DNA of 64,000 bases from Eledone cirrhosa (Eukaryota). This document shows, piece by piece, positions 1 through 64,000 of this stretch. Below the pieces are notes generated by a model. That model saw only the letters and a list, made by a program, of their open reading frames with translations. It did no database searches and had not been told where the DNA came from. Location of the stretch: contig OZ024744.1 in assembly GCA_964016885.1 (NCBI GenBank), positions 83,266,001 to 83,330,000 on the forward strand. The letters run 5' to 3'. The first letter of the stretch is position 1; the number at the start of each line of letters is the position of its first letter. A program made the position numbers and the translations under genes.

Positions 1-116
1 TTATTGAGAACGTCTCAGAATGTGTGACGAAACAGCGTTGACAAATAGATAACCAACCGTCTACTAAACTAATCGACGAATGGATTAGTTACCCGAGTAA
101 TGTGGGTTTCTGATTT

Positions 117-319
117 AGGCACAATTCTAAACATTCGTTGAGAAGGGAATGTCTATTATATGAACCCCCAGTACATTCTTAGTACTTTATTCTATCGACC
201 CCGGAAGGATGAAAGGTAAAGTTAACCTCTACGGAATTTGATCTCGGAATATAAAAGCTAAAACAAAATCTGCAAAACAGTTCGGTTCTCAATCTCTCGA
301 TTCTGCCAATCCACTGCCC
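117..319 (-). mobile_element. tRNA-derived Nin/Deu-domain SINE, diverged copy
   Basis: Reverse complement contains the head GGGCAGTGGATTGGCAGAATCG and the core GAGGTTAACTTTACCTTTCATCCTTCCGGGGTCGATAGAATAAAGTAC, shared with more than 10 other copies in the window. Confidence 0.8.
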
Positions 320-395
320 GTGAGAAATAATAAAACTGGGGTGAAACTGATCCAGTATGTGTGTTCTTATTAGCAGCATGTACCTCCAATTAAGA

Positions 396-440
<45 letters not shown>

Positions 441-728
441 TACATATATGATGAAACGAAGGTATCGAATAAGACAGACACACCAATGGTCGTTTAGTCA
501 CTCAATAAGTTAATTAAATCTGTATTATTAAGACACACACCCAAGAAAATTAGAGTGCACACTTATGCGTTAATTAGGGAGAAAAACGATTTTGTGTAGG
601 GAGAAAATTTCATTTGCCGGCCCCGGACCAATGCTTTAGTTTTGTAACACTAAGATTGTTCGTAATTGTAATAAACAGCTTCTACTGAATATATATATAA
701 GTATTTTTGAAACAGTAAGCGAGTTTGA

Positions 729-1034
<306 letters not shown>

Positions 1035-1346
1035 TTTCTGAATTTGTTTAGCAAGATTCTTTATCTGAAAACGATTTTTGAAACCGATATTGTTATACTT
1101 TGGGAGGGTCGTGTTGCCAATAATATATATATTCACATATACACAAATATCTATGCTTATTTATATGCATCTCCTCATTTTACTCGGGTAAAGTCTCTTA
1201 CTATTATTGGTTTGTGCTAACTGGCCGATACATAGGAGCAAATATAAATTTTATCACCCTCCAGTTTCGAAGGCAAACAAAATTGTTAAAATTATTTGCA
1301 ATTTTAATAAATAGCTTCCACAAAACTTATATATATGAATATCCCA

Positions 1347-1404
1347 GGCTTCCTGATGAGTTCTCCCGAATGAAGAATGAAACAGTCCTTGTTCTGTAGA
1401 AGCC
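1347..1404 (+). ncRNA. Type I hammerhead ribozyme motif (family D)
   Basis: GGCTTC-CTGATGA-GTTCT..AGAAT-GAAA-CAG..CTG-TA-GAAGCC: perfect 6-bp stem I, canonical core, GUA triplet ending at 1398. Confidence 0.85.
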
Positions 1405-1407
1405 ATT

Positions 1408-1553
<146 letters not shown>

Positions 1554-1798
1554 ATATATAAATATATATATATGTATATATATATATATATGTATCTATG
1601 TATATATATATTTGTGGAGGCAGGTGTTGTGCATATATATATATAGATACAATGTGCGTGTGAGTGTGTCTGTATATATATATATATATGTATATACATG
1701 TATATGTATATATATGAATAAATATGTCTGTATATACGTATATATATATATATATATATATAAATATATGTATATATATATATATATTATTTACATTA

Positions 1799-1919
<121 letters not shown>

Positions 1920-2008
1920 GTCCCCCACGTACCACTCTCAAGCGTGAAACAAAAAACCATACCATTTTGTACTGCCTCCATGTTTTTTTGTTCTCTGTTC
2001 AATGTTTC

Positions 2009-2050
<42 letters not shown>

Positions 2051-2230
2051 CAAGAAAGAAGTCTGACACGGTTTGCTATACAAAAAAGGTTTTTAATCTC
2101 ATTGCTGACAATTGTTTCTCTGAACTGGTAGGTCTAGAGATCGCTACCCGCTGGTTTTCACGTTATTCGATCGCCAATACCAAGTTGTAACCATATATAT
2201 ATATATATATATATCAACTATATATATATA

Positions 2231-2411
2231 TAACGAAGGAGCTGTGGTAAGGAAGCAGATGGACTATAACGCTCCGGAGTACTCAATACTTAGGGTAGTA
2301 GACTGGTAATAAGAAAAAGTATGACCCCGACGGCAGAGCTCAAGCCGTTTCGTCAGCTATTTCTGGACTAAAAAAAATGGCTTGCGTTCTGGCGTTGGGG
2401 TCATATTTTTT

Positions 2412-2414
<3 letters not shown>
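2231..2414 (-). mobile_element. Family A Penelope-like mini-element, foldback, diverged
   Basis: Reverse complement of the family A tail and HHR 3' half, followed by a degenerate inverted arm ending in CCTAT(AT)n. Confidence 0.75.
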
Positions 2415-3027
<613 letters not shown>

Positions 3028-3208
3028 TATATATGTATATAATAAATATATATATATATATACGTATATACACACATATGTATACATATATACATATATA
3101 CATGTATATACACATATACAGACACACTGACACGCACATTGTATGTATATACATATACATACATACACAACCCCCGCCCCCCACATATATATATATATAC
3201 TTAGATAC

Positions 3209-3274
<66 letters not shown>

Positions 3275-3976
3275 TTATATATAAGCATATATTATTTGGG
3301 GTAAAGTCCCTTATTATTATCGGTTTGTTTAGACTGAGCTAAAGATCCGCAAGGTGAAACATTTGTTCCCGGTATGGTGAACTAACTGTTGTGATACTAC
3401 TTCTATGCATATATATATATGTGTGTGTTGGGGGTGGGGGGGTGGGGGGGACGTCTAGCTTAACGTTATACGACTTAGTAAAGTGTATATTCAACTTTAA
3501 ATGTTCAAGGCTTACTTAAGTCATTTTATAGAGTTAGTTGTTTTACTCTTATTTCATATAAGTAGCCAGAAAAATAATCACTAACATAATGTAGTTGGAA
3601 GTGTAAAACTTTATGATAATCTCGTACTAAAATACTACCATTCTTTGTTTTTTTTTCTAAGAAAGAGACAAGATATTATTAAAGGGCACGTAAAGACTTT
3701 TCTGAAAACTATGCTAAATTATGTTTATAAGATGTTAATTTATGAGGAGAGAGCTAGACCTGCAAACTCTTATGATAGAAGTGATATTTAACAGTAGGTC
3801 ACATTCCATGTATTACTATGAATGTGCATATATACATACACACACACGCAAACAACACACACACACGCACACACACATATATATATATATGTATATGCAA
3901 AAGGCAAACAGTAATAACAAAACAAAAGACACAGTACAATATTATTAGTTTTACGCTTAAAATAATAGGAAATGCA

Positions 3977-4012
3977 TCTTAACGTTTCGAACTCAATTCC
4001 TTCATCAGAAAA
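3977..4012 (-). ncRNA. Minimal hammerhead motif (family E)
   Basis: Reverse complement TTTT-CTGATGA-AGGAATTGAGTTC-GAAACGTT-AAGA; same architecture and upstream flank as 58701 and 60699. Confidence 0.7.
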
Positions 4013-4259
4013 TAGAATGAGAAATTAAAGAGGAAATATATATTAATATACATATATATATATTAATAGTGAAAGAGTGAAGAATAACATGGTCGGCTGT
4101 ACAAAAAGGTTTTATTTACAGTATTAAACATTGTTTCATTGATAAGGTGAGTCTAAAGGCCGCTGATCACTCGAAATTGCGTCACTCGACCTTAAATACA
4201 GTATCTGTATCTGGATTACCTAAAACGATAACTTGTTATCCCATATATATATATATATA

Positions 4260-4332
<73 letters not shown>

Positions 4333-4441
4333 TCATTGATAATATAATCACTCTCACAATACCGAATACTCTTCTGAATGACGGTCTTACTAGTTTAAAG
4401 GTTGTAAAATCCTTCACTAAACCCCACCTCTCTCTCTCTCT

Positions 4442-4486
<45 letters not shown>

Positions 4487-4489
<3 letters not shown>

Positions 4490-5215
4490 TATAAAGTATG
4501 TCCATAGAATCATTTGACAATATATATACACCATTTCCTCTCCCAATTAGCATAATCAACCACACAAAAAAACAATTAAACCAGGTTATAAGATTAAAAG
4601 GCACCTATGAAGAAATAGTGGATAAATAAACGACAGCCATCTATTCGCGGTAAACTGCCATAGAATATTTACCCAACATTTCAATAGAACGTGGAAATCG
4701 ATTAAATATACCGTCAACCATACACAATTAGGAATAAAATTAAAGTTAGAAGAAAAAATGCACATACACATACCAGGGTTTCGTTCGCTTTCGGAAATAT
4801 CCTATCAAGGATAAATTCTCGAGCTTCGAACTCGTCAGGAAACAAACGCACTTGGACAAAGAATTTTCCTAAATGATCCCCGCCAGAAACGAATTCAAAA
4901 TGGCTAAGAACCGTGACGTGGCAGTGGTCAAGTCAGAAAGAATGTGATTGATGCCTACGGCGAGTAGGCCGGTTGCTAGAAAGCGCAGCCCAATATTGCC
5001 AAAATTGCATCTCAACTTTATGGGAGATTATCAAATATAAAGATTTACATATACACAAACTAGACAAAGTCACAGATATATATGTTTTAGCAAGCATTCA
5101 CGATGTGGCTCAATGATGAATTAATAAATTAAATAATCAGAGCAATATACTATAAAGTATGTCCATAGAATCATTTGATAATATATATACACCATTTCCT
5201 CTCCCAATTAGCATA
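4487..5215 (-). mobile_element. HHR-containing element with 68-bp terminal direct repeats (retrozyme/pLTR-like)
   Basis: 4487-4554 equals 5148-5215 (1 mismatch, period 661 bp); both outer ends abut (TA)n; internal HHR motif at 4771-4843. Confidence 0.7.
4771..4843 (-). ncRNA. Hammerhead motif with extended stem II; proximal stem I unpaired
   Basis: Reverse complement CTGACGA-GTTCG...(hairpin TATCCT/AGGATA)...CGAAC-GAAA-CC-CT-GG-TA. Confidence 0.65.
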
Positions 5216-6322
5216 TATATATATATGAATATATTACCAATATAATAAAGCAGTTTTAATCACAAATCTTCCTTAGCCAGAATTTACTTTAGTGTGTGTT
5301 GATATTATATTTACTAATATTAAAGTAATTTTTATATTACACAAGGTATATACACACAAGACCGCACGCACGCCACAACCCTCTCCCTCGCTCTCACCAC
5401 GCAGACATACACACATCTATATGCCATTATGCAAATACATTGTTCTTTCAGACTCTCTTTCTATTCCTCTCTTCTGGGTCGAAAAACAAAGTACCAGTCC
5501 AACGGCAGTCTATTCGTGTAATTTCTGACCTGGCCCCTTGTGGTGTATCTATCTTTGTTGTCTGTGCTCGTCTAAAATCTCAATCTGTATCAGCACTTGC
5601 TTTTCTCTAAGGAAACGTATGTGATATGGAGAAGTTAGACCTGCATGCATGGGCGATTGCAGGTGTTCTACAAAAAATAACATTGCTGTAACCTGCACTT
5701 TGGAGGGAAATCTTCTAGTTGCAGATACAAACCCGTGTTTAACATTCCCTATGGAATTTTCTTTCATTAAAGAGACAGGATACAACCTTAAACCTTTCTT
5801 GAGTCCTAAGTTGATCCGCTCAATGCTCAGTTTAAGACTTAGCATAGTAAAAATTCGTTTAGGAATTTTAAAGGAATTTTGTTTGAGATGAAATGGTAAA
5901 GAAATTACCTCAACATGAAGGACTATGGAATAGTATTGATAAGATCAAAATATTGGCAGATCATATGTCAGTATAGTAAGGGTTCAACAAAATGTAAGAG
6001 GTTAACCACATGCTGGTTGTTTAGCCGTTATTTTGAAATATGCTGAAAAAAATCATGACCGGCGTTTTCAAATAAAGTACATGTACCAATTTTGCAACTG
6101 TAATATTTGTGTGTATATGTGGAAAGTGTTTGTGCATTTGTGCGAGATCGTTTGTATGTGTATGTATGTATGTGTGTGCGTGCGTGTGTGTGTATGTATG
6201 TGTGTGTGTGTGTTCGTGTGAGCGTCTGTGTGTGTCTATGTGTGTGAGCGCAGTTTTCAAGTTTTGACAGTACGTGTATCTTGAGGATATGATTTTAACA
6301 GGTTGTGTTATAAAATTTATCA

Positions 6323-6372
<50 letters not shown>

Positions 6373-6872
6373 TTATATATTTATTTAAATTGAATGCAAA
6401 TAGATACGCAATATAATACTTGAAAAATAAATTCATATATATTTGGGTACAACGATGGATTCTTAAGTTAAGGAAGTGAAGCAGCTCAGATGTAGTGAAG
6501 CGATAGAATATAACACCAGTTTTCTATTTTCTTCGAATACATGACATATATAAGATGTTTGATAATAATAGGCATAGATGCTTGGCAGTAGGTGTCAAGA
6601 ATAGGAGGTGGAGGTTGGAAACTGAGAAAGTGAATAGAAGAGAATAGAAGAGAAGAGAACATCACCTATATAGGAACGTGTGCTTTAAGATGGCAGCAAT
6701 GGAGGTGGAAAGACAGCAACTAAGCAAATTGAACCAAGAGAAATACACGCACATACGCATATACATTTTTACACATATTTGAGCGAGGATGCGTATATAT
6801 GTATATATATACGAATATATATATGAATATATATGTATATAGAACATATATATATATATAATATATACATAT

Positions 6873-6928
<56 letters not shown>

Positions 6929-7005
6929 GTATAGATGTATATATGTATATATATATGTTTATGTGTTTGACGCATATATATGCATATATAACATGGTATA
7001 ATTGG

Positions 7006-7047
<42 letters not shown>

Positions 7048-7070
7048 GTGTGTGTGTGTGTGCGTTTAGT

Positions 7071-7182
7071 GTGTAGGGGTACGTATTTGAAAAATAGTCG
7101 ATTTTAGCTTGGATCATATTATGTGGCATCTTAGGCAAGTATCATTTACTTGGGTAGACGATAACAGAATGGAAGCCCATCG
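7071..7182 (+). mobile_element. Diverged second SINE family (CORE-like) fragment
   Basis: GTGGCATCTTAGGCAAGT...GGTAGACGATAACAGAATGGAAGCCCATC resembles a CORE-type octopus SINE. Recognised from memory only. Confidence 0.4.
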
Positions 7183-7374
7183 GATGGATTCTGTCGGCAA
7201 TTCACACATTTTGCCGTGTTGATTCTGCCAGCCTAACGATTATGTTAAGAGCATAAATTTTTATGGAATACTAAAACATTGCACGATAATCCAACACTTC
7301 AATACACGAGATTGAATCCAACGAATGATTCATAGGAAATACGTACATACATACTTATACAAGCATGCGCACAT

Positions 7375-7440
<66 letters not shown>

Positions 7441-7495
7441 GCACATATACATATATGTATATGTGTGTATGTGTGTATGTATATATATATGTATA

Positions 7496-7569
<74 letters not shown>

Positions 7570-7628
7570 TATATAAATATATATAAATATATATATATAT
7601 ATACATAAATATATATATATATATATAC

Positions 7629-7661
<33 letters not shown>

Positions 7662-7676
7662 CGTGTGTGTGTGTGT

Positions 7677-7712
<36 letters not shown>

Positions 7713-7718
7713 CTATAA

Positions 7719-7796
<78 letters not shown>

Positions 7797-7916
7797 GTGT
7801 GTGTGTGTAGTGTAGTGTAGTGTATTGATGTGTAGCATTTAGTTACTGGGGGTTGAGAGATGTAAGTTTCTACGGGTATTTAGGGAGCAGACAGTTAATA
7901 ATAGTAATAGTAATAA

Positions 7917-8102
7917 TTGTTTCTTCTTTTGGCACAAGGCCAGCAATTTACCCCCACTGCATTACTGGTACTTTCTTTTATCGTCCCCGTAAGGAGAAAA
8001 GGCAAAGTTAACCTCGGCGGGATTTGAACTCAGATCGTAAAGGGCCGTAATTCTATACGGTAAATCATGGCGTCTGACGCTTTACGGGCATTGACATCCA
8101 CC
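7917..8102 (-). mobile_element. tRNA-derived Nin/Deu-domain SINE
   Basis: Reverse complement has B box GAGTTCAAATCCC, the Nin core and a GAAACAA(TTA)n tail. Confidence 0.85.
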
Positions 8103-8221
8103 ATAATAACAATATAAGGAGCAGGAACGATGTATCAATACAGCATCATTATGTTTATTCACGTGATGTGACGCACGTTGATGCTTAGTTCTTGTTCCCT
8201 AATTATATTATTATTATTATT

Positions 8222-8388
8222 AGAGGGTCTGCTGCCATGTTTTGCAGTATAGTGTTACGGCCCTTTATGATCTGAGTTCAAATTCCACCGAGGTTAACTT
8301 TGCCTTTCATCCTTACGGGTTCGATAAAATAAAGTACCAGTAATGCACTTGGGTATTTTGGTGGCTTTGTGCCGAAAAGTAGAAACAA
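8222..8388 (+). mobile_element. Nin/Deu SINE, 5'-truncated, in an (ATT)n tract
   Basis: B box GAGTTCAAATTCC, core and tail present. Confidence 0.85.
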
Positions 8389-8413
8389 TTATTATTATTA
8401 TTATTAGACACAA

Positions 8414-8600
8414 GGGCGGTGGATTGGCAGTATCTGTAGAGAGTCGGACGCCATGCTTTCCAGCATAGTTACGTCCCTTTACGATCTGAGTTCAAATCCC
8501 GCCGAGGTTAACTTTGCCCTTTTACCTTACGGGGACGATAAAATAAAGTACCAGTAATGCACTTGGGTAATTGCTGGCTTTGTGCCTCAAGTAGAAACAA
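8414..8600 (+). mobile_element. Nin/Deu SINE, full length
   Basis: A box TGGCAGTATCTG and B box GAGTTCAAATCCC; flanked on both sides by (ATT)nAGACACA (TSD-like); a third head fragment starts at about 8627. Confidence 0.9.
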
Positions 8601-8780
8601 TTATTATTATTATTAGACACACGTTATGGTGGTGGATTGGCAGTATCGGTAGAGGGTCGGATACCTTGTTTGGTGGTTTATCCTTGGGTAGAATTGGTCA
8701 TTCTGCAAAAATAATCATAATGTAGCAGTAACAAAATCACTCGACGTTACACAACTCATCCATCTTTCATGGTGAATCCT

Positions 8781-8819
<39 letters not shown>

Positions 8820-8861
8820 GTACATCCATACATACAAATATATGCATATATAAACATGTTT

Positions 8862-8925
<64 letters not shown>

Positions 8926-9202
8926 TTATATGTATATATTTATTGTTATGCTCTGAAGCTTTCTGAAATATTTCATCTTAGAAATACTGGTTAGAAAGTT
9001 TGTTATGGGGATAAATGAAAATAAGAGTGATTACGCTATATACAAAATAATATTGCAGTTTATTTATGAATTAAGATATATAAATATATATATATAGTAA
9101 TAATAATAAAATTGAAGACTAAAATCCAAAGAGGGCTCGATAAGGAAAATATATATCAGATATATAAGAACCGAAGAGCAAATATTTATTAAAATAACAG
9201 AT

Positions 9203-9271
<69 letters not shown>

Positions 9272-9493
9272 CAAATAGTGAAAACGATGCAATTAAACAA
9301 AATGCAGGTAAATTCATTGTAAAACAAATAATTTTTACTATTCATTGTTTTCACTATTTGTATTATTTTGACTCTGCTGCCAATAAAATTATATCGTAGA
9401 AATTTTGTATTTTAAACTTTTCTTCACGATAGCTTTTACATAAGGATTACATTGAGTTCTTCATACGGCTTGTACCTACCATTAATTGGTGAA

Positions 9494-9527
<34 letters not shown>

Positions 9528-9531
<4 letters not shown>

Positions 9532-9720
9532 AACATGTATGACCCCGACGGCAGAATTCAAGCCGTTTCGAAGGGTATTTCTGGACTGAAATAGCCGTCG
9601 AAACGGCTTGAGCTCTGCCGTCGGGGTCATACTTGTTCCTATTTCCCCCTCTACTACCCTAAGTATTGAGTACTCTGGTGCGTTATGGTCCATCTGGTTC
9701 CTTACCACAATTGCTTTGTT
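9528..9720 (+). mobile_element. Family A foldback mini-element (HHR 3' half in both arms)
   Basis: TAGGAACATGTATGACCCCGACGGC...GCCGTCGGGGTCATACTTGTTCCTA plus an ~90-bp tail, in (TA)n. Confidence 0.85.
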
Positions 9721-9799
9721 ATATATATATATATATATTATCATTATTATTATTGTATATATTATATATATATATAAATATATATATATATTATTATTA

Positions 9800-9912
9800 C
9801 TGAGTTCAAATCCAGCCGAGGTTAACTTTGCCTTTCATCCTTACGGGTTCTATAAAATAAAGTACCAGTGATGTACTGAAATTGCTGGCCTTGTGCCAAA
9901 AACTAGAAACAA
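9800..9912 (+). mobile_element. Nin/Deu SINE 3' part
   Basis: B box, core and tail, within (ATT)n. Confidence 0.8.
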
Positions 9913-10084
9913 TTATTATTATTATTATATATATATATATAGTTGTAGTGCACCTGAGCACTGTACACAATAATTTCATTATTATTATCATTATTATATA
10001 TATATATATATATAGATAGATATGCATATATATATATGTATAGATACATATATATATAAGCATATACATATGCATATATATATA

Positions 10085-10280
10085 TAGGAAAAGCTTAACC
10101 CCGACGGCAGAGCTCAAGCCGTTTCGACGGCTATTTCTGGACACCAGTCCAGAAATAGCCGTCGTAACGGCTTGAGCCGTCGAGGTTAGACTTTTTCCCT
10201 ATTACCCAATTTACTATTCTAAGTATTGAGTACTCTCGTGCGTTATGGTCCATCTGGTTCCTTGCCACACCTCCTTCGTT
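10085..10280 (+). mobile_element. Family A foldback mini-element
   Basis: Same architecture as 9528; centre CTGGACACCAGTCCAG. Confidence 0.85.
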
Positions 10281-10323
10281 ATATATATATATATATATAT
10301 ATATTCAAGTAAGAATATTTTCG

Positions 10324-10378
<55 letters not shown>

Positions 10379-10595
10379 TATGTATATGTATATATACATA
10401 AATATATATGTTTGTGCGTATATATATATATATATATATAAAGGATTGTTGCTCTGAAATAGCGATGTATACAAGATAGTATGTATAGTGTATTTGTATA
10501 ATATACTGTTTGTTTAATTAAACACATTTAGAGGACCGTACGCTATCAGTTTTTAAGTAGTGACTATAACAATTACTTCATATATATATATATTG

Positions 10596-10742
<147 letters not shown>

Positions 10743-10803
10743 TAAATACACAATAAATATCTATAAATAAATACACAAACATATATATATATAAATGAAT
10801 AAT

Positions 10804-10836
<33 letters not shown>

Positions 10837-10843
10837 ATATATA

Positions 10844-11052
10844 TTAGAAAGTGAGGTTTTTTTACAAAATGAAAAATAACCGAAGTGTCCTACACGAGTG
10901 AAAGTATAAAGAAAAAAAAGATGGAATCAAAAATGCAAGTGGAGTCTCATTTAAAAACATATATATATTTATTTGGTTCCTTTATCGGTTTCGCAATTCT
11001 TCTGCTTTTCAAAAGTAGTGTTGAGATGGAGGGTCTGTGGTTTTTCTCACAT
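10844..11052 (-). mobile_element. Family F mini-element with UUGAAAA-core HHR (10979-11015)
   Basis: Homologous to 23567-23761, 25706-25843 and 30936-31300. Confidence 0.8.
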
Positions 11053-11581
11053 CTTATATATATATTTATACATATGTATATTTATATATATAATATATTA
11101 TATATATATATACATATATATTTATATATATTCATATATATATACATATTTGTCTATATGTATATATAAGTATATATACTTATATATAGATATTTATGCA
11201 CACATACACACATATATATACATATGTATATATATAAGTATATATTTTATATTTACATATGCATATATACACATACGTATATATTTGTGTCTGCGTGTGT
11301 GTGTCTACAAATATATCTATAATATATAAATAAATATATATAAATTTGTGTGGAATTTATAGTGTATACTTTTATGTCCAACAAAGTGTTTGGTAATTAA
11401 CAAATAATAAACGAACATAATGAAATAAATTGTAATCGACAAAATTCCAAATAAAACCTTTGAATTCGGTTGTCCAAATTGGCCGAAGGAACAAAAAAAA
11501 AGTCATATACAAACATACACAGACACACTCAAACAACAAAATAAGCAATGATATATATATATGTTTATATATGTATATATA

Positions 11582-11739
11582 TAGTAATAATTATAAAAGT
11601 AAAGACTAAAATCGGAAGAGGATTGATAAGGATGATATATATAAAAATGCAAAACCGTATTCCAAATATAGAATTTCAGAAGATACAGTTATGGGTGGAA
11701 GCAGTGATTCTCTGCTTAAACTTTAATCTATTATTTTAA
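11582..11739. mobile_element. Family B mini-element, diverged and inverted, with CAGAAGA-core HHR remnant
   Basis: Reverse-complemented tail followed by AATTT-CAGAAGA-TACAGTTATGGGT-GGAA-GCAG..CTGC-TT-AAACT. Confidence 0.7.
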
Positions 11740-11740
11740 G

Positions 11741-11772
<32 letters not shown>

Positions 11773-11809
11773 TTGTGTGTGTGTATATATATGTATATAT
11801 AGGTATATA

Positions 11810-11905
<96 letters not shown>

Positions 11906-11911
11906 TATATG

Positions 11912-11948
<37 letters not shown>

Positions 11949-11993
11949 TCATATATATATGTGTGTTATATATGTATATGTATATAAGTTCAT

Positions 11994-12026
<33 letters not shown>

Positions 12027-12041
12027 TACACATATAAATAA

Positions 12042-12231
12042 TTGTTTCTACTTTTTAGCACAAGGCTAGCAATTACACAGTGCATTACTGGTACTTTATT
12101 TTATCGACCCCCGTAAGGATGAAAGGCAAAGTTAACCTCGGCGGGATTTGAACTCAGCATGGCAAGGGCCGCAACTCTATGCGTCAAAGCATGGCGTCTG
12201 ACCCTCTACCGATACTGCCAATCCACCGCCC
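12042..12231 (-). mobile_element. Nin/Deu SINE, full length
   Basis: Reverse complement starts GGGCGGTGGATTGGCAGTATCGGTAGAG (A box), then B box, core and tail. Confidence 0.9.
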
Positions 12232-12403
12232 TACATATAAATAAGGTATATAAATTCGTGTACAACTCGAGATGAGACGAGTTGCAGACAAGTTTCAGTG
12301 AATGGATAAAATGCCAACTGTGAGCCAACAACTTCAAAACACGTTAATTTCCGCAATTTTTTTTAAAGTGACTCCCTTAAAAGACCTTGTTGAACTCATG
12401 TAT

Positions 12404-12471
<68 letters not shown>

Positions 12472-12637
12472 CAATTTGACAATTACATAGATATATATCA
12501 CTCCATATATAAATACATACATGCTTAGATACATACATAAATACACACGTGAATGCATACATGCATATACATATATATACACATATATACATTTTTATAT
12601 GCTTGTATTTATATATGTATATATAAGTATATGTATG

Positions 12638-12744
<107 letters not shown>

Positions 12745-12959
12745 CAATATGTATTTATATATTTATATACATACAGATAGATAGATAGATAATTAGATAG
12801 ATATAGATATAGATATAGATATAGACATACATATTTTTATGTATATGTATATATATACTTTCAAACATACATATACATTTATATATATATTTATCCATAT
12901 ATATATGCACAAACATATTCGTTCACTTTGTATACATATAGATATGAATATACACACAC

Positions 12960-13099
<140 letters not shown>

Positions 13100-13186
13100 G
13101 TGTGTGTATATTCATATCTATATGTCTCATGGTTCTGATACCATCAACACTATAAACACAGAGCTGGCATATCTAAGAACTGACTA

Positions 13187-13242
13187 ACTGCCTGATGAGG
13201 TCATAGCCATTCAATGGCTCTCATCGAAATATATATAGCAGT
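13187..13242 (+). ncRNA. Type I hammerhead ribozyme motif (singleton family)
   Basis: ACTGC-CTGATGA-GGT.AGCCAT.ATGGCT.ATC-GAAA-T-ATAT-A-TA-GCAGT: perfect stem I, canonical core, AUA triplet. Confidence 0.85.
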
Positions 13243-13323
13243 AAATAAAGGATTACGAGTTCATGTAATTGACTTATGTTTAGTCACTATATATATATTT
13301 AAAGGTATATATAAATATGAATT

Positions 13324-13431
<108 letters not shown>

Positions 13432-13924
13432 TATATTTAAATGTATATACACACACACACACACACACATATATATCTATATATAGAGAAAGAGGGGGGA
13501 TAGAGAAGGAAAAATGAGAGAGAAAATAAAGAAGGAAGTGCAAGATAAATACATGATAGATTGTTGGAGACAGAGAGAAAGCAAGAGTGAAAGAGATAAT
13601 AATATATATGCATACGCTTTTGTGGTTTTAGTTTAGAAAATCGTTTTATATGCTGAAAAAGAAGTAATCTTCTTTAGAAGAATCATTTTTACCTTTACAG
13701 AATACTTTTATTTACTGTACATATGTTTCATAATGATACCTTCTATTATGATTATTGAAACATTTTTTGCCGCTCTTCTGCAACCTGTTCACTGATGCAA
13801 TTCCAATTCATAATGGACTAGAATTTTATGCAATAAACTAAAAGTAAATCTATATGCTTTTATATTTTCTTAAATGGCTAACATTTAATGTTACATGATA
13901 TTATATACATATATAATTACATAC

Positions 13925-13958
<34 letters not shown>

Positions 13959-14029
13959 GCACATGTACGCTTACATACATACCCACCCACACAGACAGAT
14001 ATATCTATATCTCTATATATATATTTATT

Positions 14030-14111
<82 letters not shown>

Positions 14112-14127
14112 GATATATCTACATATT

Positions 14128-14186
<59 letters not shown>

Positions 14187-14197
14187 AAACATAAACA

Positions 14198-14249
<52 letters not shown>

Positions 14250-14260
14250 GACTCACACAT

Positions 14261-14391
<131 letters not shown>

Positions 14392-14403
14392 GACACACAC
14401 ATT

Positions 14404-14453
<50 letters not shown>

Positions 14454-14454
14454 G

Positions 14455-14566
<112 letters not shown>

Positions 14567-14714
14567 TTATGTGTGTGTGTGTGTGTATGTATGTGTGTGT
14601 ATGTGTGCGTATGTATGTGTATGAATTCTTATAGTGCAAATGTTAAAAGAAAAACTCTTTGAAATATAAAGGTTCTTGGGAAAGTTCATAAGAGCAATAA
14701 TTATCATATTAGAT

Positions 14715-15115
14715 ATAATGCCAACAATATCACCAACAATATCACCAACAGTGTTATCATGTATCTAGAGGTCAACATTAACAGTAATGATAATATCAAC
14801 AATAATAACAGCATGTACAATAACAACACAAGTGTAAAACAGCAGGAATATCTACAGTAAAAACAACAAACAGCTACAGCAACAGCAGCAATAATAGCAG
14901 CAACACCATCCGTATTAGCACCACGACATTGAAAGCAGGCAGCACGACAACAGCATTAACGCGTACAATAACAGTAACAATAACATCATCAGAAATGAGA
15001 GTAAGAACAACAATAACAAAAACAAACAGCTACCGCTACTAGCAATATTACAACGATAACAGCAACAACAGCCATAAAGAATAGTAATATGAACGAGAAC
15101 GACAAGAACATCATG
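14715..15115. repeat. Degenerate (AAC/AGC/AAT)n trinucleotide low-complexity tract
   Basis: Read directly; frequent stops and no splice support. Confidence 0.85.
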
Positions 15116-15169
15116 AAATCATAAAATGAAGGAAAGAAGAAGTGAGCCGAAAGCAAACCTGAAACACAC

Positions 15170-15389
15170 TCTCACTAGCAGTAAAACACGTTCACTTTCC
15201 AAACATATATAAAGATCACGACAGTTTCAAGTCGGTCTTGGTTGATTGTCAGTCGAACCGTTTCCAGTGGGCCCCGCCTACTAGATTTACAGCGTGTGCG
15301 GGGATCTTGAAACAGATCCACGCATCGATAGCAGGCACCAGCTTGTAATTCGATTAGATATTGCATACATAAGCGTCCCCAGTGTAAGT
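15170..15389 (+). promoter_or_regulatory. Candidate Phox2 promoter / non-coding first exon
   Basis: Unique CpG-richer island about 1.2 kb upstream of the ATG, with a TCAGTC Inr-like motif (~15249), a GC-box-like CCCCGCCT, a paired-homeodomain palindrome and a consensus donor GTAAGT at 15384-15389. Confidence 0.4.
15346..15356. promoter_or_regulatory. P3 paired-class homeodomain dimer site TAAT-TCG-ATTA
   Basis: Exact TAATNNNATTA, the site class bound by Phox2 proteins; near-copy AAATTCGATTA at 16892-16902. Confidence 0.45.
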
Positions 15390-15927
15390 ACACTACACAC
15401 AGTTCGAAAATTTGATGAGCATATTTGGAATCATATGAAAATTTTCTATCAGTGGTGGGCGAATTTTTGGGAAAAGCAGTAAATTTTTTTTCTCTTTGTG
15501 TAAATCTTTCGTTCATGGGCCTTCGAAAAAAAAATAATAAAAACAAAATACTCACAAAAACCAAACAAGCAGGAAATAAGTAAAGGAAAAACAAACACAA
15601 CACACATATAGATTCACGTACATATACATACATATATATATATATCTATACATCCAACTATATATTTATATCTACACGCATATATAGATACACACACAAG
15701 ACCTATTTGGATTGAATCATACAGCAAGTCTGGAGTGTCTGCTACAAGGTATTATTAAGGGAAGAAACGAAAGTAAAGGATAAGTTTTAAAAAAAAAAAC
15801 ACAATCAACTACATACCCTGAAAAACACTTTTATCAAATAGTTTTGTACAGTGTATAAATAATTTGCGTTTGATGTAATATATATATATATATATTGACA
15901 TATAAATATGTATATGTAAATAATTAT

Positions 15928-15991
<64 letters not shown>

Positions 15992-16191
15992 ATATATTAT
16001 ATCATATACATAAACAGAAACACACCTATATACATACAAAACAGATTTTCATAAGGGTGCATACATATAATATATAAACATATACATTCATATATATATA
16101 CATACGTATATATATATATATAAATACGTGCATATATACATAAGTGTATATATACATACGTGTATATATACATACGTATATATATACATAC

Positions 16192-16228
<37 letters not shown>

Positions 16229-16229
16229 C

Positions 16230-16299
<70 letters not shown>

Positions 16300-16508
16300 G
16301 TATACGTATATAATACATACACACATATCTATATATCCATTAAGTAGCGAGAGAGAAAGTGAGAGTAAGCGAGTGAGTGAGTGAGAGAGAGAAAGTGTGA
16401 GGGAGAGAGCGAGATACACATTTGCAAATTAATCACAAGTCAGCCTCCCCTACAGAAATTACACATCTTTGACTTCACTGGCTCAGTACGCATTCTTCTT
16501 TAGCCGGC

Positions 16509-16758
16509 ATGGAATACCCATACTTAAACCAAACTACATTTGATGCAGCAAATTGTTCTCTGTCTGGGATGGACAGCAGTCTTCCAAATTGTAACATTCC
16601 TTGCTCCTATGGAGACACAAGTCCTTTCGGACAGATGTCCCAGGGTTATCGCTATAATGGGGTGAGATCCTTTCCCAGTAATCCGACTATCACCACAGGA
16701 AGTTGTAGTATGATGCCGCGGACTAGAGACCATCCACAACCACCGGTATTTCCTTCTG
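16509..16758 (+). CDS. Phox2: Paired-like homeobox Phox2, first coding exon (83 codons + 1 nt)
   Basis: MEYPYLNQ..GMDSS..GYRYNGVR..TTGSCS..RDH aligns by eye with the vertebrate PHOX2B N-terminus MEYSYLNS..GMDTSS..GFQYNPIR..TPGSCS..RDH. It ends at a consensus donor G|GTAAGT in phase 1, as does PHOX2B exon 1. Confidence 0.9.
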
Positions 16759-17325
16759 GTAAGTAACGCGAATTTTCTGGTCTAAATTGGAAAACCGAAT
16801 TGCCTCGAAAATAAGATTTGGGCGGACAAAACCATTTTAGCTTTCCCTAACGCAGTTAGTGGCGTCTATAGCACACAAATTACTCCCCCACAAATTCGAT
16901 TACTGCATGTAGAAAGACTCATTTTACATAATTTTCACCCAAGCTGAAAATTTCTATTTATTTATAACCTAAATTGACGCAGTAACTGAAATTGAATCAA
17001 CTCTTCACTTATTTTATTTGTGTGTAAATGATTTTCGGCTGTTATCGAGGCTGGACAGAAAATACTGGCCTGTGTGAATGAGTTATGCATATTTGTTACA
17101 CGAACATTGCAACAGCGGATTACAATTTCAAGCCAGGAAACTGATAATATTCTCTCTTCCATCAACGATAACACATTACTGAAATAACCAACACTTGTAA
17201 GATTTTGTATTTTGTATAGATTTTCTTGTTTTTTCCCCCTTTCTTATGATTAATATACTAACACATCTATGTAAGTGCTTACATATATGTAGGTATATTT
17301 ATGTATGTATATATATATATATGTA

Positions 17326-17379
<54 letters not shown>

Positions 17380-17392
17380 CCTAATATATATA

Positions 17393-17457
<65 letters not shown>

Positions 17458-17970
17458 CGTATACATATATAGAGAGAAGAGCTGAAAACAAATTTATTAC
17501 ATAGCCAAAAATCTACACATACATAAACAAACACATTACACTTAAACCATACTCATACATTTATATACATATTTTGACAAATTCACGCATTATATATTTA
17601 CACATCCACACACCTATATATATATATAATACAGCCTTGTCTCTCTCTTTCTTTCCCTCCTGTCTCTCTCTCTCTCTATACACACACACACACACGCGCG
17701 CATATATATATATATATATAATATGTGTCTATATATTATTTACATATATATTGTAGCTTCAATGGTGGTGCTCCAGCAAGGCCTCATTGTATCGGCTTGA
17801 ACGCATAATAGAATAATAGAATATGTGTTTGTATGTGTGTGTCCGCATACACTGGTACTCGTATTTCGTTGATGGAGGATGACCAGGTGGCATTGACGGA
17901 ATTAGCGAACAATCTAGTGTGTGTGATGTGTTTACACATACACACACACATACACATATCTCTATATGTG

Positions 17971-18021
<51 letters not shown>

Positions 18022-18034
18022 GTATGCATGTATG

Positions 18035-18065
<31 letters not shown>

Positions 18066-18347
18066 TTGTATTTATGTATGTATATATATATGTGTGTGTG
18101 TATGTGTGTGTGTGTGTGTGTGTGTGTCCTTTTATGTGTGTTTATTCGTGTGTGTATGTGTATGTGTATGTATATTTATATAGTAGCGAAAGAGGCAGAT
18201 TGAAAGATGTGGAAACTGATCGTTCGTATCATGTTGACATTAATATATGTTAATACTTATACACAAACTCATAGATTCAGGTTTAGCACATAAATGTTGT
18301 GTCATATAAATAAATATCTTTATGTTTATATATTAAAAACTAACCAC

Positions 18348-18415
<68 letters not shown>

Positions 18416-18425
18416 CCTCTCTCTC

Positions 18426-18468
<43 letters not shown>

Positions 18469-19880
18469 CGTATGCACATGAGCTCATGTAACTCATACAC
18501 ATACGCCGCGCACACTATGTTTGGATGCAGTAATCGTATTAACAACAATAACCCACAACAACATTAATAATAATAATATAAATAGAAAAATTCTTTAACA
18601 GTTATGAATTCTTTAGTTGTCTTGGTCATAAGTTATAGTTATAATATTCTCAGTTCAACTAAACGGACGAGAAATATATGCAGAAAAATAATAGTACCGA
18701 AAATTTGACATTCAAAGAATCTTTTTACTCTAAATATATGGAAGTAGTGCCTTTATGCAACTAATAAACACTTATAAAATATTCACCGTGGGAGTCCAAT
18801 GTTTTTATATCTCGTAAATAGCAATGTAAGATTATTGCAAGTAGATATAAATCACTACAAAACAATATAAAAACCTGTCACTGTCTAAAAAATATAAATA
18901 GGCTAAAATAATGGTCAGTTGCGAGGAGAATAGTCAAGCACAACAAGTGCCCATCCCCATAAAACAAATAATATGTAATAAACCCTAATACAACATTAAC
19001 TTATTTGCAGATTATTTGGAGATTGTTTGGAGATTGCGAATTTACAATTACCCACATTGTCCTGAGATGTCTAATTATAGACACTATGATAGATTTGAGG
19101 CTTTCATGCTTTATATGTTATGCCAATGCAGACAGAAAGCGGGATCAAGTCAAATGACACGGATATTCTTGTCAAGGACAAATAAGAAAGAAAGTACCTT
19201 CTAATAGAAGTATTATTACAAACTGAAATTCTTCCATATGTAACAAGATGGAAATAGAGATAACCAGAGTGTAGGTATTGCAACAAAAGACAAATCTCTA
19301 TATAATGGGTTTCGGTGGCAATCAAGAAAAAATATATTGAGAAACACAAACTCGCCTGACATACACTATAGGGGCGCAATAGGGAAAATAGGACGATTAA
19401 GAAATGAACGCGTACTGCGCAGTATACTTACAAAGTAATTATTAATGGAAAAGCAAAACAAAACCCTGCATACAACCAACATATACAAAGCTGCGTTCAT
19501 TAGATCAATGAACATGAGATACTAATAAATAATAATAGTAGTTTGCGTAATATTAATATTTAGAAGTATGTACAGTCGAGTCAATGTGTACACACACACA
19601 AACACTCACATACACACATACACACACACATAATATATATATATATATATTGTTATGATTTGAGAGGGTCATGTTGCCAATAAGAAACACACGCACATGA
19701 TCCTCCCAAAGCATAACAATATCGGTTTCAACACACATTTTCAGATAAAGAATCTTGCTAAACAAATTCAGAAACGAAATATATATATATATCCAAAATT
19801 AAAATTAAGGGTTGTCATGTCTGAGAGACATGCGCCATATCCACCGTAGAATAAGCTCAAAGATTAGATCCGAGCATTAC

Positions 19881-19900
19881 ATATCAACTAGAAAAAGATT

Positions 19901-19995
<95 letters not shown>

Positions 19996-20260
19996 AATAC
20001 ATGAAACAATCACAGGGAATAATTTGTAAAGAATGTAGGCACACATAGCTAGGTAGGTAACTAATTAAAGTTTGACTAGAACTTCAAATATAGATACCTT
20101 TTAAAATGATTAATCATTTTAAAAGGTATCTATATTTGAAGTTCTAGTCAAACTTTAATTAGTTACCTACCTAGCTATGTGTGCCTACATTCTTTACAAA
20201 TTATTCCCTGTGATTGTTTCATGTATTTATTTTATATATATATGTCAATCTTTTTCTATT

Positions 20261-20266
<6 letters not shown>
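19881..20266. repeat. Spacerless palindrome (foldback) centred at 20111/20112
   Basis: 19989-20111 is the reverse complement of 20112-20234; symmetry continues beyond an internal TA tract of unequal length. Confidence 0.9.
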
Positions 20267-20342
<76 letters not shown>

Positions 20343-20607
20343 GTAAATATATATAGATATAGATAGGTAAATATACACGGGTGTGTATGATTGTGTATAG
20401 AAGATTATATTAATAAGAGGAATTCCAACTTTGTCTGATTTACTCGTTTTATTTACAATCCTTTAAAATATATATAATGGTATTATAATGAAATAGTATG
20501 ATAGAATATTAAATTCTAAGTGTTAATTGAACAAGTACTTTCATGCTTTCGCAATCTTCAGGTTCATGATATGTGGTGACAGTCGAGTTTGCAATTTTCA
20601 ACTGTAA

Positions 20608-20638
<31 letters not shown>

Positions 20639-20682
20639 CATATATATTTATATATATATATATGTATATATATATACATATA

Positions 20683-20798
<116 letters not shown>

Positions 20799-20892
20799 TA
20801 TATCTTTATATATATACATATATATTTATATATATATATATATATATATCTTTATATATATATATATATATAATTTTATATATATATACAAG

Positions 20893-20947
<55 letters not shown>

Positions 20948-20986
20948 ATACATGCATGTATACATATATACATGAATATATATACA

Positions 20987-21130
<144 letters not shown>

Positions 21131-21453
21131 CATATGTATATCTACGTATATATATACATACTGGTAACTCTCGGGAGAGCTGGTCAGCAGGAGGTCTGCA
21201 GCGAAGAAACACGGTCAAGCAGGCGTTTCGGCATTCAACTTCTATATATAACTTATATATATACTTAGAAAAATTATATATATTTAAGTATATATATAAA
21301 TAACCTTTTTATATATATATATATATTTACATACATATATATATATATACATATACATATTATATTCATATACTATAATTATATATATAATATATACTTG
21401 TGTAGATATATAATATATATATACACACATGTGTGGATATATAATATATATAT

Positions 21454-21536
<83 letters not shown>

Positions 21537-21586
21537 CATTCATACATATATATTATATATATGACTATAATATATATATGTATGAA

Positions 21587-21655
<69 letters not shown>

Positions 21656-21836
21656 ATATATATATTATATATCCATATATATATATATATATATGCATGT
21701 ATTTATGTGTGAGTATGTGTATATAATTATATATATCTACACAAGTATATATTATATATATAATTATAGTATATGAATATAATATGTATATGTATATATA
21801 TATCTATGTAAATATATTTATATATATATATATATA

Positions 21837-21993
21837 TAGGAACAAGTAAGACCCCGACGGCTGAGCTCAAGCCGTTTCGACGGCTAATTCTGCCGTCGGG
21901 GTCTTACTTGTTCCTATTACCCACTCTACTACCCTAAGTATTGAGTACTTTGGTGCGTTATGGTCCACCTGGTTCCTTACCACATTTCCTTCG

Positions 21994-21995
<2 letters not shown>
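21837..21995 (+). mobile_element. Family A foldback mini-element with a central deletion
   Basis: TAGGAACAAGTAAGACCCCGACGGC...GCCGTCGGGGTCTTACTTGTTCCTA plus tail. Confidence 0.85.
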
Positions 21996-22045
<50 letters not shown>

Positions 22046-22054
22046 ATATATATA

Positions 22055-22129
<75 letters not shown>

Positions 22130-22140
22130 ATATATATATG

Positions 22141-22179
<39 letters not shown>

Positions 22180-22365
22180 GTATGTATGTATATATGTATA
22201 TGTCTTACTGTGTTTCTGTATGTGCATAGAAAAGTAGTTGTTATAACATGTCGTACATAAAATATCAACATATTTCATGTAAAACTACTTAGGCATCGAA
22301 GAACATATTTCATAAAAATATGCGAATGTTATTTGAATCGTAAGTTTCAAATAATATATTTACAT

Positions 22366-22425
<60 letters not shown>

Positions 22426-22432
22426 GGTGTAA

Positions 22433-22463
<31 letters not shown>

Positions 22464-22926
22464 AATTTATATATATATATTCGATATGCTAAGACCCTCT
22501 TCCTGCTATTTCAAGCCTTAACCTAGTATATTCCTTCCATATACTGTACCGATTATGTTGTTCTTTCTTCATTATCGTTTATACATATATATATGTATGC
22601 ATGAATACTTATTGTTTTGGTCATTTTTCATGACCGAGACGAAACTACTCAAAACACCCTGCTGTTGTAAGTCACATAGGTTTCTGTTGTAAGCCACATA
22701 GTAAGTAGATAAACGAAATAGCCGTGCTCCACTCACATATGGGCGCACGTTCACACAAACATTTATATATATATATATAGCGACATACACACTCTCACAT
22801 GCTTAAAATTATGAATATATGTGTGTTTGTTTGTGTGTACGCACTTGTATAAATGTATATATGCATATATATATATATCCGTATGTGTTTGAGTATATAT
22901 ATATATATTTATATGTATATATATAC

Positions 22927-22974
<48 letters not shown>

Positions 22975-23087
22975 GTTAACGAGATATCGTTTATTTTGCT
23001 AAAATCGAGTGACACAAAGTCATATATATATGTGTATATATATATATGTATATATTTATATTTATATATATATATATATATATATGC

Positions 23088-23218
23088 AAAAAAAAAAAGA
23101 ATAACTTCACTTGTTAAACAATTTGATTAAACAATTTGATTTAATTTTATAAATTATATAATATAAAATCAAATCAAATTGTTTAGAACTACAAGTGAAG
23201 TTATTCTTTTCTTTTTAT
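23088..23218. repeat. Foldback repeat in (TA)n, related to 57108-57165
   Basis: Arms AAAAGAATAACTTCACTTGT..AAACAATTTGATTT and AAATCAAATTGTTT..ACAAGTGAAGTTATTCTTTT. Confidence 0.75.
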
Positions 23219-23351
23219 GTATATATATATATATATATACAAGTTAATATAAACTAATATTTATGATAAACACTAATACAATCATATAAGTGTTTGTATT
23301 GCAAATGACCAAGTTAGCTAGATTATTGTATTTCACGGCGGCTCAGAAATA

Positions 23352-23761
<410 letters not shown>

Positions 23762-24079
23762 GAACTTCGTCCGGTGGTGCTATTAAGATACACATAGCCT
23801 CAGCCAATACTGGCCGAAAAGTATCAAAGTTATCAAAGTTTTATATATATAAATATATATAAACACAATAGAAACAACGAAAACAAATAATGGCAACATT
23901 TAGTTCTACATAAATCCATTATTCATGTTTGTTTCAAACGATTGCACAACAGCCATCAGTTAATGTATGTATAAATGTTTAGTTTATTTTGCCCTTTGAA
24001 ACAACCGTTATACAACGGGGTAACTAAGAACTACAGCTAGGCTTATTTATTTGGCATGTTTATTTGGAATGTTCCACCT

Positions 24080-24134
<55 letters not shown>

Positions 24135-24165
24135 ATGTGTGTGTGCATATATATATATATATATA

Positions 24166-24362
24166 TAGGAACAAGTATGACCCCGACGGTAGAACTCAAG
24201 CCGTTTAAACGGCTATTTCTGTCTGGACAGAAATAGCCGTCGAAACGGCTTGAGCTCTGTCATCGGGGTCATACTTGTTCCTATTACCCACTCTACTACA
24301 CTAAGTATTGAGTACTTTGGTGCGTTACGGTCCATCTGGTTCCTTACCACAATTCCTTCGTT
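24166..24362 (+). mobile_element. Family A foldback mini-element
   Basis: Same architecture; centre TTTCTGTCTGGACAGAAA. Confidence 0.85.
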
Positions 24363-24376
24363 TTATATATATTTAT

Positions 24377-24661
24377 CTTTGATAACTTTGATAACTTTGA
24401 TAATTTCGGCCAGTATTGGCCGAGGCCGTGTCTAACTAATAGCACCACTTGCCGAAGTCTTTCAAATCAGGATTTGGATACTATGGCCCACTCAAGTAGA
24501 GAGTTATTGTTAACGGAGACATATCCGGTTGTAGGAGGTAAATTCGGGATTTCTTGAATGAATTTGTCCAAAGCCTTTTTGAACTTTTGAGGGTCTGTTT
24601 CTGTTTTAATGTGTTTAAATTTTAAAGAGAGCGGGGCCAATTGAGGTGAAATAATTGTGTC

Positions 24662-24662
<1 letters not shown>
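24377..24662 (-). mobile_element. 5'-truncated CR1/L2-group LINE 3' end (ORF2 C-terminus + 3'UTR)
   Basis: [13 protein letters not shown] / frameshift / KHIKTETDPQKFKKALDKFIQEIPNLPPTTGYVSVNNNSLLEW, then stem-loop CGGCCAATACTGGCCG and a (TTATCAAAG)3 terminal repeat; shorter 3' tails at about 23765-23840 and 43705-43752. Confidence 0.75.
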
Positions 24663-24713
<51 letters not shown>

Positions 24714-24791
24714 GTAATCATCAGTCATATACATAAGTATATAAATATGTATATGAATATACATATAATTTATATATTTTATACACACACG

Positions 24792-24826
<35 letters not shown>

Positions 24827-24855
24827 GTATGTATATATTATATATATATACATTC

Positions 24856-24925
<70 letters not shown>

Positions 24926-24959
24926 GTATATATTCCTATACACATATATATATAAACAT

Positions 24960-25011
24960 GTAAGTATGTATTATACGGACATACATATATGTAAACAGAC
25001 GTACAGTAGCA

Positions 25012-25103
<92 letters not shown>

Positions 25104-25362
25104 TATACATACAGGTACAAAGTATATACTTTCAAACGTTCAACTATCTGGCAGAAGGGTATACGGTGCTGATGATAGCTAACAAGCTTGAAACTAGTAC
25201 ATCGTTCCTGTGTCAGTGTTGAACAAAAAGGTGACGTGGTTGCCTTAACACCGTACGGCATAAATCAGGCTGTCCGCTTGTTTACAAACGGACAAAGCGG
25301 GCATTATAATAAACGTTCGCTAAACTGATACGTACATATGTATATGTGTACCTGTATGTATA

Positions 25363-25410
<48 letters not shown>

Positions 25411-25500
25411 TGCTACTGTACGTCTGTATACATATATGTAAGTGCCGTACATTTAAGTAAGTACCGTACTAAGAGTGAGAAATGAAATTTCGTTTCATTA
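24960..25500 (+). mobile_element. Family H mini-element with inverted 5' copy of its tail
   Basis: CAGACGTACAGTAGCATGCA (~24976) inverted at ~25407; homologous to 41380-41686 and 46110-46600. Confidence 0.75.
25164..25204 (+). ncRNA. Type I hammerhead ribozyme motif (family H)
   Basis: CGGTG-CTGATGA-TAGCT.AACA.AGCTT-GAAA-CTAG-TA-CATCG; palindromic stem III ACUAGU; GUA triplet. Confidence 0.85.
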
Positions 25501-26687
25501 TATTACAACTTATATAAACATGTATATATTCATATACACACATATATAAACATGTATATATGTATTTATATATACATATATATATATACACACATATATA
25601 TATATACACACATTTATATGCTAATGTATGTGACTACATCGTTACGTATATATAGTTCCATCTAGCTGTCGAAACGGCCGGAGCTCAGACTTCGGGTTCA
25701 TATATATAAGGAAAAAAGAAGAAATCGAAAATGCAACTGTAGACTTTTTTTTTTTAAATATATTTATTTGGTTCCTTTACCGGTTTCTCAGTTCTTGTGC
25801 TTTTCAAAAGTAGAATTGAGATGGAGGGTTTGTGGTTTTTCTCTGGTATCTTCTTCTGATAAATGAGTTTATATTTTGAATTTTATTATTTGATGTTCTA
25901 TAATGTTGCTTTACATTATCTTTTATGTACAAACTTTAACGTGTTATGATATGAACTTAATGCAACTTTTCAGGAATATTAAGTATAGTAACTTTAAATA
26001 CCAGAATACTTGAATATATTGCATTATTTTTTTTTTTACTACTTGAACTATTTCCTAGAACCGTTATATAAATTAGAATTTCAGTTGCGGATATTTTCTG
26101 CCAAGCACAACATTTTATATTACAGCATGATAATGTTTTACAATGGTTTACAAAACATGTGTTGATTTCTATTCATATACTCATTTTTACTTTTCAAATG
26201 CTGTTCACAATGTTTATGTCTATTCGTTTGTCTAATTGATTTAGTTCCTGGATGTATTGATTTAAGATTTTGGTTTTCGGCCGCGTTATCTGATTACTTA
26301 GATTCATTTTAATATCTTCCTTCTTGTTTATAATATTAACTATAAACTAATATATAAATCCAGTACACAGGTGTTTTTTCTTAGGGGGATGTGAATAATT
26401 GAAAGTGTATGTTAATCAGATTAATATAAAACTAAATATATACATAAATAAATACATACATACGTACATATGTTTATGTATATATATATAGTAACAGTAA
26501 AACTAAATAGACAAAGCACAAAAGCTGAAAGCTCGGAGATAGAAGAGCGCAAATATATATCTATATATCATGTGTGATATTTATTATAAGAATTTTTACC
26601 TAACTTTATTCGAATGAATGGATGTACAACTCTCCTGACAGGAATTAAAAATGATTTAAAAGTTAATTTTTCCAGCTACGTATTTGA

Positions 26688-26830
<143 letters not shown>

Positions 26831-26852
26831 TAGTATATATATATATACATAA

Positions 26853-26921
<69 letters not shown>

Positions 26922-27086
26922 TATGTTCGGAAAAGCTTGTTTTGGTAAAAACAGGACTAAGCAGGAGAAAGCTTTTTTTTTACTTACGATGGAGAATTTT
27001 ATAAATATAACAAAATAAGTTGCTGAGGTTACATATATCGTTTGTGTAACGATATATGCAACCTTAGCATCTTACTTTGTTGTTTA

Positions 27087-27150
<64 letters not shown>

Positions 27151-27155
<5 letters not shown>

Positions 27156-27371
27156 TAAAATAACAGATTAAAGTTTAAGCAAAGAATCGCTCCTTGCACC
27201 CTTAACGGGATCTTCAGAAGATCCCGTTAAGGGTGAAAGCAGCGATTCTGTGCATAAACTTTAATCTGCTATTTTAATAAATATTTGCTCTACGGTTCTT
27301 ATATATTTGATATATATTTATCCTTATCGAACCCTCTTTGGATTTTAGTCTTCAAATTTATTATTATTACT
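27151..27371 (+). mobile_element. Family B foldback mini-element, centred on the HHR core
   Basis: Centre GGGATCTTCAGAAGATCCC; tail shared with 47454-47673, 48484-48580, 9095-9206 and 57925-57996. Confidence 0.85.
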
Positions 27372-27376
27372 ATATA

Positions 27377-27484
<108 letters not shown>

Positions 27485-27510
27485 TGTGTGTGTGTGTGCA
27501 TATATATATA

Positions 27511-27619
27511 TAGGAACAAGTATGACCCCGACGGCAGAGCTCAAGCCATTTAAACGGCTATTTCTTGACTCAGAAATAGCCGTCGAAACGGCCTGTGCTC
27601 TGCCGTCGGGGTCATACTT

Positions 27620-27624
<5 letters not shown>
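27511..27624. mobile_element. Family A foldback, both arms short
   Basis: Centre TTTCTTGACTCAGAAA; both ends in (TA)n. Confidence 0.85.
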
Positions 27625-27664
<40 letters not shown>

Positions 27665-27702
27665 TACATAAATATGTCCATGTTCAGAATGAGCCCTCAC
27701 TT

Positions 27703-28701
27703 TGCTTATACATTTCCCTTTTAATTTGTAACCTAATTTACATTACACGAGTGCAATTTTTTTAATTAATCTTACTTATATGAATAATCTCTAAGCCGTA
27801 ATATACATTGGTAAAATATTGTCGGCATCTATGGGGGAAATGCTTAAGGGAGAAAATGTGGTTGCATATTTTGTCCCTTTACTGTTCTAGAATTACAAAA
27901 CACAAATTTTAAAATTCTTCTTCATATTAGCCTATGTAATAACCCCCAAATATCAAATGAGAGTGCAGGTCTACCCGTATAGTTCCGAAATCTGATTTGC
28001 AATCACGGCGTTCGGTGTTCGATCTCATTATACGTCAACATGAGACAGTCTTATATTTCCATACCCTCAACGCGACTCAATGTTTGTTACAGATATAAGT
28101 AAAACGGTGGGATGTTCCTAAGGCCATCTTGTGACCTGAATCTGCTCATGGGTTTTAGATTTAATTTGACTCACTATAACCTGAATGATACTTGTATAAC
28201 TTTTCCAGAGTTTACCGTGATGCAAACGTTCGAACCAAGGACTCGGCCTAAAAATATAACTTGATATGTTGTTTCGGCATCAACCCATTACACACACGTG
28301 ATTGCACGCACGCATATATATATATATATATACATATTGAAGGTATGGAAATATAAGACTTCTCATGTTGACGTATAATGAGATCGAACACCGAAAGCCG
28401 TGATTGCAAATCAGATTTCGGAACTATACGGGTAGACCTGCACTCTCATTTGATATTTGGGGGTTATTACATAGGCTAATATGAAGAAGAATTTTAAAAT
28501 TTGAGTTTTGCAATTCTAGAACAGTAAAGGGACAAAATATGCAACCACATTTTCTCCCTTAAGCATTTCCCCCATAGATGCCGACAATATTTTACCAATG
28601 TATATTACGGCTTAGAGATTATTCATATAAGGAAGACTAATAAAAAAAATTACGCTCGTAATGAAAATTAGGTTACAAATTAAGAGGGAAATGTATAAGC
28701 A
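27703..28701. repeat. Long inverted repeat, ~366-bp arms with ~266-bp spacer
   Basis: 27703-28070 is a close reverse complement of 28337-28701; the right arm is bounded by (TA)n on both sides. Confidence 0.9.
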
Positions 28702-29331
28702 TATATATATATATATATATGTATGTATGTGTGCATATATATATATATATATATAAATATATATATATACACATATATATATATGTATATATATATATAT
28801 GTGTGTGTGTGTATATATACCAGAGCTGTAACACGCAGTGGGCAGGGTGAAATTAAATCCTAGCCGGCTTCTTAAGATTCAACTAAACAGGTTTTATCAT
28901 TAGAAAGTCTCTAGATGGGAGGCGACGACCTACCTCACGTAAACATTAATGGAACCTCAGAAATATTTCCGTAGTTTTGGAGAATTTATTTTGGCAAATT
29001 ATTCAGACACTAAACTTCTCGTGTACCCTTTCATATAATTTTAGCGGTCTCATTTTTTCACAATAAGTCTGAAATCGGTTGCTCATGTATTGGCAGAGTT
29101 AAACTATACGGACTGTGGAAACCAGGGGCTATCCCGACGACCGGAGCCACATTGTACCAATGTACCAATGTACCAATGTACAATTCCCACGTGTTTCCGA
29201 CAAATGTTGTACTCTAACTACAGAATACAAACACAGACCACAAACTGAATGTATGTATGTATGTATGTATGTATGTATGTATGTATGTATGTATGTATGT
29301 ATATGTGTGTCTGTATGTGTATATATGTGTG

Positions 29332-29399
<68 letters not shown>

Positions 29400-29536
29400 A
29401 ATAAATACATATATACATAAATATATATATACATATAAATACAAACGAATGTAAATATATATATATATATAAATGTTTGTATATATAGATGTGTATATAG
29501 ATATATAGATGTGTATATTGATATATAGATGTGTAT

Positions 29537-29659
<123 letters not shown>

Positions 29660-30263
29660 AACATTTATATATATATATACATTCGTTTGTATTTATATGT
29701 GATAATTTAAAAGGAAGTTTACTTGATACATATATGTTATACATTCAATATATATAAACACATACATTGAGTTTTATTTACATATGGGTTCAAATTTCTC
29801 GTCGATGTCCGGAAGTGATATTCACCAACATAACAATCCTTTACCGCCAAAGTAGTAGAAGTTGGTTTGATTTATTGAGTTTATTTGAACGTCGTTGCGG
29901 TCAAAATTAGAACCACAAGCTTTCACGACTAACCGAAATGTAAAACTCAAATACATTCTCTTGTAATGGAACTCTTCTGGATGTGCAGGAATATTTCATT
30001 AATACAAAAAAATTTTTTTTTAATCAGCGTTTAGCAAAACCTTCAGTAAAACGGAATTACCATGTATCATAATTGCATATATTATGAATTAAACAAATCG
30101 GGACATGAAAAATAAATTTACACGTATTTTAACAAAATACATATATGTTCTATACCTTTTCTTAGGTAAATATCTATGGTTCTAGCTGTCATAGGTACAT
30201 AAATTCTACATAAACACAACGCCATCATCAACAGAAACGAAACATTATTTAGATTTAGATATA

Positions 30264-30303
<40 letters not shown>

Positions 30304-30890
30304 AGTGGAAGCTTAGTTAAATCGAAGCTTTGGCTGTGGCCAAGCAAAGTTGACCTACAATAAGGAATGAGTAGCAAAGCACTCAATAAGGGTAGGTCCT
30401 CAGAATAATGACATTACGCTTAAATAGCTTGACAAATTGAAAATTGCAGTAGGCAAACCCAAACTATACAGTACCAAAACAACGTAAGAACTAAGCAGGT
30501 TAAAACAACAGATATATATGTACATATATATATATATACATCTGATAATTTACCTTGAGCTATTTCTCTTACTGGTAGTCGGGTTGTCCAGCCTACTACC
30601 CTTTCATATTTATAATAATATATAACTCATATATAAGTATAAATACTATTATTAGTATATCTCTCTCTATATATATGTATATATATATACTCTCATTCAA
30701 GCAAATATATCAACACAAATGAGTAGGTACACGCGTATATGTGAGCCTTTGAATGAATAAATGTATATATATAGAAAAAATTTACGAAATGGAAATGCGG
30801 GTATATAGAATTTATTAGGTAACAATTGTTTCTATAGTGTATGAGTTACCTATACCTCGCTACTTGAATAATACACAAATATTATCAAAA

Positions 30891-30935
<45 letters not shown>

Positions 30936-30942
<7 letters not shown>

Positions 30943-31292
30943 AAAAAGAGATGAAATCGAAAATGCAACTGAAGTCTTATTTTTTTTTTAAATATATATA
31001 TTTTTATTTGGTTCCTTTACCGGTTTCGCAGTTCTTCTGCTTTTCAAAAGGTGAGTTGAGATGGAGGGTCTGTGGTTTTTCTCAGATGTGAGAAAAACTA
31101 CAGACCCTCCACCTCAACTCACCTTTTGAAAAGCAGAAGAACTGCGAAACCGGTAAAGGAACCAAATAAAAATATATATATTTAAAAAAAAAATAAGACT
31201 TCAGTTGCATTTTCGATTTCATCTCTTTTTCTTTATACTTTCACTCGTGTAGGACACCTCGGTTATTTTTCATTTTGTAAAAAAAACCTCAC

Positions 31293-31300
<8 letters not shown>
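30936..31300 (+). mobile_element. Family F foldback (149-bp arms) plus tail
   Basis: Arms 30936-31084 and 31089-31237; HHR motif in both arms. Confidence 0.9.
31122..31159 (+). ncRNA. Hammerhead variant with U3-A8 core (family F)
   Basis: CCTT-TTGAAAA-GCAG.AAGAA.CTGC-GAAA-CCGG-TA-AAGG; mirror copy on the minus strand at 31014-31051. Confidence 0.8.
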
Positions 31301-31348
<48 letters not shown>

Positions 31349-31350
<2 letters not shown>

Positions 31351-31823
31351 GATATTAACAAATGGAAACTATATTTATAAAACCATATTTATTTTATTAT
31401 ACATATTTCAAGGACACCAAGTTAAATTATGGTGTGCTTTCATCAGATAAAATATAATATAGATCAGTTTTATAAATAAATATTGACATACCATTACTGC
31501 TGGAAGCTCCTGGATAGTAGAGTTGTAGCTTTTCAAAAGCTACAACTCCACTATCCGGGAGCTTCCAGCAGTAATGGTTGCATTCTTTAAGGGTATGTCA
31601 ATATTTATTTATAAAACTGATCTATATTATATTTTATCTGATGAAAGCACACCATAATTTAACTTGGTGTCCTTGAAATATGTATAATAAAATAAATATG
31701 GTTTTATAAATATAGTTTCCATTTGTTAATATCGTTTTTACTCCAAATATGTGTTGAGTGCTTTATATCAGTTATAAAAATATTTGCTTGTTGTAACCCA
31801 ACAATTTAAATAGAACTTTTACA
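31349..31823 (+). mobile_element. Family C foldback mini-element
   Basis: Arms 31349-31533 and 31535-31735 (15-bp insert in the right arm) plus tail. Confidence 0.85.
31631..31693 (+). ncRNA. Type I hammerhead ribozyme motif (family C)
   Basis: ATTTTAT-CTGATGA-AAG.ACACCA..TGGTGT.CTT-GAAA-T-ATGT-A-TA-ATAAAAT; perfect 7-bp stem I; mirror copy in the left arm. Confidence 0.85.
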
Positions 31824-31986
31824 TATATATATATATATATGATCTTTCTCATAACGCGTGTGAGTATATAGAAATATATATCAACATACGAATATGAACA
31901 TACACTTGCAGATGCACACATACGCACACAGTAAACACATCGTTATATTTCTTTGTCTATCTTCAACTTATTATTTAACTGTCAAA

Positions 31987-32192
31987 GAGCGGTAGATTGG
32001 CAGTATCGGTAGAGAATCGGACACCATGCTTTGAAGGATAGAGTTACGGTCCTTTACTGTCTGAGTTCAAATCCGGCCGAGATTTTTTTCGTCTTTCATC
32101 CCTACGGGGTCGATAAAATAAAGCACCAGTCTCGATTTAATCGACTTTTCCCTTCCCCCAAAATTTCTGGCCTTGTGCCTATATAAGAAACC
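31987..32192 (+). mobile_element. Nin/Deu SINE, long-tail subfamily
   Basis: A box, B box, core, and an extra TCGATTTAATCGACTTTTCCCTTCCCCC segment. Confidence 0.85.
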
Positions 32193-34075
32193 ATTATTTA
32201 ACTGTCATTTCATTGTGTTCGGGTGTAATATTCTTGTACTTAATGACCAACTGCTCACATTATTTTGCCACGCATTTTTTTTGTTTCTTGCTGGACTAGA
32301 TGAGTGCAGTAACATTTAGGATATAGAAATGGTAGTTGGATTTAAAATACACATGGACAACTAATATCTTAAACATCACTCGCTCTTCTTGCGAACAGAA
32401 TTCCTTTAGTTTTCCTTAAAGGAAAACATTTAAAACTTTCGTGAACGCGTGGTTCTGTTTTCCACTGTTGTATAGTTTGCAACATGCATAAGTCTTTAAT
32501 TCAGCTTGCAGCCACCATAACGAGTGGTTTTTATTTTTCGTCAGTGTTTCAATGCCTTAAGACAAGATAATGTATTGTTGAAAATTGTATGGAAGCAAAA
32601 GTAAATTATAACACTTTATATGTAGGACTGTACTATTGACAGTTCTTTTGCCTCAAACGTCTCTCAGTGCCTTAGTCTTGCCATAGATTTCTCAATCAAT
32701 GTAACTTTAAATAACAACAAAATAAACATACTTAGTATAACCTCACAAGTAAACATCAGTAGGAAAAACATTGTAGAGGAATCAGCGTAAACATATTGGA
32801 AAAGCAGTGGATTTTCCCCTAGAGAGAACGTTCGAAATCTTTACTTAAAACTGTCGTAGCTGTATATCTTTCCCGAAAGACATGGTTTTAAGTTTGTACT
32901 TTTGTATGAAATCATGGATTTGGGTTTGACTTTTATTTTTAATTTTATTTTAGTCTGTTACTTTGGGTACTTGAATACTAAAATATACTTCATTATTTCA
33001 TACTTCCCATCATACCTTTCATTGTCTCAGAAACGAATATTTTAATGCCTCATTTCATTTGGTTCTGACAATGATTACCTACAATGGAATTATTTCCCAG
33101 ACAACACTAGTTTCATCTCTCATATGATTAATGCTAAAGAAGCTATAGCTAAACCCCGAATAATGGATGTGCGAAGAAATTGTTATTGATTCTGTGTTTT
33201 TTTTTTTTCATTTTATCTGTGCATAATTCAACAGTATAATGGGATATTGGAATAAGCCATTGGTATTTGGTACCCCAAATGACTTATTAGATAGAAAGTG
33301 TAGTGCCAATTCAAAACACTGCATATCTCATAATTTATATATCTCACCATTTTAAATAATGTTCTAGAACATTTTATGCTTGACGAGATGTGCAGTGTTG
33401 CGAATCATATTATAACACCAAATATAGTACATTATTTTTAAGTAATGCATTCTATGTAATATTGATGTTTTTCTTCAGAATTTCTCATATTTGTTAGGGA
33501 TGAGGACGGCTAATTGGGCCGACTTCAGTACATAGTTGGTATGTATTATATAGAAACGTGAGAGAGGAAAACGCTAAATGTGACACCCTGTCGGATTTAA
33601 TCTCAGAATTTAAAGGGAGATAAATGGTTATTGAAAGCAACCTAGATCAGTGCTAACTGTTTTTGTAATCCACCGCCATTTTATATTACAATTAAAATCA
33701 TTGGTGATTTTGTTAGAATTGCTAAAGGCCAACACAATAAATACTTTTAAACATTGGTAAAAGAGAAGTCTTATATTTAGCACTCGCCATACCCGTTGGT
33801 TGAAATTAAGAAGAACACGTACAGTTTACTTTTATATCCAAATGAAACTGTGATTAAATAGGTGCCAAGAAAAATACAATGTACTTAGTTAAACACTGAA
33901 TAATTTCTTAACATGTGGAGCTGTGCTCGAAGACTTACAAACTTAACATACTAAGTCTTCTGTGTGTGTGTATACTTAGTATGTTAGTGTGTGTATATAC
34001 ACACACACACACACATATATATTAATATATATGTGTGTGAGTGTATTTGTGTGTGTGTGTGCGTGTGTGTGCGTG

Positions 34076-34155
<80 letters not shown>

Positions 34156-35635
34156 GCATTACTGAAAAATCCTTTTACCAATGTTTAGCAATTCTAACAA
34201 AATCACCAATGATTTTAATTGTAATATAAAATGGCGGAAGGATTTTTCAGTAACTTAAAATGTGCAGGGTCTCCAAGACTCTCAAATAAAAGATAGGGTC
34301 TACTCTCTATCACGAGACCATGCCAGAATGTTTGCAGCAGAGTGAATTTCCCTGAAGGAGTAATTGGTATTAAATTCTTGCCTTCGAATAATTCAGAAAC
34401 CTTTCTGCCAATAATCATGCCAATATCCCAAATCATGCAAAATGTATAGGACTCAACTTATTGTGGAATATGATTTTTAAATACCATATTTATGAAACAT
34501 GTAATAAACAGGGAATAAAGTATATGTGGTGAAACTTTATAGCGATTCATTTCAAGTGCTTGTTTAATGACGAAGAAATCTTGTTGATTCAGATAAGAAT
34601 ATTATAGGAAAGGTTTGATCAAGGGCTCACTCTTACGTCGTTCTTGAAATATTGTTAGAAAATTTAATAGGAATGATATTCATGGTATCTCTGTATTTAG
34701 GAAACTTATAAAAGGTTTTCATTATCTTTGTAAGGAATGAATATTGAATGGCATTAGGTGATCTCAGTAAACAAGACTGTCTGACTTTTGTTTTCCAGGT
34801 AAAATTACTTGTGAAAGATTTCATTTTGTTTTCATACAGTTAACTATTTTCTGTTGAATGGTCATATAGCAACAATGTATAAGATGATATCTGAGAAGAA
34901 TAAAGAATAGGACGATTGACGACATGTGGATCTCTTAAGGAAAATGATCTTTAAAAAAATCCAAGAGCAACATCAAACCTTTCTTTTGATGCTGGCATTC
35001 CAATCGATATTGGCTTTCCAATAACAACGCATAAACTCCCATGTTATTAGATTTCACTAGAGAATTGTCTGAAGTAACTAAATATGGATGTTTAAGATAT
35101 TTCTTCAAAGTCATTCTTTCCAAAACGCTCATGCTTTGTTTTCATTTACAGAATGGATTAGAGTATTATTTTCACAAGCATGTCCTTAAATTACGTCCAG
35201 GAATACACAACAGAAAAAGAATTGAACACTATCGCTTCCCAATTTGTTTTGTGTAGATTCGTGTCATTCAAAAGATGTAGGATGTTAAGAATCCGTGCTT
35301 CTAAAAAGGAACGTCCGTAATGAAGGCCAAACAACATACTACCACGATATAAGATAATAGGTTTTCTCATTAATGTGCTCTGTATCGTATTGTAATGGTT
35401 CTTCAATAGTGCGTTTTCTTGCGTCTTTTAAATTCTAGCATGAGTTGAAAGAAAAAAATAATTCATCCGTGAGATCTAGCAAAAGATCAGATGAACATGT
35501 TATCTACAGATAAAATTGGGTATTTGTGTACTTGTCCAGTAAAGGAACAATAGAGATTCTTCATTATTAATGTATATCCGAAAACATCCTGTCAAAGGAA
35601 GAAAATAAGGGACACCTGTAGTATCCTATACTACG

Positions 35636-35726
35636 TTCTTCTTCTTCTTCTTCTTCTTCTTCTTCTTCTTCTTCTTCTTCTTCTTCTTCTTCTTCTTCTT
35701 CTTCTTCTTCTTCTTCTTCTTCTTCT
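35636..35726. repeat. (CTT)n microsatellite, about 30 units
   Basis: Read directly. Confidence 0.98.
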
Positions 35727-36348
35727 TTGTGTTGTTGTTGTTGCTGACCACCTTTCATAGGGAAGAACAAGATTGATCATGAAAGTCAGACACATTCCTT
35801 TCGGTCAAGGTTACCGACTTTTTCAAGTTTCATTAAGAAAGGTAGATAAAAGCGAATGAGCTTATTCTCAGCATGTGCCTGTTGATCGGACAATGATTAT
35901 TAGGGGAAGGAACTCAAGCTTGAAAGTAAGGTTGATTGTGGATCTATATTGCGGATTGTTCCTCAATAAGCCTTAGGTATCCAGCACTCTGTACCAGGAG
36001 GATTTACTTCCATATTTAATAGTATATTATATATACCTAATTTGTATACTATGTATACTTGTTGCCCATATTTTTCTCATTTCTATGTAAAACTCAACTT
36101 CATGGTGGTACTTGTATTTGTAATGTCTCATTCGTTTGATGCCCTTGTGGCAAATAAATGAAATTATTATATGGAGTCTAATTCATAATATACTTCCATC
36201 GTTTCACAATATGTGTCAGCAGAGAGACTAGATATCTCGGGAGATGGTTGCAGCAAGGAAGCGATCACATCTGTAAGGTTTTCAGCCATTGCAATATCCA
36301 GGTGTGTGTCAACACCATGATTGTACATCTAATATATGTTTCCTTCAT

Positions 36349-36445
36349 CCGAGGTTAACTTTGCCTTTCATCCTTACGGGGTCGATAAAATAAAGTACCA
36401 GTAATGTACTGGGTAATTGCTGGCCTTGTGCCAAATGTAGAAACA
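36349..36445 (+). mobile_element. Nin/Deu SINE 3' half
   Basis: Core and tail present; ATATGTTTCCTTCAT repeated on both sides (TSD-like). Confidence 0.85.
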
Positions 36446-36649
36446 GTTATATGTTTCCTTCATATTGCCATGTACCGTAATGTTAGTTTTGGAGAATAAT
36501 GAAAATAAGCATACACGTCCATATATTAATATTGCTTTCTATATACACGTGCAAATGTTACTTCTAATTATTAAATCTGGACTTGATAAGTTTGGAATCC
36601 AGTAAAAATAAGGACGCTGGAAGGTTCGGCTTTCATTTTATGTCTTACT

Positions 36650-36680
<31 letters not shown>

Positions 36681-37082
36681 TTTTTGTATTTTAGTCAACA
36701 ATTTAAATATGCAAGTAAAATGAAATTATACATTAATTAGAAAGGATTACATCCAACAGCATGAGGCCAAATATTTGCAGCTGAGCAGTACTGTCGGATA
36801 CATCGATTTCAGTACTCTCTTCATTCACTTAATATTGTCTAGTGAAGAAGATACTAAGCACTTGTTTACACAAGATATACGAACGTTATTTTGTAAGTTT
36901 GTAAGGTTTCTGGTAGAAAATAAAAGTCAACCAGGGAATATAAAATTTATGAAAATGATCGGAGTTAAAATACCAAATAATGTATATTCTAAGATTTCCT
37001 TTGTAATATTATTAAATCATATTAAAATAATATTTATAATTATAGATCCATAGTTTTATATATCTATATCTATCTATCTGTC

Positions 37083-37125
<43 letters not shown>

Positions 37126-37174
37126 GAGAAAGAAAGAGAGAGAGAGAGAGAAAGAGAGAGAGAGCGAGAGAGAG

Positions 37175-37230
<56 letters not shown>

Positions 37231-37618
37231 TGTGTGAGAGAGAGAGAGAGAGAAAGATGGGGAGGGAGAGAGAGAGATGGATTGATAGATAAATAGATGC
37301 CATACATATATGGAAACAAGCCAGATTGACAGACAGATATTTACAAATTTTATTAAATTTATAGCTCCATGCATACATATACAAATACATACAGACTTAA
37401 ATAAGGCAAATTGATTATATAGATAGCTATTTGACTAGCTAGGTAGATATATAGACAAACTCCAATACACACACACGCATATATATATATATATTATATA
37501 TATATATATACATACTACATACATTTATATATGTGTGTATGAGTAAGTGTATATATATATGTGTGTGTATGAGTATGTGTATGAATATATGTCTATATGT
37601 AGAGCGATGCATAATTTG

Positions 37619-37679
<61 letters not shown>

Positions 37680-37680
<1 letters not shown>

Positions 37681-38272
37681 AGTTAGAAACTCAAAATAGT
37701 CTCTTACAATAAAATAGCTCTAGGAAAAAGATTTTTCTGAGCCGTATATTATAATTGAATATAAAAGAGAGATAAACACAGACATATACATATATGTGTT
37801 CAAATCGTAAGGGACCAGATTCGCTAAGGTGAAAAAAATACTAACTATGGACAATAGGGTTTGCCAGACTCAATTTAAGAATAAATCAAGAAAATAAATA
37901 CAAACCGGAATTGTGGTAACTACCAATCCCACAGACAGCGTTTGGCTATGCTATATCGCAAAGTAATTGTGAAGAGAATTACTAATTCTTGCTCATCAGT
38001 GGGTGAAAATTAGTAAACTCCTCACTTCTAAGAATAGTAAACTCCTCACAACTGTATAGTGTGCATATATATATAATAACGCACATGATATTAGAACTTA
38101 GCGTGTCTCAAACTCACACCACTAAAAATAGCCAAGTTTACTCGACATTAAATTAAGTCTGGCAAACACTATTGTCCATAGTTAGTATTTTTTCACCTTA
38201 GCGAACCTGAACCCTTACGATTTCAACACATATATGTATATTTTGTGTTTATCTCTCTTTTATATTCAATTA

Positions 38273-38273
<1 letters not shown>
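37680..38273 (-). mobile_element. Penelope-like mini-element with an inverted copy of its tail and a degenerate HHR
   Basis: Arms 37751-37878 and 38148-38273; reverse complement CCCA-CTGATGA-GC...GC-CAAA-CGCTG-TC-TGTGGG at 37928-38003. Confidence 0.6.
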
Positions 38274-38308
<35 letters not shown>

Positions 38309-38746
38309 AGAGAGAAAGTTGGGGTGAGAGAGAAAATATTTGGAAAGATTGAATGGGAGTCTAGACACAATATATAGGTAGGTTAGGTTAGTTTACTTGA
38401 GTTTTAGAATTAAGTCGAGAACATATGAGTTTCTAACAAGGTGTATTAAGTGACAGCATAAAGCAAGATATATCTTTGCGGCAAAAAATGGAAATACATA
38501 AACGCATAAACATAAACATTTTTTTTTTCTTTTGTTAAACAACCAACAAATATTTTCAAATAGAAAAAATTCACACTGGAATTGAAATTGCATTTTTGGA
38601 TCGAAACATAAAATTTCCATATTACTGTATGGTAAAATGGGTAGTTTAAATATTCAACATTACAACAGTAAATTTAAATGTTTGTCCTGTCTCTCCATCT
38701 CCTCCCAATCTCCGTATAACACTCTTTCGCGTTGTCTCACCCTCTT

Positions 38747-38777
<31 letters not shown>

Positions 38778-38849
38778 ATATGTCTATCTCTTTCTCTCTT
38801 CTTTCTCTTTCTCTCTCTATCTCTGTTTTACTCTCTGTATTTTTCTGAT

Positions 38850-38912
<63 letters not shown>

Positions 38913-39434
38913 ATATATATATATATATATATAAATACGCATACATATGTATTTTTATGTGTATACATATATATATATATATAACAATTTTTATTATAAC
39001 ACTTAAATATATATATATATATAGATATGTATAAATTTATACTTCAATAGCATAAAACATTATACGACATTCTATATATTATTTCAAGTTGGTAGAGTTT
39101 ATTTGTATCCAACAGATTTTAGATTGTAAATGATAATTAATTATAGATATGACACGAAATAAATTTGAACTAGAAGATAGAAAGGACGAACAGATTATTA
39201 AATGACATACGATTTGGTTTGCGCCTATTACATTAAATAATATCCAAAACCGCAAGTAAGTAATAATAGGAATTTCTAACTGAGGGAAAAGGCCAGACAT
39301 ATCCGGGGAACACTATAAACGATACCGTATTTTCCCTACCTCGTTAGGATAAATTACAAATTTAATTAATTAGACCGCTGTCCGAAATAAAACACATAAC
39401 AAATGGTGTGCTATTTTCTGTATATACACGCTCG

Positions 39435-39468
<34 letters not shown>

Positions 39469-39479
39469 ATATATATGTA

Positions 39480-39547
<68 letters not shown>

Positions 39548-39944
39548 TCTGTTTACCTTTTACACACAAACGCACACACACACACGCGCACAGACACACA
39601 CATATATATATATAGTTTCGTTGACAAATATATCAATATGCCCAGACACGCAGATATATTGCATTGGTATATATACGTAGAATATGTATATTCTATGTAT
39701 TGAAAATGTGGGCTGGATTAAATTTCGTTTTGTGCGTATTTATATCTATACACAGTATCTTGGCACGAGAACAACATGCGTCGCTCTGTCCTAATGTCGA
39801 ACTTAAGACCAAGGCCTGAGCACTAGCCACTAACCAACTGTATCAGGATGGAATCAGTTTGAAACTGAGCTGTTGAAGCGACAAGAGCTTAGCTGTCGGG
39901 TAGCGACTGTTTAAAGTATACACACACACACACGCACGCACACG

Positions 39945-40079
<135 letters not shown>

Positions 40080-40251
40080 ACACACACACACACATATATA
40101 TATACATATATAGGTAATCTAGTTAGAGTACTCAGCGTCGTGGATAGTTTTAACGTACGGCTTTGTTTGACTCAACAAAATGTTTCCATAGTTATGCAGC
40201 GAGTTCGCGGTAATTTCTATGCAGGTTACACTTGGAGTAATAATAGTTAAA

Positions 40252-40396
40252 GATCAGGTGTGTCTAGAGTTCGCTAATCGCTTGAAATTGCGTCAATCGA
40301 TTTCCAATACATTGTTTACCACTGGTCAACACATTAGAGTACGTAGATCGATTGACGCAACCTCAAGCGATTAGCGAACTCTAGACACACCTGATC
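40252..40396. repeat. Inverted repeat with 50-bp arms
   Basis: 40252-40301 versus 40347-40396, 2 mismatches. Confidence 0.9.
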
Positions 40397-40483
40397 AACG
40401 AAACAATTGTCAGTACTTTAAATAAAGCCTTTATTGTACAGCCAACCATGTTACTCTTCTTTCTTCTTTAACTATATATATAA

Positions 40484-40604
<121 letters not shown>

Positions 40605-41297
40605 TTTGAAATAGCACGGGAAGTATATTTAAAAGGACCTGTTTTTCTTTTTTGCATCCTTGATCTGTCAAATTGACATTATTGAAAAAATGAGTGGAAC
40701 AAGAAGGATTTTTTTTATAATGTATATAAAATATATAAAATATAACCATATAACCGGTTTCGATGTATCAGTGTAATCCATCTTATCAAATGTTGAATAT
40801 TAATTACAATAACAAAGAAAAAAAAAAGAATAAAAAAGAAAAAAATTTAAATTATGTGTTGAAGGTCTGTACATCTTTCTTGTTGAGAAGAAGACTGGGC
40901 CTTAAATGGAACCTTATATATATAGAGAGAGGTAATTACAATAGTAGTAGTAGTGGTGGTGGTAGTTGTGTCTTTTTAGAGAACAAAATTATTTTTAGGG
41001 AGAGGAATTTTTCTGTATATTTGTGTGTGTATCTCAATTATGTTAAATGACTGGTCAAGAGTTCAGAGGGGCAGTGGAAAAGAGGGGAAATATAAGCTAT
41101 AGGAGATATAGGTATATATGATTGTTAAAGGTATAGGATTGTAAAAGAAATTCTATTTTAGGAATATGGTTTTAGAGGGTATGAGTGTGTATGTGTGAGT
41201 GTGTATATAAATATGTGTGTGTGTGTGGTTGTGTGTCTTATTGTAAGTGTGATGGGATCAAAATATTTTTGGGGAAAATAAAAATGGGGATTTGTAA

Positions 41298-41379
<82 letters not shown>

Positions 41380-41385
<6 letters not shown>

Positions 41386-41686
41386 TATGTACATGTACAT
41401 ACATATATGTATACAGACGTACAGTAGTATGTATATATATATACATACATGCACACATATATATATATGTACGTATGGATTCACCGTTTACAAACACACC
41501 GAGCATTATAATAAATGTTCGGTGAATCCATACATACATATATATATGTGTGCATGTATATATATATATATATATACATACTACTGTACGTCTGTACACA
41601 TATATGTATGTACGTATACATACTTATATTTAAGAAACAGCCGTACTAAGAGTGTGAAATGAAATTTCGTTTCATTTTTTCCGTTT
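41380..41686 (+). mobile_element. Family H foldback (tail only, HHR not included)
   Basis: Arms CAGACGTACAGTAGTATG and CATACTACTGTACGTCTG; tail GAAATTTCGTTTCATTTTTTCCGTTT. Confidence 0.75.
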
Positions 41687-41944
41687 ATATATATATATAT
41701 ATATATATATGTTTGTTTTTGTTGTGGTGTGTGTGTGTTTTAGTTTGTTTATTTGTCACAGGTCTTTTTTTTGGTGGGTAATTGAAAAACAGAGTATAGT
41801 ATTAGTGATGGTTTTCAATCTAGATTTGGAAATGGGTTATTTTTGGAAAATATGTGTATGAATAATTTCTTTTTACTTCGTGGTGTGTGTACGAGAGTGA
41901 GAGAGTGTATATATGTGTGTGTGTGTGTGTGTGTGTTCGTATAA

Positions 41945-41995
<51 letters not shown>

Positions 41996-42191
41996 GACGT
42001 GTATGTGTGCAAATATATCGATCTGTCTGTATATGTGTATGTACTTAGTTAATAGGTCCTTATGAATAATCTAATGGGGGTGACTACATATTTAATTTTG
42101 GTTTAAATCTTTCTTTATATATACACACACACAGACACACATACAGACATATATATATATATATATATATATGTGCATACATGTATTATAT

Positions 42192-42256
<65 letters not shown>

Positions 42257-43212
42257 GACAGACATATATATATATATATTCATATATGCATACATGTATT
42301 ATATGTGTTTATATATGTATATATACGCATTTATGTATGTATGCATATAATGTATGTCATATAGATGTGAATGTGTGTATGTTAGTTTTAGAATGAATAT
42401 CTCGATGGATTTTTCACGATATATAATTGGTTGTATTAATATATACATATATACATTACATTTCATTGTTTTTCTCCTCTCCAGTCGCACAACTTACCCC
42501 ACATCCATCTCCCAATAATTATTATCAATATATCCCCACTTCGATCACTAGTATCTAACAAGATTATCAGATCTTTAGCCGCTACCTCTTGGTTGTTAAT
42601 AATAATAATAATATTACTACTAATAATAATAATAATAATTCGCATGCCTCGGATTTAAGAAGGCATTGTTGTTGTTACAAGATAATTATAAATGCAACAT
42701 AGATTATTTATTATCTACATTCGATTTTACGTCTCACACTAACACACTCACTCTTAATATATGATATGCGACTGCCATTCTCGTCGTGTTTTTAAACTTT
42801 ATCTCTCATATATCACGCGTCCGTATGTGTATATAGGCCCACATACCTGCACACACACACACACGCACTAACACACACACACATACACACACATGAATGT
42901 ATGTGTTTATGTGTGTCTGTGTATGTATATATGTCTAGTGGGAATCACTTATCATCACGTTGGGGCGAAGTCTTTTCGATAAAATAATAAATTGACAATA
43001 TTGAACTGTTTTCAATATGTGTATATATATATATATATGGAAACACACATGCAAGCACGCACGTACACACAGACGCACGCACACACGCACACACACACAT
43101 ATATATATATAATATATATAAATAAATAGAAAACTTAAACGTAAACAACAAAGGAAACAACAGTACAATGAAGAAATATATTAGTTTAATGCTTGATATA
43201 GTAGGAAAAGTG

Positions 43213-43248
43213 TCTTTACTTTTCGGACACTAGTCCTTCATCGGAAGG
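43213..43248 (-). ncRNA. Degenerate minimal hammerhead (family E)
   Basis: Reverse complement CCTT-CCGATGA-AGGAC.TAGT.GTCC-GAAAAGTA-AAGA, with core substitutions. Confidence 0.55.
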
Positions 43249-43344
43249 GGCAGGAAACAAAAATTATTTTTAAAAAAGGTTGCGTGTGTCTGACACACAC
43301 GCACACACGCACGCCCCCCCCCCACCCACACCCACACACACACC

Positions 43345-43409
<65 letters not shown>

Positions 43410-43441
43410 ATAATATGTCAATATTTATAAAACAAACTTTG

Positions 43442-43502
43442 TATTTTATCTGATGAGCGCGTACCAAAGTTTTGGTATCCTTGAAATATATATAATAGAA
43501 TA
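43442..43502 (+). ncRNA. Type I hammerhead ribozyme motif (family C)
   Basis: TATTTTAT-CTGATGA-..GTACCAAA/TTTGGTAT..-GAAA-T-ATAT-A-TA-ATAGAATA. Confidence 0.75.
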
Positions 43503-43541
43503 AATATGGTTTTATGAATCTAGTTTCCATTTATTTAAGAT

Positions 43542-43581
<40 letters not shown>

Positions 43582-43630
43582 TCAAAATATAACCCTTTTT
43601 AATTGAAACAATTTATTGTAAAAAGATCTA

Positions 43631-43704
<74 letters not shown>

Positions 43705-45102
43705 AATTTAGACATGGCCTCGGCTGATACTGGCCGAAACCTATGAAAGTTACATACACATACACCTATATATATATATCAAATACATAACACATATATA
43801 TATGTTTAACTATGTGAGTGTATGTGTATGTGAATGTCTGTCTATATGTATGTTTACATGTTTGTATGTATGTATGTATGCATGCATGCATGCATGTATG
43901 TATGTATGTATTTATACGTGTATGCATGTATCTATATGTAAAGCTAGAATGCAACATATTTTCTCGTCTTCTAAACTCTTCTCGGTAAATTGTTCAATCT
44001 GATTTGCATAACAGTACATGTTTTGAGAATTTGGATTAATCATTTAGTTCGTGATATCTGGGGATAATTTAAAATATGTAAGGTACCCTTGCTTTCTTTT
44101 ATAAACATAGACGTGCACCTGAGTATAATAGAAAATTTCAGGATTCTGCTGATAAGCTCTATCGGCAACAACAAAGGAAAATATCAGTTAGATAAATTCA
44201 ACTACCTTGATGAGTAGAACATTTGAATTTTTAGAACTTCTGTCTACAAAAATTAATAAAATATAGGAGATGTTAGGCATGATCAGGCTTTACGGCAGAA
44301 AAAACGTATTGTTTGTATTATAAACATTTCTCGCAATGTAAACACCAGTTTATTTGTTTTTAGTTAGTAGCAGGAATGTTTGCATAGAGTGAAATAAAGA
44401 TTATTAGAGGAAAATAATACAAATAACTCAGTAATGTGTAAATATTAACAACTACAAGACCATAACATGCATACCGCTATACCAAAAATGGTAGACCAAA
44501 AATTCGTAAAAACAGTGAGATTCACATCAACTTGGTCAGACAATATGAACATATATCTATTTGATGCCATTAGTTTTAGAATGTTGGGAAGCCGCAGAAA
44601 TTTTATTAACATAAATAAAGTTTAATTGTACAAGAATTTTTGCATTCGAGGAATTGAAGATTTCCCATACATGTAAGAAAATTAGGAATATGACGCATAC
44701 GTTTATCTAATGTGTGTAGAAACATATATTAAGTAAAATGTATATATATATATGCACACACACACACATACACACATATATATGTGTGTGTGAGTGTGTG
44801 TGTAAGCTTGTGTGTATGTGAGTATGTGTTTGTGTATGTGGGTGTGTGTCTATGTGTATGTATATATATGTGTCGGTAATCATATGTATGTATATGTACA
44901 TACATAACAATGAGTTGCTACGTCACTGGTGCGAAGTTGTGCTGACCATTGCATTTCCCTTAGACAAAATCAGTGGCATGGAGAGGGGTGACCGGTATAC
45001 TTGGGCGACTGTTGGTCTTCCACAAACAAACTTGCCTGGATTCGTGACACGGTGGGGAACTTTCTAGGTTCAAATCTCATTGTCATTCGGAACCCAAGAG
45101 AT

Positions 45103-45163
<61 letters not shown>

Positions 45164-45231
45164 TAAAATAACAGATTAGAATTTAAGCAAAGAATCGCTG
45201 CTTTCACCCTTAACGGGATCTTCTGATCTCA

Positions 45232-45262
<31 letters not shown>

Positions 45263-45265
45263 CAT

Positions 45266-45693
45266 ACATAGCGAGAGACTTAAGTCTTAGTAACCAGATT
45301 TTGCTTATATTTTTTTCTCTCTCAGTACCTTTTACAGTTTTACCTTTCATTGTTCTACTTACCGTTTCGACCTCCTCCCCCTCCCCCTCCCCAGTATCCT
45401 CTTTGACCTCACACCCAGCTGTAGCTGGCACTACCAACGCATGAATGGGTCTACTCCACCCTCTCTCCCCTTTTCTCCTACTGGCAGGTTTAGCTACCCC
45501 TTCCCCCACCAACTTGCCATCACAGATTTACTACTAACTTGTGATGTGACCAATCCTGGTGATTATCTCTTTGACCATATATGGAATTACCCCTTGATAA
45601 GTTCGGCTATTTAAATACCAGAATTAATTTTTCATTCAGTACAGAATTAGCCGTCGAAACGGCTTGAGCTCAGCCGTCGGGGTCTTACTTGTT

Positions 45694-45697
<4 letters not shown>
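45266..45697 (+). mobile_element. Longest family A copy (non-foldback) with a complete HHR
   Basis: About 320 bp of pyrimidine-rich leader, then the HHR, ending CTTGTTCCTAT(AT)n. Confidence 0.75.
45589..45683 (+). ncRNA. Hammerhead variant with U3-A8 core and large stem II loop (family A)
   Basis: ACCCC-TTGATAA-G.CGGCTA...TAGCCG.C-GAAA-CGGCT..AGCCG-TC-GGGGT; GUC triplet 45676-45678. Confidence 0.8.
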
Positions 45698-45740
<43 letters not shown>

Positions 45741-46050
45741 GTGTGTGTGCGTTTATATATATATATATTTACATATATTTATAATTAAAAAAAATGTTCG
45801 CTCTACATGGCTGAATGCAACAAATGTAATCTGAGTTTTTCGAATATTAATAAATAATATTCGGTTCGTATGCAATTATCCAAAGAAGCGTCATTTTAAA
45901 GCCATGTCAGTAGAATAAGCCCCTCATTCTTGCTCTTCTGTTGGCATGTAAAGAGAACTGCAGACACGAATGTTTCTGGCTATTACCCTTCACCAGTACA
46001 GTTCACTGTTCACCTGCCAATTGTCAGAGCTAGTGAAAAGCTCAGATTAC

Positions 46051-46113
<63 letters not shown>

Positions 46114-46313
46114 TAAGTATGTATACGCACATATATATATGTATACAGACATACAGTAGTATATATACGTACATGCACACACATATATATGTACGTATGG
46201 ATTCACCGAACATTTATTATAATGCTCGGTTTGTTTGTAACCAAACATCCCGAATTAAGCCGTACAGTGTCTAGCAACCATCGTTGCTCATTTGCTCAAC
46301 ACTGACAAAGGAA

Positions 46314-46354
46314 CACTGTACTAGTTTCAAGCTTATTAGCTATCGTCAGCAACG
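46314..46354 (-). ncRNA. Type I hammerhead ribozyme motif (family H)
   Basis: Reverse complement CGTTG-CTGACGA-TAGCT.AATA.AGCTT-GAAA-CTAG-TA-CAGTG. Confidence 0.85.
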
Positions 46355-46479
46355 TATACCTTCCTGCCAGATGGTTGAACGTCTGAAAGTATATACTTTC
46401 CTTATGCATATTAACGGCTGAGCAGCCTAATTTGCATATCGAGTGAATTAATCGGCCCGGGTACCGAATATGATAAACG

Positions 46480-46570
46480 GAAAAAATGAAAAAATGAAAA
46501 AATGAAAAAATGAAAAAATGAAAAAATGAAAAAATGAAAAAATGAAAAAATGAAAAAATGAAAAAATGAA
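46480..46570. repeat. (GAAAAAAT)n 8-mer tandem repeat, about 11 units
   Basis: Read directly; lies in one arm of a small foldback of the family H 3' end. Confidence 0.95.
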
Positions 46571-46594
46571 ACGAAATTTCGTGTCATTTTTTCC

Positions 46595-46630
<36 letters not shown>

Positions 46631-47331
46631 CGCAAATATATTACGCATATATATAACGCAAAACACGGGGTTTTGCAGCAGCTGATACATTAATATGAAT
46701 AAACACAAGGAATAACCTATATGTTTAGATATGGAATCATACCCATATCTGAACACACACACACACACAAACATACACTAAAAAAAATACCAGCAATAAA
46801 TGCAATATATGACTTCATTTATATATCTATTCATACATAAATATAGGCACACACATATTACGCATATATATGAATTTATCGACACAGGTAAGAAACTCTT
46901 GCAGTGTTAAATGTATGTGCATGTGTGAGAAAGAAAGTAAAATAGGGCGAAACGAAGAATGAGTTGAAGGTAAAGAAGTAAATGTAGGCAAGAAATATAA
47001 AGAGATTGATGGAGAATGACCATTTGTATTTTAGAATACAAAATTATAATATACAATGTTGTCAATTCCTTGAAACATAAACATATTTTAGAATACTCAT
47101 CCTCCATTAGAACTTTCAGACGTTCTGTATCCCCTGTGTTTCATCTGCATTGGGTTCCTACTAGGGCTAATTTTCACTTAGATTATATAGATATTTGTAT
47201 GTGTTTCTGTATGTATCTATTTACGTGCGCATGTGGTCACATTGATATAAATACAATATAAATATTTCCAATGTTTTGCTAGAAATTATTTATAAATTTT
47301 AAAGGAAATATTTCGTTTATATGTATCGTTT

Positions 47332-47398
<67 letters not shown>

Positions 47399-47453
47399 GA
47401 TACATACATACACACATACATACACACACACAAACACACATATATATATATAT

Positions 47454-47673
47454 ATTAAAATAACAGATTAAAGTTTAAGCAAAGAATCGCAGCTTTCACC
47501 CTTAACGGGATCTTCTGAAACTTTTAGTTTCAGAAGATCCCGTTAAGGGTGAAAGCAGCGATTCTTTGCTTAAACTTTAATCTGTTATTTTAATAAATAT
47601 TTGCACTAGGGTTCTTATATATCCTTATCGAGCCCTCTTTGGATTTTAGACTTCACATTTATTATTATTACTA
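47454..47673 (+). mobile_element. Family B foldback mini-element
   Basis: Centre TTCTGAAACTTTTAGTTTCAGAA; HHR-like motif in both arms. Confidence 0.85.
47526..47576 (+). ncRNA. Hammerhead-like motif with CAGAAGA core (family B)
   Basis: AGTTT-CAGAAGA-TCCC.GTTAA.GGGT-GAAA-GCAG..TTGC-TT-AAACT; identical at 48598-48648. Confidence 0.65.
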
Positions 47674-47727
47674 TATATAAAAAAACAAATATATATATAT
47701 ATATGTGTGTGTGTCTGTGTTTGTATA

Positions 47728-47802
<75 letters not shown>

Positions 47803-47806
<4 letters not shown>

Positions 47807-47998
47807 TTAATATAGATGAGATTCTACAGGATTAGAACTGTTTCATTCATTAGAAATCATCAGGGATTCCTGATGATTTCTAATGAATGAAACAGTTCTA
47901 GTCCTGTAGAATCTCATCTATATTAAAACTTTTATACTCTGCTATGTATTGAGTACCTTACTTACTGTGGTTACCTCCGATTCAACCAGGAATAACGT
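47803..47998 (+). mobile_element. Family D foldback mini-element
   Basis: Arms 47803-47864 and 47869-47930 plus tail, in (TA)n. Confidence 0.85.
47864..47914 (+). ncRNA. Type I hammerhead ribozyme motif (family D)
   Basis: GGATTC-CTGATGA-TTTC.TAAT.GAAT-GAAA-CAG..CTG-TA-GAATCT. Confidence 0.85.
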
Positions 47999-48258
47999 AT
48001 ATATATATATATATATATATATACACAAACACAAACACATAGAGCACGTACCTGCACATAGGTACACAAGTAACGTATTTATTTCTCGGCACATAATCAC
48101 TTAATATTCCTGTTATTTAACTAAATCTTATTTTAAATTTACTTTGTGACCTACCCTGAAAGTATGCTGTATGTAGCATAAACATCCAGGAGATTGCACA
48201 ATATTTCGGATAAGAAAAGTCTAAAACATTCGCTATTTCACAGGCGTTATATATATAT

Positions 48259-48375
<117 letters not shown>

Positions 48376-48446
48376 TATATATATAGGTGTGTGTATGTAT
48401 ATATATATAAATGTGTATATATATATAAATATACGTATTTATACGT

Positions 48447-48488
<42 letters not shown>

Positions 48489-48597
48489 ATAATAATAAAA
48501 TTGAAGACTAAAATCCAAAGAGGGCTCGATAAGGAAAATATATATCAAATATATAAGAACCGTAGAGCAAATATTTATTAATATTTATTAATAGGTT

Positions 48598-48648
48598 AGT
48601 TTCAGAAGATCCCGTTAAGGGTGAAAGCAGCGATTCTTTGCTTAAACT
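48598..48648 (+). ncRNA. Hammerhead-like motif with CAGAAGA core (family B)
   Basis: As 47526, with stem I extended past a bulge (AATAGGTTA pairing with TAATCTGTT). Confidence 0.65.
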
Positions 48649-48673
48649 TTAATCTGTTATTTTAATAAATATA

Positions 48674-48857
<184 letters not shown>

Positions 48858-49048
48858 TATATGTACGTATGTATATTTATAAATACAAATATACTGACGC
48901 ACACACACATATGTACATGCGTGTATGCCGTACCTACTTTCCTTATATAAGTATTGTATATCTAAAGCTAAAAACTCAACAAATATGTTTGTGGTTAAAG
49001 ATTCATAGCTTCTTTTGGTATAGTTTCACCCCTGAGCGTACACATTGT

Positions 49049-49142
49049 TTATATGAATTAGATATATATATAACCAATATATTATATGAATTAGATATAT
49101 ATAACCAATATATTATATGAATTAGATATATATAACCAATAT
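49049..49142. repeat. ~31-bp tandem repeat, 3 units
   Basis: Unit TTATATGAATTAGATATATATAACCAATATA. Confidence 0.95.
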
Positions 49143-49246
49143 TACCGCTTTAGAATTAAGGATGAATAATACTCAATATAGTCTATCGAATATATTAAGT
49201 AAACATTGTTTAATATGAGAACAGTAATATTATTAAGAATAACAAG

Positions 49247-49430
49247 GGCGGTAGATTGGCAGTATCTGTAGAGAGTCGGACGCCATGCTTTCCAGCATAG
49301 TTACGTCCCTTTGCGGTCTGAGTTCAAATCCCGCCGAGGTTGACTTTGCCTTTCATCCTTACGGGGTTGATAAAATAAAGTACCAGTAATGTACTGGTTA
49401 ATTGATGGCCTTGTGCCTAAAGTAGAAACA
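49247..49430 (+). mobile_element. Nin/Deu SINE, full length, with an 18-bp TSD
   Basis: TSD ATTATTAAGAATAACAAG at 49229-49246 and 49431-49448; A and B boxes present. Confidence 0.92.
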
Positions 49431-49551
49431 ATTATTAAGAATAACAAGTGTATCACTATACACACTTAAATATATATATTCTTTTATACTCTTTTACCCT
49501 TTTACTTGTTCCATCCATCCGGCTGAGGTCATGCCGGGGCACCGCCCTTGG

Positions 49552-49591
<40 letters not shown>

Positions 49592-50372
49592 TGTGTGTGT
49601 ATGTATGTATGTCTGTCTGTATAGATATATTATATTCAATAAATATTTTCATAAATCGTGATTATTATATACATTGCGTACAATATCTTTAAAAAAATTT
49701 CTAATTTTTTAATCCTTCGTTTTATGATCCCATACATCTACAGCTAGTTTCCCTGAGAGAAAAAATGATTTACATTCCATAGCATCAACATAATCGTTAT
49801 CTACATACTAGAAAAATATATATTATTAAAGGTTTTGAGGAAACTCTATATCTGTATCGTCTATCAACCAATACCTTCGTCCGTGAATCTCTCTATATTG
49901 ATCTATAGATAATTGTCTGTCCATTCCAATTCTCCATCTTTCTATCTGTCTCTTTGTCAACTTATATACACGACAACTTTTTTTTTAGTTTGTGCATGTG
50001 TTGGTCAGTATGAAAATAGGTATTTTAAATTATATGAATCTGCTTTCACTTTTGAAAAAAGACGAGTTGGCACGCGTTATAATAAACGATACCCTTTCAA
50101 CATGACACGATAAGGGATGGAACACGGGCAATTTTAAAGCAAACTAACTGTTTTAACACTGTACTAATGTATATATGTGGGATGGTGGTCCTGCGTGAAT
50201 ATATATCATTTTATCATTTTACTAGTTTAAATGATACTGAAGTACCGACTTGATTACTCGATCGCAAAATTCTGCAACTTATTTTATTAATTCTATTTTT
50301 CCATAGAATCGGTAATTTTTTGAAAATAAATATAATTAGAGACACGGACATGCTTGCCCCGCCCCATATATA

Positions 50373-50485
<113 letters not shown>

Positions 50486-50698
50486 CAATGTTTTGCGCTG
50501 AATTCGGTCCGCCAAATTAATTCCTCGAGGGAAAAGTCAACCTGAGTTCTAGAATCTGTCCACAAGAAGGTAGTTGCTAATGACATCCCTAAACATATAC
50601 CTTCTCCCACATATGAATAACACACACCCACGCACCCATAACCGCACACACACGCACACACACATACGCACACGCACACACACACGTGTATATATATG

Positions 50699-50740
<42 letters not shown>

Positions 50741-51400
50741 TGGCTGCCAACTCGTTTTCGAGTACGGCCACTACTTTATACCCATGTAGGAGAACCCCTA
50801 CCGATGCGCTGAACGACTGTGACTTTTTAGTCCAGCCAGCGACTTGAAAACTCTGGTACAAACACTACACTTGTGACAATTATTGACACATAGTGCTGGG
50901 CCCATGGTACCATGTGAGAACAAGTGCAGAGAGATCTCCAGATATAAAGCAATGCCTGTGCCGTGAAGCTTTTATAGTGAGCAAAGGCACTGCACAAAGC
51001 CAGTCCCACTCTCTTAACCAAGATAATATTAACCAAAAAGAAGAACAAGTCAACATCATTGGATACCATCAGGGTTGCAGGTGTTATATCAGAGTTTTCC
51101 TTCTCCTAGAATTCTGCCTTGACAAAGGCTAAGGGGTCATCTCTCCCGGTGATTTTGGATGGCCATTGACTCTTAAGAGCTCATTTGCCCTTTGACAGGT
51201 TTTTTTTTTTAGTCTTGCAGGATGTCCAAAGAAACCTTGGTGGGGTTGCCAGTTTAGTCGCCAACGACCCGACCATGGGACAGGTTGTACTGGGATACAT
51301 GTTATCAGTAGCACAAACTGGTGACCTGACATAATATATATATATATATATATACACATTACTTTCCTATATATGTATATTTATAGCTATATATATACAC

Positions 51401-51432
<32 letters not shown>

Positions 51433-51837
51433 GCATGTCATCGTATATTTTGATTTACAAAGATGCTAACAAGTAATTATATGAAGATATTCAAGCATAC
51501 ACATAGAGAAGACGAGTAGATAAAATAAAAAAAAGAGTGACATTTCTGTATGTAATACTTCAACAATTGTTTATAAGTAATACATTATTAGATAAAACGT
51601 ATGAAGTTCATATAAAATATTTTGTTATGTATATAATCAAAAGACTATATATAAATATATGTGTTTGTGTGTGTATCTCTCTATCTATATATATATGTAT
51701 GTATATATGTTTATATATATATATGTATACATACCTATCTCTCTCTCTATCTATATATATACATATATATATATATATATGTGTGTGTATATATTTCAAG
51801 AAATCACACACACACACACATATATTAATATATAATA

Positions 51838-51875
<38 letters not shown>

Positions 51876-51943
51876 CTCTCAAGAGCGTGAAACTAATAAA
51901 CCTTTGTTTGTATTGCCTCTCTGTTTTGTTCCCGTTCCATTTT

Positions 51944-51997
<54 letters not shown>

Positions 51998-52078
51998 CCA
52001 AATTTGGACACGGGGAAAACGAAACCCGTGGGATGAAGTATATATGTGTCTGTGAGATTCACGTGAAACAAATTTAAA

Positions 52079-52126
<48 letters not shown>

Positions 52127-52275
52127 CTTACTTTATGTAAATATTTTTGATTCACATACTTCCTGAATTAGAAATAAGGATGAATGTTCTTATTCAGTAG
52201 AGAATATATTTAATATGTTACGTTTTTGCTATAACGCACAGACACTCATAAACACACAGACACACACACAGACAT

Positions 52276-52430
52276 ATGTATGCATGTATGTATGTATGTA
52301 TGTATGTATGTATGTATGTATGTATGTATGTATGTATGTATGTATGTATGTATGTATGTATGTATGTATGTATGTATGTATGTGTGTATGTATGTATGTA
52401 TGTATGTATGTACGTATCTATGTATGTATG
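52276..52430. repeat. (TATG)n microsatellite
   Basis: Read directly. Confidence 0.98.
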
Positions 52431-52506
52431 TATATATATACATATATATATATATATATAAATATATATATAACATATACATATATATATATATATACTC
52501 ATATAC

Positions 52507-52539
<33 letters not shown>

Positions 52540-52550
52540 AATATATATAC

Positions 52551-52583
<33 letters not shown>

Positions 52584-52584
52584 C

Positions 52585-52618
<34 letters not shown>

Positions 52619-52681
52619 TCTATACATTCATATATATATATATATATATATATATGCGTGTGTGTATATAAATATATACAT

Positions 52682-52722
<41 letters not shown>

Positions 52723-53107
52723 TACGTATATATTTATATGTGTATATATATATATATATGTGTGTATATATATATGTGCACACACATCTGCATCGGCGAT
52801 GCAGATGAGTGTGCGTGTATATATGTATATATACATACAATCGAAAGATAATTCCGTTTGTTTTATACCATTGAATAGCAAGCCTAATCTTACAAATTGT
52901 TTTTTTTTGTTACGGGCTTAATGTTAATTGTAAAGATACAGAATAGAACAGGGAGTGGGTCATGAGCTATGAATCTACATGTGTATATATATGTATAAAA
53001 CTAAATATGATTGGGGTGGTGTATAAACATGGTTTAAATAAATTTTTGATTCATAAAATTTAAATTTTTGGGATTTCAAACTTATTGATGCAGCCGCAGT
53101 CACGAAA

Positions 53108-53147
<40 letters not shown>

Positions 53148-53228
53148 ATAATAATTTTGAAATCCAAAAAATTCAAATATATATACGTATATATATATAT
53201 ATGCACGTATATATATATATATATGCAC

Positions 53229-53309
<81 letters not shown>

Positions 53310-53386
53310 TGTATATATATAGATATGTATATATTTATATATTATATTATGTATATATATATACACGTATATGTTTATATATACAC

Positions 53387-53444
<58 letters not shown>

Positions 53445-53481
53445 CATATATACGTATATATATTTATATATATATACATAT

Positions 53482-53521
<40 letters not shown>

Positions 53522-53652
53522 TACATATCTCCACGTATATATCTATATATATTATATGTATATATATATATACATATATATAAATACACACACACACACA
53601 CACACACATATATACATATGTATATATATATACATATATATATACATATATA

Positions 53653-53741
<89 letters not shown>

Positions 53742-53807
53742 TATATACATATATATATACATATATGTGTGTGTGTGTGTTTGTGTGTGTATTTATATTT
53801 ATATATA

Positions 53808-53886
<79 letters not shown>

Positions 53887-54136
53887 TGATTCTGTGTAAT
53901 GATTAAGTGAAAACAAATTATTGATTTTTAGGAAAAAAATGGTTTAAAAGATATGAATACTTATCGGATATTCAGGTGGGAGTTGAGGATTTCTACTGAA
54001 TACAGGATTTGAGAATAAATCGAAGATATTTGCATAGGAGGCTCTATAATAATTTTTATTTTCAATTTTAACCGCTAAGATTATATTGTATTTCATACAT
54101 AAATTTTTGCATTCATGCTATACAACTCCAACTACA

Positions 54137-54178
<42 letters not shown>

Positions 54179-54300
54179 AATGTATGCTTATATGTATGCA
54201 TATCTATATATGTATGCATATATATATATATGCATGTATATGTATATATATATATTTGTATGTACACATACACACATACAGAGGCATGCTCACACACACA

Positions 54301-54354
<54 letters not shown>

Positions 54355-54355
54355 G

Positions 54356-54404
<49 letters not shown>

Positions 54405-54559
54405 GTAGTTGTCCAAGCGCAAATGGACATAATTGTAATAGACGTCTTCATTCCAGATTTCAAAATTCCCCAGATCTGCATCTGTCAAACATTATTTGTT
54501 CTTATATATGTATATGTATGCATATATGCTTAAGCGTATTTGCGGAGGTGTATATAGCA

Positions 54560-54607
<48 letters not shown>

Positions 54608-55136
54608 ATATATATATACATATTTATATACATGTGTGTGCATAGCGAAAAACTTACTATAGGGAGCAATTAATCATATACATAAACACGCAAATGTTTA
54701 TGCATAAATACGTATAGTATAATTTTTTTGTATATATTATTATATAATTCCAGCGCCGAATTACTCATAAAATATCCAACACCAACAGTAACATCTTCTG
54801 TTCACCTTAATTCCAAAGACACATTTTATAAATTTAAATTCAGACAACATTTTTTGTAAAAAAAAAAATCATAGTATAGGACAGTCCGGACTCACATAAA
54901 TAGAATGGCAATTCATAGCCTACAATTATGAGATGGCACCACAAGATAGGTGCCACTTTGCGGGCATTTAAACTTATGGGCAACAAATTATTCACCCACA
55001 ATACCACAGGTATAAAGAATATATATGTATTGAAAAATACAAACAACGGCTAAGAAAACTATAAAGGGAAGACGTTGCAAAAGACTAACACCTTCCGACA
55101 AACACAGGTGACACTTTTGTTAATTTTACTAATAGA

Positions 55137-55260
55137 ACTTTAGCTTCGCCGTTCATCCTTAGTGTGTCGATAAAATAACATACCAGTAACGTACTGTAGT
55201 CGTTTTAATAGAGTTTTCCCTTTCCCGAAAATAGTTGGCCTTGTGCCTTAACCAGAAACA
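55137..55260 (+). mobile_element. Nin/Deu SINE 3' part, diverged
   Basis: TTCATCCTTAGTGTGTCGATAAAATAACATACCAG...GGCCTTGTGCC..AGAAACA(ATT)n. Confidence 0.75.
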
Positions 55261-55280
55261 ATTATTATTATTATTATTAT

Positions 55281-55402
55281 TGTTCTTTGAGTCTCAGTCA
55301 TTGATGTTAGTTAACTGGAAAGTTTGTTGAGATGAATATCAAGCCACTACCTGCAGCCTCAGATATTCAGGACGTATCGGAGGGTTCTTGCTGTTCCCAG
55401 CA

Positions 55403-55403
<1 letters not shown>
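55281..55403 (-). mobile_element. Dong/R4-clade non-LTR retrotransposon extreme 3' fragment in (TAA)n
   Basis: Reverse complement translates LLGTARTLRYVLNI* (55403-55359), resembling the typical R4/Dong ORF C-terminus; flanked on both sides by (TAA)n. Confidence 0.7.
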
Positions 55404-55456
<53 letters not shown>

Positions 55457-55953
55457 TACTTGTTTTCACGTAACCCTTCATATTTCGGCTTAATAGAAAA
55501 AAGATACTCATTTTAAACGGACAGAAGGGGCCAAATCGTCACACACACACACACACAAACATATATATATATACATATATATCAAATTGCTGTGCATTTG
55601 ATTTTGGGGATATTGGCCACGTCCTCTGAAATAAAATGCTATAGACTTGACCAATTAAAACACTAAAATAGAGATGAATTCCTTTGGGGATTATTACTTA
55701 CAACGTTCACTGAAGCATGTCACTCTCAAATTCTGGTGCAAACACTGCAACAAAATTTTATTCCTTATGAGGTAATCATCCACGACCAATCAAGGTGTAT
55801 TTTAAACACAACAGATGCGAAAGAAATACATTACGGCATATCCAAATATCTATCATATACATTTCACTGAAACCTTTGAAAATCATAAAACTGTGAAACT
55901 GGTTGTTGTCTTTAAAGATTCCAAATGCATGTAAATCTTCTTTTTCAAACACA

Positions 55954-56046
<93 letters not shown>

Positions 56047-56574
56047 ATACATACACACACACACACACAAACGTACACACATACACACAGACACACAGAC
56101 ACATATATATATATACATATATATATATATATTTAAATATATATATGTGTGTGTATGTGTATAGATATATGTATATATATATACATATATCTATATATAC
56201 ACACAAAAGTATAAACAGGATTATTTTACAGGTTTACCAGCTTTCGTGCGCATGCATGCTTTACCATTGTAGACGGCAAACATTTTAAAAAGCCACTGAA
56301 TGCATATATAAGAATTTCTTTCTTTATACCAAATAAATATTTCTCGCAAAATTCTCGAATATCTAACTTTTTGTTTCTACATTTCAATGCTATGGTAAAC
56401 GGGAATTGAAATCCGTCTACGGGTTATTTGTTAGTCCACCATCCGTTTTGTCGAGGGGTGTTACAATTGTTTGATCCAAGGTAGGACTTGCTCCTGAATT
56501 TACTTTCAGGTGGATGCGCATTTAGCAAGGCACAATGTGTAATATGACTGTCCGTTTACATTACAGGTACATGT

Positions 56575-56697
56575 CCTTTATACCAGATGAGTGGACTACC
56601 GTAACGGGGAATAAAATGCCTATTCCAAGGACACAACATCCCGCCATGAATCTTATACGTTTGAGAAAGAACGTCCTAACCAATAAGCTATGAGTCT
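56575..56697 (-). mobile_element. Diverged tRNA-SINE of another family
   Basis: GAGTGGACT..GGAATAAAATGCCTATTCCAAGGACACAAC..CCTAACCAATAAGCTA resembles an antisense CORE/Meta-type SINE head. Confidence 0.45.
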
Positions 56698-56975
56698 TTA
56701 CGACAATAGTATATATATATATACATAGATAAGCATGTACATACATTCACGTACACAGATATGTGGTTGTGCATCAGTGTATATGTCTGTATAGTTATAT
56801 ATTTGTTAACATGTATGTATATATGCATGTAAAGAAACACAAACAAATACATGCGTGTATATTTCCACGCATTATATACATAACAAATAACTGGACTAAC
56901 GTAACGGGTAAAATGTATATATATATATAAATATAAATATATACATTTTCCCCGATCGTTATATATATACATACA

Positions 56976-57023
<48 letters not shown>

Positions 57024-57058
57024 AATATTCATATATATATAGATTCCCCAGTTATCTG

Positions 57059-57099
<41 letters not shown>

Positions 57100-57246
57100 T
57101 ATACTTAAAAAAGGAAAAGAATGACTTCACTAGTACTTCTAAACAATTTGATTTAATTTTATAATATGATTTGGTAGATGTAGTAAGTTCTTTGTTAACT
57201 TCGATGGGAAGATTTTTAAAGAACCTGGATAACTTTCTCTTAATAT

Positions 57247-57318
<72 letters not shown>

Positions 57319-57376
57319 TTATATAAATATATACATATATATATAATATGGGTATATATATTATATATATATACCC

Positions 57377-57407
<31 letters not shown>

Positions 57408-57991
57408 CGACCAGGTTTTACATTTCCGCTGTTTCATTCACATTAGCCCTGTTTAATTTGTAGATATTTTCTTTTTCTTTTATGTTTCTTCATAATAAAT
57501 ATATATTTAATTTTTACGGGATTTTGATGTTTCTACTTTAATATCTTTTCCTGCTTTTGTTAATAAGCTTATTTGCATTGAGTTAAACATTTCAAGATCA
57601 AAACTAACATTGAGTGTATACAACATATTTCGAATAATATAAATATCGCACTCAGAAACATGGACTACGTTTAGTCAACGGTTGTTAAATTTTATATAAC
57701 TCTGTTGCTAAACAGTTAAAATATTAAATATTAAAAAAAATATCAAGAAAATATTTTTAAAATATTTTTATTACATAGAATGTTGCTCTATAAAATCACA
57801 TGTTATACGCTTAGACATAAATATATAATAACAAAAACACAAATACGTACATATATCCTTAGATATATAAATATACACTGTACAAGAGTGCAATACAATT
57901 ACTCTGATATATATATATATATATGCTCTACGGGTTTATATATATAATCCTTATCGAGCACTCTTCGGATATTAGTCTTCAAATTTCTTAC

Positions 57992-58049
<58 letters not shown>

Positions 58050-58146
58050 AAATGAAGTAATTCCGTCGGAAAGGTACAGGAAAAAAAGTGGTCTATGTAG
58101 GCTACAGAGCTTATTAGTTATGTAATAAACAACATAAGACAATTAT

Positions 58147-58207
58147 TTCATTTACCAGTGGTTTCTTGAAAGCAGATATTGTATCTGTTTTCAGTCGTCA
58201 GAATGAA
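58147..58207 (-). ncRNA. Type I hammerhead ribozyme motif (mirror copy)
   Basis: Exact reverse complement of 58260-58320. Confidence 0.85.
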
Positions 58208-58259
58208 TAAAAAACATGCTGTTTTTATAACATTTTTAATAAAAACACGATGTTTTTTA

Positions 58260-58320
58260 TTCATTCTGACGACTGAAAACAGATACAATATCTGCTTTCA
58301 AGAAACCACTGGTAAATGAA
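58260..58320 (+). ncRNA. Type I hammerhead ribozyme motif
   Basis: TTCATT-CTGACGA-CTGAAA.CAGATA..TATCTG.TTTCAA-GAAA-CCA.C.TGG-TA-AATGAA. Confidence 0.85.
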
Positions 58321-58350
58321 ATAATTATCTTATGTTGTTTATTACATAAC

Positions 58351-58418
<68 letters not shown>

Positions 58419-58598
58419 TATATATATACATTATAAAGTGAAATGACAAGAGGCGGGACAGACTGAATTCCTTTACTGTTTTATTTTTGCAACAACTATG
58501 CACATACAACGTATATATATATATATATGTGTGTGTATGTGTGTGTGTAACAAGGAACGCGTAGTAAGATAGCAGGTGGACCATATTTTATACACTCG

Positions 58599-58823
58599 GC
58601 AAGAGATGTCAACATGAATGCACCTGTTATTTTTTATCTAAAGACATTTTTTCCAATTCCAACCCACACGTCCCCTTAATCTATCTTATTTCTCATTCTT
58701 TCTTCTGATGAAGGACTAGCGCCCGAAACGTTAAGACCCTCTTCCTGCTGAATCAAGCGTTAACATAATATATTCCTTCCATATACTATACCGATTGTGA
58801 TGTTATCTTTGTTTACCTTTGAC

Positions 58824-58825
<2 letters not shown>
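58599..58825 (+). mobile_element. Family E mini-element with minimal HHR at 58701-58736
   Basis: TCTT-CTGATGA-AGGAC.TAGC.GCCC-GAAACGTT-AAGA; homologous to 60597-60822; tail fragment at about 22481-22572. Confidence 0.85.
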
Positions 58826-58867
<42 letters not shown>

Positions 58868-58913
58868 GTAAAAGGTAAACAAAGATAACATCACAAATAT
58901 ATATACATATCTG

Positions 58914-59010
<97 letters not shown>

Positions 59011-59011
59011 T

Positions 59012-59069
<58 letters not shown>

Positions 59070-59421
59070 GGTTTAGAAGCTGGTAAATGTTCGGTCGCCG
59101 TCATGTCTCTGATTTACACACACACATATATGTGTGTGTGTAATTGGAAGTCGTGAGAGGGCGGGCGTCCGTATGTAAGAATATTTCGAATTCATGATTA
59201 TTCAATGTATAGCTAAATGAAAGTATTCTTGATATATATGAAGACAATTAGAATATAATTTTTATTCTTTAAATCATATGTTTAGAAAAATATTCTGATA
59301 CAAATTTTTACTATATCAGCAAACATAATTATACGAGGATACACGTGAAATAGAATTAATCTAGTATTTATAAAACCGTGTATCACTTTTTATTGTTAAA
59401 TTCATAAAATTACTATATGTA

Positions 59422-59479
<58 letters not shown>

Positions 59480-59567
59480 TGTGTGCGTGCGTGTGTGTTT
59501 GTGTGTGTGTGTGTGAAATGTGCATGCATATGTATATATATATGTACGCACATACACACACTCGTAT

Positions 59568-59599
<32 letters not shown>

Positions 59600-59831
59600 G
59601 AATGTATTCATATGAATACATATATGCATGTACGTATGTATATCAAAGTATATATATATTTATTTACAAAAATGTATATATGTTTGTGTGCGTATGAGTA
59701 GAGGTTCGTAAATTTAGTTATATAGATAATTGTTTCCACTATCCTGGTATTTTTTTTCCGCCTTTCGTGAGAATAATATATCATGTAAGTTTATAAAAAC
59801 AACGAATAGATAGTATATATATATATATATA

Positions 59832-59903
<72 letters not shown>

Positions 59904-59907
<4 letters not shown>

Positions 59908-60096
59908 AACGAGTGGGACCCCGTCGGCTGAGCTCAAGCCGTTTCGACAGCTAATTCTGGACTCAGAATTAGCCGTCGAAACGGCTTGAGCTCAACCTTC
60001 GGGGTCCCACTCGTTCCTATTACCCACTCTACTACCCTAAGTATTGAGTACTTTGGTGCGTTATGGTCCACCTGGTTCCTTACCACATATCTTCCG

Positions 60097-60098
<2 letters not shown>
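59904..60098 (+). mobile_element. Family A foldback mini-element
   Basis: Both arms share the private variant ACGAGTGGGACCCC / GGGGTCCCACTCGT. Confidence 0.85.
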
Positions 60099-60134
<36 letters not shown>

Positions 60135-60149
60135 GGAAAAAAATGAAAC

Positions 60150-60250
<101 letters not shown>

Positions 60251-60698
60251 CATATATATATATATATATTTATATATACATACATACGTATATTTCGCTA
60301 AAATATTTACGTATACGCATATTTAAAAAGAACAGATACGTCATTAGTAACTGATGTTGCTTTTTAGCCCACCAAATGATCTAAAATGTCTTGCACAGCG
60401 TTGGCAACCATGATAAAAGCTTTTACTGGCAATAGTCGGCTGAGTTTGGACATCATTTACTTTTGCATGTCGTTTGAGCCTTCCTGCTGATCTACACTCT
60501 TTTCCACATAGATACATACATCAGGTAGACGCGCTCCATCATCTACTTTTCTAAAAAAAAACAAATCATACACAAAACGCCAGCACCAACAGTTTTGCAA
60601 GAGATGTCAACATGAATGGACCTGTTATTTTTATCTAAAAACATTTTTTTCCAATTCCATCTTGCCCGTCCTCTCAATCTATTTTATTTCTCATTCTT

Positions 60699-60734
60699 TC
60701 TTCTGATGAAGGACTAGCGTCCGAAACGTTAAGA
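60699..60734 (+). ncRNA. Minimal hammerhead motif (family E; element 60597-60822)
   Basis: TCTT-CTGATGA-AGGAC.TAGC.GTCC-GAAACGTT-AAGA. Confidence 0.85.
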
Positions 60735-60825
60735 CCCTCTTCCAGCTATATCAAGCGGTAACCTAATATATCCTTTCCATGTACTGTACCGATTATGTTG
60801 TTATTTCTGTTTATCTTTTCATACG

Positions 60826-61059
<234 letters not shown>

Positions 61060-61372
61060 GTGGTGCTGAGACCAGTGAGACCACTAATCACGGAAGTATT
61101 CAATGATGGCCAAATACGGAGTGGATATAGAAATGAGTAAAATTCCGGCGGTGGTGCCAAGCGGTTTCGGCTTTTATTCAATAAGGCCTTCCGAAGTATT
61201 TTAACATTTGCATGGTGTGTATAAATAGTTCCAAAGTCTTTCTAGTGCTTTGGTCGAATTTATCAATGTCTAGTAACCTATTTTTACACATCCTCCAACA
61301 TTAGTACACCTTTGGAAAGGCTTGCTCAACACAGAAGCTAAAAAACGCTTGGTGCCCCAATCAGGATGTCAC

Positions 61373-61430
<58 letters not shown>

Positions 61431-61921
61431 TACATATACATACATATATATATATATATATTTGTATATGTATGCGAATATGAATGTGTGAGTGCATGTA
61501 TATCTCTTTTCCTCTCTTATCATGTTTTATTACTGTATATAAAATTCATTCATATGTGTAATAATTTCGCATACATATCAGTACACACATACGTTTAATT
61601 TGAATTTGAGAAAACATGTTCCTAAGTTATTCAAATTAATATTGCATTGATAAATAACAATCCATAAAATAGAGAACTATAAAATAAGTATTAGGTAGAT
61701 GCGAGTTTAAGCTCCAGCACAATTGTGTTTACAATGATAAACATAGAGATTTAACCATATATATTTTGGTGATTATTCATTTCGTCAACCACTGTTGAAC
61801 TGAACATTGTTACTCATTTAGTCACAAAGCAGGTCGGGTCGAATGTATCCATTTATTTTGACCACTGCTTCAATGACGTTAAACATGTGAACCTTTTGGA
61901 ATATTATTATTAGTCCACAGT

Positions 61922-62112
61922 GGGCGATGGATTGGCAGTGTCGGTAGAGTGTCTGACGCCATGCTTTGCAGCAAAGAGTTAAGGCCCTTTATGGTTTTAA
62001 GTTCAAATCCTGCCGAGGTTAACTTTGCTTTTTTTCATCGTTACGGGGTCAATAAAATAAGTACCAGTAATACACTGAGATAATGGCTGGCCTAGTGCCA
62101 AACGTAGAAACA
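61922..62112 (+). mobile_element. Nin/Deu SINE, full length
   Basis: A box, B box, core; ATTATTAGTCCACAGT repeated on both sides (TSD). Confidence 0.9.
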
Positions 62113-62556
62113 ATTATTAGTCCACAGTTTTCAGACCCCCACCTAATAATATAAATAGGTGAATAAATCTACCGAAACTCTTACAGGTCTGAGTGTTCCC
62201 CATGGCACTACTGCACTTCTGTGACGAACTTTTAGTAGTAAATGTTCACAAAGTGTAAACTCTAATGAATGCATTGTTTTATATTTCTTTCAGAAATACG
62301 GGCCTGAAAATCAACACTGATTCTCCCGTTCACATTCACGTGTTTTTTACCAGCTCCTGGAGCTGGAAATTCTACTATTTTGCTGTTAATTAAATATATT
62401 TCCGTCTAAGCGTAAATGTATCCACCCAGGTTATATTTACCATTCTCACCAACCTTTCAGAAAGTCTTTTTGTAAAGCACATACCTAGAACCCTCACCTT
62501 GCCCCTAAACGATACTTAAAAATAATGACAACAACAACAACAACAACATTGATAAT

Positions 62557-62953
62557 GGTTTCTTATATAGGCACAAGGCCACAATTACCCAGTGCATTAC
62601 TGGTACTTTATTTTATCGACCCCGTAAGGATGAAAGGCAAAGTTAACCTAGGCGGGATTTGAACTCAGAATGGCAAGGGCCGTAACTCTATGCGTCAAAG
62701 CATGGCGTCTGACCCTCTACCGATACTGCCAATCCACCACCTTAATAATGGTTTCTTATATAGGCACAAGGCCAGTAATTTGGGGAGAGGAGAATGTTTA
62801 TTAAATCGATCCCGGTTTGTTACTGGTACTTTACTTTATCGACACCGTTAGGATGAAAGGCAAAATTAACCTGGGAAGGATTTGAACTCAGAACGTAAAG
62901 GACTGTAACTCTATGCTGTGGAGCATGGTAACCGACGCTCTATCGATACTGCC
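62557..62953 (-). mobile_element. Two tandem Nin/Deu SINEs (62557-62741 short-tail, 62750-62953 long-tail)
   Basis: Each has tail, core, B box and A box in antisense; ATAATGGTTTCTTATATAGGCACAAGGCCA is repeated. Confidence 0.9.
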
Positions 62954-63384
62954 ATAATAATAGTAGTAAATCAATAAATAAATATATAAATAGGTAAATA
63001 AATAATGTCCTTTAAAACTGTAAAGCATCCTTGCAATTCTTACAACTTAATTGCTTATAGACGAGTTAGGATACCTAAACACCCAATGTTTTTAATTTTT
63101 AAGTCAGAAATAATAAGTATGATTGGGTGCGTAAAAAGAAAATTGTATTTCATAAATCTGACTGAATAAACTATTTTTAATTAATGGAAACTAAATAATG
63201 CGTACAAATGAATCTATTATCTATCTATTATATAAATATATTATTATTAAAATTTGACATGGTTTGCAACATAAATAAAATACATTGCGGAATTTAATTT
63301 CGAAATCAATTTAGTTATAACATCGAAGCTAAATACACACGCGCACACACACACTTTTTCCATATCTATCTATCTATCTATCTA

Positions 63385-63622
63385 TTTGAGGAAAAGGAGG
63401 AGGAGAGGAAAGGAGTACAAACTCTTCGTACTCCTGGAGATGAGGGTTGCACATTTTTTTCGGGGGTATGTGTTACCCATATAAACTGTCTCCCTCTATT
63501 GGGGAAAATCGACTAACTTTTTAAATTGCATTTGTGATAACATTTTACACGTTTTTATTGTATGTAAACTTCCCCCTTTGTATTTGTTCCCTTCTTTTGT
63601 GCCCCTGTGGCTAATAAAGAAA
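63385..63622 (+). mobile_element. Probable LINE 3'UTR fragment in (CTAT)n
   Basis: Ends GCCCCTGTGGCTAATAAAGAAA; bounded by CTAT repeats; a similar terminus occurs at about 36140-36163. Confidence 0.45.
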
Positions 63623-63643
63623 CATATCTATCTATCCATCTAT

Positions 63644-64000
63644 CTCTTCGGAGAAGCCCTAGGCATGGAGGAAAACGAACTGGCCAACCTGTTCGGTAGG
63701 ACATTCAGCCCGGGACCTATGGATAACTTCCAGAGGTCCCTGGCCTGGCAGTACTACCAGAGGGACTCTGCCCGTTCGAGAAAAGCTCAATAGACACGGG
63801 CGCCCGGGTAGAGACCCTTCGAAAAAGATCTGTCCCAGATACGTGTGCGACGAGGAAACCGTTGCACACGCATTGGTACACTGCTCGGGCATTTCCGATC
63901 TGTGGGGCTATGTCGAACGACTGTTGTCACGGGTGGGACCGATCTGGTTGACCACCGAGTCTATTGTAACGATCAAGCCGCCTCCCCTCTTCAAAAACGA
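63644..64000 (+). mobile_element. 5'-truncated Tx1/L1-clade LINE ORF2 C-terminal zinc-binding (zf-RVT-like) region, frameshifted
   Basis: FQRSLAWQYY / frameshift / RGTLPVREKLNRHG..ICPRYVCDEETVAHALVHCSGISDLWGYVERLL; abrupt GC-rich onset right after (CTAT)n. Confidence 0.8.

Follow-up and report, generated by a model that had tools for sequence, protein, structure and literature searches.

A partial tandem copy of a dispersed hammerhead repeat family in Eledone cirrhosa with Penelope-like insertion ends

Between positions 4487 and 5215 of a 64,000-nt stretch of the Eledone cirrhosa genome (contig OZ024744.1, positions 83,266,001 to 83,330,000; hereafter the window), an element with a hammerhead-like motif begins and ends with the same sequence. 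A first-pass annotation regarded it as a candidate retrozyme, reverse-transcribed as a 1.1-mer from a circular RNA of about 661 nt or from a tandem template of the pseudo-LTR (pLTR) type. This raises the question of what kind of element the locus represents, how it reached its site and which form its RNA template may have had.

Layout of the window copy and its repeat family

The two ends of the element, 4487-4554 and 5148-5215, are direct repeats of 68 nt with a single mismatch (C4518/T5179) and a spacing of 661 nt. On the left they abut a (TA)21 microsatellite (4447-4488); the (TA)n tract on the right (5213-5226) is shorter, about (TA)6, and here target and element share a TA microhomology. 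The hammerhead core (4838-4832) lies outside the repeated part. The repeat, its (TA)n flanks and the place of the core had been annotated correctly. The hammerhead-sense strand is the minus strand, and with this strand taken as sense the left end on the plus strand is the 3' end. Positions 4487-5147 (minus strand) represent one full unit with a GC content of 35.6%, while positions 5148-5215 (minus strand) are the start, in plus coordinates, of a second, 5'-truncated head-to-tail unit, which gives the copy a pseudo-LTR-like terminal redundancy.

The locus belongs to a family that is dispersed through the microsatellite-rich, 3.0-Gb genome. A first look with the unit interior returned 4555 candidates, 40 of which were scored and found to be 85-92% identical. 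Individual copies consist of units of about 678 nt joined head-to-tail as partial tandems, and they span from 21 nt to about 2.5 units; unit-to-unit junctions are exact and single arms reach 2-2.5 units. The supposed monomer of about 661 nt thus holds as the repeat spacing of this copy, which is its length after a deletion (~681 nt before it), and not as the unit length of the family. The unit is non-coding, without an open reading frame (ORF) of 100 amino acids, and its terminal repeat is a partial unit of variable length and no true LTR. A match to a protein of Penelope-like elements (PLEs) was not found within the window. At least two sister families (L197 1275-2494; L203-L231; L306-L320) are 72-79% identical to the unit and have the same two fixed ends as described below; a 19-mer common to the sister families has 4391 exact matches in the genome. 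In one two-armed insertion of a sister family (L302 5617 to L305 6027; G000:C1:92985616-93016026), one arm is an array of ~30 kb with about 45 units in a higher-order repeat pattern, and the seven units compared diverge by 0-6%.

Paralogues contain the same unit-to-unit junction as the copy at 5148-5215 with other overlap lengths. Because the overlap differs in length elsewhere, the 68 nt are the start of a second unit and no target-site duplication. An explanation by DNA-level spread (as a satellite or by rolling-circle DNA), or by a local or target-site duplication of 68 bp round an unrelated insert, is largely refuted, and we consider it very improbable. The 68-mer is part of the mobile unit, the ends of the copies are polar, with one side fixed and the other truncated, and the stops cluster at a predicted RNA cut site (see below). 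The sister array with its higher-order repeats is the one observation in favour of such spread, and it indicates that DNA-level amplification happens after insertion.

The metazoan non-LTR retrozymes, as described in PMC7229834 and 10.64898/2026.07.22.740005, resemble the family in that their units are non-coding, follow each other head-to-tail and each contain a single type I hammerhead, in a GC content below 45% and in the occurrence as dispersed monomers and partial tandems. Judged at the level of sequence, the family displays the features given for non-LTR retrozymes in the account of PMC7229834. Its unit length falls inside the range of 51-972 bp of Li, Clavereau and Pollet 2026 (10.64898/2026.07.22.740005) and exceeds the 150-450 bp described as typical of metazoan non-LTR retrozymes. 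Unlike those described, it carries a branched insert of about 40 nt in stem II, and the ribozyme of the window copy is deleted. Two fixed ends, opposed arms and (TA)n targeting are absent from the retrozyme descriptions in the parts of these two sources available to us. In the literature searched, no description of the ~680-nt family was found. The family is a further member, or clan, of the non-LTR retrozymes, and the paralogues support both the retrozyme identity and the reading of the 1.1-mer as a reverse transcript of more than one unit.

A broken hammerhead in a family with an intact motif

The motif annotated as a minus-strand hammerhead at 4771-4843 is the remnant of a type I hammerhead (4775-4844, minus strand). 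It comprises the 5' strand of stem I (4844-4839), the core sequence CUGACGA (4838-4832), the start of stem III, a branched stem II (4831-4783) and the GAAA at 4782-4779. Core, long branched stem II and GAAA had hence been recognised correctly; the motif is not a whole hammerhead. At 4774-4778 (minus strand), 20 nt are deleted. With them went the GUA cut site as well as the 3' sides of both stem III and stem I. The proximal part of stem I, previously noted as not pairing, is indeed unpaired, and this is not a weak stem, since the deletion took its 3' strand together with the cut site. In an alignment of 33 units, the deletion sits between CCT microhomologies at about 4775-4777. The 20-mer across the deletion junction occurs once in the genome, which shows that the deletion is private to this copy; a deletion-bearing subfamily was rejected on the same single exact match. 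An apparent stem III of the form ACC-CU-GGU-A in the window copy is a product of the deletion junction. Folding of the window stretch gave no hammerhead (z -0.49), and a search against Rfam gave no hammerhead match. The window copy is predicted to be unable to self-cleave. Some paralogues carry the motif twice. With its single broken motif, the window locus lies outside the definition of an active non-LTR retrozyme copy given by Li et al.

In the family, by contrast with this copy, the motif is a complete type I hammerhead, and 54 of 84 units from 75 loci retain an unbroken catalytic core. For two intact copies (L017 and L003), the hammerhead three-way junction is the minimum-energy fold, which is not the case for a third copy (L027). 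Pair 3 of stem I is U-A in 51, C-G in 18 and U-G in 12 cases. The sister families, in which stem III is palindromic, retain the fold, with double changes at pairs 3 and 5 of stem I and likewise of stem II. Over 112 motifs, 88% of cells are paired compared to 82% in column shuffles, a shuffle that ignores relatedness. None of the 12 core columns has common variants compared to 106 of 653 columns elsewhere, a difference that is not significant on its own. The family fold is conserved, with compensatory changes across the sister families; cleavage is a prediction.

Insertion ends and a probable Penelope-like enzyme

To describe the ends, we counted family-reference positions along the plus strand of the window from 4487. 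Left ends on (TA)n occur at two fixed sites, positions 1 and 563, which are 116 nt apart; exact (TA)n-element junctions were matched 417 times at position 1, the site used by the window copy, and 195 times at position 563. Among 40 loci retrieved with an interior motif, a set that mixes the family with its sister families, 37 left ends were readable, 28 of them at positions 1-6, six at 563 and three elsewhere. The two fixed sites hence hold 34 of 37 readable ends, so start points are not circularly permuted; such permutation had been proposed as a test for reverse transcription round a circle. The opposite, inner (5') ends are scattered.

Further end statistics are based on 133 loci, from which we had dropped L072 and L078 (same insertions as L058 and L077), L122 (near-identical to L121) and one further arm end clipped by the edge of its locus. 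The first 30 loci found with the unit as query were kept out, as this query selects long copies. An opposed arm is present in 54 of the 64 loci anchored at position 563 and has its outer end at positions 1-7 in 45 of 53 cases. Among the 69 loci anchored at position 1, ten have an opposed arm, with the outer end at 563-566 in nine. The window copy is a simple case: it has a single arm with its main fixed 3' end, the likely start of reverse transcription, at 4487 (minus strand), it is tail-less, and it ends 68 nt into the second unit at the TA microhomology. The stretch between the two fixed 3' ends (116 nt in the family reference) represents the PLE-type tail and is internal in the window copy (5035-5147, minus strand).

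This end geometry matches that described for PLE insertions. A fixed 3' end, an optional tail, 5' truncation, partial tandems, an inverted neighbour and a (TA)n target are all observed in the family, and Craig et al. 2021 (PMC8557442) describe endonuclease-positive (EN+) PLEs as partially tandem and 5'-truncated, with an inverted copy alongside, a tail on one end and (TA)n as the target. Those of the Neptune/Hydra type share with the family pseudo-LTR partial tandems, the inverted neighbour and a hammerhead in the repeat (PMC8557442). In contrast to the EN+ PLEs of that account, the family has no ORF and a tail of 116 nt instead of 30-40 bp, and it has no sequence link to a sampled autonomous family. 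A purified PLE, Poseidon PAc of Anolis (Frangieh et al. 2024, PMC11167929), is reported to cut and extend both target strands and to start cDNA at two internal sites, the interval between which is the tail. PAc and the family would have in common two internal starts that lie downstream of the hammerhead, cutting and extension of both target strands, and AT-rich targets. The non-autonomous Chlamys elements such as MRC1 also form pLTRs and head-to-tail multicopy insertions. They differ from the family in that their 3' sequence recurs in known autonomous partners and in that most Chlamys elements lack canonical hammerheads (PMC8557442); for the family, no such partner was found in the loci sampled. 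It seems likely that the family works like a non-autonomous PLE.

We infer that the window copy is, with high probability, a single-armed, 5'-truncated 1.1-unit copy of the ~680-nt hammerhead family that was written into (TA)n by a Penelope-like enzyme in trans, from a family with mixed templates, and that bears a deletion at the cut site. A Penelope-like reverse transcriptase with a GIY-YIG endonuclease would nick the (TA)n, and the cDNA would begin internally on the RNA, at the fixed site that corresponds to window 4487. It would run on across the hammerhead junction, pass the boundary of the unit and end after 68 nt of the following one, where TA microhomology would serve for joining. In other copies, a second cDNA would probably start from the far side of the break at the site 116 nt away, producing the opposed arms. 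The templates would likely be of two sorts, ribozyme-cut linear RNA and RNA continuous across the cut, either as a ligated circle or as an uncut multimer.

PLE-type ORFs are abundant in the genome, with 10596 GIY-YIG candidates, ORFs of 938 and 1096 amino acids and, in another search, 60773 candidates. An autonomous PLE sharing the unit was not found in 30 GIY-YIG, three longer PLE and 30 Hydra-like loci, and these 63 loci, sampled from tens of thousands of candidates, revealed no pLTR similar to the unit. Likewise, the flanks of the end-anchored loci and of the 40 interior-anchored loci contained no autonomous partner. PLE fragments beside family copies are nested neighbours, separated by (TA)n or on the other strand. 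It is improbable that the unit is a solo pseudo-LTR of an unsampled autonomous PLE and the copies its 5'-truncated remains. PLE insertions are mostly 5'-truncated and retrozymes are described as resembling pLTRs in Xenopus (10.64898/2026.07.22.740005), which would fit such an origin, but one unit leads head-to-tail straight into the next without an intervening ORF, and in no copy does the sense strand run into an ORF.

PLE-type sequences were noted both beside family copies and elsewhere. Truncated ORFs (5'-truncated) adjoin the copies in L010 (after 2636), L023 (after 2044), L058 (after 2499) and L173 (after 744), usually across a short (TA)n, which is missing in L023. In a PLE family represented by L102, L113 and L115, a hammerhead-like motif occurs ~440-520 nt after the GIY-YIG ORF, with U and A replacing C3 and G8 as a compensated core pair. 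In an abundant RT-GIY-YIG element of this genome, which we take to resemble the Hydra type, two 3' ends lie on (TA)n at a distance of about 162 nt, compared to the 116 nt of the family tail. Directly upstream of the window copy, at 4045-4324, this element has left a very small two-armed piece of its 3' end, in which opposed segments (4045-4213 and 4204-4324) match its two 3' ends.

Template form: stops at the predicted cut and read-through

The hammerhead is predicted to cut after family position 298. Of 120 arm passages, 17 have their inner end within the 20 nt up to this point (279-298; background 0.038 per 20 nt, P 3.5e-6), compared to 2 of 103 in the 20 nt that follow. A control that takes microhomology into account predicts 4.4 ends at 279-298; at 287-298 alone, ten ends were observed and 2.3 expected, with two arms ending exactly at 298. 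In the independent interior-anchored set, 3 of 12 arms stop at the predicted cut. An early set of 30 loci had no pile-up at the cut site, which appeared with the 133 loci. Because inner ends accumulate at this site, some templates likely had a ribozyme-made 5' end, i.e. were linear cut RNA. The pile-up could partly reflect a pause of the reverse transcriptase at the folded ribozyme, although such a pause should rather place the stops at the 3' foot of the fold. A second, smaller pile-up of 5' ends comprises eight ends in 9 nt at family position 491-499 (window 4965), just 5' of the promoter-like motifs. In the window, the promoter-like stretch ending at 4965 (4914-4965, minus strand) contains the motif TGACGTGGCA, read on the plus strand; the family has a box here that we take to be CCAAT-like, along with a presumably CRE-like motif. 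This pile-up may mark the transcription start of an internal promoter, which would favour linear transcripts.

Most arm passages (103 of 120) read through the predicted cut site. Of the first 100 junctions listed, 98 are free of deletions of at least 4 nt, compared to 100 of 100 in a control interval. The two deletions and the zero of the control are not distinguishable, and deletions at the cut site as scars of end-to-end template jumps were unsupported, as they do not cluster in end-anchored copies. The read-through templates were continuous across the cut site, as a ligated circle or an uncut multimer.

We give nearly an even chance to the explanation that the read-through arms, including the window copy, were copied round a ligated RNA circle of ~680 nt. 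Such a circle would agree with the read-through junctions and with arms of up to 2-2.5 units, and circles are described for other metazoan retrozymes (PMC7229834). Young tandem units are near-identical with shared private variants, as in L055 (1.2% over 662 nt, three shared private variants). The unpermuted start points speak against a circle, although fixed starts are compatible with it, since PLE reverse transcription is reported to start at two internal sites (PMC11167929). Also in conflict with it are the linear 5' ends at the cut site, perhaps also those at 491-499, and the divergence of tandem units, which at 4.9% are no closer to each other than opposed arms are (4.0%). The ~30-kb sister array, moreover, could supply multimers, as it demonstrates that multimeric sources can arise at the DNA level.

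That circles are not involved and linear RNA alone served, as uncut or partly cut multimers from tandem genomic copies, is a credible alternative that we hold somewhat below an even chance. It would account for the two pile-ups of 5' ends. Stem III is short, palindromic in the sister families, and hammerheads of such a type are described to cut poorly as monomers (PMC4209133). On the other hand, most family copies are shorter than 1.5 units, so that few loci could supply long templates, and the loci fetched contained no long array of the ~680-nt family. The tandem pLTR-type template of the first-pass annotation thus fits as well as the circle, and circle and multimer are not separable here. 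A combination of both forms is plausible but tentative: ribozyme-cut RNA would be the Penelope template, with 14% of arms stopping at the cut, and read-through would arise from copying round a religated circle from two starts 116 nt apart, one on each side of the DNA break.

Segments within one insertion differ by a median of 3.9% compared to 7.7% between insertions, and 24 private variants are shared within insertions. Private variants have no excess of A-to-G editing (88 versus 129 T-to-C, P 0.89). RNA-editing scars were thereby rejected: a raw A-to-G excess (264 versus 274 T-to-C, P 1e-5) was lost when variants were limited to those in one or two loci, which indicates that it came from shared subfamily variants.

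While the window locus is no more than a dead copy, the family is of use because it bears on the role of PLE-associated hammerheads: for PAc, cleavage is reported to have been dispensable in vitro, and RNA-seq reads starting at the cut were absent (PMC11167929), whereas ~14% of arms in the family stop at the predicted cut. The relation of retrozymes to PLEs was proposed in 10.64898/2026.07.22.740005 and, for circles, in PMC4209133, and in the former account it rests so far on co-occurrence and pLTR similarity. Through its insertion ends, a retrozyme clan is linked here to the chemistry of PLEs, and the predicted cut site is identified as a genuine end of templates. What is added is a further clan, a tail of 116 nt and a measured stop at the predicted cut, and no new principle; for tests, the family offers precisely located starts together with a cut site and a tail.

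The window contains other minimal hammerhead-like motifs at 13192 (plus strand), 31446 (minus), 31638 (plus) and 43450 (plus), of which those at 31446 and 31638 form an inverted duplicate. Many copies of two further short dispersed repeat families are scattered over the window, frequently next to (TA)n and as opposed pairs. The first occurs at 2194-2502, 9500-9791, 9992-10439, 21753-22073, 24080-24376, 27405-27675 and 59811-60269, the second at 7900-8660, 12037-12233, 49225-49437 and 61900-62954.

Follow-up and report, generated by a model that had tools for sequence, protein, structure and literature searches.

Background

Penelope-like elements (PLEs) of the Hydra clade, among them Hydra-1_Obim of Octopus bimaculoides, are marked by RWK, by DKT rather than DKG, by a CxCX5C linker, and by CxxC and CxH motifs around the E and N of the endonuclease (Craig et al. 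2021, PMC8557442). An inverted 5' copy and a one-sided tail are given there as standard PLE features, and the origin of the head-to-head inverted structures is stated as unresolved (PMC8557442). Elsewhere, head-to-head junctions have been ascribed to self-priming on antisense RNA (PMC3846280). Internal promoters within the pseudo-LTR (pLTR) have been described for Penelope of D. virilis (PMC2377424) and proposed for Adineta elements (PMC3846280).

The enzyme of PAc, a Poseidon element of Anolis, cuts and extends both target strands, two internal sites of reverse transcriptase (RT) initiation bracket its tail, and insertion does not need hammerhead cleavage; the parts of that study consulted do not address cDNA ends or the sealing of the inverted structure (Frangieh et al. 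2024, PMC11167929). In Cercyon elements of Schistosoma, hammerhead pairs on opposite strands 100–700 bp apart have been noted, and a circular RNA form has been proposed in the same work (Cervera and de la Pena 2014, PMC4209133). An extra G at the retrotransposed 5' end has been attributed to the mRNA cap in L1 (PMC9341517, PMC11702581). Finally, retrozymes, defined by head-to-tail tandem units that each contain a whole type I hammerhead, have been linked to PLEs (bioRxiv 10.64898/2026.07.22.740005).

Here, we analysed a window of 64,000 nucleotides of the Eledone cirrhosa genome (contig OZ024744.1). A preliminary description, made from its letters alone, had proposed that one complete U3-A8 hammerhead explains seven palindromes, all broken inside the loop of its stem II. 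The repeats concerned are called family A below, and two further families of the window B and C.

Results

A hammerhead-bearing element fragment in the window

The complete copy comprises the following features:

45268..45698, forward strand: family A copy, the 5'-truncated 3' end (3' UTR and pLTR) of a PLE assigned to the Hydra clade, lying in (TA)n and ending at the short 3' end
45589..45683, forward strand: predicted type I U3-A8 hammerhead fold, from sequence, pair probabilities and pair counts on 18 copies
45589-45593 with 45679-45683, forward strand: hammerhead stem I
45594-45600, forward strand: hammerhead core, U3-A8 (UUGAUAA)
45604-45609 with 45648-45653, forward strand: hammerhead stem II
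45656-45659, forward strand: hammerhead GAAA
C45678, forward strand: predicted cut after this base (GUC), next to stem III with its palindromic loop GAGCUC

The upstream 375 bp of this copy produced 2077 candidates in the genome (3.0 Gb searched), the best 40 of which were 97–100% identical, and many of the 2077 were arranged as inverted pairs. In locus L037 and others, the equivalent of the copy sits 3' of an ORF with RT and GIY-YIG.

Within 45589-45683 the parts follow in the order ACCCC / UUGAUAA / G..CGGCUA / loop / UAGCCGUC / GAAA / CGGC..GCCG / UC / GGGGU, and the type I core (C/U)UGAN(G/A)A...GAAA...NUH with three stems is present in family A. Pair probabilities of the three stems were 0.75–0.99, with only 0.10 for G10.1-C11.1, and the region was not unusually stable (fold z-score of only -1.25). 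An Rfam scan of the whole window and of 45400-45700 reported no hammerhead family. In 18 copies, hand-picked to span the family A subfamilies, 90% of cells were paired and three stem II pairs had double changes; the covariation was matched by one of 500 shuffles, and slid controls dropped to 29–51%. All four bases occur at core position 7. The predicted fold is therefore likely to be real, with cleavage standing as a prediction. Genomic 3' ends lie about 20 nt beyond the predicted cut site, so that cleaved RNA is not their template.

With the Cercyon hammerheads (PMC4209133) the family A fold shares the U3-A8 core, a short stem I, the location in the pLTR, a long stem II whose 5' end includes unpaired bases and a palindromic loop III. 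It differs from them in a stem III of 5 bp, in a long loop II containing the putative start site discussed below, and in that most copies hold the 3' half only. As the preliminary description had noted, the 5' half is confined in the window to the copy at 45589-45683, one of 14 family A arms found there; the core pattern of the family gave no matches in five base-shuffled windows. Another 3'-half arm stands alone at about 25652-25700; it belongs to a more distantly related subfamily of family A and is directly followed by a family C fragment.

A family A subfamily with a C3-A8 core mismatch was also observed (L074, L256, L257; contig C1). Judged by eye, this variant made up 30 of 100 complete 5' halves among the matches listed, and its 3'-end type is among the commonest in foldbacks. 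This would fit a hammerhead activity that is dispensable for miniature insertions.

Parent element and classification

The whole anatomy of the element was read from L037, in which an inverted pLTR with tail is followed by pLTR, tail, ORF, 3' UTR and pLTR, ending in (TA)n. The PLE arrangement of pLTR-ORF-pLTR with an inverted 5' copy and a one-sided tail is thus present in L037; one tail was also carried by 18 of 23 long inverted pairs, and the three with two tails resemble tandems entering the ORF. Translations of L037, L032 and L035 contain a single ORF with a PLE-type RT followed by a C-terminal GIY-YIG, and the motifs GATDSAEV / YRDD and VIY..AYIG were read by eye in all three. A Pfam scan of three natural ORF pieces returned no families, and an ORF homologue search gave 791 matches without informative names (best 53%). 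L035 and L037 carry LRWRTFF, DKTG, CNCPDRSSC, CNLC and CKH, with RWR replacing RWK, and on these motifs, compared with the published description, family A can be assigned to the Hydra clade. The Naiad clade, our first guess, was dropped because the endonuclease is C-terminal.

The second of two 3' ends is defined by the tail:

60022..60100, forward strand: tail of about 80–90 nt, leading from the pLTR toward the ORF in full elements; where it ends is the second of the fixed 3' ends

The tail continues into the ORF in L037, and tail ends cluster at a single position. Both the short and the tail end enter TA repeats in nearly all sampled copies, as expected of a (TA)n target.

Family A shares with the Hydra-clade PLEs the C-terminal GIY-YIG and motifs, (TA)n targets, a hammerhead in the pLTR, an inverted 5'-truncated copy and a one-sided tail (PMC8557442). 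It differs in its hammerhead core (U3-A8 with a loop II of about 40 nt, against C3-G8 and short loops among the Hydra hammerheads listed), in its tail (80–90 nt against 30–40) and in its commonest insertion, a foldback of 110–200 bp with a fixed centre. The preliminary description had overlooked that the repeat is the pLTR of a PLE, a group in which a tail and an inverted 5' copy are on record. The element itself is of a known kind, and so are its pair of 3' ends, its inverted copy and tail, and its U3-A8 ribozyme variant.

Foldbacks in the window

Seven family A foldbacks were located, listed here with arms ending at the short 3' end (short arm) or at the end of the tail (tail arm), and with positions counted from +1, the A at 45638 where arms stop (see below):

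2231..2416: foldback, tail arm on the reverse strand and short arm on the forward strand (starting at GAAA); T/A run at the centre
9528..9722: foldback, short arm and tail arm; 30-nt spacer, the commonest register
10085..10282: foldback, short arm and tail arm; both reach +1/+2, with a few inserted bases
21837..21997: foldback of a young subfamily; tail arm joined further in via microhomology
24166..24362: foldback, short arm and tail arm; 34-nt spacer
27511..27626: foldback with two short arms and no tail, an exception to the rule
59904..60100: foldback, short arm and tail arm; 32-nt spacer, one arm reaching +1

The palindromes of the preliminary description were all recovered as 3'-half foldbacks, each with a different loop II junction, and one arm of 2231 and one of 21837 were indeed cut further in. 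Its combination of a short with a longer arm held for six of the seven but failed for 27511. The variant shared by both arms of 59904, which had been taken as private, proved to be an allele of 2.6% among 350 sampled arms, marking a minor subfamily; nor is such sharing the rule, as in 102 foldbacks 157 rare variants occurred on a single arm against 7 on both. The complete copy of the window was rejected as a parent of the seven foldbacks, which span several subfamilies.

Two other kinds of repeat were also seen in the window. One, SINE-like and dispersed, is about 170 bp long with (ATT)n at its end and has many copies, some of them tandem; the other is an inverted repeat with arms of about 300 bp, 97% identical and about 380 nt apart, which is unrelated to families A–C.

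7915-8614, 9808-9923, 12037-12244, 31971-32198, 36346-36455, 49278-49437, 61922-62901: (ATT)n repeat copies
27713-28691: inverted repeat

Genome-wide numbers and arm structure

An exact 19-mer of the 3' half had 59,785 genomic matches. About 38% of arms match this 19-mer exactly (15 of 39, three samples), which corresponds to roughly 150,000–210,000 arms, and about 70% of arms were in foldbacks (104/151); we estimate the genome-wide number of family A foldbacks at about 50,000–70,000. The 151 sampled arms came from three sources: the window itself, 20 stretches of 10 kb taken at random, and the first matches on contig C1, the samples being mostly from the start of that contig.

Among 56 foldbacks not chosen by junction (a set excluding the loci of the G/A and G/G junction listings described below), 54 combined a short arm with a tail arm, none had two tails, and 53 junctions were distinct. 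Across all foldback loci, one tail was found in 96 of 102 and a distinct junction in 91 of 102. Independent insertions and two AT-primed 3' ends, as proposed beforehand, are supported. The flanks of foldbacks are (TA)n, where any target-site duplication would be hidden.

Miniature inverted-repeat transposable elements (MITEs) are class II non-autonomous elements that, like the foldbacks, are short, palindromic, very numerous and found at TA-rich sites. The foldbacks differ from them in their unequal ends, variable centre and retroelement parent, and no master copy was found; instead of a fixed master-copy centre and symmetrical terminal inverted repeats, there were 53 distinct junctions and 54 unequal pairs of ends in 56 foldbacks, in agreement with the earlier view that the palindromes only mimic a MITE. 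Spread from one or a few master palindromes, as a MITE or a non-autonomous retro-element whose centres diverged later, would suit the very high copy number and the many recurrences of some junctions. It is nevertheless scarcely credible, since nearly all junctions differ, those that recur do so across subfamilies and at registers of microhomology, long copies corresponding to the main foldback subfamilies exist, the unequal termini are unlike terminal inverted repeats, and three PLE families behave alike. The foldbacks also do not correspond to non-LTR retrozymes, their units being head-to-head and lacking the 5' half of the ribozyme.

The two arms of a foldback were concordant at +16 in 100 of 102 cases, although the alleles there run 58:41, and at +29 in 97 of 102. 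One foldback (L269) joins two subfamilies, its arms differing at seven diagnostic sites. The further-reaching arm was the short one in 22 of the 56 unselected foldbacks and the tail arm in 21, with 13 equal. The commonest spacer, in 10 of 56, was 30 nt, which by sequence is the register in which the terminal hexamers of two cDNA 3' ends at +1 would anneal. Several junctions hold short copies of nearby arm sequence, as in polymerase-theta joining.

These data bear on snap-back, in which the 3' end of a cDNA folds and primes its own copying into the second arm, in line with the self-priming idea of PMC3846280. The subfamily markers that are nearly always common to both arms, the perfect palindromes at some centres and the seven rare variants on both arms are what snap-back would give; we nevertheless consider it quite unlikely, since no systematic difference in length exists between the arms, two arms that both reach +1 are often separated by non-palindromic inserts, the arms of L269 differ at seven diagnostic sites, and the one-tail rule holds in long inverted insertions too. 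Of the two routes named in the preliminary description, twin priming or snap-back, something like the former stands, and simple snap-back is disfavoured by the arm lengths (22:21:13) and by L269.

A minority class was also recorded, in which a tail-primed arm that stopped early (in the tail or at the pLTR end) is joined to a short arm reaching +1 (L066, L067, L068, L114, L115, L117, L128; 48458-48690 in the window). This class fits two separately primed cDNAs. In addition, L082, L088 and the 2231 copy carry runs of 7–18 A where the cDNA ends 3', seen as T runs ahead of +1, which points to untemplated addition, or to slippage, once run-off had occurred.

Contigs of two public sequencing runs displayed a depth step near 45631-45652 and foldback loose ends; the runs may be the source of the assembly. 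The contigs with foldback ends argue against an assembly artefact, though they are possibly not independent of it.

Arms stop at an initiator-like A in loop II

Two features of the complete copy are relevant to the position of the break:

45636..45643, forward strand: initiator-like YY-A(+1)-GT in loop II, from the arm-end histogram, genome counts and untemplated G
45608..45615, forward strand: TATA-like TATTTAAA, starting 30 nt before the putative start and overlapping the 5' strand of stem II

Foldback arms stop at a wall, A45638, which lies 18 nt ahead of GAAA. In the sample of 151 arms, 129 ended within 31 nt of GAAA and two at 52–56 nt, and 20 were complete; the mode was 17–18 nt before GAAA, at the A of YYAGT, a motif that is conserved while the rest of loop II is variable. 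The histogram and the genome counts agree with the clustering of breakpoints that had been described, and the suggested stereotyped RNA 5' end is supported. Genome-wide, at least 23,540 arms reached +1 (a filtered lower bound), 7,875 reached 9 nt beyond it and 5,511 another 45 nt upstream, thereby holding the 5' half; the patterns differ in length and degeneracy, so that ratios between these counts are approximate. An earlier value of 1.4% complete copies (819 matches) was discarded because its pattern was too narrow, and was replaced by the 5,511 matches and the 20 of 151 sampled arms. The wall is not absolute: about 9 of the 56 foldbacks seem to pass +1 by 1–17 nt, mostly via T runs. The TATA-like box is absent in some subfamilies, and it weighs little as evidence because the pairing of stem II also constrains its bases.

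G was found at -1 in none of 56 complete templates. Foldbacks with G at -1 on both arms numbered 392, and those with A on both arms 10. By eye, a templated CAG insertion could account for the G at 41 of 50 G/G junctions listed and not at the other 9, and the clean excess of G scales to about 70 versus 10. T was the commonest base before +1 at both-arm junctions, as counted by eye (22 T, 9 G, 4 C, 3 A). A G/A listing restricted to S (91 G, 9 A by eye) was rejected as evidence for a cap, since the opposite arm accounts for the G at about 60 of its junctions. From the sequences we infer that the wall at A45638 is a transcription start, and the untemplated G would then be a copied cap. The conserved YYAGT could instead be a tertiary contact of the ribozyme. 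A splice acceptor at the wall was considered and rejected, since arms keep AG and have no common upstream exon.

Families B and C as controls

Two other PLE families form short-arm/tail-arm foldbacks as well, each represented in the window:

47458..47665: foldback of family B, a second PLE placed in the Hydra clade; short arm and tail arm, both reaching the A of TT-AGTTTC
30940..31260: foldback of family C, centred on CC-AGATG, with a complete U3-A8 hammerhead fold in each arm

The family B ORF is about 52% identical to that of family A, and a full unit is present in L251. The initiator-like A of this family, reached by at least 17,614 arms, forms the wall just upstream of the hammerhead core. 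This hammerhead looks decayed in all copies seen (core CAGAAGA, stem III broken), and the family is widespread. Window copies of family B lie at 27151-27369, 47458-47665, 48458-48690, 45168-45228 and 9102-9205.

Family C (L249, L250) is likewise a PLE; by its motifs, DKG and a CX4CxxC linker, it is Neptune-type, and its compact hammerhead fold is U3-A8 with a GUA site. Its window copies lie at 30940-31260, 10830-11050, 23568-23760 and 25700-25850. The family has at least 7,724 arms. Of 60 arms sampled, 20 ran far upstream, two (of one foldback) ended at -20/-24, and 38 ended at -3 or downstream. The peak of arm ends is the +1 A; in full copies, the first T of TATAAAA precedes this A by exactly 30 nt and the complete hammerhead core follows it at 44 nt. 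Of 10 untemplated arm ends, 7 were G. Rfam reported sub-threshold miRNA matches on family B and C foldbacks.

The walls of families B and C are upstream of their ribozyme cores, which argues that the break follows the promoter and not the ribozyme. The title claim of the preliminary description, that the hammerhead explains the break, is not supported: family C breaks 44 nt upstream of an intact core, and family B just upstream of a decayed one. Nor is an RT stop at stem II supported, as both families stop at an initiator-like A upstream of their cores. Stalling of RT at hammerhead stem II or at a loop structure would suit the location of every family A break in or beside loop II, and some subfamilies have an inner hairpin ending near the wall. 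It is nonetheless highly improbable: the wall is at least 8 nt past the 3' strand of stem II, where the helix has already been copied, subfamilies that lack the inner hairpin have the wall at the same place, the ribozyme cores of families B and C lie downstream of their breaks, and stalling does not predict an untemplated G.

A physical RNA 5' end at the wall A could also be made by processing (a nuclease, small-RNA slicing or another cut), with the remaining steps unchanged. The sharp wall and the run-off features require merely a 5' end, and reverse transcriptases can add C without a cap. Processing is very unlikely all the same, considering that the family C wall is exactly 30 nt after TATAAAA, that all three families stop at a pyrimidine-pyrimidine-A step, and that the hammerhead cut site is 40 nt from the wall.

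Discussion

For family A, the sequences show a parent element with its ORF, two fixed 3' ends, a short arm combined with a tail arm in each insertion, a wall at one A, heterogeneous junctions, arms of the same subfamily and an excess of untemplated G before the wall. The foldbacks are probably miniature PLE insertions that result from two primings, run-off at a capped start and head-to-head joining through microhomology. Both-strand cutting and extension, together with internal initiation, are carried over by analogy from another PLE, PAc (PMC11167929).

According to this proposal, the enzyme of the element would cut both strands of a (TA)n target, RT then being primed by one strand at the pLTR end and by the other where the tail ends. 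Each of the two cDNAs would extend to a likely capped start in hammerhead loop II and run off there. One RNA would usually serve as template for both, with the cDNA primed at the pLTR being displaced by the enzyme primed at the tail, or else the template RNAs would stem from a single locus; L269 and L123 suggest two template RNAs in at least some cases. Host end-joining would seal the centre head to head via microhomology. As the priming sites would be only about 60 and 150 nt from the 5' end of the primary transcript, the miniature would be the default product. Starting in loop II, a primary transcript of family A would begin without the 5' half of the ribozyme; RNA arising by read-through, or tandem or circular RNA, would be required for long copies that hold the hammerhead whole, such as that at 45268. 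The wall and the G before it, the rule of one tail, the matching subfamily and symmetric truncation of the arms, and the registers of microhomology would all be explained by such a mechanism.

PAc and family A have in common the cutting and extension of both strands at AT-rich sites, proposed for family A, and two initiation sites (PMC11167929). In family A, both ends match the AT of the target at the junction, whereas initiation in PAc was reported as non-homologous to the cut DNA (PMC11167929). In its use of both target strands, foldback formation appears to resemble twin priming. With that of L1 it would share a primer on the other strand, end-joining by microhomology and an extra G at full-length 5' ends (PMC11702581, PMC9341517). 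The cDNAs of L1 copy adjacent, nearly non-overlapping parts of the RNA, whereas the arms of family A copy the same 60 nt; unlike in L1, both cDNAs would reach the 5' end, and both priming sites are fixed (PMC11702581, PMC9341517). The non-overlapping upstream segment typical of L1 twin priming was not found in the foldbacks, the arms of which overlap fully.

Miniature PLE foldbacks centred on a start site were not found in the literature searched, which was mostly from outside subscription journals. The miniature foldback product and the marking of the start site by its centre are thus apparently new. The sequence data favour a sense, capped RNA over the antisense self-priming of PMC3846280. 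With natural products numbering in the tens of thousands and drawn from three families, probably of two clades, the argument is for two primings on a sense capped RNA, and the exact wall positions make the question of the PLE mechanism directly testable. In practical terms, the foldbacks are easily mis-annotated as MITEs or microRNA hairpins.

Whether two-ended target-primed reverse transcription is the normal integration of endonuclease-bearing PLEs across clades, with foldback centres mapping transcription starts and the family A promoter nested in its hammerhead, is in our judgement evenly balanced. If true, one sense capped RNA copied twice would explain both the head-to-head repeats and the one-sided tail, and neither antisense templates nor self-priming would be needed for the inverted repeats of PLEs. 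Self-cleavage at the 5' end would then be impossible for primary transcripts of family A, and long, ribozyme-complete copies would arise solely from circular RNA or from read-through. Miniature foldbacks would represent a fossil map of the transcription start of each family, and their centres would predict promoter positions without RNA data.
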